A DNA stretch of 52,744 bases, taken from contig CAYXJU010000002.1 of assembly GCA_964464765.1 (NCBI GenBank), positions 1-52,744 of the forward strand, given 5' to 3'. Position 1 is the stretch's first letter, and each line of letters begins with the position of its first letter. The notes under the pieces are model-generated. The model was not told where the DNA came from. It did not search any database and was given only the letters and a program-made list of their open reading frames with translations. This document shows positions 1 to 52,744 of this stretch, piece by piece. This stretch comes from an uncultured Candidatus Bathyarchaeia archaeon (GTDB lineage Archaea; Thermoproteota; Bathyarchaeia; 40CM-2-53-6; CAVXDP01). The position numbers and the translations under genes were made by a program.

Positions 1-277
1 ACATGAAACTCGAAGGTAACATCAGACTCTTGACGGAAGCTTAGATAAGCACAAGACACTCGAAGCAAAATCCATCCGGAAAGCCTTCTCTGTCTATGCA
101 ACACCAATCCTGCCGAAATAATCAAAAAGTAAGATACGAAATCCGATATGCATGTAGATAGAGTGCAGACATAGTTTATGTTGATCCAGAAGCGATGCTT
201 TTGGGCTGGAACGGCACACATATCAGCAAAAGATATACACAACTGACTCATGAAGAACGCTTCAAGGCTGGTAACTT

Positions 278-508
278 ATGAGACAATTCACGGCTGAAGA
301 ATTGAAGCAATTTGACGGTAAGGACGGGAGGCCTGCATACGTAGCCGTCAAGGGAAAAGTCTACGATGTTACTCAAAGTAGCCTTTGGGATTCTGGATCG
401 CATTTTGAACATTTGGCTGGTATGGACCTGACCGAAATGTTTGCAAGCGCTCCACATGGCGAGGAAGTACTGGAACGTGTGACCGTCGTTGGCGAGTTGA
501 AGACCTAG
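278..508 (+). CDS. Cytochrome b5-like heme/steroid-binding domain protein
   Basis: 76-aa ORF. FTAEELKQFDGKDGRPAYVAVKGKVYDVT...LAGMDLTEMF matches the MAPR/cyt-b5-like domain pattern (ft.eEL..fdG...p.y.AvkG.VyDVt). Confidence 0.6.
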   Translation: MRQFTAEELKQFDGKDGRPAYVAVKGKVYDVTQSSLWDSGSHFEHLAGMDLTEMFASAPHGEEVLERVTVVGELKT

Positions 509-576
509 ATCACCCTCAACATGCAGACTGTAGGTAAGTTTCTATCCTTGGTGGATCAAGAACTAGCCAGATGTGA

Positions 577-888
577 GTGGGTATGACACAACCCAGGAAA
601 CCCAGAATTCAACCTGACAGCTTCGCCTGCCTCGACGACAATGAAGAAAATTTGCTCGTCACGGTCGAGCTTCCAGGCGTGAAGAAGGAGGATGTTGACC
701 TGAGGATGCGGGATGATGTTGTCTACGTGAGGGCGCAGAGAGAGGACGTGGAGTTTCTAGCGCACATCCATTCAGCTGAAAAGATTCATCCAAATAAAGC
801 AAAGGCATCTTTCCAAAACGGCCTACTAGACATAAAGGTCCCTCTTAAGGAGAAGAAATCTTCAGCGTTGAAAATCGAGATCGATTAG
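577..888 (+). CDS. Small heat-shock protein, Hsp20/alpha-crystallin family
   Basis: 103-aa ORF. LLVTVELPGVKKEDVDLRM...ASFQNGLLDIKVPLKE is the typical alpha-crystallin domain signature. GTG at 577 or ATG at 583 could be the start. Confidence 0.75.
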   Translation: MGMTQPRKPRIQPDSFACLDDNEENLLVTVELPGVKKEDVDLRMRDDVVYVRAQREDVEFLAHIHSAEKIHPNKAKASFQNGLLDIKVPLKEKKSSALKIEID

Positions 889-950
889 ACTGCTCGAAAA
901 GAGCGTGCAATCCTGTAGCATTATCCCTGAAAAGGCAAGAAAAGAGATGT

Positions 951-1520
951 TCAGTTTGTTACGTTGTATGGCATTAGTCCTCTTATAGCTAGAGCCTCAC
1001 GTAGTTTGCTCACTGCTCTTCCAACATCAATCTCGCGGTTAGCGCCTGTGCACACGAGCTTGCCACTGGCAAAGACAAGCATAACAACTTTTGGCTCTTT
1101 AAGCCTGTAAATTAATCCAGGAAATTGGTCAGGCTCGTAAATGGTTCCTTCAAGCTTGTTCGCTGCGTCTTCAAGGTCTATTCTTTGACCGAGATCAGCT
1201 GAGGCGACTACATTCCTGATAGTTACGTTCGGTTTTCCCAGTATGACAAGCCCGCCCGTCTTGAGTTCCTCAACGAGTTTCGATACCGCTCTCTTCGCTC
1301 TCCTTTCAGACTTTGCACCAGCAATTATCAATTTTCCAGTGCTGAATACAAGCGTCGCAACAGAAGGTTTCTTCAGTCGATAGACCAACCCAGGAAACTG
1401 ATCGGGCTTGTACTCAACAGATGGAAAAGCCCTCACAATCGAGTCTAAGTCTATGTTTTGATTGAGGTTCGCTGAAGCCACCACGTTTTCGATGTTGATG
1501 TTGAACTCGTTTCTTAGCAA
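951..1520 (-). CDS. tbp: TATA-box-binding protein (TBP)
   Basis: 189 aa with two direct repeats (NIENVVASANL...QFPGLVYRLKKP...VFSTGKLIIAGAKS and IRNVVASADL...QFPGLIYRLKEP...VFASGKLVCTGA), the canonical TBP fold signature. Confidence 0.95.
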   Translation of the reverse strand: MLRNEFNINIENVVASANLNQNIDLDSIVRAFPSVEYKPDQFPGLVYRLKKPSVATLVFSTGKLIIAGAKSERRAKRAVSKLVEELKTGGLVILGKPNVTIRNVVASADLGQRIDLEDAANKLEGTIYEPDQFPGLIYRLKEPKVVMLVFASGKLVCTGANREIDVGRAVSKLREALAIRGLMPYNVTN

Positions 1521-1810
1521 TTGTCTTCAGTGTTATCGTCGTGAGAGATCTAATAAAGTCAAAGACGTTTCAGAAGTGTTTTCTTTGAAATGTCTAAAGT
1601 ACTCACGTGACTTGATGGCCCAATATGCTCTCATTGGAAGGTTGCACTGATATCCCGCGGCGCCATCCATCAAAATGATACTCTAGTCTATCGTTGAACT
1701 AAGGATAGTCGGCTGATTCAGCTCTTTCACCAGATCTTGGAAAAGGGATAAGCTATTATTCAAGTCTGTGGTAGGGTAGGCGCTCAAAAATAAGTGTCTA
1801 GGTGAAATGA

Positions 1811-2365
1811 ATGATTCCAGTAACAGCTCTTCAAGCTACACCTCCAACGTCCAATTGGACAATGCTTCTGATGATAATCCCGTTACTTCTATGTTGTATG
1901 TTGCCTATGCTGATGCGAAGGGGACAAGGTACTGCTGGACCATCGACGCCCGGCGAGAGTGATGTTTGGTTCACAACCTACAAATCGGACGAAGCTTTCG
2001 AACTTGTGAAGAAAGAAGTTGATAATTGGCGACAACAAAGCCTAGAATCAATGAAACCTTCACGCTTCTCGTTAAGGAAGATTCCGAAAGAAAGATTCAC
2101 CGTCACGCAGTCTTTGCCACCCCGACTCTACCGTCTTTCCGACCCCCTTGAGGGCGAAGTGGCTTTTGAGTTCACTGAGACAGAAATAGGAGGAACTTCC
2201 ATAAGAGTCAACTTTCAGTCTCCCGCAAGAGCCCGAGTGCAAACGTTCCGAGCCTCCCTACCGATCAAACAGCCTTTTGCCGCGGGAAAGCCATGTACCG
2301 CGTGTGGCAAACCTGTCCTACCGGACTTTGTTGCCTGCCCCTACTGTGGCCAGAAACTAAAGTGA
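1811..2365 (+). CDS. Hypothetical membrane-anchored protein with C-terminal zinc ribbon
   Basis: 184-aa ORF with an N-terminal hydrophobic segment (WTMLLMIIPLLLCCMLPMLM) and a C-terminal CTACGKPV...CPYCGQKL CxxC-CxxC motif. No family recognised. Confidence 0.4.
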   Translation: MIPVTALQATPPTSNWTMLLMIIPLLLCCMLPMLMRRGQGTAGPSTPGESDVWFTTYKSDEAFELVKKEVDNWRQQSLESMKPSRFSLRKIPKERFTVTQSLPPRLYRLSDPLEGEVAFEFTETEIGGTSIRVNFQSPARARVQTFRASLPIKQPFAAGKPCTACGKPVLPDFVACPYCGQKLK

Positions 2366-2372
2366 CCATGTA

Positions 2373-2792
2373 ATGGGGCAATTTGACTGGGGCCTCCTAA
2401 TACGACATGGCCACTGGGCAACAATAAACGTCGGCAATAGGCAGCTAAATGTCTGTGCAAGATGCAGTGGAACTATTCTGGGATTCTTTTCACTATTCGC
2501 CCTGCTTCAAATGATTACGCTGTCAGCGTTCACGGGCCTTAATCTCCAGAACCAGCTGTTCCTGTGCGTCTTGCTCGTGCTGCCCGCAGGATTGGATTGG
2601 ATAAGCCAAGCATTTGGACTGAGAGAAAGTTCAAACTTCCTAAGGGGAATAACGGGTTTTCTGGAGGGAACATCTGTGGCACTATTCTCCACTGCCACAG
2701 CATCTCTGGAGTTCAAGTTCGGAGTCGTAATAGCCATTGGAGGCGCAATATCCATACTAGGGTTAATTGGAAAGAAGATTGCTTCTAGATAG
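2373..2792 (+). CDS. DUF2085-like integral membrane protein
   Basis: 139-aa ORF. An N-terminal H...CARCSG motif followed by several TM helices resembles the DUF2085 family. Confidence 0.5.
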   Translation: MGQFDWGLLIRHGHWATINVGNRQLNVCARCSGTILGFFSLFALLQMITLSAFTGLNLQNQLFLCVLLVLPAGLDWISQAFGLRESSNFLRGITGFLEGTSVALFSTATASLEFKFGVVIAIGGAISILGLIGKKIASR

Positions 2793-3004
2793 ATAGCGGG
2801 GTTTCCTTTGTACAGGATCTGAGAAGGCACTACGGCTCGGTGCCATCCTGCCTGTTTTTAGATCTATCCAAGATCGTTACTGGAATACTTTAGTCCGCAC
2901 GCGTTCTAGGACAGAGACTTTTAAAGGCAGCCTGATTTTCGTTTTTCATGCGAGGCTATCCTATCTGAAACCTAACTAGCCCCTACTAAAATGGTGAAAG
3001 CTCA

Positions 3005-5746
3005 TTGCCTGTCTATACGTGGTCGGTTTCAGATGTATTCAAGAGGTTAGGTACAGCTCCGCATGGATTGACAGAAGAGGAAGCGAAGAAACGATTCAAA
3101 GAACAAGGTCCAAATAGACTGTCCGAACCGAAGAAAGCCGCGGCAATTAGCAAGTTTTTTTTTCAGTTCAAAGATTTGTTTAGCGCTCTTCTGTTGATTG
3201 CCGCCGTCCTAGCCTTCGTAAGCAGCATGATTGAGTTTGGCTTCGCTATATTCGTTGTAGTAATCGTCAACGCCGTACTGAGCTTTGTCCAAGAATATCG
3301 TGCAGAAAGAGCTGTCAAAGCTCTCAAACGATTCCTACCTTTTCGCGCCACTGTTGTTAGGGATAATGAACCGAAAGTCATCCCAGCCGAGGAGATAGTC
3401 CCCGGCGATCTGCTGGTTCTGAATGAAGGAGATCGCGTTCCAGCAGACGCGCGTCTTGTTGAAGCATTCGATCTGTTAACAGTCAATGTTGCTCTTACAG
3501 GCGAGTCGGAACCTCAGCCCAGAGACGCTGATCCCATGCCTGTTGAGACTGCATCATGGCTCGATGTCACGAACCTTGTCTTCATGGGAGTTACAGTGGC
3601 TTCGGGGTTTGGAAAAGCGGTCGTCTATGATACGGGGATGAGAACTCAATTTGGAAAGATCGCGGGCATGAGTGAATCGATAGAGGAGCCCCTCAGCCCA
3701 CTTCAGAATCAGATATCACATGCAGCCAAGGTCGATTTCGTCATAGCGATAGCCGTCGGGGTACTGTTCTTCACACTAGGCACACTCTGGTTGCACATGA
3801 GTCAGCTCACGGGATTTCTATTCATGATAGGAGTGATGATTGCATGTGTCCCAGAGGGTCTGCAGGTTACGGTCTCGACGGCTTTGGCTTTGGAAGTGGT
3901 TCGACTTGCCCGCGAAAACGTCCTCGTTAAGAGACTTTCAGCAGTAGAAACCTTAGGCAGCACTACCGTAATCTGCACAGATAAGACCGGCACAATAACC
4001 AAAGGAGAAATGACAGCAAAGAAGATTTGGATAAACGGAGAAACAATCGAGGTGACCGGTGAAGGCTACGCTCCATCAGGAAGACTCTATACAGGAAACC
4101 AAGAACTAGTCCCTGGTGAAAGAAAAGACTTAGAACTACTTCTCGAAGTATCCGCTCTCTGCAACAACGCAAGACTGGTTCCTCCAACGGACACACGTGG
4201 ACAGTGGAGAGTGGTAGGGGATCCGACTGAAGGATCACTTCTCACATTGGCACTTAAGATGGACATGAACATCAAAAGAGAACTAGCGGAAAAACCGTTG
4301 CGCAAACTCTTGCCCTTCGAATCGATAAGAAAAAGGATGACAACCATTCATAATACCAAAGATTGCCAAGTCGCATATGTCAAAGGTGCCCCCAAAGAGA
4401 CTCTGAACGTGTGCTCCTACGTTTTGGTGGGGTCTCAAGTTTCTCCACTGACTCAGGAACGTATCGATCAAATAAACATGGCGAAGAGAAGACTTGGCGA
4501 AGAAGGCCTCAGGATCCTTGCGGCCGCATACCGAGAACTGCCGAAGAATGTGGATGAGTGGACAGTTGATACCGTCGAAAAAGATCTTGTCTTCATTGGC
4601 CTGATCGGAATCTTAGATCCCCCAAGACCGGAAGTCAAACAAGCTGTTATGGAAGCGAAGAAGGCTGGGATAAGAGTTATTCTGATTACTGGAGATTATG
4701 GGCCGACTGCACTCACAGTGGCCCGACAAGTTGGAATCGTTGAAACAGAAAAATGCACAGTCATGACAGGAGCTCAGATGGATAAGATCACAGAGCCAGA
4801 CCTTATCAGACAAATTGATGCTGGAGAGATTGTTTTCGCACGAACTACGCCAGAACATAAGATGCGTGTTGTTTCACTGCTCAAGTCCATGGGAGAAGTT
4901 GTCGCGGTGACGGGTGATGGTGCCAATGACGCTCCATCCCTCAAGAAAGCGGACATAGGTGTCTCTATGGGGGTCGCTGGCACAGATGTGGCAAGAGAAT
5001 CCGCCGACATGATTCTGCTTGACGACAGTTTCGCGTCAATTTCGAAAGCCATCGAAGGTGGTAGAACAGTCTATGACAACTTGCGAAAATTCATCACTTA
5101 CGTCTTCGCACACAACTGGGCTGAACTAATACCTTATCTTCTCTTTGTTCTGGTTGGCATTCCACTTCCTTTGCTTGTGACCCAAGTACTGGCCATCGAC
5201 TTGGGTATCGAAGTAATTCCTTCGCTGGCCTTGAGCATCGAACCTCCGGAGCCAGATATCATGAAGAGACCTCCCAGAAGCCGAAAGGAACGAGTGTTCG
5301 ACTCTAAAACGTTGGCAAGATCCCTTTTCCTTGGCTTATTCGTCTGTTCTGTGGCTTTGATTGGTTGCCTATTAGTTTGGACGCATGGAGGCTGGAGGTA
5401 CGGTTTGAGCTTGAACGCCAATGACCCAATCTATCGGCAAGGGACCACCATGACGTTTGCTGGAATAGTCCTGGCCCAATCCGCAAACCTATTTGCGTGT
5501 AGATCGGGCAGAGTGTCGATCCGCAAGATCGGCGTCTTCAGTAATAGATGGATATGGTTTGGAATAGCGTCTCAGTTTCTAATCCTATCGGCCATCGTTT
5601 ACCTTCCAATTCTTCAAGAGATCTTTGGAACATACCCGCTCACAATTGAGAATTGGAGTCTGATACTCGTGCTCGCGCCTCTTCCGCTCATAGCTGAAGA
5701 GGTTCGAAGACACTTGACGAGTCGTATTCACGGCTTCATGGACTGA
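3005..5746 (+). CDS. P-type cation-transporting ATPase (P2-type, Ca2+/Na+-K+-like)
   Basis: 913 aa. Motifs present: TGES, PEGL in TM4, phosphorylation motif ICTDKTGTIT, hinge TGDGANDAPSLKKADIGVSMG, and 10 predicted TM segments. TTG start per the ORF track. Confidence 0.9.
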   Translation: MPVYTWSVSDVFKRLGTAPHGLTEEEAKKRFKEQGPNRLSEPKKAAAISKFFFQFKDLFSALLLIAAVLAFVSSMIEFGFAIFVVVIVNAVLSFVQEYRAERAVKALKRFLPFRATVVRDNEPKVIPAEEIVPGDLLVLNEGDRVPADARLVEAFDLLTVNVALTGESEPQPRDADPMPVETASWLDVTNLVFMGVTVASGFGKAVVYDTGMRTQFGKIAGMSESIEEPLSPLQNQISHAAKVDFVIAIAVGVLFFTLGTLWLHMSQLTGFLFMIGVMIACVPEGLQVTVSTALALEVVRLARENVLVKRLSAVETLGSTTVICTDKTGTITKGEMTAKKIWINGETIEVTGEGYAPSGRLYTGNQELVPGERKDLELLLEVSALCNNARLVPPTDTRGQWRVVGDPTEGSLLTLALKMDMNIKRELAEKPLRKLLPFESIRKRMTTIHNTKDCQVAYVKGAPKETLNVCSYVLVGSQVSPLTQERIDQINMAKRRLGEEGLRILAAAYRELPKNVDEWTVDTVEKDLVFIGLIGILDPPRPEVKQAVMEAKKAGIRVILITGDYGPTALTVARQVGIVETEKCTVMTGAQMDKITEPDLIRQIDAGEIVFARTTPEHKMRVVSLLKSMGEVVAVTGDGANDAPSLKKADIGVSMGVAGTDVARESADMILLDDSFASISKAIEGGRTVYDNLRKFITYVFAHNWAELIPYLLFVLVGIPLPLLVTQVLAIDLGIEVIPSLALSIEPPEPDIMKRPPRSRKERVFDSKTLARSLFLGLFVCSVALIGCLLVWTHGGWRYGLSLNANDPIYRQGTTMTFAGIVLAQSANLFACRSGRVSIRKIGVFSNRWIWFGIASQFLILSAIVYLPILQEIFGTYPLTIENWSLILVLAPLPLIAEEVRRHLTSRIHGFMD

Positions 5747-5808
5747 GTTACTTTTTCCGGAAAGATTCAGGTACTTTCGTAATCTTCGAGACTGCAAAGA
5801 TACTCCAG

Positions 5809-6327
5809 TCATCCACTTTGTCTAATCTCGGAACTGTTCCTAGGTCGGATGATCCTTAAGCTTCTAAGGAGATTTACAAGAATGAATCCCAGTATGCCTA
5901 TGCTTATGATTGAGCCAATCCCGACGCTTGCCCACCATATCCAATAGTCCATAACCGTTATTATCGCTAGGTAGGTTCCAACAACAAATGTAACAACCAC
6001 TATCGCCACTAAGCATCCGAGCAGTTCACTCGCTCTTCCCGATTTCCATGAGTTGATTCTCCATGCCAACAGACTTGCGATGAAGTTGGCGATGGAACCG
6101 AGTGTTACGTCTGTCACGACGCTTGGAAGTGGAGTGGCGATATTTGCTATGGCGCATCCAATAGTTACACCACAAACTACAGGCCAGCCGAAAATCATTG
6201 ATAATGGAATTAGTGCGTCTGCAATACGGATCTGAACGACTCCAAAACTTATGCCGGCAAAGATGAGTACTAGAACTGCGTATAGAGCTGCGAATGCGGC
6301 TGTTAGCATAATCGAGGTTGTTTTCAA
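5809..6327 (-). CDS. QueT-family (queuosine-precursor transporter-like) membrane protein
   Basis: 172 aa. AALYAVLVL...FGVVQIRIADALIPL...GCAIANI...DVTLGSIANFIA resembles the QueT family pattern, with about 5 TM helices. Confidence 0.55.
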   Translation of the reverse strand: MKTTSIMLTAAFAALYAVLVLIFAGISFGVVQIRIADALIPLSMIFGWPVVCGVTIGCAIANIATPLPSVVTDVTLGSIANFIASLLAWRINSWKSGRASELLGCLVAIVVVTFVVGTYLAIITVMDYWIWWASVGIGSIISIGILGFILVNLLRSLRIIRPRNSSEIRQSG

Positions 6328-6457
6328 TACTCCTTCCTGCTCCGGGATTTCTAAGGCGGAACGGATGGAAGGTCCCTCACCCGCCTGCTTGGATTATAGT
6401 ATCTGGTGCGCATAAAACTTTATTGAGTCTGGCTCGATCTGAACGGTAACCAAGCTG

Positions 6458-7654
6458 ATGCAGGCCATGTCGAACGCTAAGAATAGAACGATTCTCGGAG
6501 TATCAATGAATGTTTTTGCATTAGGCCTTGTCAGCCTGTTCACAGATATCAGCACCGAGATGATAGTCGCGATACTACCATTGTTTCTCGTTTTTGAGTT
6601 AGGAGCTTCAGGCGCCATCCTTGGCACAATCGAGGGAATTACTGATTCAACATCAAGTCTGTTGCAAGTCATATCTGGTTGGCTGAGCGACCGAGCCGGA
6701 AAGCGGAAACCGCTTGCAGGTCTAGGATACGGTCTCTCAACATTAATCAAACCTCTGCTAGCAATCTCGAAGGTTTGGCCTCAAGTTCTTGTGCTTAGAT
6801 TCCTCGATAGGGTCGGCAAAGGGATTAGATCCGCTCCCCGAGATGCACTCATTGCAGACTCAACTTCATCTTCGAAAAGAGGGAGGACGTTCGGACTTCA
6901 TCGTGCCTTGGACACTCTTGGCGCAGTTATAGGTCCAAGTTTGGCCTTTCTTCTGCTTCCGCTCTTCCTCTACCGTGGTGTCTTTGCGTGGTCTCTTGTT
7001 CCTGGTCTAGTCTCAGTAGCTATCTTACTATTCTTCGTTCGTGATCAGCCCAGAACTCCAATGAAGCGATTCCAATTGGTCGTTGGAATGAAGGGGCTGT
7101 CTAAGAAGTTCAAGAGGTATCTTTTCGCTGTCCTCATCTTTGGTTTGGGCAACTTTAGCAATGCGTTCTTCATCTTGAACACAAAGATCCTGTTGACTCC
7201 CCATTTCGGAAGCACCAACGCTGTCCAAATGACAATCCTGTTGTACGCTTTGATGAACGTGATCTATGCCTTATCATCGCTACCGATAGGTGCATTCAGT
7301 GACAAGATTGGGAAACGTGTGATGTTGGGTGTGGGCTACCTTGCATTTGGATTGACATGTTTTGGATTCATGTTCGTAACTGGCAACATCTTGATGATTG
7401 CAGGACTCTTCGTTCTAACAGGTTTCTTTGCAGCCTCCGTTGATACATTAGAAAGAGCTTACACGGCTGATCTCATTCAAGAAGACTTTCGAGGTACGGG
7501 ATATGGAGTCTTGCATACAGTTAATGGTGTCGCAGATTTGCCAGCAAGCGTTCTTGCGGGATTCTTGTGGAATACTTTCTCTCCTAGCATGACTTTCATG
7601 TACGGTGGCATAATGGCAGTTCTGGCTGTAGTTGCCTTGTGGACAATCAGGTAA
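6458..7654 (+). CDS. MFS transporter
   Basis: 398 aa with 12 hydrophobic segments. An MFS loop-2/3-like motif is present (GWLSDRAGKRKP), and a second copy occurs in the C-terminal half (GAFSDKIGKR). Confidence 0.75.
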   Translation: MQAMSNAKNRTILGVSMNVFALGLVSLFTDISTEMIVAILPLFLVFELGASGAILGTIEGITDSTSSLLQVISGWLSDRAGKRKPLAGLGYGLSTLIKPLLAISKVWPQVLVLRFLDRVGKGIRSAPRDALIADSTSSSKRGRTFGLHRALDTLGAVIGPSLAFLLLPLFLYRGVFAWSLVPGLVSVAILLFFVRDQPRTPMKRFQLVVGMKGLSKKFKRYLFAVLIFGLGNFSNAFFILNTKILLTPHFGSTNAVQMTILLYALMNVIYALSSLPIGAFSDKIGKRVMLGVGYLAFGLTCFGFMFVTGNILMIAGLFVLTGFFAASVDTLERAYTADLIQEDFRGTGYGVLHTVNGVADLPASVLAGFLWNTFSPSMTFMYGGIMAVLAVVALWTIR

Positions 7655-7705
7655 GATGACAATCGAACTACTTTTCAACCAATCAGTTCGACCAAACTCA
7701 TCTTG

Positions 7706-10015
7706 TCACGAAGGATAGCACACTCTCTTCTCAGCCATTCTTCTTTTGGCTTCTGGCCACAGTGCAAATGGCTCATATGTAGCGGAGCATCGACCGATAT
7801 GGGTGATCAGGGTAGACTCGCATTTTGGGCATTTGGAAACGATCCCTACAACGTAGTTTCTGCAGCCTCGGCAATACGAGAATTGATTCGCATAGGCGAA
7901 GGACAGTATCTTTTCCGACAGGAGCTCGTTGGTAAGTTTGTTTATCGTTCTGGAATCATGTTCTTTAGGTACGAGATGCACCGGAAGCATGTGCCCGCCA
8001 TTGGTCATAGCCTGAAACTTCGCTTCAATTCCTGCTCTCTCTTTGAGAGAGATCTTATTCGAAGGAGCCAAGGTTGTAAGATCTGTATAGCAGGGATGAG
8101 CTCTCGTGCCTCCAACTACGGTTGTGGCACGACCATACTTTTCCAAGTCCAACTCAGCGAGCCTTGTAGAGGCGTCGTCGCCGGGTCTCTGTGCGACCTG
8201 CAAACGCATCTCCAACTCGTCAGACATGGTTTTGGCTTCTTTAACGATTCTTGACACGACCTCAGAGGCAAACTTCATTGCCTTTTCATCTTTGTGAAGC
8301 TCACCTTCAGTATGATACTGCGCGGCCTCGTTTAATCCCACATAACTTATCGAGTATGACCCGTTGCTCTGATAGAAATATGGGGAGCTATCGAACGCAT
8401 TCGACAGGACTGGAAGAAGACCTTGCTTCATTCTCTCAACGATACCTGCTCTCTTAGACTTGAACGCTTCGACTGTCGTCTTCATGGTTTCCGAAAGCAT
8501 TTCAAACATAACATCGTCGTCTCTATGAGCTTCGTACGCGATTCTGGGAAGATTGAGGAACAGTGTAGCAAGGTTTCCTGTCCGAACGCAGTTCGTTTCC
8601 CAATCTCCCTTCCAATCGTCGCTGAGCTTGAGACCGCTCGACGTACAGGTCATTTTCGCATCTTCCTCGATGGCAACAAAATTTGGAAGACCATACTTAC
8701 CTGCCAAGCTGTGGATACTCGACAACAAAGGCTCCAGAGCTGGATCCTCAAGTGTCTTTCCCCTTATTTTGAAGATGAAACGTGGGTTAAGCAGAAGGTT
8801 GCGAGAAGCTACTTTTGCGATTGAGTCAACAGTAGCTTCGGCCAAAAGTCTGGTTTGATTCTTGAAATCGCCGTAGGTTCCCGCATTCTTACCATCCATT
8901 CCAATTGCGTCAACCTTCTCAAGAAAACTTGGAACAACCAGTTCTATTCCAAGGGAGAAAGAAGATTTTGACACGTTGGATCCGAGCCACCTGTTCAATC
9001 TGTCGAAAAAGACGCTAAGAATATCAGTCAATCTGTCTTTCCTCAAGCCCTCGGCAAAAGGAGCAAGGAATATGTTGAACATGTCAAATGACTGTTCATT
9101 CGACACTTCAGTGGAACAGAGATCGGCTACCCTCTCCATGACTGCAAGGGCGGACTGAAAGCTGCTTGGAGGACTCAAAATCGCTGATCCTTTTCTGAAG
9201 AAGAAACGAAGATCATGTTGAACCTCCTCGGGTTTCAAAACCCAATCATCAAGAGATCCAAGATGCACTTGACCTGAGAGATGGGCGTCTGCAACATCTC
9301 GAGGAACCCCATTTAGAAGCACATATTCCTCAAGCACAGAAGAGCCAGCAGACTCCTTCACAGAATTCACATCAAGTAGTCGATCGCTTGAATCGTTCAT
9401 AAGCAGAGTAACATCGTATACTGGCATTCCGAGTCTCGTGAGCTTGTGCCTGTAATCTTCAAGCTTCTTCTCCACTAAAATGGAGTTCATCAGCTCGCGT
9501 ATCAGAGGCGCCGTAAGATACTTCGTCTTGAACTTTAGAAGCCTCTCCTCGACTTCGGCTCCAAGCTCCTGTGCAAGTTCGTGTGGAACACCGGCCTCGC
9601 GAACTAATGAATCTGCGATTTTGTCTCTGTCAAATTCCTCGATTGAGAAGCGTGAAGTTCGGACAAGCAACTTCCCTTTCTTGACAGCCACATACTCCTC
9701 CACATCCCGACCAAATCCCACTATCATCTTTCCGAGTTCCGTTGTCGAATACTTTTTCGTCTCTTTGTCCATTTCCACAAGGCTTGCTTCAACAAGGCTT
9801 TTCAGATGGTACACAAATTTTCCAGCATCTCTGACTGGATCCAACTTAATGGAGGACATTATCTCCGTGTACGCAAACGGCCCCTTCGATGACAGAAGTC
9901 TGAGAATCTGCATACGTACCGGAGCTGACGCCGCGTCAAAAACCTCTGCACTCACTCTGTTTGTGGATTGCAACAAGCTCGCCTCAAGAGTCTTACAGAG
10001 ACAACTTATGGTCAT
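7706..10015 (-). CDS. Class III (anaerobic) ribonucleotide reductase NrdD-like protein with N-terminal ArsR-type wHTH and ATP-cone
   Basis: 769 aa. The N-terminus (VRMQILRLLSSKGPFAYTEIM...FVYHLKSLVEASLV) looks like an ArsR/wHTH domain. An ATP-cone follows (LLVRTSRFSIEEFDRDKIADSLV). The body is NrdD-like (LFLNLPRIAYEA). The C-terminal Zn ribbon is CRGCRN...CPKCES. The expected RxxGY glycyl-radical motif reads RCSATY. The true start may be an internal TTG/GTG, because a TATA-like run sits only ~12 nt upstream of the ATG. Confidence 0.75.
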   Translation of the reverse strand: MTISCLCKTLEASLLQSTNRVSAEVFDAASAPVRMQILRLLSSKGPFAYTEIMSSIKLDPVRDAGKFVYHLKSLVEASLVEMDKETKKYSTTELGKMIVGFGRDVEEYVAVKKGKLLVRTSRFSIEEFDRDKIADSLVREAGVPHELAQELGAEVEERLLKFKTKYLTAPLIRELMNSILVEKKLEDYRHKLTRLGMPVYDVTLLMNDSSDRLLDVNSVKESAGSSVLEEYVLLNGVPRDVADAHLSGQVHLGSLDDWVLKPEEVQHDLRFFFRKGSAILSPPSSFQSALAVMERVADLCSTEVSNEQSFDMFNIFLAPFAEGLRKDRLTDILSVFFDRLNRWLGSNVSKSSFSLGIELVVPSFLEKVDAIGMDGKNAGTYGDFKNQTRLLAEATVDSIAKVASRNLLLNPRFIFKIRGKTLEDPALEPLLSSIHSLAGKYGLPNFVAIEEDAKMTCTSSGLKLSDDWKGDWETNCVRTGNLATLFLNLPRIAYEAHRDDDVMFEMLSETMKTTVEAFKSKRAGIVERMKQGLLPVLSNAFDSSPYFYQSNGSYSISYVGLNEAAQYHTEGELHKDEKAMKFASEVVSRIVKEAKTMSDELEMRLQVAQRPGDDASTRLAELDLEKYGRATTVVGGTRAHPCYTDLTTLAPSNKISLKERAGIEAKFQAMTNGGHMLPVHLVPKEHDSRTINKLTNELLSEKILSFAYANQFSYCRGCRNYVVGIVSKCPKCESTLITHIGRCSATYEPFALWPEAKRRMAEKRVCYPS

Positions 10016-10344
10016 CTTGTTTAAAAAATTAGAGTTACCCTACTCAATCAATGATTGGATCACTCTCATGGAGTCACCTAATCTTCTCTTCCAACAGACT
10101 CAGGTCCTGTAGAGATGTATGTTGCAGGAAAGGATCAATCGACCAATTCACTCATTGTTCATCATGACATTCTGCTACGAATCACTCGCGGACATGCTTG
10201 GGATGACGCTCCCGATATTCGCCCTGTAAGAAGGAAAGAAGAGAAGGCTAAGACAGTTAGTTTTCCAATAGAACTTATTTCATTGTCATTCTCTTAGGCA
10301 CCATCACAACTATTTTTCTCGCTTTCTTTCCGGCGTTCGGAATC

Positions 10345-10593
10345 TTGCGAGGTCTCAGCGCCTTTGACATAGGGGTCCTGCTCTTCTTTTTCGGCCTCAC
10401 CAGAACGATCTTGTTCTTCAAGACACCGCCTAAGATGAATCTACAATCAAGTCTAATCTTAGCGTCTCTAGGTCTCTTCCTAGTTTATGTTGGAAATAGG
10501 ACCACCATGTACATTGGTACAATCATCGCGGCATCAGCTTTCAGCTTCCTCTACATGTATTCTATCGAACATTTCTTGAAAAGGTCGAGATGA
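10345..10593 (+). CDS. Small hypothetical membrane protein
   Basis: 82-aa ORF with 3 hydrophobic segments. The frame stays open for another 61 hydrophobic codons after the TGA (see findings). Confidence 0.35.
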   Translation: MRGLSAFDIGVLLFFFGLTRTILFFKTPPKMNLQSSLILASLGLFLVYVGNRTTMYIGTIIAASAFSFLYMYSIEHFLKRSR

Positions 10594-11194
10594 AACCAGA
10601 GGTCGCAGGACAGGAATCTTCGAAGGATCAGTTGGAATACGGGCTGTGCTGGATCGCTTTTCGCCGGACTCGTTGCAGAATTGTCGCTCTCCTATGCCTT
10701 CCTGGCTGCTTCTGTGATAGGGCTGGTCTTCGTTGCAGCTCTCACTATAACTAGGTACAGGAAACTCAATTCATCGTAAACCAGCAGACCTAGTTTTTCA
10801 AATTCGAGACATGATCGGGATAAAAGTCGAGGCCTCGAAAATTTCGATTTCCAGTGTCCTTTAGCCAGATGATCCTGCGACGTTATCAGTCGCGCCGAGG
10901 AGAACCGGAATGACCCACGATCAGATTACGTTGATTTACCTTCTCATCCTTTCATGTCACTCGACCTTGAAACCATTTGCTCAGAAGTGCACACACCTTC
11001 GCAGTCACTGAAACCGATCTGTCTTGAAAGCTTTGTCGCTTGACATAGCATATCAACTCAAAAGGTGCTGCCATGACATGTGGTCGCTGTGGCACTCCAA
11101 AGAAGAATAATCGAAGAGAAAATAAAAATAGGTCTGCAAATCTTGCAGAATCTTTCGCGCCGTATCTAACTGACTCTCCAGTGATGGAAGTATG

Positions 11195-11380
11195 TTAGAT
11201 ACTTACCTGTCCCTCCGTATTTCCACACTGTGGACACCGCCAAAGACGCTGATCAGAAAACATAATCATTGGCGTTCTGCAGATCCAGCAAATTCTTGTC
11301 GGAACGGGAACAACCACACACGGAGGAGGATTATATCTTATTCCTTTCAATACAAGGCGAGGGTAGATTGTTTGGGTCAT
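11195..11380 (-). CDS. Small zinc-ribbon protein (hypothetical)
   Basis: 61 aa with a CWICRT...CPQCG pair. No family recognised. Confidence 0.35.
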   Translation of the reverse strand: MTQTIYPRLVLKGIRYNPPPCVVVPVPTRICWICRTPMIMFSDQRLWRCPQCGNTEGQVSI

Positions 11381-11540
11381 ATCAACGTCACTACATTCGC
11401 ATCATAAACATTTCACGTTAAAAGGTTTGTTCCAATTCAACTCACTCTCGCTCGCTACTTGCATAGTTGGTTGATGGTTATCTCAACCGCCATCGGCGCA
11501 AGAAAGAAGCAAGGGCGATTCGGCTTTCAAAAAGCCTTCT

Positions 11541-11903
11541 CTATGCGTCCTGAGTCAACTTTACTCCATATTTTCGGCCAATCTTATTCACGATAGGCGT
11601 AGTAGGTCCAGGTTCCAGCGATATTCCAACAACTGCGTCAGGAATCCTAAGAAAAGCGATTGAACATTTTCCGAAATTCAGTCTAACGCTCTTCAGATCA
11701 CCGAAGTACTTTTCGACGTCAGCACAAACCTTAACGAGAATTGGTTCGATGAAACCAAAGAAATCTAGATCACTCTCTTTATCAGTCAGAGATTTGACGC
11801 CTGGCCTCTGCTTCATTTCCAAGACGTTTTTCATTGCTCCATCTAAATGGGCGACGAATCTTATTCTATTATCTAATTCCAGTATCTCATCGCAAAGACC
11901 CAA
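11541..11903 (-). CDS. Hypothetical protein (possibly roadblock/LC7-like fold)
   Basis: 120-aa ORF with clean boundaries. The alpha/beta pattern only loosely resembles roadblock-type small regulators. Confidence 0.35.
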   Translation of the reverse strand: MGLCDEILELDNRIRFVAHLDGAMKNVLEMKQRPGVKSLTDKESDLDFFGFIEPILVKVCADVEKYFGDLKSVRLNFGKCSIAFLRIPDAVVGISLEPGPTTPIVNKIGRKYGVKLTQDA

Positions 11904-11979
11904 TTCAACACGCCCTTGGCGAGCATGTACCCTTGCCCGAATTTATATGATTCTATCGTATCCATTGAAGACTTTCGGT

Positions 11980-12219
11980 CTATTCCTTCACAGGCATCGT
12001 TAGTGTCGATCTAACGCGGCTAAGCCCACGCAAAGAAGTAATGGAATCCTTAAGTCTGTCTGTCGTATCGGCTTCAAGCTTGACGAGAAGATCGTGGACT
12101 CCATAGGACACGTAGGCCTCTCTGACGTACTCCATTTTCTTCACTGCATCTAAGATTTCGTTTTCAGCACCCGCCTCTGCGTTTATCATCACAAACGCGA
12201 CGGCCACTATTCTATTCAC
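11980..12219 (-). CDS. Stand-alone Lrp/AsnC ligand-binding (RAM) domain protein
   Basis: 79 aa. AFVMINAEAG...V.EAYVSYGVHDLLVKLEA...VRSTLTM is the AsnC_trans_reg pattern without an HTH. It is a paralogue of 22872-23114. Confidence 0.7.
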   Translation of the reverse strand: MNRIVAVAFVMINAEAGAENEILDAVKKMEYVREAYVSYGVHDLLVKLEADTTDRLKDSITSLRGLSRVRSTLTMPVKE

Positions 12220-12271
12220 CTTTGTCTAGTGCGATTCGATTCTCAATAGGTTAAAGATTCTACCCCAAGAA

Positions 12272-12452
12272 GTGGATTCGGAAGTAAACATAGATGTCTT
12301 TTGGGGAAGTTCATTCGTTGTTGTGAGAATAGCGCTGAACGGGGGATTCCCCCCATCGCTACCGCTACATTCAGATTTCTTATCGTTGGCTCAATATTCG
12401 TTGTTATGGCGCTGTTCAATAAGGAGAAGTTGGCCGCATCCTAGGTTCCGAG
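12272..12452 (+). pseudogene. Remnant of an EamA/DMT-family transporter (N-terminal fragment, frameshifted)
   Basis: One frame reads VFWGSSFVVVRIALNGGFPP. The +1 frame continues IATATFRFLIVGSIFVVMALFNKEKL. Together they look like EamA TM1-TM2. Further DMT-like hydrophobic text (WEIWSIGFFETTLCFTFETVMY) appears after 12655 in another frame. Confidence 0.4.
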
Positions 12453-12507
12453 TTGTGGCGATCTAGGTCGTGAGCCGGGAACCCTTCATCATCCTGAAAC
12501 GGAGAAT

Positions 12508-12654
12508 TTGTGAGGAGCCAGAGAGGGAGAATGGCTCTCTGGCTCTGGGGCTCTGAGGAATCCAGAGACCTCTGCTGGGCTTCAGAGGTCTCTGGCTGGG
12601 CTGGATTCCATTCTAGTAGCAGATTCTGGCTTCAACGTCTTCGATTGTGAGGAG
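12508..12654. repeat. GC-rich double-hairpin element flanked by the 10-bp direct repeat TTGTGAGGAG (MITE-like or structured RNA)
   Basis: The direct repeat lies at 12508-12517 and 12645-12654. Hairpin 1 pairs AGCCAGAGAG (12516-12525) with CTCTCTGGCT (12535-12544). Hairpin 2 pairs GGAAT+CCAGAGACCTCTG (12557-12574) with CAGAGGTCTCTGG (12583-12595) and ATTCC (12605-12609). Confidence 0.5.
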
Positions 12655-13217
12655 TTTCCGCTTGGGAAATATGGTCCATTGGATTCTTTGAGACAACACT
12701 GTGTTTCACCTTTGAAACAGTAATGTATCACACCACCTTAAAAACATTGCTCAGAAATTCGATCTATCGACTACCGTTACATACAGTAGGATTGGTCTGA
12801 AATGATCTTCAGATCTGACACGACGTGATGATGATCAAACCCATTCGCAACTCCGGTTCATCCAGTCTTACTTCTATCTGAACTTGGTGAATGACACATT
12901 TGCGCGCACAACAACCTCGATAATCCTCTCCACCGCTCATCTGTAACCGCGAGTCTTAACGAACGAGAACAATTATGTTAATAAAGATTGTATTCCTATT
13001 GGCCGGCTCGATTCAGGCACACCAGCATAGAACATGCCTTCTGGCCATGTTTTTCCCATGTTGGTGTGCTTGAATCCATGAATTTCGCAATGACCAACAA
13101 GAGAGCTATTGAATCGCCGCCACACAGAAACCTCAATGGTGGTGGGACCCTTGGGATCCTAAGATTAGACTGGTTTCTGAAGGCTAACTGAATCAATACT
13201 GCTTGGCATTTAGGTCT

Positions 13218-13409
13218 TCAATTCTGGAAGCCCGCGACGATGGTTGGTTCGACCAGCATATTCGCCAGCTGCAAGAGATAGGTAAAGCATAGGTCTTCAG
13301 ACCACACAATCATGCCTGCAGTTTTCCCTGACTCAATTGACCCCCTGATGTTGTCTTCGAAGGCTGCGTAAGCACGTCCCATTGTAAGCCCCCCAAGATC
13401 GGTTTTCAT
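13218..13409 (-). pseudogene. C-terminal remnant of an amidohydrolase-family gene
   Basis: The 63-aa ORF GLTMGRAYAAFEDNIRGSIESGKTAGMIVWSEDL...VEPTIVAGF matches only the last ~60 residues of metal-dependent amidohydrolases (T.n.A.a.g....GsiE.GK.AD.vv...d.....V..TivgG). No upstream catalytic part is present. Confidence 0.5.
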
Positions 13410-13491
13410 GCTATGTGCATATAATGAATGTCCGCTCCTCCAGAAAGAGTTGAGTTAAAGAGCAAGGCGGCTTATTCTACCACGATTCTTT

Positions 13492-14157
13492 TTGAAACGT
13501 ATACCGACGGAGATGTTGCACTACGGTCGTGGCAGGCCTCGTGGTCAACGGCAGTCGATGGCTGAGGTAGTCAATTGCTGGTACCTGATAGGGGTTTCAG
13601 AGAAGTACGGGGTCAAGGCACATGAGTTACTCGCATCCTTTCAAGATGCATGGACACATGGCAAATCTGTATGCGACAGCATAACGATTCAATGCCGTCA
13701 AAAGACGGTTAACGATGGGGTCTTTCTTGTAACGCAGGGACAGAAAATAATCACACAGTTACGCCTCAGCGATACTATGTTGAGACATATGCCTAATGTT
13801 AATGTTGAAAGTTTTCAATGCGATCCCCCCACTTCGGTCCAGAATACTCAGAGCCTAGAACCAATTCAGATACAGATCAAAGACATGGGCACACAGGTCA
13901 AACGGGTTGATCTGAAAGCGAAAGTCGTTGAGAAGTCGGCCACGAGAACCGTCCATTCAAGCTATGGTGACCCTCTCCATCTTTCGATCGCTACAATTTC
14001 TGATGGGACTGGATCTATCAAATTGCCGCTTTGGAATGCCCAAGAGAACATGGTCTCTGTTGGTGATACGGTCGAAATCGAGAATGGACGACTTAGAAGA
14101 TACAGGGGAGAACTTCAAGTCAGCATTGGAAGACATGGTAAACTCAAAGTCATCTGA
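13492..14157 (+). CDS. OB-fold nucleic-acid-binding protein with an unrecognised N-terminal domain
   Basis: 221 aa. The C-terminal ~85 aa (VDLKAKVVEKS..RTV.....L.IATISDGTGSIKLPLWNAQ...VGDTVEIENGRLRRYRGELQVSIG) is a typical tRNA_anti/SSB-type OB fold. Confidence 0.55.
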   Translation: MKRIPTEMLHYGRGRPRGQRQSMAEVVNCWYLIGVSEKYGVKAHELLASFQDAWTHGKSVCDSITIQCRQKTVNDGVFLVTQGQKIITQLRLSDTMLRHMPNVNVESFQCDPPTSVQNTQSLEPIQIQIKDMGTQVKRVDLKAKVVEKSATRTVHSSYGDPLHLSIATISDGTGSIKLPLWNAQENMVSVGDTVEIENGRLRRYRGELQVSIGRHGKLKVI

Positions 14158-14263
14158 ACCTAGTCGATTAGGCCTCTTTCACTGGAATCTTAATCAATGA
14201 TAACGTCAGGGCTAAACTGCTATAACAGTGAGAACAACAAGAAAAAAGGGAGAGGTTTGAGGT

Positions 14264-14737
14264 TTAGCTTTTCCTTCTTCGGAGTATCAAGAAGGCCAGC
14301 GATGTTGCTGCGATGATAGCTGCGAAGGTTGTAGAAAACTCCGGAACGACTGTGAAGGCACTCTGAGTATTTCCATTCTCATAACCAGGTTTACTTGCTG
14401 AGATGTAGATGTTGCCGTCGCCACTAACTCCTTCTGGGGTTTTGAACCTGTCAACAAAAGCTCCGTTATTGCCAGTATAGACTAGCTCGAAATGCACTGC
14501 TTTTCCTGATGAGTCTACTGCCTGAACTGAAACCGCTGCGCCTTCCACCGGGTTGTGATCAATATCCGTCACTGTGCCTGTCACAACGGTATATCCACTG
14601 TCATTTGATATTTGGACCGAAACAGACAGTTGGTTCTGGGCTTTCACAATGCATAGACCTGGCGCATTCAATACTAGTACTAGCGCTAAGAGTATCGATA
14701 CAGTGGCCACTGATTTCATTGATAGAATCTTTTTCAT
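14264..14737 (-). CDS. Secreted Ig/carboxypeptidase-regulatory-like domain protein with PEF-CTERM sorting signal
   Basis: Signal peptide MKKILSMKSVATVSILLALVLVL. The C-terminus VVPEFSTTFAAIIAATSLAFLILRRRKS has a PEF motif, a TM helix and a basic tail. The ATG at 14737 overlaps the upstream stop (ATGA). The ORF track extends the ORF to 14755. Confidence 0.65.
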   Translation of the reverse strand: MKKILSMKSVATVSILLALVLVLNAPGLCIVKAQNQLSVSVQISNDSGYTVVTGTVTDIDHNPVEGAAVSVQAVDSSGKAVHFELVYTGNNGAFVDRFKTPEGVSGDGNIYISASKPGYENGNTQSAFTVVPEFSTTFAAIIAATSLAFLILRRRKS

Positions 14738-16338
14738 TGCAGGTTCGACCTCCATGTGAATTCTGTTTTTCTAGCAATGAGAGCGCTGAATGGCGAGGGG
14801 GCATCGGAGGCCGAGATTTCTGTGAAGGCTATCAGATTCGATGCGCTGGTTGCCATTGTGGTTTCACTTGTCTGGGTCGTTGTATTTGTAGTTGCAGATG
14901 TAGTCTGAGTAGTTGTCTCAGATGTCATCGTAGTATTAGTGGTATTTGTTGTTGCTGTTGTTGTGGTGGTCTCAGTTGTCTCAATTGTGGTGCTAGTTGT
15001 AGTTTGATTTGTCGTGGTACTTTCTGTTGTCGTTGTGGTCGTCGTCGTGGTGCTGGTTGATGATGTGCCTTCTACTATGAATTGGCCCTGTTCCTTGTCG
15101 AAGAATACTCCTCCTTGTGATATGTAGCCATTTGATACGTAGGCGTTGGCCGCGTACACTCCAAGGATTGCATTTTCTGCTAGGAAGAAATGAAACTCCA
15201 CTGTAACGACGTTGTCGTGGCTGAAGTCTGTCGATAGCAGGGTTATGTAGACTGGGATGTCAAGTGGATTGTCTATCTCCAGCCACACCATTCCTTTTTC
15301 TAGGTCAGCGCCTCGATTTATGACTTCAACTGAGAGCAAGACTTCTTGGCCTTGTTTGAATGTAGTGGTAGGAACTCCGTTCGCCGTGATATTCAAACTT
15401 AGAATGAAGACCGCTGGAGTGGTGCTTTGCCCAACTACGAAGGTTGAATGTGCCAGTCCGCTTTTTCCCTGGTAGATTGCGGAGACAGAGGTTGTGTATG
15501 TTCCATTTGCAGCGTTGTCCGGCAGGGTAAATGTATCGTTGAAGAATCCTTGAACGTCAGTGGATGTCTGGAATATATGTGCGGTAGATCCCAGTGGATT
15601 CTCAACCTGTATGGACACTGATCCCCCGTTTATGGAGTTTTGAGAGAAATCCGTGACTACGCCTTCAATGGTTACAGGTTCATTCGTTTCATAGGATAGC
15701 TTGTCGGTTGAGAAAGCGATCTTTAGGTTCTGGTTTTCTGTTGTAGCTGTAGAGGTGGTCGTTTGAATCGTTTGGGTAGATGTCGTAGTTTGAGCAGTTG
15801 TAGTTTCGGTGGTGATTTCTGCGTCCTTGATCGTCAATGCAACACTTGTTGTTTGGCTTTGTTTTCTGTTCATCGCGTTGATTGTCAATTCATACAATCC
15901 TGGTTTGACATCTTCGGTCACTATTGTGAGTCTTGATACGAAATTTGGCATGCCCATGTTTGGTGTGAAGATTCCAATTGTGTTTTCAGGCAACCCGCTT
16001 AGGGTGAGGTAAACGATGCCTTCGTTTGATTTTGTGTTTGAGACGAGAATTGAGTATTGGGCGTTATCTCCTGCTTCTATGCTCGCTACTGCAGGCTCAG
16101 CAATCAGCATTAAGCCACTGTTTCTTCTTCCTTCGTCACCTTCGTCGTGGTTAGCTATCCAACTATAGTTTCCAATCTGTGAATAGGTGGAGACATGGTC
16201 CGTTTGAAGCGCTCTGGTTACAGGTGCCAAAAGAACAAAGAGTAACAGAGTGGCGACCACCAGTGTTTTCCGAGAGATTCCGTTGTTTGGCGCTGAGTTT
16301 CTTGATTCGAGAACGTTATTGTATTTCATGTGATACAT
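14734..16338 (-). CDS. Large secreted cell-surface (S-layer/adhesin-like) glycoprotein candidate with Thr-rich linkers
   Basis: 534 aa with an N-terminal signal/TM segment (LVVATLLLFVLLAPV). Repeated beta-sandwich-like modules are present (YSILVSNT...GLYELTINA; GGSVSIQVENPLGS...NGTYTTSVSA). Two long Thr-rich tracts suggest O-glycosylated linkers. Confidence 0.7.
   Translation of the reverse strand: MYHMKYNNVLESRNSAPNNGISRKTLVVATLLLFVLLAPVTRALQTDHVSTYSQIGNYSWIANHDEGDEGRRNSGLMLIAEPAVASIEAGDNAQYSILVSNTKSNEGIVYLTLSGLPENTIGIFTPNMGMPNFVSRLTIVTEDVKPGLYELTINAMNRKQSQTTSVALTIKDAEITTETTTAQTTTSTQTIQTTTSTATTENQNLKIAFSTDKLSYETNEPVTIEGVVTDFSQNSINGGSVSIQVENPLGSTAHIFQTSTDVQGFFNDTFTLPDNAANGTYTTSVSAIYQGKSGLAHSTFVVGQSTTPAVFILSLNITANGVPTTTFKQGQEVLLSVEVINRGADLEKGMVWLEIDNPLDIPVYITLLSTDFSHDNVVTVEFHFFLAENAILGVYAANAYVSNGYISQGGVFFDKEQGQFIVEGTSSTSTTTTTTTTTESTTTNQTTTSTTIETTETTTTTATTNTTNTTMTSETTTQTTSATTNTTTQTSETTMATSASNLIAFTEISASDAPSPFSALIARKTEFTWRSNLQ
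14830..15060 (-). repeat. Low-complexity Thr-codon tract (coding, inside the surface protein gene)
   Basis: Encodes TSSTSTTTTTTTTTESTTTNQTTTSTTIETTETTTTTATTNTTNTT...TTTQTSETT. The opposite strand produces a spurious Cys-rich ORF (14509-15060). Confidence 0.8.
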
Positions 16339-16627
16339 TGCTGTTCACAGATAGCCCCTACAATCGTCTTGGTACTTAAACGTTTCCTATGAGGTACAAT
16401 ACCGTTCCATTACGAGCAACGTAGATAAAGGCACAACCATCAAGAATCCCCTTGCCTTGCATGGGTTTAGAAACCATGCTTTGGAGTTTTGACGACACGG
16501 TGGGGTCGTTGGGATCTTGACCGACTGCAACGTTGGGGTTAAACTGTCTTGAGTACTATAAACTTGTCATAAAGTAAAGCTTATTTGACTATATGTCATG
16601 TATACTTTACGTGGAGAATGACTCTCA

Positions 16628-17014
16628 ATGGACATTGGAAGTTACAGACGGTATCTGGCGTCACTGACGACAATTCTTGCAGCTGTTGTTGCATGGTCAG
16701 TGATATCGCAGAACATGATGCTTGCAGTAGCTGCAATTTCGACAAGCATGATCCTACTGTACTTGCTCAGGAAGAGAGTGAAGGAAGTAATGATCGATGA
16801 AAGAGTTCACAGAATAAGCGAAATGGCTTCGAGAACTTCGCTACAAATTTTTGGGTGGGTGAGCGCTGCATCCGCCTTCATTTTGATTGTCTTTGGAAAG
16901 GGCATTTCCACAGGTTTCGAACAAGCAGGATATACGTTGGCTTATGCAACATGCGCATTGTTGCTGCTGTACTCTGTTTTCTACAAGTACTATGGAAACA
17001 AGTTCGGCGATTGA
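16628..17014 (+). CDS. DUF2178-like membrane protein
   Basis: 128 aa with 4 TM segments and the central VMIDERVHRISEMASRTSLQIF motif typical of DUF2178. It sits immediately upstream of a small XRE HTH gene, which is the usual pairing. Confidence 0.55.
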   Translation: MDIGSYRRYLASLTTILAAVVAWSVISQNMMLAVAAISTSMILLYLLRKRVKEVMIDERVHRISEMASRTSLQIFGWVSAASAFILIVFGKGISTGFEQAGYTLAYATCALLLLYSVFYKYYGNKFGD

Positions 17015-17015
17015 T

Positions 17016-17207
17016 GTGAAGAATAAGCTCAGGGTCTACAGGGCAATGCACGATTTGACTCAGGAAGCACTTGCGGACAAAGTAGGGGTAACGAGACAGA
17101 CGATCATATCGATAGAAAAGGGAAATTATGATCCTTCACTTGGATTAGCCTTCAAAATAGCTGGATTCTTCCAAGTTAGAATTGAAGAAGTCTTTGTTCC
17201 CGAATAG
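17016..17207 (+). CDS. XRE-family helix-turn-helix transcriptional regulator
   Basis: (V)KNKLRVYRAMHDLTQEALADKVGVTRQTIISIEKGNYDPSLGLAFKIAGFFQVRIEEVF is a complete HTH_3 domain. The GTG at 17016 starts 2 nt after the DUF2178 stop. The ORF-track start at 16887 overlaps the upstream gene and is unlikely. Confidence 0.8.
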   Translation: MKNKLRVYRAMHDLTQEALADKVGVTRQTIISIEKGNYDPSLGLAFKIAGFFQVRIEEVFVPE

Positions 17208-17333
17208 AAAGTCGACTCGTATCTTACTTTCTGGACTCTCGTCGCAAATGGCGGCTGGAAAAGAATCTTCCCGAGACTGAGCGAAAAATGGGATCTTATC
17301 CGATGTTTGCTTTCCGTGTAAACTGTCTGATGG

Positions 17334-17675
17334 GTGTCAGTCTTGGAATGGTGTCAGTTCAAGCTATGGTATGGAAAAAATGTCAATCTTGAAGAGCTTT
17401 ACACATTCAGAAAATCATTGTTTCCCATTCTAGATCGATATGCTATTGAAAATTTCTTGGTTCTAAACGAGCCTGAAGCGATGTACTTCAGGGTAGAAGC
17501 AAAGACTGAGCATCTGAAGGAAATAGGAGAAGCACTCAATACGCTAGTCACACAATCAGGAAACCTCTTCTCCAACGTCACCTTTGAGAAATGGGACCCA
17601 GAACAGGATGCACAAGAGAGGATCTTAAGAGCGGCTCAGCACCTCGGATTGAAACTGGAAGATCGCAGGGCGTGA
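17334..17675 (+). CDS. Hypothetical protein (possibly the 5' part of a frameshifted gene)
   Basis: 113-aa ORF. Another frame is open from 17653 to 17906 (77 more codons), which suggests a disrupted ~190-aa gene. Confidence 0.3.
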   Translation: MSVLEWCQFKLWYGKNVNLEELYTFRKSLFPILDRYAIENFLVLNEPEAMYFRVEAKTEHLKEIGEALNTLVTQSGNLFSNVTFEKWDPEQDAQERILRAAQHLGLKLEDRRA

Positions 17676-18104
17676 ACCTCTCAATCATCAATGGATACCA
17701 ACCGTTGACAATCTGGATCTAAAGACTAAGGAATTTGCAACATTTATGTCGAGAGTCTTAGGGAAGTTTACGAGAGCATATGTTGAACAAATGCCTAGAT
17801 GTGTCGATGACAGATGGCTTCTGTCGGTACTGGTTCATCTGATTCTGGACTCAATCTCGATAGATCAATTGCAGGAACAGGGCATCAGAGATTTTCCATT
17901 TGCATAGAGGATAAGGTAGCCTTGAACCTCCTTTTCGGCCCAAATCGTCTTATGAGAGGCCTCAGAGTCCCAGAGAAGTGAGATTAGACCATCGTATTGC
18001 TCGGGCCTACTATTGGGGATACATCCCTGACCTAAGAATCCGCATGAACAAAGATACTGCAAAAACGAGAAAGATCCAAAGGTTGTTTAACCCCGATGAT
18101 AAGG

Positions 18105-18195
18105 TGGGGTCGGTGGGATTTGAACCCACGACCTCCTGGGCTCACGCCTTTAGGGTCCCGAGCCAGGTATCCTAACCAATCTAGACTACGACCCC
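18105..18195 (-). tRNA. tRNA-Pro (anticodon CGG) with a ~16-nt intron at or next to the anticodon loop
   Basis: The reverse complement reads GGGGTCG-TA-GTCTAGATTGGTTAGGAT-A-CCTGG-CTCGGGA-[CCCTAAAGGCGTGAGC]-CCAGG-AGGTC-GTGGGTTCAAATCCCAC-CGACCCC-A. All four arms pair. Confidence 0.85.
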
Positions 18196-18245
18196 ACGTT
18201 CTCTTCCAAAGGATAGGTGCATGTTAAAATTGCTTTCTTCAGAAT

Positions 18246-19148
18246 TTAGGAGATAGCTTTTAGTTGACTCACGTTTCCAAGATACGTTCCATCAAGCATG
18301 TGAACTTCAGCCTTCTCCATATCGATGCTTTGTGAACGCAGTATTGGACCTATGTACTCTTGTCTGAGTCTTGACTTGGTCCAAGATCCTCTTCTGTTTA
18401 TGGCTTGCCCACCGATGAAGTCATTGAAGCACGGTAGTATTATGCACTTTGAAGTTTTGAGTTCAACACTAAAACGTTCTCTTAGCTCAGTCTCTACTGA
18501 ATGAACCATCTTTATTTTCAGGCGTTTTAGAAGTGCTTGAGCAAGATTCTTTCTGTTGCACTCGGCTTTGACCCAAACCTGCCTCACAGCTCTCAGACCC
18601 AAAGGATCTGAGAAGACCACTACTGGATGAACATGACCCATCACCAAAGTTGAACAGCTCAAGAGTTCTGGTGATGGCCAAGCGTGACCGTGCACAAGCG
18701 CCACATCTCCAAGCACATTCACTCCGGAGGTTGGTAGAATCAGAACATCTCTAGGGGTTAATGGTTCCAGATTACCGTCATGGTTTCCAGGCACTACCTT
18801 GACTGTGGGAACCAGTCTGATTGCTTTCTCAAGAAATTCAGGCACGTCCCGCCATTCCTCAGGTTCGACTTTGGCAACCGCGTGTTTCACGTCGCCCAAT
18901 ATCACTAGTTCGGTAGGTGACACGACACGAACGATCTGTTCAAGCTTCTGTACGAGTTTCGTCGTTTGCGATGGGATGTGTATTCCCTGTTCAGATAGCG
19001 CGACCTCCCATCCTATATGAAGGTCGGCTATCACTAGTATCCGGTCCGCCTCGTTTCGGATCAGCAAAGCAGGATAGGGGCTGACTGGTTCAAGGACTGG
19101 TTGCAGGTTGTCATGCCTCCCGAAAGACTCTGATATTGTTGATATCAC
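18246..19148 (-). CDS. Calcineurin-like metallophosphoesterase (SbcD/Mre11-related, MPE-like)
   Basis: 300 aa with the ordered motifs LVIADLHIGWE, ILGDVKH, PGNHD, LVHGHAW and GHVHP. Confidence 0.8.
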   Translation of the reverse strand: MISTISESFGRHDNLQPVLEPVSPYPALLIRNEADRILVIADLHIGWEVALSEQGIHIPSQTTKLVQKLEQIVRVVSPTELVILGDVKHAVAKVEPEEWRDVPEFLEKAIRLVPTVKVVPGNHDGNLEPLTPRDVLILPTSGVNVLGDVALVHGHAWPSPELLSCSTLVMGHVHPVVVFSDPLGLRAVRQVWVKAECNRKNLAQALLKRLKIKMVHSVETELRERFSVELKTSKCIILPCFNDFIGGQAINRRGSWTKSRLRQEYIGPILRSQSIDMEKAEVHMLDGTYLGNVSQLKAIS

Positions 19149-19216
19149 TTGGAAAATTGCATGTTAAACGTTTTTACCACAGATTTCCGTAGCTCTTTTG
19201 AGTAAACCCTCAGAGA

Positions 19217-19657
19217 TTGCTGTGGATGTCTAAGCCTGGCACGAAGGAACTGGAATTCTTACAGAGGATCTGTGACAGAATTCAAGAGACTGGAGAACTT
19301 CCTAGCCAACGCGATTTGAAGCTTCAGCCTTCCTTCCAGAAGAGGTTAGAGAAGGCTGTGAGAATTGTGGAGAATCGATCTGTCAGTAAATACACGTTTA
19401 CTCCAAGCGGGAGAATTGTCTGGACGGTTAAGGGTCGATCCGGGGAGTATCAGACAATTCCTGAGACAAATTTCTGCAGTTGTGACGATTTCTATTTTAG
19501 AGTAATGGGGTTCAAAAGGCAGGTCTGCTATCACATAATCGCCCAGAAGATTGCAGATATCCTGAAACTCTACATTGAACATGCATTGAAGGACAGTGAC
19601 TATGACCGGATAACGGAGAAGTGGAGGCTGAAAGAATCTTCAGCAAGCGAAGAGTAG
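19217..19657 (+). CDS. SWIM zinc-finger protein
   Basis: 146 aa. FCSCDDFYFRVMGFKRQVCYHIIA matches the CxC-x(n)-CxH SWIM signature. The start may be the ATG at 19226. Confidence 0.7.
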   Translation: MLWMSKPGTKELEFLQRICDRIQETGELPSQRDLKLQPSFQKRLEKAVRIVENRSVSKYTFTPSGRIVWTVKGRSGEYQTIPETNFCSCDDFYFRVMGFKRQVCYHIIAQKIADILKLYIEHALKDSDYDRITEKWRLKESSASEE

Positions 19658-19684
19658 AAGCTATGTTTTTAAACACAAAGAAGC

Positions 19685-19828
19685 ATGTTAACGGCGCAAT
19701 TTGAGGCGGACCATTTGACACCTGACGAGTTCTACAGCGTGGTTCAAATGACGAGTCTGGTTCTAGTATTCGTTACGATGTTGCTGCTCTTCGCTCACAT
19801 AGCCTATGAACGAACTGAGAAGACGTAG
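19685..19828 (+). CDS. Possible 47-aa single-pass membrane peptide
   Basis: ATG..TAG ORF below the track cutoff: MLTAQFEADHLTPDEFYSVVQMTSLVLVFVTMLLLFAHIAYERTEKT. Only ORF shape and one TM helix support it. Confidence 0.2.
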   Translation: MLTAQFEADHLTPDEFYSVVQMTSLVLVFVTMLLLFAHIAYERTEKT

Positions 19829-19950
19829 TTACAGAGGTTTCTAAACAACTCAATCGATCATGTGGTTTGGATGCTGTTCTACTAGCATTCGGAATATTCA
19901 ATAGAGTAGAATATTTGTCAGTGTGTCAACTCTTCGAGAACTGAAAATGA

Positions 19951-22800
19951 ATGTCAGATAGCGTATTTTCTCTTCTCAAGAAGCCGATCAGGTCTAAGCT
20001 GGAGAAGGAAGAGGTAACTGTTCCAAGTGAAATTCAGAAGCTGGCGATTCCGGCCATACTCAGCGGTAGGAATACACTGATAATCGCTCCTACTGGAACT
20101 GGCAAAACATACGCGGCCGTGCTGCCGGTGCTCGACCTTTTTCTTTCTGCAAGAGCCGACATGAAAGGTCATGGCATTTCGATTCTCTATGTTACTCCTC
20201 TTCGAGCGTTGAACCGAGACCTTCTAAGAAGACTCTCTGAGATGGGTCAGGATCTGGATGTTGATATTCAGGTCAGACATGGCGACACTCCGGCCAGAAC
20301 AAGAATGTTGCAGGCAAAGTTTCCTCCTGACATGCTAATTACGACGCCTGAGACGTTGCAAGCGATTCTACCTGGAAAGAAGATGAGAATGCATCTCAAG
20401 AGCGTGCGATGGGTAATAGTGGATGAGATTCATGAACTCGTTACCGACAAGAGAGGCGTTCAGCTTTCGGTAGCTCTTGAAAGACTTGAAGAACTTGTGG
20501 GAAAACCATTCCAGCGGATAGGTCTCTCAGCAACTATCGGTGACGTAGAAAAAGTCGCAAGTTTTCTCGGAGGATTGGGGAGAGACGTACAGATCTTGAA
20601 GGCTGAGCATCTCAAGAAACTGCGAGTAGACGTTGAATTCTTGGCACCCTCCAAGAACGACGATGATAAGGCCTCTGAACTCGGAATCCCGCCAGCCACT
20701 GTGGCCAGAGTCAAGAGAATCTGTGAAATGATAAACGAACATAAGTCCAGTCTTGTCTTCACAAATACGCGGGAACATGCGGAGGCGTTAGGAGTACAGA
20801 TCCAAGCGATTTGCGGTGACATCCCTGTCAAGGTCCATCATGGATCGCTGTCGCGAGAAATACGTGAAGAAGTCGAACGAAGCTTTCAAGCCGGTTCAAC
20901 GAGAAGTGTGGTTTGCACTTCATCCTTGGAATTGGGAATTGACGTGGGCTCTGTGGACTTCATCATTCAGTTCATGTCCCCACGACAGGCGACTCGACTG
21001 ATCCAGCGAGTTGGAAGAAGTGGACACAGGGTCGAGGCTGAGTCGAGAGGATGTATCGTATCGGCTTGGGCCGATGATATTCTAGAATCGTCTGTGATTG
21101 TAGATCACTCCATTCAAGAGATTTTGGAACCTTCAAAGATACACATGAACGCACTTGATGTGCTGGCTCACCAAATCGTCGGGATAACGCTGGATGTCAG
21201 ACCTGTAACTCTTGAAGATGTCTATGGAATAGTGAGGAAAGCGTATCCCTACAAAGACCTTCAGATCGAGGTGTTCACAGCCACAATTCAACAATTGGTG
21301 AATGAGAGACTTTTGAGGAGCCGAGATGGTAGGCTTCAGCCTGTTTTTCCGAAGGTCTACTCTTACTATTATGAAAACCTCTCCGTAATACCTGATGTGA
21401 AACGGTACACAGTTATCGACTTTGTGAGAAAGCGTAGGATTGGGACCCTAGATCAAGAGTTTGTAGCGCGCAGATGCAAATCGGGCAATGAATTTGTGAT
21501 GCATGGTCAAACTTGGAAGGTGATTGTGGTCAACGAGCAGGATCTGTCGGTTCAAGTTGAGCCGACAAACCCAAGTCTAAATGCGATCCCGAGTTGGGAG
21601 GGAGAGATAATACCTGTGGATTTTCTTGTTGCAACAAAGGTGGGCCAGCTAAGAGAGACTCTTGCAGAAGAATCGGAAACCGATAAGCAAATAGAACTTC
21701 AGACCAGTTTTCACGTTAACGAGTTAGCCATCTCCAAGATCTTGGACACTATTAGAACGCAGAAGAAAGATTATCCAATTCCAACAGCTAAGAGAATCGT
21801 TGTAGAGAACTATGAGAACTGCACAGTGGTCCATTCGTGTTTTGGAAACCTCGTTAACGAGACTCTGGCTATCGCGTTGGCGACACTTCTTAGCGCAAAA
21901 CTAGGAGTGAACATCACCACGCAGACTGACGCCTATCGAACAGCATTGATAAGCCCTTATGGAATCGAACCTTCTATAGTGGCAAAGGAACTTTCCAAGC
22001 TCACGCCTGAGGATTTGAAATCCATCATAGATGAGGCAATTCATAGAACGGATCTATTCGCATGGAGAAACTGGCACGTTGCAAGAAGATTTGGAGCCGT
22101 TCAGAAGTCAGCAGACTACAAATCATCGAGAGGTAGGCTACTGGCAGATGTGTATAGGGAATCCCCTATTGGAAGCGAAACAAGAAATGAGATCTACTTG
22201 GAGAAACTGGACCTAGAGAATGCGACAACAGTGCTTTCGAAGGTTCAGAGTCATGAGATAACTATCGATGTCACAGAGCAGATAGGAGAAGTCTGCTCTC
22301 CACTTGCGCTTCCAATGATAGACAAGATAGTCCCGCATGGAATGCTCAGACCAGCGGTGCCAACATCTTCACTTGTCGAGATTATTAGAGAACGTCTCGA
22401 ATCTCAGACGGTTCGATTTGTCTGCATATTCAATGCTGATTGGGATGCAATCAGAGTTGTGAAGACTTTACCCGAAAGGATAAAGTGCCCACATTGCAGG
22501 TCAACGCTGGTGGCCGCTACCTACCGCACAGACAACGACCTCATCGCAATCTCCAGAAAGAAAAAACATGGAAGGAGCCTGTCTGATTTGGAGAGAGAAC
22601 ATTGGGACAGGGCGTGGCGGTCCGCTAGTCTGGTTCAGGTGTCAGGAAGGAAAGCCGTACTTGCAATGAGCGGGAGAGGCGTTGGGCCTGTGACTGCAGC
22701 TAGAATCTTAAGGAAGTCGTTCAGGAATGATAACGAGTTCTACGTGGAAATACTCAAGGCCGAAAGGGAATATGCTCGAACCAGACTCTTCTGGGATTGA
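19951..22800 (+). CDS. lhr: Lhr-family ATP-dependent DEAD/DEAH-box (SF2) helicase
   Basis: 949 aa. Motifs: I APTGTGKT, II DEIHE, III SATIG, HHGSLSREIR, VI QRVGRSGH. A long Lhr-type C-terminal extension carries a CPHCRS Zn motif. Confidence 0.9.
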   Translation: MSDSVFSLLKKPIRSKLEKEEVTVPSEIQKLAIPAILSGRNTLIIAPTGTGKTYAAVLPVLDLFLSARADMKGHGISILYVTPLRALNRDLLRRLSEMGQDLDVDIQVRHGDTPARTRMLQAKFPPDMLITTPETLQAILPGKKMRMHLKSVRWVIVDEIHELVTDKRGVQLSVALERLEELVGKPFQRIGLSATIGDVEKVASFLGGLGRDVQILKAEHLKKLRVDVEFLAPSKNDDDKASELGIPPATVARVKRICEMINEHKSSLVFTNTREHAEALGVQIQAICGDIPVKVHHGSLSREIREEVERSFQAGSTRSVVCTSSLELGIDVGSVDFIIQFMSPRQATRLIQRVGRSGHRVEAESRGCIVSAWADDILESSVIVDHSIQEILEPSKIHMNALDVLAHQIVGITLDVRPVTLEDVYGIVRKAYPYKDLQIEVFTATIQQLVNERLLRSRDGRLQPVFPKVYSYYYENLSVIPDVKRYTVIDFVRKRRIGTLDQEFVARRCKSGNEFVMHGQTWKVIVVNEQDLSVQVEPTNPSLNAIPSWEGEIIPVDFLVATKVGQLRETLAEESETDKQIELQTSFHVNELAISKILDTIRTQKKDYPIPTAKRIVVENYENCTVVHSCFGNLVNETLAIALATLLSAKLGVNITTQTDAYRTALISPYGIEPSIVAKELSKLTPEDLKSIIDEAIHRTDLFAWRNWHVARRFGAVQKSADYKSSRGRLLADVYRESPIGSETRNEIYLEKLDLENATTVLSKVQSHEITIDVTEQIGEVCSPLALPMIDKIVPHGMLRPAVPTSSLVEIIRERLESQTVRFVCIFNADWDAIRVVKTLPERIKCPHCRSTLVAATYRTDNDLIAISRKKKHGRSLSDLEREHWDRAWRSASLVQVSGRKAVLAMSGRGVGPVTAARILRKSFRNDNEFYVEILKAEREYARTRLFWD

Positions 22801-22871
22801 CAGATCGGAACACTGAGACCTGCATTATCTCTTATAGAACCTTTTTAAGCGTATCACGAAAGAATGTTTGA

Positions 22872-23114
22872 ATGGGTAATGAATGGTTGCCCACAGCGTT
22901 TGTTCTAGTCAACGCGGAACTCGGTTACGAAGAAGAAGTGATACGTGAAATCAGAAAGCTTACGGATGTCAAGGAAGCCCATTTGGTCTATGGAATGTAT
23001 GACATCATAGTCAAGATCGAAGGTCCCTCAGTGGAAAAAGTGAAGGAGACTGTGAACTCGAAGATTAGGAAGATGGACAAGATACGTTCCACTCTTACAA
23101 TGATCGCTCCGTAG
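22872..23114 (+). CDS. Stand-alone Lrp/AsnC ligand-binding (RAM) domain protein
   Basis: 80 aa. AFVLVNAELG...VKEAHLVYGMYDIIVKIEG...IRSTLTM. It is a paralogue of 11980-12219. Confidence 0.7.
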   Translation: MGNEWLPTAFVLVNAELGYEEEVIREIRKLTDVKEAHLVYGMYDIIVKIEGPSVEKVKETVNSKIRKMDKIRSTLTMIAP

Positions 23115-23249
23115 ATTCGCTGGTGTGCCATGGATAACTCAACCTTTTTTCTTCTTCTAGAAACACCAAGTACGAGAGGTAGATGACCTCCCTTCACAAA
23201 TTGTTCTAGACACAATCGAATGAGATCGATCTAGAGGTATTCGCATCAA

Positions 23250-24806
23250 ATGGGAAGTGAAGAGGTCATCAAGAGGATACTTGCGAAACGTCCTGACATT
23301 GCGAGATCCGTGCTTGAATCAATGATTGTGAAGAAGAAAGAAGCTTCTGGTGACCTCCTATCATTCGAAGGCGCAGCTCATCTTGTAGCCCAAGATTTTC
23401 TTGTGGAGACGTCCGTGACAAGAAAGGATGGCCTCAAGATTTCCGATATGGTCCCACAACTCGGCGATGCCACACTCATTGCGCGCGTCGTTGCTGCTTG
23501 GCCCAAACAGAGGTTTAAGAGAAAGGATGAAACAGAGGGAACTTTCATTCGACTTCTCCTTGGGGATAAGACTGGAACGCTCACTTGCCTAGTATGGAAC
23601 TCTAACACAATACAGACCTTGGAATCAAGTGACATAGAAGGGAAAATGGTGAGAGTGGCTCACGGATACACACGTGAAGGATTGTCAGATAGAGTTGAAC
23701 TTCACGTGGGAGACCGAGGAGACGTTACGTTACTTACCGAAACTGCTGAAGCCGAGTCTCATCCGCCTGTTGAAGCGTTCATAAAAAGTGTAGATCAGCT
23801 CTCGGATCAAGACCAAATTTCCAGTCTTCAAGGAACTGTCGTGGCCATGCCAGTTATCTCTTCGTTCGAAAAAGACGGGATCGCAGGCACTGTCATCAGG
23901 ATGTTGATCGAAGATAGTACTGGTAGTGCAACTGTTGTGGCTTGGAACGAGAAGGCAGATGAGCTTAAGACCGTCAGGGTGGGCGACACGGCCCGCGTGA
24001 TGAATGGCAGAGTAAGAAGGTCCGCAGACGGGCAATTCGAGTTGCATTTGGATAAGCGAAGCCTAGTTAGATTACTCGGAACTCCGAGGAAACTGCCATC
24101 ATCAAAACCTTCGGTTTCGATAGCTGAAATCAAGCCCACAAATCGATTGGTGAACGTCGTGGGCCGGGTATTATCTACCGCATCCGCTCGAGAGATCCAG
24201 ACGAAATCAGGAGAAAAATTGCGAGTTTCAAGCATTCTGATCGGCGATAAGACTGGATTGGTTCCTGTGACACTTTGGAGAGGAAAAGCGGAGTTGGCGG
24301 ACAGATTGAAGGAGGACACCGTAGTTTTTATCGAGAATGCTCAGACTCGGGAGAGATATGACGAAGTCGGTTTAGACGTTGGTGAGTCGGGAAACGCGAT
24401 CTTTGATTCGGACTTGCTGAACATGTCGGGTCCAGGGCAGCCGCCTATCACGCAGATCGGACAGTTGAAGAAGAATAAGGCCCCGATCATCGTAGAGGGT
24501 GTGATCGTTGAAGAAGCCGTGCTTAAGGAAGTGGAACTTAAGAATGGAAGCAAAACACAACTCGCAACCTTCAGGATCAGGGATGCAAGCGAAACCGTTA
24601 GAGTCACTTTTTGGAGAGACTTGGCTAAGGTTGCAAAGCCACTGAAAAAAGGAGACCGAGTCAGGATTATAGGAGTAAGAACGAAAGAAGGGTTCTCAGA
24701 CAAGTGGGAACTACATTCAAGTTCGCTAACATCTTTGAAATTGATTGGCAAGGAACCCGTGGGTACCCCAAGCGCAGACAATTCAAATTCTGTTTTGTTA
24801 GAATAA
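23250..24806 (+). CDS. Replication protein A (RPA/RFA) with multiple OB folds
   Basis: 518 aa. The N-terminal helical region (EEVIKRILAKRPDI...FEGAAHLVAQDF) is followed by four repeats of the OB pattern (e.g. TFIRLLLGDKTGTLTCLVWNS, VIRMLIEDSTGSATVVAWNE, VSSILIGDKTGLVPVTLWRG, ATFRIRDASETVRVTFWRD). Confidence 0.8.
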   Translation: MGSEEVIKRILAKRPDIARSVLESMIVKKKEASGDLLSFEGAAHLVAQDFLVETSVTRKDGLKISDMVPQLGDATLIARVVAAWPKQRFKRKDETEGTFIRLLLGDKTGTLTCLVWNSNTIQTLESSDIEGKMVRVAHGYTREGLSDRVELHVGDRGDVTLLTETAEAESHPPVEAFIKSVDQLSDQDQISSLQGTVVAMPVISSFEKDGIAGTVIRMLIEDSTGSATVVAWNEKADELKTVRVGDTARVMNGRVRRSADGQFELHLDKRSLVRLLGTPRKLPSSKPSVSIAEIKPTNRLVNVVGRVLSTASAREIQTKSGEKLRVSSILIGDKTGLVPVTLWRGKAELADRLKEDTVVFIENAQTRERYDEVGLDVGESGNAIFDSDLLNMSGPGQPPITQIGQLKKNKAPIIVEGVIVEEAVLKEVELKNGSKTQLATFRIRDASETVRVTFWRDLAKVAKPLKKGDRVRIIGVRTKEGFSDKWELHSSSLTSLKLIGKEPVGTPSADNSNSVLLE

Positions 24807-24834
24807 AACTAGAAGTTGATCGAGCTGAATTAGA

Positions 24835-25296
24835 TTGCTTGCGATGAAAGTTGGCAGAGATGTCTTCGACTATATAAACAGCATGAGGAACCCCGCTGTA
24901 AAACAGAAGACGAAAAAAAGAATCCAAGAATACAATGTCAATCCAAACATTGTCGAAAGCTTCGAAAGAGTTGAGGAGAAAATCTTCTTCGTCATCATAT
25001 CGGCGGAATGGTCATCGGAAGGCCAAACCTGTATTTCAAGCATCGCCAAACTCTTAACAAGCACCAATAACGCTAACTTGGTCGCCAAGGTCTTGGATTA
25101 CAACCGTAACCAAGACATTGTCGAAGAACTTCGAGTGAGACGACCCCCTACGGTAATTGTCTACGACCGACAACAACACGAACTCGGAAGATACGTGCAA
25201 GATACATCGAGATTCTCGACTGTGGAAGAAGAAATACTCGACATCCTCAGGAGAGCCAATAAGATCAGCTACTCTGAAACACTGCGCTTCGGTTAG
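24835..25296 (+). CDS. Thioredoxin-fold protein lacking the CxxC active site
   Basis: 153 aa. FFVIISAEWSSEGQTC...RRPPTVIVYD...ELGRY follows a thioredoxin-like beta-alpha-beta layout, but WCxxC is replaced by WSSE. Confidence 0.4.
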   Translation: MLAMKVGRDVFDYINSMRNPAVKQKTKKRIQEYNVNPNIVESFERVEEKIFFVIISAEWSSEGQTCISSIAKLLTSTNNANLVAKVLDYNRNQDIVEELRVRRPPTVIVYDRQQHELGRYVQDTSRFSTVEEEILDILRRANKISYSETLRFG

Positions 25297-25407
25297 ATGA
25301 AAAGTCTCTAGAGAACCCCATGAAACGATCTGTCGATGCGTCTCACGATGTCGAATTTTTTCGAGAGATAGTCTTAAAAGCTTCTTACATGGTTTCAAAT
25401 AATTCTA

Positions 25408-25812
25408 TTGGAGGAAAAAGAAGATTCAAAATTGGTGGAGAGGCTATATCCTTACAAGCACATAGTCGCGACGTTTTTCGGCTGTGAAGCCAACCTCCTC
25501 GATAGAGACAACTTCCTCAAAGCTTCCCTTCTCGCTATTAACAAAGCAAACATGGCTCTTGCAGATGTTCCAAAAAATCCACTCGTCTACAAAGTCGATG
25601 AAGACATAATGGGTGGTGGCGTAAGTGTTAACGCGCTAATCACGACGAGCCATTTGACGGTTCATTCTGCTAAGGACTATTCATCTGTGGAATTCGACTG
25701 TGCAACGTGTGGTCCCGAAAGTCGCCCCGAAGAAGCTTTCAGAGTTTTCGAGGAATTCCTGAAACCAATGAAAGTGAAGATCTGGTTTAGGAAAGGAATA
25801 TCAATTCTCTAG
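25408..25812 (+). CDS. Pyruvoyl-dependent S-adenosylmethionine decarboxylase-like proenzyme (class 1 SpeH/SpeD-like)
   Basis: 134 aa. GGGVSVNALITTSHLTVHSAKDYSSVEFDCATCG aligns by eye with the AdoMetDC self-cleavage region (..l.ES-H...HT.pe......D..tCG). The site reads T-S rather than E-S. TTG start. Confidence 0.55.
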   Translation: MEEKEDSKLVERLYPYKHIVATFFGCEANLLDRDNFLKASLLAINKANMALADVPKNPLVYKVDEDIMGGGVSVNALITTSHLTVHSAKDYSSVEFDCATCGPESRPEEAFRVFEEFLKPMKVKIWFRKGISIL

Positions 25813-25941
25813 GAATACGATGCGCTATATTCTAAGCCCAACCTCAGTTAGCCTAGACCTACGGTAGACAATGCCGCTGGAGCAACGGATCCTGCCTTTG
25901 GATCGTCCGAGGCTTCCAAATTGTCTTAGAGATTATGCCCG

Positions 25942-27279
25942 CTACATATTCGGATAGAGTGGGAACTTTTTGCAGAGCTCCATGACTTGGCCGCGTATCT
26001 TTGCAAGCTGCTGGTTCTTCGATATATCTTGCTTGAATTTCTTAATGTACGCCGCTCTTTCATCCTTGTTCTCAGGTAACTGACAACCCTTAACCTCATT
26101 GACCACCTGAGCAATCCAACTGGCGATCAGTTCCATCTCTTTTTCCTTCATATTACGTGTCGTTATAGCTGGCGTGCCGAGTCGGATACCGCTTGGATAG
26201 AAGGGCGAGGAAGGTTCGGCGGGGATCGTGTTCTTGTTTACCGTGATGTTGGCAAGATCTAGGGCCTCTTGAACGAAGACTCCTTTGCCCTTACCATGGG
26301 GTGTAAGATCAATCAGAATCATATGATTGTCTGTGCCGTTTGTCACAATCTTAACGCCGTTGTCCATCAAACCCTTAGCCAAAGCCCTCGAGTTCTTCAC
26401 TATCTGTTGGCAATATGTCTTGAACTCTGGCTTCAACGCCTCGCCGAGCGTGACAGCGATGGCGGCCGTGGTGTGATCGTGTGGACCACCCTGTAGGCCG
26501 GGAAATATGGCTCTATCGATCTTCTCAGCAAGCTCGGGATCCTTCTTCAATCCCTTCTCCGTCACCATTATCATTCCTCCGCGTGGCCCCCGTAAAGTCT
26601 TGTGAGTCGTTGTGGTCACTATATGCGCGTAAGGAACTGGGCTCTTGTGAACCCCTGCCACCACGAGTCCTGCTATGTGAGCTATATCTGCGGCCAAGTA
26701 AGCACCGACACTATCTGCAATCTTTGCGAATTCCTCAAATGGAAACTCTCTAACATAAGCCGTCGATCCCACCCAGATAAGGCGAGGCTTATTCTCTTCT
26801 GCAAGTCTCTCTATTTCATCAAGATTCAAGTATCCATCCGGTCTCACGTGGTACGGGACACTCTTGAAGAACTGTCCAGTTACACTGACTTTCCAACCAT
26901 GTGTCAAGTGCCCACCGTCTGGCAGATTCTGTCCCATGATGGTGTCACCAACTTTGCAAGTCGCGACGTAAACTGCAAAGTTCGCTGGGCTGCCAGAGTA
27001 TGGTTGCACATTTGCGTGTGGAACGCCGAAAGCCTTCTTGGCTCGTTCAATCGCCAAGTTCTCGATGATGTCGATGAACTGGTTACCGCCATAGTATCTC
27101 TTTCCAGGATATCCTTCCGAATATTTGTTCGTACAAACAGAACCCATTGCCTCTAGGACTGATGGACTAGTGAAGTTCTCGGAAGGAATCATCTCCAAGC
27201 CGTTTCTCTGTCTGTTCAGCTCGTTTCTAATAATTCCGAAAATTTCAGGATCAGTCTTGCTGAGTGGATCTGAATTCAT
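25942..27279 (-). CDS. glyA: Serine hydroxymethyltransferase
   Basis: 445 aa. ELIPSENFTSPSVLEAMGS, YSGSPANFAVY and the PLP-lysine region VTTTTHKTLRGPRGG are present. Confidence 0.95.
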   Translation of the reverse strand: MNSDPLSKTDPEIFGIIRNELNRQRNGLEMIPSENFTSPSVLEAMGSVCTNKYSEGYPGKRYYGGNQFIDIIENLAIERAKKAFGVPHANVQPYSGSPANFAVYVATCKVGDTIMGQNLPDGGHLTHGWKVSVTGQFFKSVPYHVRPDGYLNLDEIERLAEENKPRLIWVGSTAYVREFPFEEFAKIADSVGAYLAADIAHIAGLVVAGVHKSPVPYAHIVTTTTHKTLRGPRGGMIMVTEKGLKKDPELAEKIDRAIFPGLQGGPHDHTTAAIAVTLGEALKPEFKTYCQQIVKNSRALAKGLMDNGVKIVTNGTDNHMILIDLTPHGKGKGVFVQEALDLANITVNKNTIPAEPSSPFYPSGIRLGTPAITTRNMKEKEMELIASWIAQVVNEVKGCQLPENKDERAAYIKKFKQDISKNQQLAKIRGQVMELCKKFPLYPNM

Positions 27280-27450
27280 TTTGAGTCATCTTCCGAAACG
27301 TTGAACCAGCTCTTTGTTGGGGTTTCAACATAAACCTTTCCCAATCGCGGCCTTCTCACTTCCACGCCACTTGACTAGAACGTTTTTCAGCGTTTATGCT
27401 TCAAGATACCGGCTTCTGCCTAGCTTGCTGGGTTCTCGTGTAAACCGTTT

Positions 27451-27729
27451 CTAGTCTTTCCTATTTAGCAGAATCTCGATTGTTGATATGCTTGCAGGCT
27501 TTCCATCGAGTCGTGTGATTTCCTCGGATCCTATAGCTATGGATCCGATTTCAAGGTTCTTCATAAAAGATCTTCTAAGCATCTCAACAACATCAACGGC
27601 TTTCGAAATTGTTTGTCCCCGCGCCCGAACAACGACCTGTCTAACCCCATGATTCACCAGAGTGACACATGCAACGACATAGTTCATAACAGGTTTTCTG
27701 CCGATACGCACCATGTTGCCCTGATCCAT
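27451..27729 (-). CDS. albA: Alba (Sso10b) DNA/RNA-binding chromatin protein
   Basis: 92 aa. NMVRIGRKPVMNYVVACVTLVNHG..QVVVRARGQTISKAVDVVEMLR is the Alba signature. Confidence 0.9.
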   Translation of the reverse strand: MDQGNMVRIGRKPVMNYVVACVTLVNHGVRQVVVRARGQTISKAVDVVEMLRRSFMKNLEIGSIAIGSEEITRLDGKPASISTIEILLNRKD

Positions 27730-27927
27730 CTTAATCCCCGATATCGAATTTGACCTGCGAGTCTTTGAAATTAGCTGAATCTATCAGAACATTGATTTGT
27801 TGGCTCTGCACGTTATAAGAGTAGCGTTGGCGAGTCATTTCAGACCCCGTAGCTTGGAGTTAGACTGTAGAATCAGTAAGGATGACTTTAAACAGCCATC
27901 GCATATTCATTCAGCGATGACTATTCC

Positions 27928-28470
27928 ATGCGTGAAGAGAGTTCAGATAATCTAGAGTCGGCTGATGTTGCTAAAAGAGAGATCCAAAGAATCTACAACA
28001 AGGATCCTAGGAAGTGGCATATTCTATCCGGAAGGGACTCTCATGGCTACAATGATCTTGTAGTTATGCATGGGAGCGATCTTTGGATCATCAAAGAACA
28101 GTTGATAAACCCATACAAGAGCGTAGGTTTTGCTGTAAAGACGGTTGGAAAGACACATGACGTAGAGAACATTGAATCATGTCAATACGGTGTGAGACCA
28201 GTGACTCGAACACAGATTGATCAGATCGTCGAAACGATCAATTCGGGAAGAATCGCTCATGAAGTTCTTTCTGAAATCATGAATCGTAGTCCGGTCTCTA
28301 TTCATGACGTCATGAGAAGCCCGGCTGCGATTCAAGGTCCGGTTGTGCATGTCAACCGACCGGGAGATCTTGTTTCGACAAAACAATGTGATCTGGATCT
28401 CAAGCTGAAGGTGGAGTTAGAGAAACTTCTGATGAGGAAATATCGGCAGACCGTCGTTCCGTACATATGA
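27928..28470 (+). CDS. Hypothetical protein
   Basis: 180-aa ORF with clean intergenic boundaries and no recognisable motif. It contains a 14-bp perfect palindrome, TCATGACGTCATGA, at 28302-28315. Confidence 0.4.
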   Translation: MREESSDNLESADVAKREIQRIYNKDPRKWHILSGRDSHGYNDLVVMHGSDLWIIKEQLINPYKSVGFAVKTVGKTHDVENIESCQYGVRPVTRTQIDQIVETINSGRIAHEVLSEIMNRSPVSIHDVMRSPAAIQGPVVHVNRPGDLVSTKQCDLDLKLKVELEKLLMRKYRQTVVPYI

Positions 28471-28502
28471 ACTGATGAAGATTTTGCAACGCGCCCTGAA
28501 CC

Positions 28503-28985
28503 CTAGACTGGAATAGCCAAGCCTTCTCTGACTGTGTCGAATACCACACAGGTTAACGTCTTCTCGATCCCTTTGATGGTTCTTAGTTTGTCTATTACAA
28601 ATCTCCCTACGGCCCCAACATCTTCCGCCTTGACCTTGATGAGGAGATCCCAGTCTCCCGTGATTATGTGAACTTCTTGAACTTCAGCAAACTTAGAGGC
28701 CTCTTTGGCGATTTCTCTCTGAGACAACAGCGTCTCTCTATCGGTCTGTCTATAGGCGACGGATGTTAGGATGAAGGCAGTGGTTCCAACTCCTAGTTTG
28801 TCACCGTCAAGTACAGCCTTGTAGCCCTTGATCAGTCCCAAATCCTCCATTCTTCTCATCTTTGCATAGACGGTGGTGACTGGGCTACCAACCTTGGATG
28901 CTAGTTCTCTCGTGGACAGCTTGCAGTTCTCTTGGAGCAAACGGAGAATTACAAGATCTTTGTTATCCAATCTTGATGCCTGCAT
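28503..28985 (-). CDS. Lrp/AsnC-family transcriptional regulator (full length)
   Basis: 160 aa. The N-terminal HTH is LDNKDLVILRLLQENCKLSTRELASKVGSPVTTVYAKMRRMEDLGLI. A C-terminal RAM domain follows. Confidence 0.85.
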   Translation of the reverse strand: MQASRLDNKDLVILRLLQENCKLSTRELASKVGSPVTTVYAKMRRMEDLGLIKGYKAVLDGDKLGVGTTAFILTSVAYRQTDRETLLSQREIAKEASKFAEVQEVHIITGDWDLLIKVKAEDVGAVGRFVIDKLRTIKGIEKTLTCVVFDTVREGLAIPV

Positions 28986-29219
28986 GGATGTACATTATAC
29001 CATGGTGACTATAAGTAATCAAGTTTCCTACAATTCTTGTGAATATCTGCAATTTCTGTTCTGAAGAAGCAATCAAAGGCGTTGGAGCATGTCATTCCTA
29101 GAATATCTGGCTTCGCTTCTCACTGACTGAGTTATCTCACGGCCTGCGATGGTTTAGGAAGACAGAAAGGTAAAGAAGAGAAGACTAGGTAAGAGAGTCT
29201 AAAATTCTGGGATACGGTC

Positions 29220-29528
29220 GTGAGTAAGCGTTCACCAAACCAAGAGCGCGAGAGCGCCGCAATCAGTCCAACTGTATTTCACATGTTCGAGAAACTCATT
29301 GGAAAGAGGGTTCTCGCAATAATAGATAGAGACTTTGGTTTTGAAGGAATGCTAACGGCTGTTTCGATGAACCCATCTGGAATTTGGCTCTCAGACGCAG
29401 AGGCTGTTGTACTCAGATCTACTCTGGCGAGCCCTATACCTCAAGTCGTGAGCCGTGAGAAGAAACGTGAGCTATTTGTGCACCTAGACAGCGTCCTTAG
29501 ACTTGAGACTATGACCGAGGGCCAGTGA
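29220..29528 (+). CDS. Sm-like (LSm) fold protein, putative
   Basis: 102 aa. LIGKRVLAIIDRDFGFEGMLTAV..NPSGIWLSDAEAVVL resembles Sm1/Sm2 motifs. Its stop lies 2 nt before the next gene. Confidence 0.45.
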   Translation: MSKRSPNQERESAAISPTVFHMFEKLIGKRVLAIIDRDFGFEGMLTAVSMNPSGIWLSDAEAVVLRSTLASPIPQVVSREKKRELFVHLDSVLRLETMTEGQ

Positions 29529-29529
29529 A

Positions 29530-30549
29530 GTGACAAAAGCCGAGAGGGTTGAGTGGATTTCGGGCGTGCGAGTGACCACCAAGAGCACTTGCATTCTCCT
29601 CGACCCCACAAATGGCAGAGAGACCAACCGAGCCACCCATCGATTCATATCGCATGCTCATGCCGACCACACGCAGAGTCTGTCAAGCCGCGGCCCGAAG
29701 TATGCGACACTGTCGACAAAACGGATCTATGAAGGAATCCGTGGAAAACCCATCATGGACTTCAAAGAGATCAAAGTCAATCATCCAGTCAAACTGGACG
29801 ATGTTGAGGTCACTCCAATCAACGCGGGGCACATGTTGGGTTCTATCCAGTTCAAAATTGTGACAGCAAACACAACTCTGCTATACACAGGTGATTTGAA
29901 TTGTGTCGACACACTCACCACAGAGCGAGCAGACGCCGTCAAATGTGATGTCTTGTTAATCGAAGCAACATTCGGGAATCCCTCATACATATTTCCAGAC
30001 AGGGAAGACACCTACGCGAGAATTGTTGACTGGGCTACAAAACAAGCCATAGAAGGACACGTTCCGACCTTCCATGTCTACGCTGCTGGTAAAGCACAGG
30101 AGATTGTGAGACTCTTCAACATTTACACTCGGCTTCCAGTCATGGTCAGTCCTCCCGTATCCGCATCCAACGAAGCCTACGAATGTGAAGGGGTCAAATT
30201 GGTTTATGAGACGGTTGATGCTGAGGCCGCTCACAGGCTCTCCAGAAGGCTCCCTTACCTCTATGTGACAACGCCCTCCGATCATTTCGTTCCTGACAAT
30301 TGTGTAAGAGCCACGGCTACCGGGTGGGCCCTCAGAGGCGTTTGGAACAGGTTTCCTAGTTTCCCTCTGAGCAGCCATGCAGATTTCAGACAGCTCGTAA
30401 GATTTGTCGAAGCGACAGGTGCCAGAACCGTCTACATATTCACGGGATATGGTGACATCTTTGCAGCATATCTCAAGAAAAGATTCGGAATTGATGCGCG
30501 TCCGATACCCTCATCAACCCAGAAAAGACTATTGGATTATCGTCACTAG
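29530..30549 (+). CDS. Metallo-beta-lactamase / beta-CASP family nuclease
   Basis: 339 aa. Motifs present: ISHAHADHT (HxHxDH), TGDLN, and a C-terminal LSSHADFRQLVRFVE (beta-CASP motif C). GTG start. Confidence 0.75.
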   Translation: MTKAERVEWISGVRVTTKSTCILLDPTNGRETNRATHRFISHAHADHTQSLSSRGPKYATLSTKRIYEGIRGKPIMDFKEIKVNHPVKLDDVEVTPINAGHMLGSIQFKIVTANTTLLYTGDLNCVDTLTTERADAVKCDVLLIEATFGNPSYIFPDREDTYARIVDWATKQAIEGHVPTFHVYAAGKAQEIVRLFNIYTRLPVMVSPPVSASNEAYECEGVKLVYETVDAEAAHRLSRRLPYLYVTTPSDHFVPDNCVRATATGWALRGVWNRFPSFPLSSHADFRQLVRFVEATGARTVYIFTGYGDIFAAYLKKRFGIDARPIPSSTQKRLLDYRH

Positions 30550-30584
30550 AAACCGTCTAGGTGTCGAAGTCGAATTTCCGCCAT

Positions 30585-30761
30585 TTATTTGATCATTACA
30601 TAGGCGAACAGACTTACGGCTATAAGACCGACCGCCATCAATATGACGACTTCTGGCCTTACCTTTATGCCCGGAGTCTCTTCCTCAAAGAATCTCAATA
30701 GCCCTGCACTGGCAGCGGGCATAGGAGCCTCATCGCGTCTCCTTTTCTGTCTTCGACTCAT
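30585..30761 (-). CDS. Preprotein translocase subunit Sec61-beta (archaeal SecG)
   Basis: 58-aa ORF below the track cutoff: MSRRQKRRRDEAPMPAASAGLLRFFEEETPGIKVRPEVVILMAVGLIAVSLFAYVMIK. A basic N-terminus, the aGL.rff.e motif and a single C-terminal TM helix match the Sec61-beta pattern. A TTTAAAG TATA-like box lies ~35-45 nt upstream. Confidence 0.7.
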   Translation of the reverse strand: MSRRQKRRRDEAPMPAASAGLLRFFEEETPGIKVRPEVVILMAVGLIAVSLFAYVMIK

Positions 30762-31154
30762 GCGATCTCTACCGTGTGTTTGGTCGTATGGTCGACGACC
30801 CTTTAAAGTTATGTGAAATAGACTAAGCCTCGTGTATTGGCGTTCTGATGAGAATTGCAGAGTCTCAAAGATTGATACGGTAAACCTACATTGAAAGGGA
30901 CTCTGGAAGAGGTGTTAAGGTTACAGCTCTCTAGTTAACCTCAGAAATCGACGGACTTGCTGACGTGTTGATCAAGCGTAACCAAGGAGTATTGAGAAGG
31001 GAAGATGTAGATGCCTTTGCCTCGCCGTGTAGTTTTGGCAATATCAATTATCAATAGGTGTCAGCATGGAAGAACTTGCGGTCGAGAGATGCAAAGTCGA
31101 CTGCCCAAAGTAGGGCGCATTTCGTGCGCCTGAAGCAATATTCCATGGATGGAC

Positions 31155-31424
31155 CTATTCTTCGAGTCTCTGTTGACCGTATTCCGTTAGGAACCAAGCG
31201 TGTGGTCTTTTTCCACCGGTGAACGCAACGAGTTTTTCCATTAGCAACGATCTCAGGTGATACGCAACCTTGACAAAAGAGAAGCCCGTTTCTTTACAGA
31301 TTTCTCTTGTTCTCTTCGGTCCAACTTCAAGGCGAGATATTATGCGAGTTCTTGCCTCAAGGCCCGCCTTCACGTTTCGTTTCCTCAAGAGAAATGCTTT
31401 TGGATGAATGGATCTAGATGACAT
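31155..31424 (-). CDS. Small winged-helix (ArsR/MarR-like) DNA-binding protein
   Basis: 89 aa. RIISRLEVGPKRTREICKETGFSFVKVAYHLRSLLMEKLV. It starts 13 nt downstream of PolD-DP2 on the same strand. Confidence 0.6.
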   Translation of the reverse strand: MSSRSIHPKAFLLRKRNVKAGLEARTRIISRLEVGPKRTREICKETGFSFVKVAYHLRSLLMEKLVAFTGGKRPHAWFLTEYGQQRLEE

Positions 31425-31437
31425 TCAGGACTTCCCT

Positions 31438-34400
31438 TCAGGCGAAGTCGCCCAGCAGCATCTGATCCTTCTTGTTCGTTCTTTCGAAGAGAGATGCAAT
31501 TTCGTCTCTGATGAGCTTAAGCCTCTGTTCATGATATTCTCCAATGTTGTAGCGACTAACAAGATGCTCTGCAATTTCAAGATATTTTTCAATCGATCCC
31601 TTATGAACTGTAAGTGATATCTTACCTCCGCACTTTTGGCATTTTCCCGATAGAGGCGCCCGTCGGTATCTGGTGTTGCATCTGGTGCATCGTAGCTTCT
31701 GTGTTGAAAACGCTTTCAAGTTTCCTGTCAGATCTCTCATGAAGTGTGTTGAGAGGAGCCTTCTAGCTACCTCTCTGGCGTCGACCGCCTTCACTAACTC
31801 AGCAAGATCCAGTTGTTCCTGAACCTTCTCGGACATAGACTCTAGTTTCTTGTAGGAGCTTTCTTTATTGCAGCTGTTCAGATTCTCAACTTCATGAGTG
31901 AAGGCTAGAGGTTGAAGTTCACCTTCCGTTCCCACTCTGTGGGAAAGCGTCTCAATAAGATCACTGATCCTTTTGGGATCCGCGTGGCACTCAGCCTCCT
32001 CAAAGAAGGCTGATGGAAAGACCTCCACAACTTCTACGTTAAATGCTTGACGAGCTACTTCCACCGGCTTGATTCCTAACGTCAGAAGAAGCGGTGCGTC
32101 CATCATGCCGCCGATTCTTCCAGGAAGAAAAGCTTTGGAAAAGTTAAGTAGAACATCTAGTGCGAGCGAGATGCTGTCTTCATCTCCGTCACAATCTCTC
32201 CTCTTGGCAGCGTGCCACAAGGGATGGGCCAAGCAAACACTGAGGTCTGTGAACCCTACGATTCGCCCTAGAACTCCTACAGACGTGTGAGGACTCAACC
32301 CAACTACGAGCTGCCCTACAAGATCCTTTCTCGAATGCGCATTGTAGCATGCGGGCAAACCGTAGAACTTTGTAAGAAGCTCATCAACAAATTTGGCCAC
32401 GTTAACCAAGTAGTCGCCACAAGTCTTCGGAACGATTACGTCCTGAAGTTGAAGAGAACATAGTTGGTTGCCGTTCGTTAAGGGGTCACCCTTGTGATCG
32501 AGGGTGTATCCAAGTTCATGCAGTCCATCGACAGATACATCTACTTCACTTGGCCTGAAATGTGATAGAATGGCGTTTGTCGCATCGAATCTGATGGTTC
32601 CGTCCTTAAAGACTGAGAGGTTGAATCTTGCCCGAATGAGTCCCTTCTCAATAGGTTCTGGCATTCTGGAGTCGCTTACCAGTCCTTTAACGCCTTTCAC
32701 AACTTCTCCAATCGGCTGTACGCCCAATCTCCTTTGGGCATCATCAAGAAGTATCCTAAGATTCACAGGTCTCTTGTCGTATGGAATGGTCTTGACTTTG
32801 CAGGTGGGACAAGTGCCTGTGGACTCTCTCCTACCGCATATTGGACACGCTGATTCCAGTTCGGTTCGCATATTGCATTTTCGGCAGAAGTTTGAATGCG
32901 TCAACTCGGAACATTTGGGACAGCGTTTTCTCACAACTTCAACTGAAATGACCGCCCTTGTTCTGGCAGCTTCTATGAGATCGCGCTTGGCGCCGCCTGC
33001 CATTCCGATCGGAAATAGCCCATGTACAACTGGCTTCATCTCCCTCCTCTTGGCCTTCTCGGGACGCCCCATCCTTGCTCCAATGAACGCCCCTGCTTTC
33101 CTTCGAACCTTAATCCCTGAGAGTTTCTCAATGGCATCAAATACGTCACTTGCTGCATGTGGTTTCTGCGTTTCCTGAAGCCCCAGACAACAAGAGAGTA
33201 TTGTGGCATCTTCATGTAGAATCAGTTTTTCGTTCACAACCTCATGAGGAAGACAGAGTTTCTCGAGAAGTAGTTGGAGATCGTTATCGGCGTTTACTTT
33301 CATCTCAGTCGTAAATGTTCCGTTGAACTTAATGTCGGCGGAATGCAACTTTCTTCTCAGTCGGTCGAATTCTTCAAGCGACAGTTGTTCCCAGAAGTAT
33401 GTATACCTGGGGTGCAGGGGAATGCCCAAGTTACGTGAGATTGCCAGCGCCTCGACTGCAGTCGGTTTCACGACCAAAGGGTTCTCAAGAAAGGATCTGA
33501 TGCGATCTTCCGGTACTCCCGTCATGTTGGATGTCGTGGCAGCGCTTGCCGAGTGTGACTCTATTGCAATTCTTAGATGCTCCCTCCACCACTCCTCAAC
33601 AAATCCAGATCGCGCCAGTGGTTTGTTGTTCTCCAAGAATTCTCCATAACCAACCAAAATATCGCCAAGGAAGAGAATAGATTTGATTTGTCTTTCGAGT
33701 TTTCGAGCCAAGTCGACATCTTCGACGCGAATTATTGATCCATCCACGAGTTTGACAACAGGGGGTTCTATTGTGTCGACTAGTGATACAACGCCAGCTT
33801 TGCCGGGTGTCTCTATGCGAAGTTGGGTTCCTGCGGCGATGAAGTTCCTCAGAATCTGCATTGTGGCCGAGTGAATCCCAAGCGCGGCAAGTCCGGTATC
33901 TCTGCACCTACCATATCTTAGTCTGAATCCACCCTGCCTTCCTGGGAATGAGAATATAGGTCGTCCGCCGATCACGTCTTCCATGAACATGAATTCTGGA
34001 GCTTCCTTAGATTCGACCTTTGGAGCTTTTATTTGGCGAAGCCAGTTCCAGCCGTCTATTCCAATCTTATCTGTGATCTTCAGAACCTTGTTAGCCCTAC
34101 CGACAAGACCGTCATTCACAACCCGAAGCGCTCCTCCCCTCACCCTGTTGGTTTCCACCCTGGCCAGATTTCTGAAAGACTTGACCTCGATGGGGTCAGT
34201 TTCTACCCCGGTCACCTCGATGGGAAGATGCATGATGGCGTTGAAGAGTTCACTATCGGGAAGTCGGTATTGAAACCTTGCAACTTCCCTTTCGTACAGC
34301 CTAAGCTCGGCCACGAACCTCTTAGCTTCCATTTCGGTAGCTTTGTAGCGATCGAAGCCCAGCAGAGTCCGAGCGAAATCGGCAACGACCACGGCCATAC

Positions 34401-34857
34401 CCATCTCTGTTCCTCCTGCTGACCGAATCGGACCTGCAAAATAGACCGCCAAGTATCTTGATCGATCAGAGTTAGTTTTCTCTCGCACGTTGGTTATTCC
34501 CTCGATTGGAGCGACCGTGACGCCCTCGTCCAAGATTGCGAGTGCGGATCTGATTGCTTGATCTGCTGCCACGATCCCTTCCTGATGATATTCACCGTAA
34601 ACAATTTCTTCAGCGATTTTGAACGCGACCTCTTCTCGCGGCATAACCTTGGACAATTCACGTATTCTAGCAGCCACGTCATCTGGCCCAACAGACTTCT
34701 CCACGCGTTCAGCAAGATCTACCGTCACGACAGATTCTGGTCGAAGTGACGGATCAAATCCCTGCAGACGAGCTTTCTGAGCCAAATTCATTTGCTCATT
34801 AAATCCTCGCTCCAACGATGAGAAGTAATCTTTTCCGTCATATGATTGGAGTCCCAT
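31438..34857 (-). CDS. polC: DNA polymerase II (PolD) large subunit DP2
   Basis: 1139 aa. Characteristic DP2 blocks are present (YFAGPIRSAGGTEMG; VNDGLVGRA; FPGRQGGFRLRYGR; multiple CxxC Zn modules; CDGDEDS catalytic region). Length is consistent with no intein. Confidence 0.95.
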   Translation of the reverse strand: MGLQSYDGKDYFSSLERGFNEQMNLAQKARLQGFDPSLRPESVVTVDLAERVEKSVGPDDVAARIRELSKVMPREEVAFKIAEEIVYGEYHQEGIVAADQAIRSALAILDEGVTVAPIEGITNVREKTNSDRSRYLAVYFAGPIRSAGGTEMGMAVVVADFARTLLGFDRYKATEMEAKRFVAELRLYEREVARFQYRLPDSELFNAIMHLPIEVTGVETDPIEVKSFRNLARVETNRVRGGALRVVNDGLVGRANKVLKITDKIGIDGWNWLRQIKAPKVESKEAPEFMFMEDVIGGRPIFSFPGRQGGFRLRYGRCRDTGLAALGIHSATMQILRNFIAAGTQLRIETPGKAGVVSLVDTIEPPVVKLVDGSIIRVEDVDLARKLERQIKSILFLGDILVGYGEFLENNKPLARSGFVEEWWREHLRIAIESHSASAATTSNMTGVPEDRIRSFLENPLVVKPTAVEALAISRNLGIPLHPRYTYFWEQLSLEEFDRLRRKLHSADIKFNGTFTTEMKVNADNDLQLLLEKLCLPHEVVNEKLILHEDATILSCCLGLQETQKPHAASDVFDAIEKLSGIKVRRKAGAFIGARMGRPEKAKRREMKPVVHGLFPIGMAGGAKRDLIEAARTRAVISVEVVRKRCPKCSELTHSNFCRKCNMRTELESACPICGRRESTGTCPTCKVKTIPYDKRPVNLRILLDDAQRRLGVQPIGEVVKGVKGLVSDSRMPEPIEKGLIRARFNLSVFKDGTIRFDATNAILSHFRPSEVDVSVDGLHELGYTLDHKGDPLTNGNQLCSLQLQDVIVPKTCGDYLVNVAKFVDELLTKFYGLPACYNAHSRKDLVGQLVVGLSPHTSVGVLGRIVGFTDLSVCLAHPLWHAAKRRDCDGDEDSISLALDVLLNFSKAFLPGRIGGMMDAPLLLTLGIKPVEVARQAFNVEVVEVFPSAFFEEAECHADPKRISDLIETLSHRVGTEGELQPLAFTHEVENLNSCNKESSYKKLESMSEKVQEQLDLAELVKAVDAREVARRLLSTHFMRDLTGNLKAFSTQKLRCTRCNTRYRRAPLSGKCQKCGGKISLTVHKGSIEKYLEIAEHLVSRYNIGEYHEQRLKLIRDEIASLFERTNKKDQMLLGDFA

Positions 34858-34964
34858 CTCAAGCTTCGCCTAGGTGCATTGTGTCGCCAGCCGCATGAAT
34901 TGAACCTGCTACGCTAGGTAATGTTGTCATTCCTAGTTTGGTTATCAGGTTTTGGGAAACTGTT

Positions 34965-35258
34965 CTACGTGATTTTCGCAGTCTCATTTTGTTGTGCGAC
35001 AGGGCGAGTCTTTGAATAGAATCTGTCCGTGAAACTACAGTAGATATCCACCATATCAGAGGATGGGGGCGCGTCAAGCTCGTCCTTCAACCCGCAAGAC
35101 GCGCATTGAAGTGTGGCCTTACCAGTTCCTTTGGAAATTGTGACCTTCATAGCGTCTTGGCTGCAACTCGGGCATGTGAAAAGTGTTGGAAGCTTCTTCT
35201 TCACAACTTTGATGACACGTCTGCGGCGTCTTCCCACGCATAGACCTCCGAAGGCCAT
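34965..35258 (-). CDS. Elf1-like transcription elongation factor (zinc ribbon)
   Basis: 97 aa. A basic N-terminus GRRRRRVIKVVKKKLPTLFTCPSC...LQCASCG...DMVDIYCSFTD matches the Elf1 pattern (F.CpfC...C..C....DvY..wiD). Confidence 0.65.
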   Translation of the reverse strand: MAFGGLCVGRRRRRVIKVVKKKLPTLFTCPSCSQDAMKVTISKGTGKATLQCASCGLKDELDAPPSSDMVDIYCSFTDRFYSKTRPVAQQNETAKIT

Positions 35259-35411
35259 CCTGTTGACATTGGGTGAAGAGTCAAAGTGCCAGTCCTTTAA
35301 ACATAGTGATGCTGGTGCGACTCTCTCCTATGCCCATGGAGTACCCAAAGACATGACCGAAGGCATTTATGTTGGAACCGAATACAAAACTGTATCCGGA
35401 GAGCCGACGGT

Positions 35412-35900
35412 TTGGAACACGATCGCGATGCCCAAATCTTGTTCAAACAACAGATGAAACGGACGCTAAGTGATCCGATTGTAAGGATTCTCATTGATAA
35501 GAGTAATTTAACCCCGATACAGTTTCAAACATTCCTAACAGATCGCATAATGAAACAAAACAGCGCAAATATGAAGGAAAACAAGAAGAATATGTGCATG
35601 AGAATGGACCTGGCGCAAATAACCCGTGGGTCGTTCAATAGGACCTTAAATCAGGCCACTAGGAATATAATTCGGTCCATCTACACCATATTCCTTTTGG
35701 GGTATGTGGGGATTTTCGATGATCCCACATTGGAACCCTTCATCGAAGCATCAAACCAAATACGCTCCTACCTAGATCGCCTAAGATCGTCAGAACACCG
35801 ACTGGACGCAGACGGAGCGCGCGCATTAGCGACCTTGTTGGAAGACTTGAAGAAGACCGTTGAGAATTTAGCTGGGGTCAAGAATTTCAAGAGTCTGTGA
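35412..35900 (+). CDS. Hypothetical protein, possible Tfx/sigma-70-region-4-like HTH
   Basis: 162-aa ORF (the start could be an internal Met). LTPIQFQTFL...MDLAQITRGSFNRTLNQATRNIIRSI loosely resembles an r4/Tfx-type HTH. Weak call. Confidence 0.3.
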   Translation: MEHDRDAQILFKQQMKRTLSDPIVRILIDKSNLTPIQFQTFLTDRIMKQNSANMKENKKNMCMRMDLAQITRGSFNRTLNQATRNIIRSIYTIFLLGYVGIFDDPTLEPFIEASNQIRSYLDRLRSSEHRLDADGARALATLLEDLKKTVENLAGVKNFKSL

Positions 35901-35906
35901 CGTCAC
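35894..35906. promoter_or_regulatory. Palindromic box TCTGTGACGTCAC, copy 1
   Basis: Contains the perfect 10-bp palindrome GTGACGTCAC (35897-35906). It overlaps the stop codon of 35412-35900. An identical 13-mer recurs at 36057-36069. Confidence 0.5.
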
Positions 35907-36056
35907 GAAGATCACTGCCGAGCAATTGTGAATCACGAGCGTGCTGCTGGTGGTGGACGTGAGATGGCAATGCTGCTGATTCATACCGTGCTAGGCGCAA
36001 TTCTGGAGTAGTTCTGGAGTTTGTTTGACTATGCAGAGCGTATACAAAGCTTATAA

Positions 36057-36070
36057 TCTGTGACGTCACA
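36057..36070. promoter_or_regulatory. Palindromic box TCTGTGACGTCACA, copy 2 (candidate operator)
   Basis: The perfect 12-bp palindrome TGTGACGTCACA (36059-36070) lies directly downstream of a TTATAA TATA-like box (36051-36056) and 18 nt upstream of the ATG at 36088. Confidence 0.5.
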
Positions 36071-36087
36071 GTAATCAAGGACAAGAC

Positions 36088-36765
36088 ATGACTCCATCAC
36101 AGGATATCTTACTTGTGATCGCGTCCGCGGCGGTGGCATTCACGCTTGTGATTACGGGTGCGGGAATTGTAGCTCGAACGACCAAGGAGTATAGAGACGC
36201 TCGAACAGTAGTGAAGGCCGTTATCACAACCTATGGTAAGAAACTTGTGCGCCAAGAGGAAACTTGTCAATCCATTTCAACCGAGTTGGCGCATCTCAGG
36301 GGTTCTATTGAGAAACTTGAGACACATGAAAGTGAAGTGAGCCAAGTGAGTCAGGCGACTTCTGCTTCAGTGGAGTTAACCCAAGCACTCAAGGAAACTT
36401 CGGACAACCTTAGACTTCTCAATGAGAGACTCAGCATCCAAGACGGGGATCCTATTAATCAAGTGCAAATTGACCGATCGAAAGAGACACGCCTGAACCT
36501 CGTCACAAGAGGAAATCAAGAAGTGACAGCCACAGAAGTGTTTACGCTGAAGATTTTGGCGACAGAAGGAGCGAAGGCGTCAACGGAACTCCATAAGAGA
36601 GTCGGTAGGTCTCGAGAACATTTTGCGAGATTGATGAAAAGACTCTACGAACGAGGTTATGTGGATCGAGACACTTCCAAGATTCCATTCACTTACAGAA
36701 TCAACGAGAATATCGCGAGGAAGGTCTTAGAAACCGCAAACGAAACTATGAAGCACTCCGCCTAG
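36088..36765 (+). CDS. Membrane-anchored coiled-coil protein with C-terminal MarR-like wHTH
   Basis: 225 aa. N-terminal TM helix ILLVIASAAVAFTLVITGAGIV. A heptad-like middle region follows. The C-terminus is FTLKILATEGAKASTELHKRVGRSREHFARLMKRLYERGYVDR. Confidence 0.55.
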   Translation: MTPSQDILLVIASAAVAFTLVITGAGIVARTTKEYRDARTVVKAVITTYGKKLVRQEETCQSISTELAHLRGSIEKLETHESEVSQVSQATSASVELTQALKETSDNLRLLNERLSIQDGDPINQVQIDRSKETRLNLVTRGNQEVTATEVFTLKILATEGAKASTELHKRVGRSREHFARLMKRLYERGYVDRDTSKIPFTYRINENIARKVLETANETMKHSA

Positions 36766-36771
36766 TCTTTG

Positions 36772-36798
36772 CACCCACCCCTGCATTTCCATTGAAAC
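36772..36798 (-). promoter_or_regulatory. Origin recognition box (ORB-like), left copy
   Basis: The reverse complement reads GTTTCAATGGAAATGCAGGGGTGGGTG, i.e. a TTCxAxTGGAAA dyad plus a G-string. Confidence 0.65.
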
Positions 36799-36945
36799 AA
36801 ATATCTCTCTCGACGAACTCCCCCATTCGAACGTGTAGTTTTCACTCTAGTTTAGTATAGCGAACATCTTACATTCCAACATCATAAACTTACCACAGAC
36901 TTTTCATCTAGAAACAACAACACATCCCAAATCCTCATACTTTAC

Positions 36946-36971
36946 TTCCAGTGGAAATGGTGGGGTGGGGG
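36946..36971 (+). promoter_or_regulatory. Origin recognition box (ORB-like), right copy
   Basis: TTCCAGTGGAAATGGTGGGGTGGGGG matches the archaeal ORB/mini-ORB core TTCCAGTGGAAA followed by a G-string. Confidence 0.7.
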
Positions 36972-37057
36972 CGCACCCTCTGTCGATATTCTAATACACC
37001 TTTAGTTTTTTGCTGTGTTTAATCTCTTTTCGTGTACAACAACCCTTATAGCAGCAG

Positions 37058-37074
37058 AACGCCGACTCGGCGTT
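37058..37074. promoter_or_regulatory. 17-bp palindrome AACGCCGA-C-TCGGCGTT in the orc1/cdc6 leader
   Basis: Perfect 8-bp arms. It lies between a TTATA box (37046-37050) and the GGAGG Shine-Dalgarno (37083-37087) preceding the GTG start at 37094. Confidence 0.45.
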
Positions 37075-37093
37075 TCTAACACGGAGGGTCGTA

Positions 37094-38341
37094 GTGTCAA
37101 CCATAGAGACATTGAGTGGAGTATTCGATAATTTTCTAAACGGAAAAAAGATCTTTCTCAACAGAGACGTGCTTAGAAACGACTACGTACCCGACGTACT
37201 TCCACATAGACATAATCACATTACTAAATTGGGAGGCATACTAGCACCTGCGCTTGGAGCCTCAAAAGTCTCAAACCTCTTTGTCTACGGGAAAACGGGA
37301 ACGGGAAAAACAGCCGTCACAAGACTTGTGCTCAGCAGGTTACAGGGAAAGGCAAGCGAGATCGGAGCGCCTGTTCACACCTGTTACATGAATTGTCGTC
37401 TCACTGGAACAAACTACCGGGTTCTTGCGGACCTGTGCAGATCGCTGGGAATAACCGTTCCCTTCACAGGTCTTGCGGTCGCGGAAGTCTTGAATCGTTT
37501 ACGAGAGGTGCTGAACCGTAAACGTCAGATGCTGATCGTTGCCCTCGACGAGATCGATGCCCTCGTCAAAGGTCGAGAAGAAGACAATCTACTGTACGAA
37601 CTCACGAGGATAAACGAGGGGTTGAAGGGCAGCTGGGTCGGACTGGTCGGCATATCAAACGACCTACACTTCAAGGAATTTCTTGATCCCCGCATTCTAA
37701 GCTGTCTAAGCGAGGAGGAGGTAGTCTTCAAACCCTATATGGCCGATGAGCTATACGACATTCTACTTAATAGGGCTAGGTCAGCTTTTGTGCAAGATGC
37801 TCTCAGCGACTCATCGCTTCGTCTTTGCGCAGCGTTGGCTGCAAGAGAGCATGGAGATGCGAGGAGAGCACTTGATCTTCTGAGAGTTGCGGGAGAACTC
37901 GCTGAGAGGGTAGGGGCCCTCACGGTTGCGGAAGATCATGTAAAGTCAGCTGAACGGAAGATAGAATACGACCGTGTCTCCGAGACTCTGAACTCTCTGC
38001 CTCTCCATCCGAAGATAGTTACGATAGGAACACATCTTCTCGAAAACCATTTTCCGGAGGGCGCCATAACAGGAGACCTTTACGGTCTGTACAGAGAGTT
38101 GTGCAGCAAGGCCGATATCGAACCTCTTACGCAGAGAAGAGTGAGCGGCCTCGTAAACGAATTGGACATAATGGGCGTTGTGAACGCGCGTGTTGTAAAC
38201 TTTGGCCGGTACGGAAGGACTAAGAAAATCCGACTAGCAGTAGAAGGAAGAACTATTGTCGAAACCTTCTCCCAGGATGGGTCAGTCAGCCACCTCTTAT
38301 CGCACACCCCAATCTCGATCCGTAGCAAGATCCCACGGTAG
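37094..38341 (+). CDS. cdc6: Orc1/Cdc6 replication initiator
   Basis: 415 aa. The N-terminus has FLNRDVLRNDYVPDVLPHRHNHI. Walker A is GKTGTGKT and Walker B is VALDEID. Sensor and wH C-terminal domains are present. GTG start with an SD. Confidence 0.95.
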   Translation: MSTIETLSGVFDNFLNGKKIFLNRDVLRNDYVPDVLPHRHNHITKLGGILAPALGASKVSNLFVYGKTGTGKTAVTRLVLSRLQGKASEIGAPVHTCYMNCRLTGTNYRVLADLCRSLGITVPFTGLAVAEVLNRLREVLNRKRQMLIVALDEIDALVKGREEDNLLYELTRINEGLKGSWVGLVGISNDLHFKEFLDPRILSCLSEEEVVFKPYMADELYDILLNRARSAFVQDALSDSSLRLCAALAAREHGDARRALDLLRVAGELAERVGALTVAEDHVKSAERKIEYDRVSETLNSLPLHPKIVTIGTHLLENHFPEGAITGDLYGLYRELCSKADIEPLTQRRVSGLVNELDIMGVVNARVVNFGRYGRTKKIRLAVEGRTIVETFSQDGSVSHLLSHTPISIRSKIPR

Positions 38342-38888
38342 ATATGTCGGTGTCGACGACGGAAGCTTCAACTTTCAACGACCAAGTAACTATAACAGAG
38401 ACAAGGTACTCCTTGCAGTAGTTCTGTTTCAAGGAACAAGAATAATTGCACTTCGGCTGGGAAAGATAACTATAGATGGCCTTGACGCTACAGCAACGTT
38501 GATTCGGCTTCTAAAGGGATTCAGTTTTGACGCCATCTTTCTCAGTGGGGTTTCCTTTGCTGGTTTCAACCTCATAGAGCCTTTCAGAGTATGCATGGCA
38601 TACAGGAAACCAGTGATCATAATTTCAGGAAGGCGACCCAACAACCGCTCCGTTAGAAGAGCCCTCAGGCTTCACTTTGAGGACTGGAAAGCTCGGTGGG
38701 CGACCATAAGAAAGCTTGGACCAATCTATAGTGTAAGAAGCTGCGCTGCAGAGCCCCCCCTCTTTTTTGAGGTTGTTGGAACATCCGCCGACAGGGCCAG
38801 AAGATTGATCAAAGAGTCAGCCAAGTTGAGCAGACTTCCCGAACCCATCAGGGTCGTGGGCCTAGTTGCGAAGGGTCTCAGCGCATGA
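38256..38888 (+). CDS. DUF99 (UPF0215) family protein
   Basis: YVGVDDGSF...LAVVLFQG...KITIDGLDATATLIRLL......IFLSGVSFAGFNLIEP......KPVIIISGRRP matches the DUF99 pattern. The only in-frame starts (ATG at 38256 or 38277) overlap the cdc6 3' end by 65-86 nt, so the start is uncertain. Confidence 0.6.
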   Translation: MSKPSPRMGQSATSYRTPQSRSVARSHGRYVGVDDGSFNFQRPSNYNRDKVLLAVVLFQGTRIIALRLGKITIDGLDATATLIRLLKGFSFDAIFLSGVSFAGFNLIEPFRVCMAYRKPVIIISGRRPNNRSVRRALRLHFEDWKARWATIRKLGPIYSVRSCAAEPPLFFEVVGTSADRARRLIKESAKLSRLPEPIRVVGLVAKGLSA

Positions 38889-38992
38889 GAGGATGAACAT
38901 CCCAAGGGTAAGGTAGCCCACATGAGTATCATCCTCGCCATGAAATATGCTTAAAAATAGAACTCAACAAGTAATAGTCAATTGGTGATTAC

Positions 38993-39421
38993 ATGCCTTA
39001 TTGCCATCAATGTAGAAAGGACTTCAAGGTGGTCCCTGCATGCCCGCAATGTGGTCTCCCACTTGTTTCTAGGGCAACAGCTGGCTTGGTCGTCTCAGTT
39101 ATCGCTGGAGCAATAGTGTTGATTACTGCGCTTCTTGTGTTACTCTTCTACCCAACATTTCTCAGCATCCTGGCCGCGCTCGGGCTAGGACTCCTCCTTT
39201 CCATAGCGCTCGTATACGGTCTCGTAATAGTGATGGTCGGCTTTGTATCGGGCATTCTGATGATGGTTGGTGGAGCTCTCATATATCTCCCGGGAAAAGA
39301 GAGGGCAGGGGCGGCACTTGTACTACTGTTCTCAATAGTGAGTCTAGTAGTGTTAGGCGGACTTATTGTTGGAATAACTCTGGGAATTGTCGGTGCGGGT
39401 CTAGGGTTCGCAAAGAAGTAG
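38993..39421 (+). CDS. Zinc-ribbon membrane protein (hypothetical)
   Basis: 142 aa. The N-terminus is CHQCRK...CPQCG, followed by 4 TM helices. Confidence 0.45.
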   Translation: MPYCHQCRKDFKVVPACPQCGLPLVSRATAGLVVSVIAGAIVLITALLVLLFYPTFLSILAALGLGLLLSIALVYGLVIVMVGFVSGILMMVGGALIYLPGKERAGAALVLLFSIVSLVVLGGLIVGITLGIVGAGLGFAKK

Positions 39422-40933
39422 CTAAGCCTCAGATAGGAAATTGATAGTAGCCACTTGAAGTGTCTGAAGATCCACAATAGGAAGAATGCCTGGAGTCGGC
39501 TCAAGTCCGAGCTTTCTCTGGTAATCGGTCTGGGCCTGCCACGCTCCTGAGTTAACAATGAGTGTTCCCCGATAACTTCTTCGCCCCAAGACATGTACAT
39601 GCCCGGAATGGAAGATGTCTGGGGGCTTCTGCACGACTAGGTGATCTTCTTCTTCGGGGGCAATCGACGCCGCCATTCCATAAGCAGGAACCAGATGCCT
39701 GCATTTCAGCAGGTATTCCATGGCTTTGTCTGGGGAGTGGAGTTCCATATCTGGGATTGAAGCCATCACATCGTTCAGGCTTGTTCCATGATAGAGTAGG
39801 AAATCGACTCCATGCAATCTAACCTCAGAGGGATTGCCCAGCGAGACGATCTTTCTGCTGTCATAGAGCGGTTTCGCATATTCTGAGGGGATCGCTGGTT
39901 GTGGCAGCGACTGTCTTGTTGCATCATGGTTACCAGGGATTAGTATCACCTCTATGTGCTCGGGGATCTGCTGTATGAATTGGGCGACCAATTGGTATTG
40001 TTGATAGATGTTGGGAATGGCTAGTTCTTCTTCTTGTCGGGGGTAGATTCCCACTCCATCCACAATATCGCCTGCAATAATCGCATATTTCGTTCTTCCA
40101 GCGAGTTCTATCTGTTGTCCCGAGCCCACCTTTCCGTTCATCCAGAGTATCATTTTTCTGAAGGCCGATTCGAGGAAGGTTTTGCTTCCAAAATGTATGT
40201 CTGAGATCAAAGCAACGTTGACAGGTTCCGAAGCTTTCGTAGGTTTTCTGTCTGGGATGTCTGGAAGGTAGATGCCCTTAGCGACTAATAGTTCGTTCCT
40301 TGCCCTGACGGCTTCGATGCAGAGAACTTGGTCAAGCGAAAGTCTCTGAGCGATCTCATACAAGCTCCTATCAACTTCGCCCAGAACCAGAACTGTAGCC
40401 GTGTTTTCAAGGTCGTCAACGTCTAGGAAAATCTTTCCGCCTCTTTCTCGCTTACCCATGATCATCGCAATGAACTTCACCTTCTCGTTTGACGGTGCAT
40501 CGAGTGCATAAGCTATGGACCGGGCGCCTCTCACATCGGATCTCTCGTGTAATATCATCGACATTTTTTCAAATCGGTCTCTGAAATATTTCACAAAAGA
40601 GTCGAGACTTCCTCGAGACGTGATGTTTTTGGTGGCGTCCGCCACAACTTCGATCTGTGATACAATATCGCGGGCAGGAACTTTTGGAGTTCCCACGCTT
40701 GGGGTAACCACGGGCTCCATTGTTTTCAAGATTTGCGTCGCAAAGAAGTCTTCCGTTATTACAAGTGGTCTTGGCGAGGTTTGGTTTGCTTTTTGTATCG
40801 CCCCACGAATCGACCTGCCGAGCTCTTCTTCATTCATCCTGCTAACAAGTTCGAAAGCATCCTTGCTAAGTTGGAATCCTTCAGAAGCAAGGGCCTCTAT
40901 TGCGTGACGCAGATTTTGCGAAAGATCAGGCAT
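39422..40933 (-). CDS. polB: DNA polymerase II (PolD) small subunit DP1 (Mre11-like phosphoesterase exonuclease)
   Basis: 503 aa. An OB-like middle region is followed by phosphoesterase motifs: VALISDIHFGSKTF, IIAGDIVDGVGIYP, IPGNHD, LYHGTS, SGHVH. Confidence 0.9.
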   Translation of the reverse strand: MPDLSQNLRHAIEALASEGFQLSKDAFELVSRMNEEELGRSIRGAIQKANQTSPRPLVITEDFFATQILKTMEPVVTPSVGTPKVPARDIVSQIEVVADATKNITSRGSLDSFVKYFRDRFEKMSMILHERSDVRGARSIAYALDAPSNEKVKFIAMIMGKRERGGKIFLDVDDLENTATVLVLGEVDRSLYEIAQRLSLDQVLCIEAVRARNELLVAKGIYLPDIPDRKPTKASEPVNVALISDIHFGSKTFLESAFRKMILWMNGKVGSGQQIELAGRTKYAIIAGDIVDGVGIYPRQEEELAIPNIYQQYQLVAQFIQQIPEHIEVILIPGNHDATRQSLPQPAIPSEYAKPLYDSRKIVSLGNPSEVRLHGVDFLLYHGTSLNDVMASIPDMELHSPDKAMEYLLKCRHLVPAYGMAASIAPEEEDHLVVQKPPDIFHSGHVHVLGRRSYRGTLIVNSGAWQAQTDYQRKLGLEPTPGILPIVDLQTLQVATINFLSEA

Positions 40934-41019
40934 TGGTCATATCCTCAAATCAGAAGCATCTATCACTGGCAACTGGAGTCTGAAACCATAGTTATGGCAC
41001 CAAGGTGAGTCAATGTGTG

Positions 41020-41128
41020 TGGCGCGGCGGGCCGGATTCGAACCGGCGTAGACCGTGAGGCCTACCGGCTCTATAGTCGCTTTCGCGGATCTCGAGGCCG
41101 GCGCATTAGACCGCTCTGCCACCGCCGC
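41020..41128 (-). tRNA. tRNA-Ser (anticodon CGA) with a ~20-nt anticodon-loop intron, long variable arm and encoded CCA
   Basis: The reverse complement reads GCGGCGG-TG-GCAGAGCGGTCTAATGC-G-CCGGC-CTCGAG[ATCCGCGAAAGCGACTATAG]A-GCCGG-TAGGCCTCACGGTCTAC-GCCGGTTCGAATCCGGC-CCGCCGC-G-CCA. Confidence 0.9.
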
Positions 41129-41199
41129 TTGAATCTTGGCCCTAAGGTCTGATTAGCAGTGGCTACTACGCTTAGTTTAAACATTCTTTTGTTACTTCA

Positions 41200-41835
41200 T
41201 TGTCGAAACATTGTTCTACAGGGCGTGAATCTTTCAAATTGAAGAAGGGTTCAAAGAAGTTGACAAGAGCTGTGCTGATCATCATGATTGTGATTGGTTT
41301 GAGCGTGGTCCTTCCTGGCTACATAACGATGCAGCGGAAAGAACTGGTTGAACCAGTGGGGTCGCTTTGGTTGGAAGAAGATTCAATTCTTGATCCGAAC
41401 TCGATACGTTTGGCTTGGGGGGTTCGTGCGCCACCCGGAAAAAATACTGATGGTTGGATCTTCGAGATTCTCTTGGAGGCTAATGACACTATTTGGCTTC
41501 GCTCGATGTGGTACGAAACAAATCAAGTCTTCTATGAATCGCATGGAAGCGCCTTGAAGACGACCGTTGTAATTAACGTGGATGAAAAGACTTCGAGAAT
41601 GGAATGGGTGTGGTATCTAGAGAATCCATCATCAAGCACAATCATGTTACATATAATGCGCGTTAGCTATTCTGGATTCCGGCAACCTCTCCGTACAACA
41701 GGAGTCATAACAATAGCGATCGGTGTGACAGTTTGTTTGGTTGCGTCTTCCCGACTTGTTCAAACTAGGAGTGCCCATAATCAGATTACGAAAGACCGAA
41801 CGAGTACAAGCTTCCCTGAGAATCTGCGTTCCTAG
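41200..41835 (+). CDS. Hypothetical membrane protein
   Basis: 211-aa ORF (TTG start) with an N-terminal TM ([15 protein letters not shown]) and a C-terminal TM ([14 protein letters not shown]). No family recognised. Confidence 0.4.
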
Positions 41836-44009
41836 GTCGAACAGGTTCTGCATCCACCATTGTATTCAGAATTTAATGGCCGAATCACGTTCCCACCAAC
41901 ACCTGCTTTGTTGACCATGCTGATGTTAAGAACCTGTTCTTCACGGCTTCCGTCCCGGTAAACTGTTATGCCTTTGCAACCGATCTTGTAGGCTAGCATG
42001 AAGACTTCTTCAACGTCTTTTGGAGTTGCATCGTGCGGAAAGTTAACTGTCTTTGAGACTGCGTTGTCAGTGTGTTTCTGGAATGCTGCCTGAATTCTGA
42101 CGTGCCACTCCGGCGAGATATCATGCGAGGTTACAAAGACGCGTCGAATATCTGCTGGGATTCCTGCTAGGTCTTGGATCGAACCTCTTTCAGCGATTTT
42201 TCTCATTAATTCTTCACTGTGAAAACCTCTCTTGTACGCCACGGATTCGAAAATTGTATTCACTTCAAGGAGTTCAGTGCTGTCCATTACGTTACGGATG
42301 TAGGATATGGCGAATATCGGTTCGATTCCACTTGAACAGTTGGCGATTATGCTGAGGGTGCCAGTGGGGGCAATTGTCGTGGTTGTAGCATTCCTTAGTC
42401 TTTGGCCTCCTCCTGCAGCATAGACGCTTCGTTCGTAGTTCAAGAAGGTTCCACGTTTCTTTGCCAAATTCTCGCTGGCTTTTTTGGATTCGAGTTGAAT
42501 GAATTCCATAACCTCTTCTGCGATCTTGAGTGCATCATCCGAATTGTATGGAATGCCCAGTTGGACTAGCATATCTGCAAAACCCATGACGCCAAGGCCG
42601 ATCTTCCTATTTGCCTTTGTAATCTCGTCGATTTGTCTAAGTGGATAGCGGTTCATGTCGATAACATTGTCGAGGAAGTGAACAGTGGTTCTGAGGGTTT
42701 TGGCAAGTGTTTCATAGTCAATCTTTTCATCTTTCACCATCCTTGCAAGGTTGATCGAGCCGAGGTTACATGACTCGTACGGGAGGAGTGGCTGCTCGCC
42801 GCATGGATTTGTGCTCTCGATCTGGCCTACGTCAGGTGTGGGGTTGTCCTTGTTCATCCTGTCGATGAAGATCATGCCCGGCTCACCATTCTTCCAAGCC
42901 TGGTGAACTATCAGGCTGAACACTCGTCTAGCCTTCAGTTTTGTGGCGGCTTCACCGGTTCTAGGGTTTGTCAGCTCATACTCGTCGTCGTTTTCAACGG
43001 CTGCCATGAATTTGTCTGTTGCCGCCACTGAGATGTTGAAGTTGTTGAGTCTGTCATTATCTTCCTTTGCGAAGATGAACTCGATTATGTCGGGATGGTC
43101 AACTCTGAGGATGCCCATGTTCGCGCCTCTTCTAGTTCCACCCTGTTTCACAGTCTCTGTGGCTGCGTCAAAGACCGCCATGAAGGAAACTGGGCCGCTC
43201 GCAACTCCCTTCGTCGAGAACACTACATCATTCTTCGGTCTTATCTTGGAGAATGAGAAGCCTGTGCCTCCGCCGCTCTTGTGGATTAGGGCGGTGTTCT
43301 TGATGGCTTCAAAGATGCTTTCCATCGAGTCCTCTACCGGGAGGACGAAGCACGCTGAGAGTTGTTGAAGTTCTCGACCTGCGTTCATAAGGGTTGGTGA
43401 GTTCGGCAGAAATTCAAGGTTCGTCATGAGTCTGTAGAATTCTTCTTCTGTCATTTTCATATCGGCGTTCGGATCGTATAGCGCGTCGGCGCTTGCAATA
43501 TTCTGGGCTACTCGGCGAAACATAGCTGTCGGAGTTTCGATTGGTCGACCAGATTCGTCTTTTCTAAGATATCTGCGTTCCAAGACGTTTATCGCGTTTG
43601 GTGATAGTCTACCATCAAGATCGGAGTCCAGAAGCATCGACTTAGTTTCACGAATCGTCTTGCGTTGTTGGCGGTAGAGAATATACGCCTTCGCCATTCT
43701 AGCGTGTCCGGCCTCGATCAGTACGTCTTCGACAACGTCTTGAACATCTTCAACCGTTGGAATAGATTTTTCATCATATTCAGTGTTGAGGATTTGGATC
43801 ACTCTCCGGGACAACGTTTCCGCGATAAGTCTGTCCTGCTGTCCCACTGCTTGGGCAGCTTTCAAAATTGCGTTTGTTATCTTCTGGCTGTCAAACGTGA
43901 CTATTCTACCGTCTCTCTTGCGAATCTGAGAAATCCTAGCCTTCAGTGTCTCAACTGCTTCTACCTTAATGGACTCACGTGAGCGATCTACTTTTGCATC
44001 CAATGACAA
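41832..44009 (-). CDS. nrdJ: Class II (adenosylcobalamin-dependent) ribonucleotide reductase with N-terminal ATP-cone
   Basis: 725 aa. ATP-cone is [23 protein letters not shown]. Finger-loop/catalytic block is [23 protein letters not shown]. The C-terminal redox pair is GGCRTCS. No NrdB-like gene is nearby, which favours class II. TTG start. Confidence 0.85.
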
Positions 44010-44682
44010 TGATCTCCACAGAAATGTGGCAATAGGTGTCTATTGCCGTACGTCAACTACAGGCCATCAGGAGTTTAATGATTCTTAACTGTTTTGTATA
44101 AACTTCTGTACTGATCACTACTTGAAATTGTACTTCACAAAGAAAATCTCTGCAAGGGTCAGACACATCTTCGCCGAGGTTCATGTAGACTACATCATCT
44201 GAATAATCGGACTTGCTCTATTAGTCTAGATCTTCAAGAAGAACACACATTGGTAGTCGAAAATCTCCCAAAGAGGAATGTATCGGAATCCGAGAACAAT
44301 TTGAAGATGATGATTATTCAAGACAACTGCGGAATATCCGTTCTCCATGTCAGAGTTTCATTGGAAGGTTGCAGATGATTTCAGAATTCTTAATGGCGCA
44401 CAACCTAGAGGTCTCGCGCTGCAGCTTGGCGCTTTGAGGAGACTTGTCGAAGCTGGAGTGAGTTGCCATCCAGCAGTAATGGCATCTTTCTCCTCGTATG
44501 GGTTATTGAAGCGTTACGAAAGAGAATACAACGGACAGCTGTAAACTAGGAGAAATGATAGAAATTGAGGAGACAATCACGTACCCGCAGGTTGCTGAGA
44601 GAATGGAACGTTATGGACTAAAGCCTTACGTTTTACACTTGCCAAGCGATGTTCCAGATCGAATGATCTGATTGAGGATATT

Positions 44683-44844
44683 TTAGAGGATCTCTTTCTT
44701 GAAAGCCTCAAGAGTCGTTTTTCGGCAGTCAGGGCATATTCGCAGATGATACCTCTCATTTGGTAGATACTGGTTACACCATTCACACTTCTTCAGTTGC
44801 CCTATCCTTTCGCCTTTGCTCCTGCCCTTCGGTTTCTTTATCAT
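44683..44844 (-). CDS. Small basic zinc-ribbon protein (53 aa), hypothetical
   Basis: ATG..TAA ORF below the track cutoff: MIKKPKGRSKGERIGQLKKCEWCNQYLPNERYHLRICPDCRKTTLEAFKKEIL. A CxxC-x15-CxxC motif is present. The overlapping 69-aa track ORF (44577-44786) looks non-coding. Confidence 0.4.
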   Translation of the reverse strand: MIKKPKGRSKGERIGQLKKCEWCNQYLPNERYHLRICPDCRKTTLEAFKKEIL

Positions 44845-45015
44845 AACTGTCACCGGGCCGATCCTCTTGTCTAAGCTAAGCTCTGCTAGAACCGGCCTAG
44901 CATGTATATCGTCGCGACCTGCTTTAAAAAGTTAACAAGATTTATATGTTAGCTCGATATACAAGATAACAAAGCTAGTTTAGTATATCATGTTTTACAA
45001 TCTAGCAAAACGAGC

Positions 45016-45435
45016 ATGATCAACATGGCCTCAAACACGGTCTTGATTAGAGGGTTAGATCGAGACCTGTACAATAAGGTTGTGGCTAGGTCGAAGGAGC
45101 AAGGCAAGAACGTTGCCCACTTGATGAACGAGGCAATGCAGGAGTACGTTAAGCGGCTTGACGGAGAGAAGCATGAGGCTTCAAATGAAAAGAAGATTGC
45201 AATCTCTGGTTCGGTGGCAATCTCTAAGGCGGATCTTGTAGGGATCCATGGCGAAGTTGGGAAGTTCATTTTGGAAAACAGCGGAGACCTGACTCTTGAG
45301 GACGACATTGATCGCGAGGCACTGCAATGTCTCTCCGGAATTCGAAACACTGGCAGACTCAAAGTACCGAGGGACATACACCATCTGACATTACTCAAAG
45401 CAGGGCATATTCACGGAGAGATCGAGAAATACTAA
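45016..45435 (+). CDS. Ribbon-helix-helix (CopG/Arc-like) domain protein with C-terminal beta-rich extension
   Basis: 139 aa. The N-terminus NTVLIRGLDRDLYNKVVARSKEQGKNVAHLMNEAMQEYVKRL is RHH-like. The C-terminus has repeated G-x-[IV] strands (ISGSVAISKADLVGIHGEVGKFILENSGDLTL). Confidence 0.5.
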   Translation: MINMASNTVLIRGLDRDLYNKVVARSKEQGKNVAHLMNEAMQEYVKRLDGEKHEASNEKKIAISGSVAISKADLVGIHGEVGKFILENSGDLTLEDDIDREALQCLSGIRNTGRLKVPRDIHHLTLLKAGHIHGEIEKY

Positions 45436-45476
45436 AGAACTGGAAGAACTGATCGGTTCCGTTGGAATGCACAGTT

Positions 45477-46340
45477 CTATCCTTTCTCGAGTCCTCCAAC
45501 GGCGAAGATTGAGTCGAGTCGACGTCTTGGAACGCCGCCTCTGAACATCTCTGCGACTTTTCCGACCGACGAGAATCCTGACTCTGTTAGTACTTGGTCA
45601 GCTCGGCGATTCTCCTCAGGAACTGTAACTTCAACGGTCTTTCCCTTCATCTTGTTCAATGTGGCTTCCAGAAGCGCTTCTGCGAACTGATAAGTCTCAT
45701 GATTGCAGACCCATGGACCAATCTCATATCCAGATTGAGAACCTTTAGCAAAAATATAACCCGAGACTCTGCCATGATGTTCCACAACAAAGCAGAGGTC
45801 AGGATAATCACGGTAAAGTAGTTCTAGTAGTCGCGTTCTGTCAGCCCCAAATCGATCTCTATCAAATTTTGCCACTTCGTTCAAGCAATTGAGTCTGAGT
45901 CGTTTTGCTACGCTGCATCCAGCTTCTGCTTTCCCAACATATCTCACAAACAATGCGTTCTCCAAGAAACCAAACTTCTCGTAGAGTGAACGAATACTCA
46001 GATACGAGTGAAGTCCGATTTTACTGATTTTCTTCGCTTCAATGTATGAAATTGCGCGATCAATAAGCTGACCTCCTACGCCTTGACCTCTCACTGACTT
46101 TGCAACTATGACGTTACCAATCCAGGCGACACGATCGTAGGTTGTGGTCGTTATCAGTCCAATTCTTTCTCTTCCGTCGGCGGCAACGAAACAGCCACGA
46201 GGATCAAGTCTAAGTAATCTGAGAAAGTCTTTACGCGTGAACTCCCACTTCTCAGTGTCTGTAAGTTCAACCGCGAACGGTATGTCGGTAGGTTCCATCA
46301 CTCTTACCGCAACCATAATCATCCCCAACTTTGCCCACAA
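45477..46340 (-). CDS. GNAT-family N-acetyltransferase (tandem GNAT domains)
   Basis: 287 aa. The acetyl-CoA binding motif VRGQGVGGQLIDRA is present, and a second GNAT-like half follows. Confidence 0.8.
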   Translation of the reverse strand: MWAKLGMIMVAVRVMEPTDIPFAVELTDTEKWEFTRKDFLRLLRLDPRGCFVAADGRERIGLITTTTYDRVAWIGNVIVAKSVRGQGVGGQLIDRAISYIEAKKISKIGLHSYLSIRSLYEKFGFLENALFVRYVGKAEAGCSVAKRLRLNCLNEVAKFDRDRFGADRTRLLELLYRDYPDLCFVVEHHGRVSGYIFAKGSQSGYEIGPWVCNHETYQFAEALLEATLNKMKGKTVEVTVPEENRRADQVLTESGFSSVGKVAEMFRGGVPRRRLDSIFAVGGLEKG

Positions 46341-46431
46341 TCATTCGACAGGTTATTAAGATCGTCCGAGACTTGACCAAATGCCCAAGGCAGATCTGAG
46401 TAGAATAGATCGCAACCATCTCTCCTGAGAT

Positions 46432-46749
46432 GTGAGGTTTACTATATTGTATGTTGAGACAAAGATCGATACGATGGAGGATTTGGAGAGACATATTGGG
46501 GCGCTTGACGAGGACGAAGGCATAAGAACAGTTGGAAACTTCAAAAGCCCAGTTCCAGATGGTTACATCTTCATAACCAAGTCGAACGATCGATATTGTT
46601 TAAATGTCTGCGAAAGAGTTTGGGATGCCGAAACATCCAGTTACAAAGTTGGCGGAAACGACAAATACTTCTATTTCGACACATTTGAAAAAGTTTGGAC
46701 GATGATCAAATCCATAATTCGTCTACCCTTGGAAGCTTGGTTGTACTAG
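46432..46749 (+). CDS. Hypothetical protein
   Basis: 105-aa ORF (likely start at the internal MEDLERH). No motif recognised. Confidence 0.3.
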   Translation: MRFTILYVETKIDTMEDLERHIGALDEDEGIRTVGNFKSPVPDGYIFITKSNDRYCLNVCERVWDAETSSYKVGGNDKYFYFDTFEKVWTMIKSIIRLPLEAWLY

Positions 46750-46917
46750 TCATATCTAGAAAGGCCTGAAACCAACATTGATTCTAGAACTTCCTGCGGT
46801 CAACCAAAGCCCATGTAGCTCGTATATTGAGCCAAAGTATGTTAGCTCCTGACACCGCCCCATTTAGAACCAGAATATCGCGTCAGCGCGTTGGAGGCTT
46901 GGAAAAAGATGGTAAAG

Positions 46918-47334
46918 CTACTTCTCCAGTAACTTTCCGAAGGTGTCATAATGTTCCTCTTCCGCTTCAAGAATCTCTTCGTACATTAGTCTCGTGACAG
47001 GATCATTTAGGTCTGAAGCCAGTTTGATGTATGCCTTGTAGAGTTCTATCGCTTCCTCTTCGGCTTTCAGGTCGTCAGAAAGCACCTTCGTCAGGTCTCC
47101 CCAACCATGATTGGATCAGGCTTCGTACTTGGAACACTCACCTAAGTAGTTGAGCCTCTCAGCAAACTTCTCGGCATGCTTCATCTCCTCAACTGCAATC
47201 TTCTGGAAGATATCAGCAACTGCCGCACTTCCAATTCCAACAGCCATCACGTGCTGCCACATGTATTGAATAGAGACTTGCAGTTCGCGAGCAATCGACT
47301 TGTTCAATGCGTCGAGAAGCTTCTCTTTAGTCAA
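46918..47334 (-). pseudogene. Bacterioferritin/ferritin-like (four-helix-bundle diiron) gene interrupted by an in-frame TGA
   Basis: The N-terminal part is LNKSIARELQVSIQYMWQH...AVEEMKHAEKFAERLNYLGE. The C-terminal part, in the same frame after the TGA at 47116-47118, is DLTKVLSDDLKAEEEAIELYKAY...ILEAEEEHYDTFGKLL. The ~36-nt segment between them reads family-like (VPSTKPDPIMVG) only in another frame. Confidence 0.6.
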
Positions 47335-47540
47335 ACAATCACCTCCATTCTGACTTCAATCGTCAAGTCCTTCGATGACAAGATCCGCAGACAATTGCTT
47401 GATCTTATGCTCTTCATCGGGTTAGAAGGGCTTCCCTTAACGGTCACTCGTTATGATGATTGTTGTTCTATTTCGTAGACGGAGTGTTTCAATACATAGT
47501 ATCTTTAGCCGCTTCTTCATGGAAGTAGGACTGATGAAAA

Positions 47541-48398
47541 ATGTCAAGAAATAGAATGTTGGCGATGTCCCTTCTTGTGGCTGTCCTTCTGGTGGCATCG
47601 TTCTTTGTTGGGGCCTTCTATACATTCTTCGGAGGAATTGAAAGGTATGGTCGCATTGAATTTGTCCAGCTTCCATCAAGAACAATCAGTGGACCTACGA
47701 CTGACGAGTTGCCAAAGACTGTCGAATACAACCAAGTTCCAGTCACAGTTCCGGAGAGAATGGTCATCTATAATGGATACATCTCACTTGAGACAGACGA
47801 TATTCAAGGGAACATAGCTAAAATCAGATCTTTGGCTGAGAGCTACGACGGTTACGTTGCTGGTTCATCTCATTCAGAGAACTACGCTGAGATTATGATC
47901 CGAGTTCCTAAGGATGAATTTCAGAGAGCAATCAAAGAGATCGAAACGTTTGGCAAAGTGCTGGAGGAGCGCACATCAAGTGACGACGTTACGGAACAAT
48001 ATGTGGATCTCAAGGCCAGGCTTGAGAACTCGCTTAGACAGGAGAAGAGGCTCAGTGAGATCCTTCAGATGGCAAAGACCGTGGATGAGGTACTCAATGT
48101 TGAAAGAGAACTGGAAAGAGTAAGAGGAGAGATCGAAAGTCTACAGGGGGAGATAAACTACCTCGAACGAAATGTTGCGATGACTATTATCACTATCTAC
48201 CTGTCAGAGCCGCCACCCCCATTCACACCGCCAGGCATGGATTGGAAAGAGACTTTTGAAACTGCCCTCAGAGGACTATTTGCAGTCTTTCGTGGACTGA
48301 TAATCATTCTAGTGTCACTACTTCCACTACTTGTAATCGGCGTCCCGATGTATTACGTGTATAGAAAAAGGAAGAGCAAAAAACAATCTGCTATGTAA
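47541..48398 (+). CDS. DUF4349 domain-containing membrane-anchored protein
   Basis: 285 aa with an N-terminal TM. YNGYISLETDDIQGNIAKIRSLAESYDGYV...IMIRVPKDEFQRAIKEIETFGKV...DVTEQYVDLKARLENSLRQEKRL...LQGEINYLERNVAMTIITIYL is the DUF4349 layout. A C-terminal TM is also present. Confidence 0.7.
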   Translation: MSRNRMLAMSLLVAVLLVASFFVGAFYTFFGGIERYGRIEFVQLPSRTISGPTTDELPKTVEYNQVPVTVPERMVIYNGYISLETDDIQGNIAKIRSLAESYDGYVAGSSHSENYAEIMIRVPKDEFQRAIKEIETFGKVLEERTSSDDVTEQYVDLKARLENSLRQEKRLSEILQMAKTVDEVLNVERELERVRGEIESLQGEINYLERNVAMTIITIYLSEPPPPFTPPGMDWKETFETALRGLFAVFRGLIIILVSLLPLLVIGVPMYYVYRKRKSKKQSAM

Positions 48399-48559
48399 AG
48401 ACTAGTGTACTCTCCTCTTTTCTTGCAATCACAGTCTCTGAAATGCTCCATTCTTCTTCAGCAAGCTCGTGGCCAATGGTTAGTGGACTATAATATCGAT
48501 TCTGGACAATAGATTTCTAAACCGGTAAATCATAATATGAAACTCGATGGACGGTTTAC

Positions 48560-49498
48560 ATGACCGTTTCTGGACCAGATCTGATATTCATCGGTCATAC
48601 TTCGCGAGATTTGGTTAGGAATCCATGGGGAGAACGGATCCAGATCGGTGGCGCCGCGCTTTATGCAGCCATAGCTGCGAGATCGCTTTCACAAAGCGTT
48701 CGAATAGTATCAGCCGTTGGCAGAGACTTCACGCAGATGGATTTCTTAAGGTCGAACTTTCCAGGGTCCGCCATCAAAAGAGTGAATGCACCTTCAACAT
48801 TCTTCGAGATAAACTATGACAAGAATTTCTCGGCTGACTACAAGACAGTTCGCTTGGGAGCTGGAGCCGCAATAAAGGTCACAGATTTGCCGAAGCATTG
48901 GATTCGTGAGGATGCTTTCATTCATCTCGCGCCAATGAATCCTAGCAAAGTGGAAAAGTTCGTGGAAGTCATCCGAAAGCAATCTTCAAAAACATGGATA
49001 TCAGCTCACACCAGTCCCGACTACCTCACGACCGCCAATAATAAGCGAATTCTTAAAAGAATCGCGGAAAGCGTGGACCTCTTTGTCACAAATGATCATG
49101 AGGCACTCAAACTCTCTGGAGCCACTGAGTTAACATCAGCTATGCGAACACTGAAGTCAAAAAGACTTGCCATAACGCTGGGACAGTGGGGCGCTATCAT
49201 AGTTGACGGTACTGGCGTACAAATGATCCCGGCTCTAAACACGTTAATAGAGAATCCAAAGGACACCACCGGAGCAGGCGATACATGGTGTGGTGCACTA
49301 TTGTCTTCCTACTCCCTAACTAGGGAATGGACCCGGTCCGTGGTGACCGCATGCATAATTTCTGCTCTCAAATGCATGGGATGGAACATAGAACGAGTAA
49401 AAGATCTTAGATTCAACGGTCCGGAAGAAGTGGTCGAGTATATCCTAAGACTCAAGAACGGATCGATCCAACTTAGCCTGAAGGACTTCACAAAATAG
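48560..49498 (+). CDS. PfkB-family carbohydrate/nucleoside kinase (ribokinase-like)
   Basis: 312 aa. The N-terminal GG dipeptide region is IQIGGAALYAA. The C-terminal ATP/anion-hole motif is DTTGAGDTWCGALL. Confidence 0.8.
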   Translation: MTVSGPDLIFIGHTSRDLVRNPWGERIQIGGAALYAAIAARSLSQSVRIVSAVGRDFTQMDFLRSNFPGSAIKRVNAPSTFFEINYDKNFSADYKTVRLGAGAAIKVTDLPKHWIREDAFIHLAPMNPSKVEKFVEVIRKQSSKTWISAHTSPDYLTTANNKRILKRIAESVDLFVTNDHEALKLSGATELTSAMRTLKSKRLAITLGQWGAIIVDGTGVQMIPALNTLIENPKDTTGAGDTWCGALLSSYSLTREWTRSVVTACIISALKCMGWNIERVKDLRFNGPEEVVEYILRLKNGSIQLSLKDFTK

Positions 49499-49543
49499 GC
49501 GATCCTTCGTATTCTGGAAACGGGCTTCAGTCATTATCAGTTT

Positions 49544-49948
49544 TCACACTATTCGGTTATACGTTTCTCTGAGCATGGGAACCGTCTCATAAGTTGCCAA
49601 TGTGGACGGATCTATCCACATGTACTCTCTATGTTCCCAATCAATCCTGATTGTATCTGATTTAGACTCGAATAGGAAGGGGTGAACGATCCATAGGATA
49701 TTCTTCTTCTTGTCAAGGACACGTAACGGTTCGCCCTTTTGTATCAGTTGAATGTCATCTGTGCCAAGTCCAACTTCCTCCTTGATTTCCTTGAGAGCTC
49801 TTTCAAAGGGGTAGTCACCTTTTTCGAGGTAGCCGCTGACTCCAGCCCATCTCCTCTGATATGTACCAACCTTGTCGCTTCTTCGCAGAATGAGTATCTT
49901 TCCACTTTTTCGCAAGAACGATGTTACAACCTCGCGTTCTTCAATCAT
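49544..49948 (-). CDS. NUDIX hydrolase
   Basis: 134 aa. The Nudix box is GVSGYLEKGDYPFERALKEIKEEVGL (GX5EX7REUXEEXGU). Confidence 0.85.
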   Translation of the reverse strand: MIEEREVVTSFLRKSGKILILRRSDKVGTYQRRWAGVSGYLEKGDYPFERALKEIKEEVGLGTDDIQLIQKGEPLRVLDKKKNILWIVHPFLFESKSDTIRIDWEHREYMWIDPSTLATYETVPMLRETYNRIV

Positions 49949-50473
49949 CTATAATTGCAGCCTCAATCTCGTGAAATCATTTTCAAGCGAATCTCTTGCT
50001 AATTAGTTGAGGCTAAGTTAACTATCTTACGCATAGCCCGCAATGTCCTTTATGATAGATTCGAGACTTATCGTTGTTACTGCGAGATCTGCGAGAAGAT
50101 TCTTGTTCTCTCTAGAATCTTCATAGAACCGAGAAGCATGAGAGGCTTTTCACGATAGATGTTCAATCTGCAATTTGAGTCTTAGGACTAAATTTGCGTT
50201 GCATACGCATTAAGATACCAAGTCAGAATATTTTCCAGTTGCACCTACAGTGGAGAAATTCTTTCTCGATGAACTTACCTGCAAAAACTCAAAATCCATA
50301 ATCTCTTCCCTTTCTGAAGAAAATGAGCCACTCGAAAGAAAGATACAGCCGTTGTCTAGGGACTTTGAAAGACTTCAATGGACACAACGGCTTCAGAAAA
50401 CTTGTACAATTACCAGATCCGCTCGCAACAGAGAATATGGGAGATGAGTGGATTCCCGAAAGTCTTGAGACAA

Positions 50474-51124
50474 CTATATTGGAAAAGGCCAAAATCTGTA
50501 GGCTACGAGTACAACAGTAACTGCATCAACCGCTAATATGCCTCTTCTCAAGGTCTCCCAAGCGAATTTGGCCTCAGGATCGACGTAGGAGCGGTCTTTT
50601 CCGTAGCTCTTCCCTCTCTCATACAGCATGATTCCTTGCATACTACAGGCGCAGACCAACAAGAAAACGACTACCATGACGGGTGACAGAATCTGCTCTT
50701 GAAGGTAGTATCCTCCCAAGAAGACGAGCCCCCAGCTTATGCCGAGAATCTTCGCATTGTGAAAGATGCCGCCGAACAGCTCCAGGTCGTACGCAATTAT
50801 GAAGAAGGATTCAGCGATCACGAAGAAGATAAAATTGTAATTCACTTGTATGACGAAGTATAGTCCAATCATTACAAAAGTCGAAAGGGCAATTACAGCA
50901 GCGAGCCACAAGCGAATCGCGGGCATCTTTGTGTGCCATGGTCGATTAAGAACTTCGTCAAAATGGTTCGCGGCTACGCTACCTCCTAGGAATATCTGCA
51001 TCAAGAACAATGCGAGTCGATCTGGATAGATCTCTTGTGCAAGTAGAGATCCTAAGACCGCCAATGACAGAAGAACCGATGTGGTTGAAGGATGGAAGAG
51101 TGTCAGATGTTCTCGCCACGTCAT
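50474..51124 (-). CDS. Integral membrane protein (hypothetical; weak UbiA-like NxxD hint)
   Basis: 216 aa with ~7 TM helices. The ANHFDEVLNRPW motif only vaguely recalls prenyltransferase Asp-rich motifs. Confidence 0.45.
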   Translation of the reverse strand: MTWREHLTLFHPSTTSVLLSLAVLGSLLAQEIYPDRLALFLMQIFLGGSVAANHFDEVLNRPWHTKMPAIRLWLAAVIALSTFVMIGLYFVIQVNYNFIFFVIAESFFIIAYDLELFGGIFHNAKILGISWGLVFLGGYYLQEQILSPVMVVVFLLVCACSMQGIMLYERGKSYGKDRSYVDPEAKFAWETLRRGILAVDAVTVVLVAYRFWPFPI

Positions 51125-51299
51125 CGGTTTAACCTCTTCAATGCATGTGGATCAGTAGTTGAACCTAATCCGCTGATTAAGATGGAGACGTTTGCCTTAT
51201 GATTACCACTTGCTTTTAAGCCAAGCACATACTTCGACTTATTGAAAGACTGGTTGGTTCCTACATAAGTGGAGCGTTAACGGAGACAATGGCCTAGAA

Positions 51300-51677
51300 A
51301 TGAAAGTGAATGGTAGGGTTGTCTCAGGTAGTGGCAGTGGGCACTTATTCACAGAATTGGAGTGGGCCAAGAGACAGTTCATTCAACTGCTTGGTTTTGA
51401 ACCATTTCTAGGAACATTGAACATTATGCTGGAAGGAACGACAAATCAAGACATTCTTGAGTTGGGACAATGTAGAATTCTAACAATCTACCCACCCGAC
51501 AACAGTTATTCTAGTGGAATTATCTTGCGGGTGATAATTGGTGACGCAATAAGAGGCGCGATTGTCATTCCACAAGTTCGCAACTATGAACCACACCTTC
51601 TAGAGATCGTCGCTCCAATCAATCTCAGAGAGAAGTTGAGACTTAAAGACGGTGACATGGTAACTCTTGACATCTAA
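51300..51677 (+). CDS. ribK: Archaeal CTP-dependent riboflavin kinase (RibK / DUF120 family)
   Basis: 125 aa. GRVVSGSGSGHLFTELEWAKRQFIQLLGFEPFLGTLNIML...LEIVAPINLREKL matches the MJ0056-type riboflavin kinase pattern. Confidence 0.7.
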   Translation: MKVNGRVVSGSGSGHLFTELEWAKRQFIQLLGFEPFLGTLNIMLEGTTNQDILELGQCRILTIYPPDNSYSSGIILRVIIGDAIRGAIVIPQVRNYEPHLLEIVAPINLREKLRLKDGDMVTLDI

Positions 51678-51725
51678 GGGTTGCTGCAAACAGAGAAATA
51701 TTCCTATTACGACTCTTCGCGCACT

Positions 51726-52262
51726 CTAGCTTATGTATCTTTGATTCGTCCCTTCGAAGTTCTTCACTATTTCTGCAACTCGTTTGGGAGCTTCGATTAC
51801 ACCCACAGGCACATCCTTAAGGAGCGCCCATGGTCCAACCTCTCCAAGACGAGTTGCTATATGATCTTCACCAAAGGATTTCAACGATATTCGATAGACT
51901 AATGGTCTCACATCCGACTCGGGAAGGAAGCCCAGCGCGTGAAGGTATTCGTGAAGCAGAATTGTGTAGATAAAAGCGTTAACAACTCGCTTTGAACTCG
52001 CGGTTGTCTGAACAATCTGGAGGAAGAGCCGATTCATTACTATGGTATTGCTTCCGACTGCATGATAAGCACCAACTTGAAGAGGTAGGTCATCAAGAAT
52101 AAGCATCAAACCCACGCGATAACCACCAATTGCATGCTTCACAGTATCCTTCACTACATCGTAAACGTCACTGAAGTCCTTGGCATGGTCCAAACGCGAT
52201 CTATAGGAGGCAACAATTGATTCCTCAGCATTCTTCCTGTGAGCATTCTGTGCCATGATCAA
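51726..52262 (-). CDS. Hypothetical protein with HExxH motif (putative zinc metallopeptidase-like)
   Basis: 178 aa. ILLHEYLHALGF contains an HExxH motif. No family recognised. Confidence 0.4.
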   Translation of the reverse strand: MIMAQNAHRKNAEESIVASYRSRLDHAKDFSDVYDVVKDTVKHAIGGYRVGLMLILDDLPLQVGAYHAVGSNTIVMNRLFLQIVQTTASSKRVVNAFIYTILLHEYLHALGFLPESDVRPLVYRISLKSFGEDHIATRLGEVGPWALLKDVPVGVIEAPKRVAEIVKNFEGTNQRYIS

Positions 52263-52380
52263 ATCCCTCCAGAGGTTACATCTACCTAGCTATTATTTGA
52301 GAGTCTAAGTTCTCAGAATATCTTTATGAAATACTCTGTTATGTGAAGATGACGTGACCCGATGATTGATACATCACTAG

Positions 52381-52487
52381 GCGGGGGTCGCCGAGCCAGG
52401 TCAAAGGCGCAGTAGCCAAGGTGCTGCGATAGCTTCAGGAGCCTGTCGGGTAGCCGTTCGTGGGTTCGAATCCCACCCCCCGCACCA
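52381..52487 (+). tRNA. tRNA-Leu (anticodon CAG, tentative) with a 19-nt intron at a non-canonical position (in the 5' anticodon stem, ~29/30) and encoded CCA
   Basis: GCGGGGG-TC-GCCGAGCCAGGTCAAAGGC-G-CAG[TAGCCAAGGTGCTGCGATA]GC-TTCAGGA-GCCTG-TCGGGTAGCCGTTC-GTGGGTTCGAATCCCAC-CCCCCGC-A-CCA. The acceptor, D, T and variable arms are Leu-like. The anticodon stem only forms after removing 52413-52431. Confidence 0.75.
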
Positions 52488-52744
52488 TTTCTTTTCGAAT
52501 ATTTTTCTTGCAGACATTCGCACACCCCACACAGTCATTTTGTGTGTACAAACTACGGTAGGAGAATTCACTGTCTGAGGCAGGCTTGTCTAGGAGAATT
52601 ACATGATTGATTGTTCTCTTCATGATTATCTTGCACATCAAATAAGGCTCGGATTGTTGTGAATTGGGAAACAGTAGTGAAGAAAGATGGATGATCATGC
52701 ACCAGACGAGTCGAGGACGTTGATACCGCTGCGGCATAAGATGT

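Follow-up and report, generated by a model that had tools for sequence, protein, structure and literature searches.

In the window, that is, the whole stretch of 52,744 nucleotides analysed here from an uncultured Bathyarchaeia archaeon, a gene on the minus strand (7706..9976) encodes a winged helix-turn-helix (wHTH), an ATP-cone-like domain and a catalytically dead NrdD body in a single frame, as seen from the ORF, domain profiles, the starts of homologues and a Shine-Dalgarno sequence. On the same strand, a class II (B12-dependent) ribonucleotide reductase (RNR) with a canonical ATP-cone lies at 41832..44009. It was identified with Pfam, NF006417 (1043 bits, cutoff 961) and TIGR02504 (762 bits, cutoff 400), in agreement with the original prediction of a complete class II RNR at this position, and homologues that share 70% identity with it carry the name vitamin B12-dependent RNR of Bathyarchaeia. 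Neither nrdD nor nrdG was found in the 52.7-kb window by tblastn and a CxxxCxxC scan; the absence of nrdG from the window had been pointed out before.

The longest ORF of the first gene extends over 7706..10015 (minus strand) up to ATG 10015 and corresponds to the 769 aa originally read. The start is probably 13–14 codons too far upstream in that reading. Translation probably starts at TTG 9976 or TTG 9973, because a Shine-Dalgarno sequence GAGG (9985–9982) precedes both candidates, ATG 10015 is merely 4 nt past a promoter box described below, and gene callers and homologues place the start at the equivalent TTG. The protein is 756–769 aa long depending on the gene model, and the winged helix is whole under either start, so that it survives the correction. 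An artefactual fusion by the gene model can be ruled out, as the frame is unbroken and the same architecture is constant over 126 clusters at 50% identity.

Domain organization

Residues 23–100 (9716..9949, minus strand) constitute an ArsR/SmtB-type wHTH. In profile searches, they match DUF7347 with 36.3 bits (cutoff 27.6), and the N-terminal domain also matches HTH_20 with 27.7 bits (cutoff 27) and HTH_metalloreg with 24.9 bits. The first two scores bear out the predicted ArsR-type winged helix ahead of the cone region. The recognition helix, RDAGKFVYHLKSL, is of the typical xxYHLxxL type and is followed by a beta wing. The secondary structure of the AF2 model (H32–44, H49–55, H64–76, E80–83 and E88–91, pLDDT 80–88) fits a wHTH. 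This is the most conserved region of the family, with D59, P60, D63, A64, G65, F67, V68, Y69, H70 and L71 invariant. The N-terminal 200 residues are 55–66% identical to those of the closest representatives, versus 47–50% for most full-length homologues.

The wHTH is followed by an ATP-cone-like domain at residues 116–195 (9431..9670, minus strand). It lies where an ATP-cone had originally been proposed and is collinear with the N-terminal domain of adjacent genuine type A/B NrdDs. The profile score is borderline, with 25.6 bits for the Pfam ATP-cone (PF03477) at 118–188, just under the cutoff of 25.8, and the hairpin is non-canonical. It reads VRTSR in place of V-x-K-R-D-G, the Lys-Arg pair, which in ATP-cones binds the phosphates of the nucleotide, being replaced by Thr-Ser, while Y188, R189, K191 and R194 at the C-terminal side are retained. 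PF03477 is annotated on some family members, and Foldseek aligns approximately 700–760 columns to P. copri NrdD, an ATP-cone bearer. Among the family search matches, no stand-alone wHTH-plus-cone protein could be established; the short ones look like fragments.

The remainder is an NrdD-type alpha/beta barrel (7916..9352, minus strand), of the 10-stranded RNR/glycyl-radical-enzyme fold with a finger loop, and a Zn ribbon with the former glycyl-radical loop (7709..7879, minus strand; GRCSATYEPFALWPEAK). NRDD (PF13597) matches residues 222–767 with 236.5 bits (cutoff 26.2, E = 8e-70), and the LNLPRIA block is kept. With TIGR02487, the NrdD model, the window protein scores 264.4 bits, under the equivalog cutoff of 326.35. 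Three family members compared with this model (264, 237 and 325.6 bits) are all below the cutoff, versus 526–570 bits for adjacent genuine NrdDs. The AF2 model has a mean pLDDT of 85, and its top 36 Foldseek matches are all NrdD (E = 1e-27 to 1e-18), including those of P. copri, S. thermophilus, T. maritima and T4. The predicted C-terminal Zn ribbon is present at residues 715–732 (CRGC...CPKC). Its four cysteines, C715, C718, C729 and C732, and W753 are invariant across the family.

Substitutions at the former radical site

The C-terminal string at residues 742–757 reads RCSATYEPFALWPEAK. It was aligned with T. maritima NrdD and with 15 genuine NrdDs of related loci; R742 anchors the alignment at one end, W753 and K757 at the other. 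In this alignment, the column of the radical Gly, part of the NrdD motif R-[VI]-x-G-[YF], is occupied by Ala745 (7781–7783) and the Tyr column by Thr746, just as had been proposed by eye. Gly741 of HIGR, one residue before R742, is ruled out as the radical Gly, since R742, P749, W753 and K757 fix the loop and genuine NrdDs have Ser at that column. The loss of Gly is family-wide: only 9 of 196 family members have it, versus 15/15 genuine NrdDs.

The suspected radical-dead state of the body extends to other residues. The bottom Cys on the first barrel strand (Cys125 in T. maritima, Cys171 in P. copri), a position conserved in all known RNRs (PMC4493059), is replaced by Glu264 (9224–9226). None of the 196 family members has this Cys, 181 having Glu, whereas 15/15 genuine NrdDs do. 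Leu462 (8630–8632) is placed by the profile alignment with PDB NrdDs opposite the thiyl-radical Cys of the finger loop, in MGCRSF. The alignment to type A/B NrdDs is gapped here, and by column counts Cys is found in 16/196 members and Leu in 153. The HxHD triphosphate motif and the NxN substrate flap are features of NrdD (PMC4493059, PMC11226230). The former is changed to H-L-G-S in the window protein (9254–9265), its second His being seen in 0/196 family members and 15/15 genuine NrdDs. The latter appears as ENANLQ or ENSNM in genuine NrdDs and is missing from the family. No member among the 196 has all three radical residues together, whereas the 15 adjacent genuine NrdDs retain every one of these catalytic features. 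Judged from these columns, every residue needed for glycyl/thiyl radical catalysis is lost.

These losses are not accompanied by drift. The former active-site columns now hold conserved polar or acidic residues, the newly conserved ones in the barrel being Glu264, His267, Asp268, Glu303, Glu307 and Gln308, and the C-terminal loop is constrained at R742, S744, P749, W753 and K757. The degraded and acidic character of the substrate site argues against the binding of NTPs there. For the specificity site and loop 2, the alignment to T. maritima NrdD is too uncertain to judge the retention of the effector site.

Conserved boxes at RNR and family promoters

Genomes of species representatives contain at least 585 loci that encode a relative, nearly all in Bathyarchaeia. 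In 18 of 80 species-level loci, the family gene is directly upstream of a genuine nrdD, which lies on the same strand 170–665 bp downstream and belongs to one of three subtypes. Two of these neighbourhoods (L058 and L079) also contain nrdG, and a glutaredoxin/NrdH-like ORF is also present in group B. In most loci, the window included, the family gene has no adjoining RNR gene. Within the lineage of the window itself, no RNR synteny is seen either in the window or in the 77%-identity relative L001, where the neighbours are an MFS transporter, QueT and a P-type ATPase; linkage to RNR is seen only in more distant relatives.

A conserved box is present at both class III and class II RNR promoters in Bathyarchaeia, and a related box is present at the family promoter. 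At the nrdD promoters next to the family gene, the RNR box is GTACAGAA-TTTATACA-N4-TGTMTAAA, observed in at least 14 loci. The pattern NTAYANNANTTTAWAYA has 13 matches in 1.31 Mb of loci. Twelve of these are in the gap immediately following the family gene, which corresponds to the nrdD promoter; the L073 contig stops short of the downstream gene. In the window the same pattern has one match, at nrdJ, the class II RNR gene. Here the RNR box is GTACAGAAGTTTATACAAAACAG (44089..44111, minus strand), about 80–100 bp upstream of the start, with an extra GTACA 22 bp upstream, at 44129–44133. The sequence TACARAANTTTAWACA also has a single match in the window, the nrdJ box (0.02 expected). A position weight matrix (PWM) trained on nrdD-promoter sites of other genomes only, with the window site excluded, gives this box 24.3 bits, versus 13.3 bits for the runner-up in the window. 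The palindrome spans 20 bp, with half-sites 12 bp apart, and its perfect form is TTTATACAATTATGTATAAA; at the window site, the right arm is degenerate with 4/8 mismatches.

The box is conserved in the nrdJ relatives L084 and L122 (87% identity). A palindromic box with 0–2 mismatches is found upstream of nrdJ in 4/4 further Bathyarchaeia loci (L131–L134), two of which share their contig with a family gene (L008 and L031). No clear box is seen at the Bathyarchaeota nrdJ locus L137 (64% identity), and none is recognized by eye at the nrdJ promoters of Odinarchaeum and Micrarchaeia, which served as negative controls. The Odinarchaeum locus instead has an unrelated ArsR-type gene upstream.

A generic Bathyarchaeial promoter element is ruled out as the full explanation of the RNR box, as the box is nearly missing from the other approximately 1.3 Mb sampled. 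In approximately 1.6 Mb from many genomes, good matches are at RNR or family promoters, save for a 2-mismatch site in the non-Bathyarchaeial AT-rich locus L097 and a site inside L018. This confinement argues for a dedicated, not a global, regulator. Two further matches were judged to be due to chance: the PWM match ATACAGAAATTTATACTAAT... in non-Bathyarchaeial nrdJ loci, which is a coding sequence for YTEIYT, and a match in L029, which lies inside a gene.

The family gene is preceded by a box of its own. In the window it is ACTCTAATTTTTTAAACA (10018..10035, minus strand), about 45 nt upstream of the start codon and over the presumed TATA box. The sequence TTTTTTAAAC occurs solely here on both strands of the window (0.01 expected), and across the loci 51 of its 59 occurrences are found no more than 200 bp upstream of the family gene (binomial P of about 1e-103). 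The family-promoter box, ACTACAATTTTTTAAAC, is deeply conserved and related to the RNR box; the consensus drawn from 62 of 80 loci is aAcTacAaTTTTTTAAAC. The own box resembles the RNR box without being identical to it, and the family promoter of the window scores below 10 bits with the nrdD-derived PWM. In three loci (L058, L079 and L061), the own-box type precedes nrdD instead, which links the two box types. Since the own box overlaps the T-rich TATA element, its conservation could partly reflect constraint on the basal promoter.

Possible role and origin

The adjacency to nrdD and the boxes at the nrdD, nrdJ and own promoters support the earlier suggestion of a protein repurposed as an NrdR-like regulator. 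Based on these associations, we consider it moderately probable that the family is a transcription factor dedicated to RNR genes and derived from a duplicated archaeal nrdD. A fuller model, of an autoregulated factor made from a dead class III RNR whose wHTH reads the palindromic RNR box and whose cone and barrel read the nucleotide pool, has in our estimate about an even chance. We infer the binding of the protein to the boxes from their co-occurrence. As a dimer, as NrdD is, the protein would dock its pair of winged helices onto the inverted repeat TTTATACA-N4-TGTMTAAA as well as onto the flanking GTACA element. The binding sites would overlap or abut the TATA/BRE region, where the protein would control the access of TBP and TFB; given this position, repression is the more likely mode. 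The class II RNR is the presumed target in this genome, and the own box would serve autoregulation. A metabolite would be sensed by the ATP-cone-like domain, the remodelled barrel or both, and through its binding RNR expression would be tied to the nucleotide pool. We infer that ATP, dATP or dNTPs are the likeliest signals, although the cone is non-canonical and the canonical substrate site is degraded.

Other readings of the family differ in what the enzyme-derived part is for. A functional class III RNR with an unconventional radical site could be imagined in analogy to the case of T. maritima NrdD, whose crystal structure has Ile, not Cys, at the finger loop's tip and which is active nevertheless (PMC4493059). 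A soil subclade in which the radical column still has Gly and the finger loop still has Cys could be read in the same direction. This clade, with AKYAGR and GC[IM]F, may also represent an intermediate in the loss of the two residues. Against this analogy, the window protein is devoid of the Gly, the bottom Cys, the HxHD motif's second His and the NxN flap, no family member has the complete set of radical residues, nrdG is missing from the window, and genuine NrdDs are often next door; this reading is very improbable and close to refuted by the sequence. A bifunctional trigger enzyme appears unlikely, too. Its Glu264, His267, Asp268, Glu303, Glu307 and Gln308 would provide a new non-radical catalytic or binding activity, and the wHTH would only autoregulate or tether, as in PutA or BirA. 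In favour of such an enzyme, constraint on barrel, Zn ribbon and C-terminal loop is strong, and the active-site columns became polar or acidic without drifting. However, no known chemistry is associated with this set of residues, the neighbourhood hints at no other pathway, conservation peaks in the wHTH and the cone instead of the barrel, and the boxes at RNR promoters and the adjacency to nrdD already account for a regulatory role.

It is improbable that the protein is primarily a non-catalytic partner or decoy of class III RNR, forming a heterodimer with genuine NrdD or sequestering NrdG, with a secondary role for the wHTH. The C-terminal domain, thought to contact NrdG in NrdD (PMC4493059), is indeed kept and conserved, the N-terminal domain is common to type A/B NrdDs, and nrdD adjoins the gene in the 18 loci above. 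Yet in genomes like that of the window, the gene is accompanied by a box-bearing class II RNR, with neither nrdD nor nrdG in the vicinity, and the invariant recognition helix and the conserved promoter boxes would be left unexplained. The association spans three NrdD subtypes, so recognition of promoters fits better than a protein–protein interface. The family protein could also be a DNA-binding protein, but with the RNR boxes bound by another factor, for example a cell-cycle regulator, and the family gene simply co-regulated with RNRs. Cell-cycle regulation is common for RNR genes, the own box is similar to the RNR box but differs in part, and the link between protein and box is one of association. 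Nevertheless, the matches are concentrated at RNR and family promoters apart from the L097 and L018 sites, and no other wHTH gene shows a consistent link to these promoters, which leaves a separate factor with little probability.

If the family is a dedicated RNR regulator, NrdR is the nearest known system. NrdR is rare in archaea, and its operator boxes overlap the promoter (PMC9110341). The presumed job is the same, nucleotide-responsive regulation dedicated to RNR genes of several classes and often extending to the regulator's own gene, and the ATP-cone of NrdR, a domain borrowed from RNRs, would have its counterpart in the ATP-cone-like domain here; in the archaeal family, conserved boxes are likewise at the nrdD, nrdJ and own promoters. 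The DNA-binding parts are non-homologous. NrdR is a protein of approximately 150 aa with an N-terminal Zn ribbon containing an RRRR motif, followed by an ATP-cone, whereas the archaeal protein has no N-terminal Zn ribbon but an ArsR-type wHTH, a non-canonical cone and a whole dead NrdD body of approximately 550 aa. Besides, the box TTTATACA-N4-TGTMTAAA is unrelated to the NrdR-box palindromes of the bacterial nrdJ loci L086, L104 and L114, and the archaeal protein would act on a TBP/TFB promoter. The protein is thus an analogue, not a homologue, of NrdR in its proposed function.

Compared with NrdD, the protein is a clear homologue that keeps LNLPRIA, the Zn ribbon and the radical loop's R...W..K frame, adds the wHTH, and has no radical residues, second His of HxHD or NxN. 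Its N-terminal domain matches profiles of ArsR/SmtB regulators (archaeal DUF7347, HTH_20), including the recognition helix and wing; these are small stand-alone dimers, whereas the archaeal wHTH is fused to an enzyme-derived sensor of approximately 650 aa, and no metal-sensing sites were identified in the protein. ROK repressors, PyrR, PutA and BirA are enzyme-derived transcription regulators, in which an enzyme fold is reused as a ligand sensor for its own pathway, as proposed here. Our literature search found no earlier case of an RNR or any glycyl radical enzyme reused as a regulator and no description of an archaeal NrdR equivalent, and it turned up no mention of the family, including in an RNR-evolution paper.

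If the proposed role is true, an essential enzyme was duplicated into a regulator of its own pathway, with its allosteric scaffold kept and its radical chemistry discarded. The family would be an archaeal counterpart of NrdR of independent origin, and the first glycyl-radical-enzyme fold known as a transcriptional sensor. Bathyarchaeia are abundant and largely uncultured, and regulons deduced from genomes are among the few handles on their physiology. The family offers a concrete candidate regulator and a concrete operator sequence, both directly testable. Its proteins are currently annotated as 'anaerobic ribonucleoside-triphosphate reductase', an annotation that would falsely assign a class III RNR, and hence an anaerobic supply of dNTPs, to hundreds of Bathyarchaeia genomes.

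Domain organization and distribution of the family

The ORF 7706..10015 (minus strand) of the window encodes 769 aa. The winged helix, NrdD body, Zn ribbon and C-terminal string given in the original prediction were confirmed by Pfam and by the sequence itself, and its ATP-cone is a borderline match. The winged helix corresponds to residues 23–100 (DUF7347, 36.3 bits, cutoff 27.6; HTH_20, 27.7 bits, cutoff 27) and the NRDD domain to residues 222–767 (E = 8e-70). The ATP-cone at residues 118–188 scores 25.6 bits, slightly below the threshold of 25.8. The Zn ribbon is CRGC...CPKC, and the C-terminal string is RCSATYEPFALWPEAK. An AlphaFold2 model based on a 57-sequence family alignment has a mean pLDDT of 85. 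Class III RNRs account for all of its top 36 PDB matches (E 1e-27 to 1e-18), and its alignments with the ATP-cone-bearing P. copri enzyme extend over ~700–760 columns.

The start codon is likely TTG at 9976 or 9973 rather than ATG at 10015. These TTG codons are preceded by GAGG at 9985–9982, the equivalent TTG is the start in homologues and by gene callers, and the own box described below ends just 4 nt before ATG 10015. The winged helix stays whole under either start.

Among the matches listed in the first protein search, at least 120 are full-length relatives with 46–80% identity. Nearly all of these 120 contain the winged helix (DUF7347 and/or HTH_20) and NRDD. Those with a name are nearly all from Bathyarchaeia, and anaerobic RNR is the annotation of most. 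Across GTDB species, each represented by one genome, at least 585 loci encode a relative. The N-terminal 202 residues as a query gave 126 clusters at 50% identity (E < 1e-30); nearly all matches start inside the first ~40 residues, and the full-length hits are mostly ~600–800 aa. This N-terminal module is the best-conserved part of the family, with 55–66% identity to the closest representatives, while full-length identity is 47–50% for most listed homologues. Its recognition helix, R-D-A-G-K-F-V-Y-H-L, shows practically no variation.

Two family paralogues are seen on separate contigs of one MAG, MFD02248.bin.2.124 (L025 and L035; L-numbers are loci fetched from other genomes), both with the own box upstream.

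Loss of the residues for radical catalysis

The family profile was aligned with solved NrdD structures, and 196 family members were aligned by MAFFT with 15 genuine NrdDs from related loci. The two alignments agree on the residue losses. R742 anchors one flank of the radical loop, and W753 and K757 anchor the opposite flank. As originally predicted, the radical Gly and the following Tyr are replaced, by Ala745 and Thr746, in both alignments. Gly is present here in all 15 genuine NrdDs. The survey of homologues proposed with the prediction found the fusion of winged helix and NRDD in nearly all listed relatives and the radical Gly in only 9 of 196. Gly741 of HIGR was ruled out as the radical Gly: it directly precedes the conserved Arg, at a position occupied by Ser in genuine NrdDs.

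The first-strand ("bottom") Cys, present in 15/15 genuine NrdDs, is Glu264 in the window protein and is never Cys in the family (Glu in 181/196). The column of the finger-loop Cys, which the prediction had also singled out, contains Leu462 (family: Leu 153/196, Cys 16/196); in genuine NrdDs this Cys is on the loop, in a region gapped by MAFFT. The second His of HxHD (15/15 genuine NrdDs) is seen in none of the 196 members, and the window protein reads H-L-G-S. The NxN flap, which lies over the substrate in P. copri NrdD (PMC11226230), is absent from the window protein and the displayed family members, while the displayed genuine NrdDs have ENANLQ or ENSNM. No member among the 196 combines the Gly with both Cys.

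In T. maritima NrdD, a non-Cys residue at the crystallographic loop tip is not in itself proof of inactivity (PMC4493059). For the four losses besides that of the finger-loop Cys, there is no such exception. Judged by sequence, the window protein is an NrdD homologue without five defining catalytic features, and it scores 264 bits against the NrdD equivalog TIGR02487 (NCBIfam; cutoff 326). Since it lacks these features and falls below the cutoff, the RNR annotation is unsuitable.

One subclade, comprising soil Bathyarchaeota "BA_" MAGs and relatives (L062, L064, L065, L066, L068, L072, L075, L076, and L077), has Gly at the radical position (AKYAGR, with GRYSGR in L075) and, in most members, a Cys on the finger loop (GC[IM]F), but lacks the bottom Cys throughout; it is a possible intermediate in the evolution of the family.

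Gene neighborhood and promoter boxes

A bona fide nrdD is located downstream of the family gene on the same strand in 18 of the 80 fetched family-gene loci, with a gap of 170–665 bp. Three nrdD subtypes are seen, with the C-termini RITGYY..GWNAGK, RVTGYY..GWNKGK, and RVVGYL..WNDGK; one representative of each scores 526–570 bits for TIGR02487. An NrdG2-type activase then follows in L058 and L079 (194 bits, cutoff 131), and a glutaredoxin/NrdH-like ORF is ahead of nrdD in one group of loci. Neither nrdD nor nrdG was found in the 52.7-kb window, consistent with the reported lack of an NrdG-type activase gene, and the class II RNR (nrdJ) reported at 41832–44009 is indeed present.

Aspartate carbamoyltransferase genes (pyrB, convergent; pyrI in most of these loci) are located just past the family gene or nrdD in L002/L046, L010, L047, L052, L053, L057, L058, L067, L074, L080, and L082. 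This nucleotide-metabolism neighborhood recurs in many Bathyarchaeia; none of it is in the window. The P-type ATPase, QueT transporter and MFS transporter genes at 3005–7654 of the window are syntenic with those of a 77%-identity relative (L001:12278-17250), where the ATPase is in two separate ORFs; these neighbors have no apparent functional connection with the window protein. Some close NrdJ homologues contain inteins (PF14528, PF14890; P0354, P0358, P0362 and others), and others a PF13192 thioredoxin-like fusion (P0347, P0363, P0370).

The intergenic regions ahead of nrdD share a motif, the RNR box, whose fullest form is GTACAGAATTTTATACAGAATTGTCTAAAA. Its core is the inverted repeat TTTATACA-N4-TGTMTAAA, which is perfect in L133. 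The degenerate 17-mer NTAYANNANTTTAWAYA has 13 matches in 1.31 Mb of loci, and 12 of them are in the gap directly downstream of the family gene, the nrdD promoter; at the L073 match the contig stops short of the downstream gene. The only match in the window (0.02 expected), at 44111–44095, precedes the start of the class II RNR gene by ~100 bp. A weight matrix trained only on nrdD sites from other genomes gives this site 24.3 bits and the next best in the window 13.3 bits. The site is kept in nrdJ relatives at 87% identity (L084, L122). All four further Bathyarchaeial nrdJ loci (L131–L134, ~70% identity) have the palindromic box with 0–2 mismatches, 55–160 bp upstream of nrdJ, and two of them share a contig with a family gene (L008, L031).

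The own box, with the consensus aAcTacAaTTTTTTAAAC from 62 of the 80 loci, is located ~45 nt upstream of the start codon of the family gene and therefore overlaps the presumed TATA box. Of the 59 occurrences of the 10-mer TTTTTTAAAC in 2 × 1.27 Mb of loci, 51 are in the 200 bp ahead of the family gene (binomial P ~1e-103); the window has one, at 10028–10019. The own box matches the left two-thirds of the RNR box without gaps at 12 of 17 positions. The own-box type is instead ahead of nrdD in L058, L079, and L061, which indicates that the two boxes belong to one recognition system.

Several other elements were observed. A third GTACA at 44129–44133 (minus strand) is 22 bp, or two helical turns, upstream of the GTACA opening the RNR box, and L084 and L122 retain it as AGTACAAT, which hints at multiple binding units in the nrdJ promoter. 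The presumed 5' UTR of the class II RNR gene, downstream of the RNR box, contains a perfect hairpin, GGCAATAG-ACAC-CTATTGCC, at 44028–44047 (minus strand), and L084 and L122 have a GCAATA...TATTGC hairpin at the same spot. The hairpin might add a further level of regulation or be a processing site. The second-best matrix site, GTACAGAAGCTTGAACAG (13–16 bits) at 18953 (minus strand), is within a coding region (18246–19148, minus strand) and is probably a chance match. RNR-box-like sites right behind the family gene in L052:2679-2760 and L053:4974-5055 are followed by convergent pyrB and no nrdD; they may have been left behind by a lost nrdD operon, or a small unannotated gene may be transcribed from them.

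A candidate regulator of RNR genes

Read from sequence, the family protein combines a dead NrdD with a conserved DNA-binding domain. Linkage of its gene to nrdD is seen, and class II and class III RNR promoters share a cis-element related to that at its own promoter. The explanation we favor, with moderate confidence, is a transcription factor dedicated to RNR genes and derived from a duplicated nrdD. Type A and type B NrdDs, genuine subtypes encoded beside family genes, share with the family the unusual N-terminal domain VRTS..F...KI...LIRELV...Y..LTRxGxPVYD. Based on this domain, the family probably originated by duplication of a type A/B-like nrdD, followed by the gain of the winged helix and the loss of catalytic residues.

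Both box types would be bound by the family protein, probably as an NrdD-like dimer that would place one winged helix on each of two half-sites at a distance of 12 bp. Given the position of the boxes, on or right next to the TATA/BRE region, the likeliest mode would be repression by exclusion of TBP and TFB, along with autoregulation. The case is weakest for the signal. The cone residues R119, R122, K132, Y188, R189, and K191 are conserved, but the cone hairpin is VRTSR where the canonical one is V-x-K-R-D-G, and the canonical substrate site is degraded, with conserved acidic residues (E264, E303, E307, D268). Nucleotide sensing, plausible by descent, is thus a prediction, and the barrel may have a different ligand. 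A bifunctional protein with new chemistry in this barrel is rather unlikely. A non-catalytic partner or decoy of NrdD or NrdG, whose genes follow the family gene in some loci, is less likely still, and so, to the same degree, is a DNA-binding protein co-regulated with RNR genes but not their regulator. That a protein with these five losses is still an active RNR is hardly credible.

An enzyme-derived, pathway-specific regulator analogous to NrdR, the bacterial RNR repressor, appears fairly probable. The original prediction of an NrdR-like regulator gains from the boxes at RNR and own promoters and from the nrdD linkage, while its (d)NTP sensing and DNA binding stay predictions. What the family protein appears to share with NrdR is a dedicated regulon, an ATP-cone-type domain, and boxes at its own gene as well as at RNR genes of several classes. 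The family protein, however, is outside the NrdR family, since it has no N-terminal Zn ribbon and its box is different; it is homologous to NrdD but without the catalytic features of NrdD. NrdR is rare in archaea (PMC9110341). Literature searches, an RNR-evolution paper included, gave no description of the family; the sole hint at the fusion is the JGI automatic label [quoted passage not shown]. The finding matters in that the protein and its candidate operator are both now defined and open to testing.

Bacterial nrdJ loci that came up in the same scan as the archaeal ones have classical NrdR boxes, not the RNR box. Three metagenomic ones (L086, L104, L114), retrieved as relatives of the window class II RNR and used as a contrast to the archaeal box, contain paired NrdR-box-like palindromes such as ACAATATCTTGT and ACTATATATAGT. 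No RNR box was visible by eye at Odinarchaeum and Micrarchaeia nrdJ promoters. Directly upstream of nrdJ in Odinarchaeum yellowstonii (CP091871) is a gene (L135:717-1421) for an unrelated 234-aa protein of the ArsR type (HTH_5/HTH_20), with the palindrome CGTATACATTATACG between the two genes. This protein may be another lineage-specific RNR regulator.

Follow-up and report, generated by a model that had tools for sequence, protein, structure and literature searches.

A predicted oriC1-type replication origin in reduced two-box form beside an Orc1-1-type initiator gene of an uncultured Bathyarchaeia archaeon

The Ori1 of A. pernix has four origin recognition boxes (ORBs) placed around an AT-rich region. 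The oriC1 of Sulfolobus is composed of three boxes, ORB1, ORB2, and ORB3, of which ORB2 and ORB3 are inverted around an unwinding element (PMC12141716; PMC3607249). Its ORB3-DUE-ORB2 core is essential, and ORB2 and ORB3 are each individually needed for firing in vivo (PMC12141716). The Sulfolobales also have the ucm motif (ATTATACAAAC), placed midway in the unwinding element, and the ucm-binding protein (UBP), which was reported by its authors as restricted to Sulfolobales and Desulfurococcales; the same authors asked explicitly whether other lineages possess such a factor. The oriC of Pyrococcus possesses an ORB1/ORB2 inverted repeat, arrays of mini-ORBs, and an oriC-cdc6-dp1-dp2 cluster, and the core of P. 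furiosus ORB1 is bound by Cdc6/Orc1 in vitro in gel shifts (PMC1904270).

Bathyarchaeia are abundant and almost entirely uncultured sediment archaea, and no description of a Bathyarchaeia replication origin was found in the literature searched. A known origin would provide a reference point to orient and close metagenome-assembled genomes, permit growth-rate estimates from peak-to-trough read depth, and serve as a starting point for shuttle vectors. The DNA analysed here is a stretch of 52,744 nucleotides from an uncultured member of this class (hereafter, the window), and it occurs in freshwater, sediment, and wetland metagenomes and in none of the RNA runs searched. An oriC had been predicted in it upstream of orc1/cdc6, which is supported by ORBs, an AT-rich inverted layout, an Orc1-1 gene, conservation in 34 species, and PolD/orc1 synteny. 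Sequence comparison suggests, with a probability of roughly 0.85, that the site is an oriC1-type chromosomal replication origin of this freshwater-sediment/wetland archaeon, present in a reduced two-box form.

The left origin recognition box is located at 36772-36797 on the minus strand, where it reads TTTCAATGGAAATGCAGGGGTGGGTG, and is the equivalent of Sulfolobus ORB2. Its dyad occupies 36784-36797 and its G-string 36772-36783, the latter directed away from the spacer. The right box (36946-36971, plus strand), equivalent to Sulfolobus ORB3, reads TTCCAGTGGAAATGGTGGGGTGGGGG and consists of a dyad at 36946-36958 and a G-string at 36960-36971 that is directed towards orc1. The original prediction had placed two 26-nt boxes at exactly these positions and strands, identical at 21 of 26 residues and inverted with their G-strings outward. 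Both positions are borne out by the sequence, direct comparison returns the same 21/26, and the dyads face the spacer. The pair also constitutes the top inverted repeat of the region in a repeat finder, having 27-nt arms that are 81% complementary with 148 nt between them. The proposed resemblance to the archaeal ORB, a dyad followed by a G-string, holds as well: both boxes show the TTCC...GGAA dyad with a G-string, and the right box begins with 14 nt that are identical to the core of P. furiosus ORB1.

The loose 14-nt core pattern alone has three matches in the window against 2.05 expected, which is not significant, and a 26-nt weight matrix was therefore built from relatives, trained on 99 sites of relatives only, with the window excluded. 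The matrix scores the left box at 26.9 bits and the right box at 34.1 bits, and these two are the only matches of at least 10 bits in the 52,744 bases; when the window was simulated 200 times with a first-order Markov model, the best score had a mean of 7.8 (sd 2.9) and a maximum of 17.7. When two mismatches are allowed in the 14-nt core, the two boxes are recovered together with one chance-level site at 35123. Beyond the window, a metagenome collection was scanned exactly for TTCCAGTGGAAATNNNGGGGT, an ORB pattern with 18 specified bases, giving at least 120 stretches, 80 of which were examined. An orc1 gene is within the fetched piece at 22 of these 80 loci, though most pieces are short, and a second box lies within 600 nt at 35 of them; 12 of the 80 are solitary, flanked by 2 kb or more of sequence on each side and lacking an orc1. 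Isolated boxes thus occur away from orc1, a single box is therefore weak evidence, and the argument depends on the pair together with its context. It is box pairs or clusters, not isolated boxes, that go with origins; in Pyrococcus, single mini-ORBs that lie scattered remain unbound in vivo (PMC1904270).

The two boxes enclose a spacer (36798-36945) that is a candidate duplex unwinding element and helicase-loading zone. It had been described as about 147 bp long and AT-richer than its flanks; the length is in fact 148 nt, while the enrichment is real but moderate, with a G+C content of 37.8% against 46.5% for the window, which places the spacer in the lowest 1.6% of all 148-nt segments. By predicted duplex stability, 36830-36920 is its weakest part, which falls within the least stable 1.4-5% of 40-nt segments. 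A second patch of similar AT-richness, by both G+C content and duplex stability, is found at 36980-37040, between the right box and the orc1 start.

The gene to the right of the site (37094-38341, plus strand) encodes an orc1/cdc6 initiator of 415 aa, assigned to the Orc1-1 type by its domain, subfamily, and PDB matches. It begins just right of the site, as had been predicted, with a gap of 122 nt after the right box. The start codon is GTG at 37094, preceded by GGAGGG, and homologues align from residue 1. The gap constitutes a putative orc1 promoter/leader (36972-37093, plus strand), in which TTATA at 37046-37050, an 8+1+8 palindrome at 37058-37074, and the GGAGGG at 37083-37088 can be read. 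The product contains the Pfam domains Cdc6_lid, Cdc6_C, and AAA_22 and matches the NCBIfam model TIGR02928 with 397 bits, the cut-off being 181. Among solved structures, it matches S. solfataricus Orc1-1 (2qby_A) with an E value of 7.8e-110 and A. pernix ORC1 on ORB4 (2v1u_A) with 6.5e-109, and Orc1-3 (4.3e-51) and ORC2 (5.6e-19) are both far behind. The two closest solved relatives are initiators that were crystallised on origin boxes.

In the S. solfataricus Orc1-1, mutations that weaken box binding affect G120 and L121 of the initiator-specific motif, R341 of the recognition helix, and R365 of the wing (PMC3089459). In the PDB alignment, these four residues correspond to G126, L127, R348, and R372 of the window Orc1. 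For this mapping, chain numbering was taken to be shifted by 11 residues from native numbering, which agrees with the identities of the residues. Three motifs are intact, namely, Walker A (GKTGTGKT), Walker B (LDEID), and GDARRALDLLR. Judged by these alignments, the initiator beside the boxes is of the Orc1-1 type, with its DNA-contact residues kept.

Both PolD subunit genes are in the neighbourhood: the large subunit DP2 is encoded at 31438-34857 on the minus strand and the small subunit DP1 at 39422-40933, also on the minus strand. Between DP2 and the left box are three genes on the plus strand, namely, one at 35212-35457, orf162 (35412-35900), which encodes a conserved 162-aa protein without a family or solved relative, and a gene at 36088-36765 for a 225-aa protein whose single membrane helix is N-terminal and whose long charged middle part is followed by a winged helix (wHTH) at the C-terminus. 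The stop codon of the last is 6 nt before the left box. Genes to the left of the site had been said to run mostly leftward, which is refuted by these three nearest genes and by the 30 ORFs of at least 90 aa on that side, 19 on the plus and 11 on the minus strand. The companion claim that genes to the right initially run rightward stands, with orc1, Endo_dU (38256-38888, plus strand), and a Zn-ribbon protein gene (38993-39421, plus strand) followed by DP1 on the minus strand. There is no divergence of gene orientation at the site. Within the 52.7-kb window, the extremes of the cumulative G-C curve are located away from the site, at 13.4 and 25.0 kb, and a local minimum at 35.8 kb follows gene strand.

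The order DP2, orf162, wHTH, oriC, orc1, Endo_dU, DP1 is kept across the class. Among related loci, orf162 is found in 32, the 225-aa wHTH gene in 28 at the same position, Endo_dU in 36, and DP1 in 36, and DP2 is kept wherever the fetched flanks extend to it. A replication-gene neighbourhood of a similar kind surrounds the Pyrococcus origin (PMC1904270). When orf162, the 225-aa wHTH protein, and a small wHTH protein of the relatives were compared with solved structures, nothing below E = 0.06 was found, so these origin-adjacent proteins could not be linked to UBP or to a known origin factor. As side observations on this stretch, the Endo_dU (DUF99) ORF, taken from its first listed start, overlaps the orc1 3' end by 86 nt (38256-38341), and its true start is uncertain. 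Two tRNA genes on the minus strand, one of 106 nt at 41023-41128 that is found by Rfam and not reported by ARAGORN, and a tRNA-Pro of 93 nt at 18103-18195, exceed the length of a plain tRNA, probably because of introns.

Relatives of the window Orc1 with 57-82% identity were obtained from 44 species-level genomes, almost all labelled Bathyarchaeia. When these relatives were scanned with the matrix, almost all loci with enough upstream sequence had boxes in constant positions ahead of orc1, and a minus/plus box pair 127-190 nt apart is present in 34 of the 44 related species loci. With the window and a second strain (L045) added, these 34 species make up a set of 36 loci, and the G+C content of the spacer is below that of the locus in all 36 (means of 36% and 47.6%, respectively). 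A third, outer plus-strand box occurs in 29 relatives, giving the order plus, minus, plus. Three loci (L019, L023, and L043) have no box directly upstream of orc1. In another locus, L041, whose Orc1 is 66% identical, the gap upstream of orc1 (2698-2985) is 288 nt long and very AT-rich, and it has no recognisable box at 8 bits or more; the origin of this species may be elsewhere or may have diverged. Three further contigs (L009, L018, and L033) carry a typical Bathyarchaeia orc1 locus with its origin in bins labelled as bacterial (Acidoferrum, Methylomirabilota, and Acidiferrales) and are probably mis-binned.

The window belongs to a small group in which only the two core boxes are present, together with three species (L001, L002, and L040). 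In the Orc1 tree, the two-box loci fall into a single four-species clade (support 100/100), which has three-box lineages on both sides. The relatives have a small winged-helix gene (129-142 aa) between the 225-aa gene and the outer box, of which no homologue was found in the window, at E of 0.01 or lower, or in the three sister loci. The relatives also carry TTCACA boxes, five times denser in the origin region (2.43 per kb) than elsewhere (0.50 per kb); there are none in the window's origin. The comparison sets positions 36766-36771 of the window against about 2020-2560 of four related loci (L003, L014, L020, and L037). Since the two-box clade is flanked by three-box lineages, a single loss is the most economical reading: about 0.6 kb would have been removed once, and the small gene would have gone with it, as would the TTCACA boxes and ORB1, the outer box. 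The reduced form, on this reading, is the ORB2-spacer-ORB3 core retained with the outer box lost.

Three elements were found inside the spacer, all given on the plus strand. E1 (TGTAGTTTTCACTCTAGT; 36834-36851) was detected by a Gibbs search and by alignment, and the same search gave E2 (CACAGACTTTTCATCT; 36894-36909), which takes the form ACCAAyGRCTTCTTC in relatives. The Gibbs search had no positional prior, and it placed E1 109-116 nt and E2 47-56 nt before the right box, each in 30 of 35 loci. Between them, the alignment of the 35 loci reveals a mid-spacer yTTTAy-like element that resembles a TATA box (CTTACATT; 36868-36875), whose T.TA columns are conserved and which is near the midpoint between the boxes. 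Relative to the orc1-proximal box, E1, the mid element, and E2 are at about -112, -78, and -52, respectively, so that E2 is about 25 nt downstream of the mid element. Variation in spacer length is confined to the stretch between the left box and E1.

The window and the second strain are 99.7% identical over 7.15 kb. Of the 21 differences, eight are concentrated in the hypervariable edges of the spacer, at 36803-36812 and 36924-36933, and none is in its core (36813-36923). E1, the mid element, E2, and the left box are invariant, and the right box has one strain variant, at its variable first position, with the core unchanged. The strain variants recur in independent metagenome runs, and the contigs break inside the spacer in three of three runs.

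E1, the mid element, and E2 are candidates for accessory-factor sites, for a promoter with its start site, or for constraints of helicase loading. They might form a second layer of cis elements besides the Orc1 boxes in the Bathyarchaeia origin, as sites for an origin factor analogous to the Sulfolobales ucm/UBP, a tentative proposal that is possible but on balance doubtful. If it were true, the natural deletion in the window's clade, with its loss of the ORB1/TTCACA/small wHTH module, would indicate that this outer module can be dispensed with and that the spacer elements are what matters. On a plainer alternative, the origin may just harbour a promoter and a start site of transcription, to which the yTTTAy element and E2 would correspond. 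The ucm motif itself has no match in the window's spacer at up to three mismatches; among relatives, matches of 9/11 occur inside E1 in L015, L020, and L021 only, and, being AT-rich, they may be due to chance. E2 was also considered as a mini-ORB, as the CCAATGG core of its relatives resembles the dyad core; the E2 of the window matches at only 6 of 13 positions and so was not called one.

Some other explanations of the boxes have to be weighed against an origin. They could be Orc1 sites that serve only for autoregulation of the initiator's own gene, as an operator, with replication starting elsewhere. The right box is 122 nt upstream of the orc1 start, beside an AT-rich promoter region, and it has been proposed that archaea couple transcription of the initiator to the origin (PMC4010727). 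An operator, however, would require no inverted pair at a distance of 148 nt and no AT-rich spacer, the latter being conserved in 36 of 36 loci. The L019-type clade is informative here, as a divergent gene for an 878-aa pyruvate,phosphate dikinase separates orc1 from an intact three-box cluster, which is located 2.9 kb away beside the usual small genes (L166, 8645-8965) and keeps its boxes and a 149-nt spacer. Retention of this cluster thus does not depend on the orc1 promoter, and the cluster is more than an orc1 operator. The two roles are compatible and not mutually exclusive, and a purely regulatory function is quite improbable.

A structurally intact origin might also be dormant or dispensable, with copying mainly from another origin or by recombination-dependent initiation. 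There are precedents in T. kodakarensis, which replicates without cdc6 and its presumed origin (PMC5663688), and in Haloferax mediterranei, which has dormant origins (PMC4595724). Boxes, spacing, and internal elements are under strong purifying conservation throughout the class, which argues for use, as does the finding that strains differ at the spacer edges but not in the spacer core or the box cores, and dormancy is accordingly unlikely. Lastly, the site could belong to a dispersed repeat of non-coding DNA, or a mobile element could have integrated there with the site as its replicator, for Orc1/ORB pairs are known on plasmids and viruses too. The locus is, however, within a class-wide conserved neighbourhood with both PolD subunits, and there is no second copy in the 52.7 kb. 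Nor do other contigs pile up on 36700-37000 at 80% likeness in three metagenome runs, where contigs are available at 3-8x word depth and depth drops rather than rises. Over 50 kb, an active origin would be expected to produce a depth gradient of about 1%. A dispersed repeat was rejected for the locus on these two grounds, the missing second copy and the missing pile-up, and this whole class of explanation is extremely unlikely.

For the preferred reading, a chromosomal replication origin, a mechanism can be proposed from the homology with Sulfolobus oriC1. One Orc1-1 monomer would occupy each box with fixed polarity, its winged helix on the TTCCAGTGGAAA dyad and its AAA+ initiator-specific motif on the G-string side. 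Because the boxes are inverted, two ATP-bound initiators would face each other across the 148-nt AT-rich spacer. They would recruit a pair of MCM helicase rings, N-terminal tiers facing, onto the spacer in its double-stranded state; melting would begin in the spacer, and two forks would depart in opposite directions. Binding, helicase loading, and firing at the site are thus expected by analogy with the described origins. The kind of element is textbook, and a specialist or an origin-finding program would expect it; only the reduced two-box form and the position-fixed spacer elements go beyond that expectation, and they are mildly new.

Compared with the Thermococcales, the right box shares the identical 14-nt core (TTCCAGTGGAAATG) with P. 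furiosus ORB1, and the origin likewise adjoins cdc6/orc1 with both PolD subunit genes near. The G-string comes about 7 nt after the dyad in P. furiosus ORB1 and 2 nt after it in the window, and the PolD genes are in an operon with cdc6 in Thermococcales, whereas in the window they are split to either side, on the strand opposite orc1. The window is also without 13-nt mini-ORB arrays and has no matrix match or second box cluster inside dp1. The A. pernix Ori1 is similar in its closely related initiator (6.5e-109) and in its oppositely oriented boxes around an AT-rich region, and differs in having four boxes, compared with two in the window. The oriC1 of Sulfolobus/Saccharolobus shares ORBs made of a dyad and a G-string, an inverted pair around an AT-rich spacer, and a position directly upstream of an Orc1-1-type gene, Orc1-1 being the closest solved relative of the window protein. 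It differs in having three boxes, compared with two in the window, and a box-spacer-box unit of about 130 bp, compared with 200 nt; the plus, minus, plus order of its three boxes is found in the window's relatives. The Orc1-1/ORB2-DUE-ORB3 core of Sulfolobus would thus be kept in a distant, PolD-using branch of Thermoproteota.
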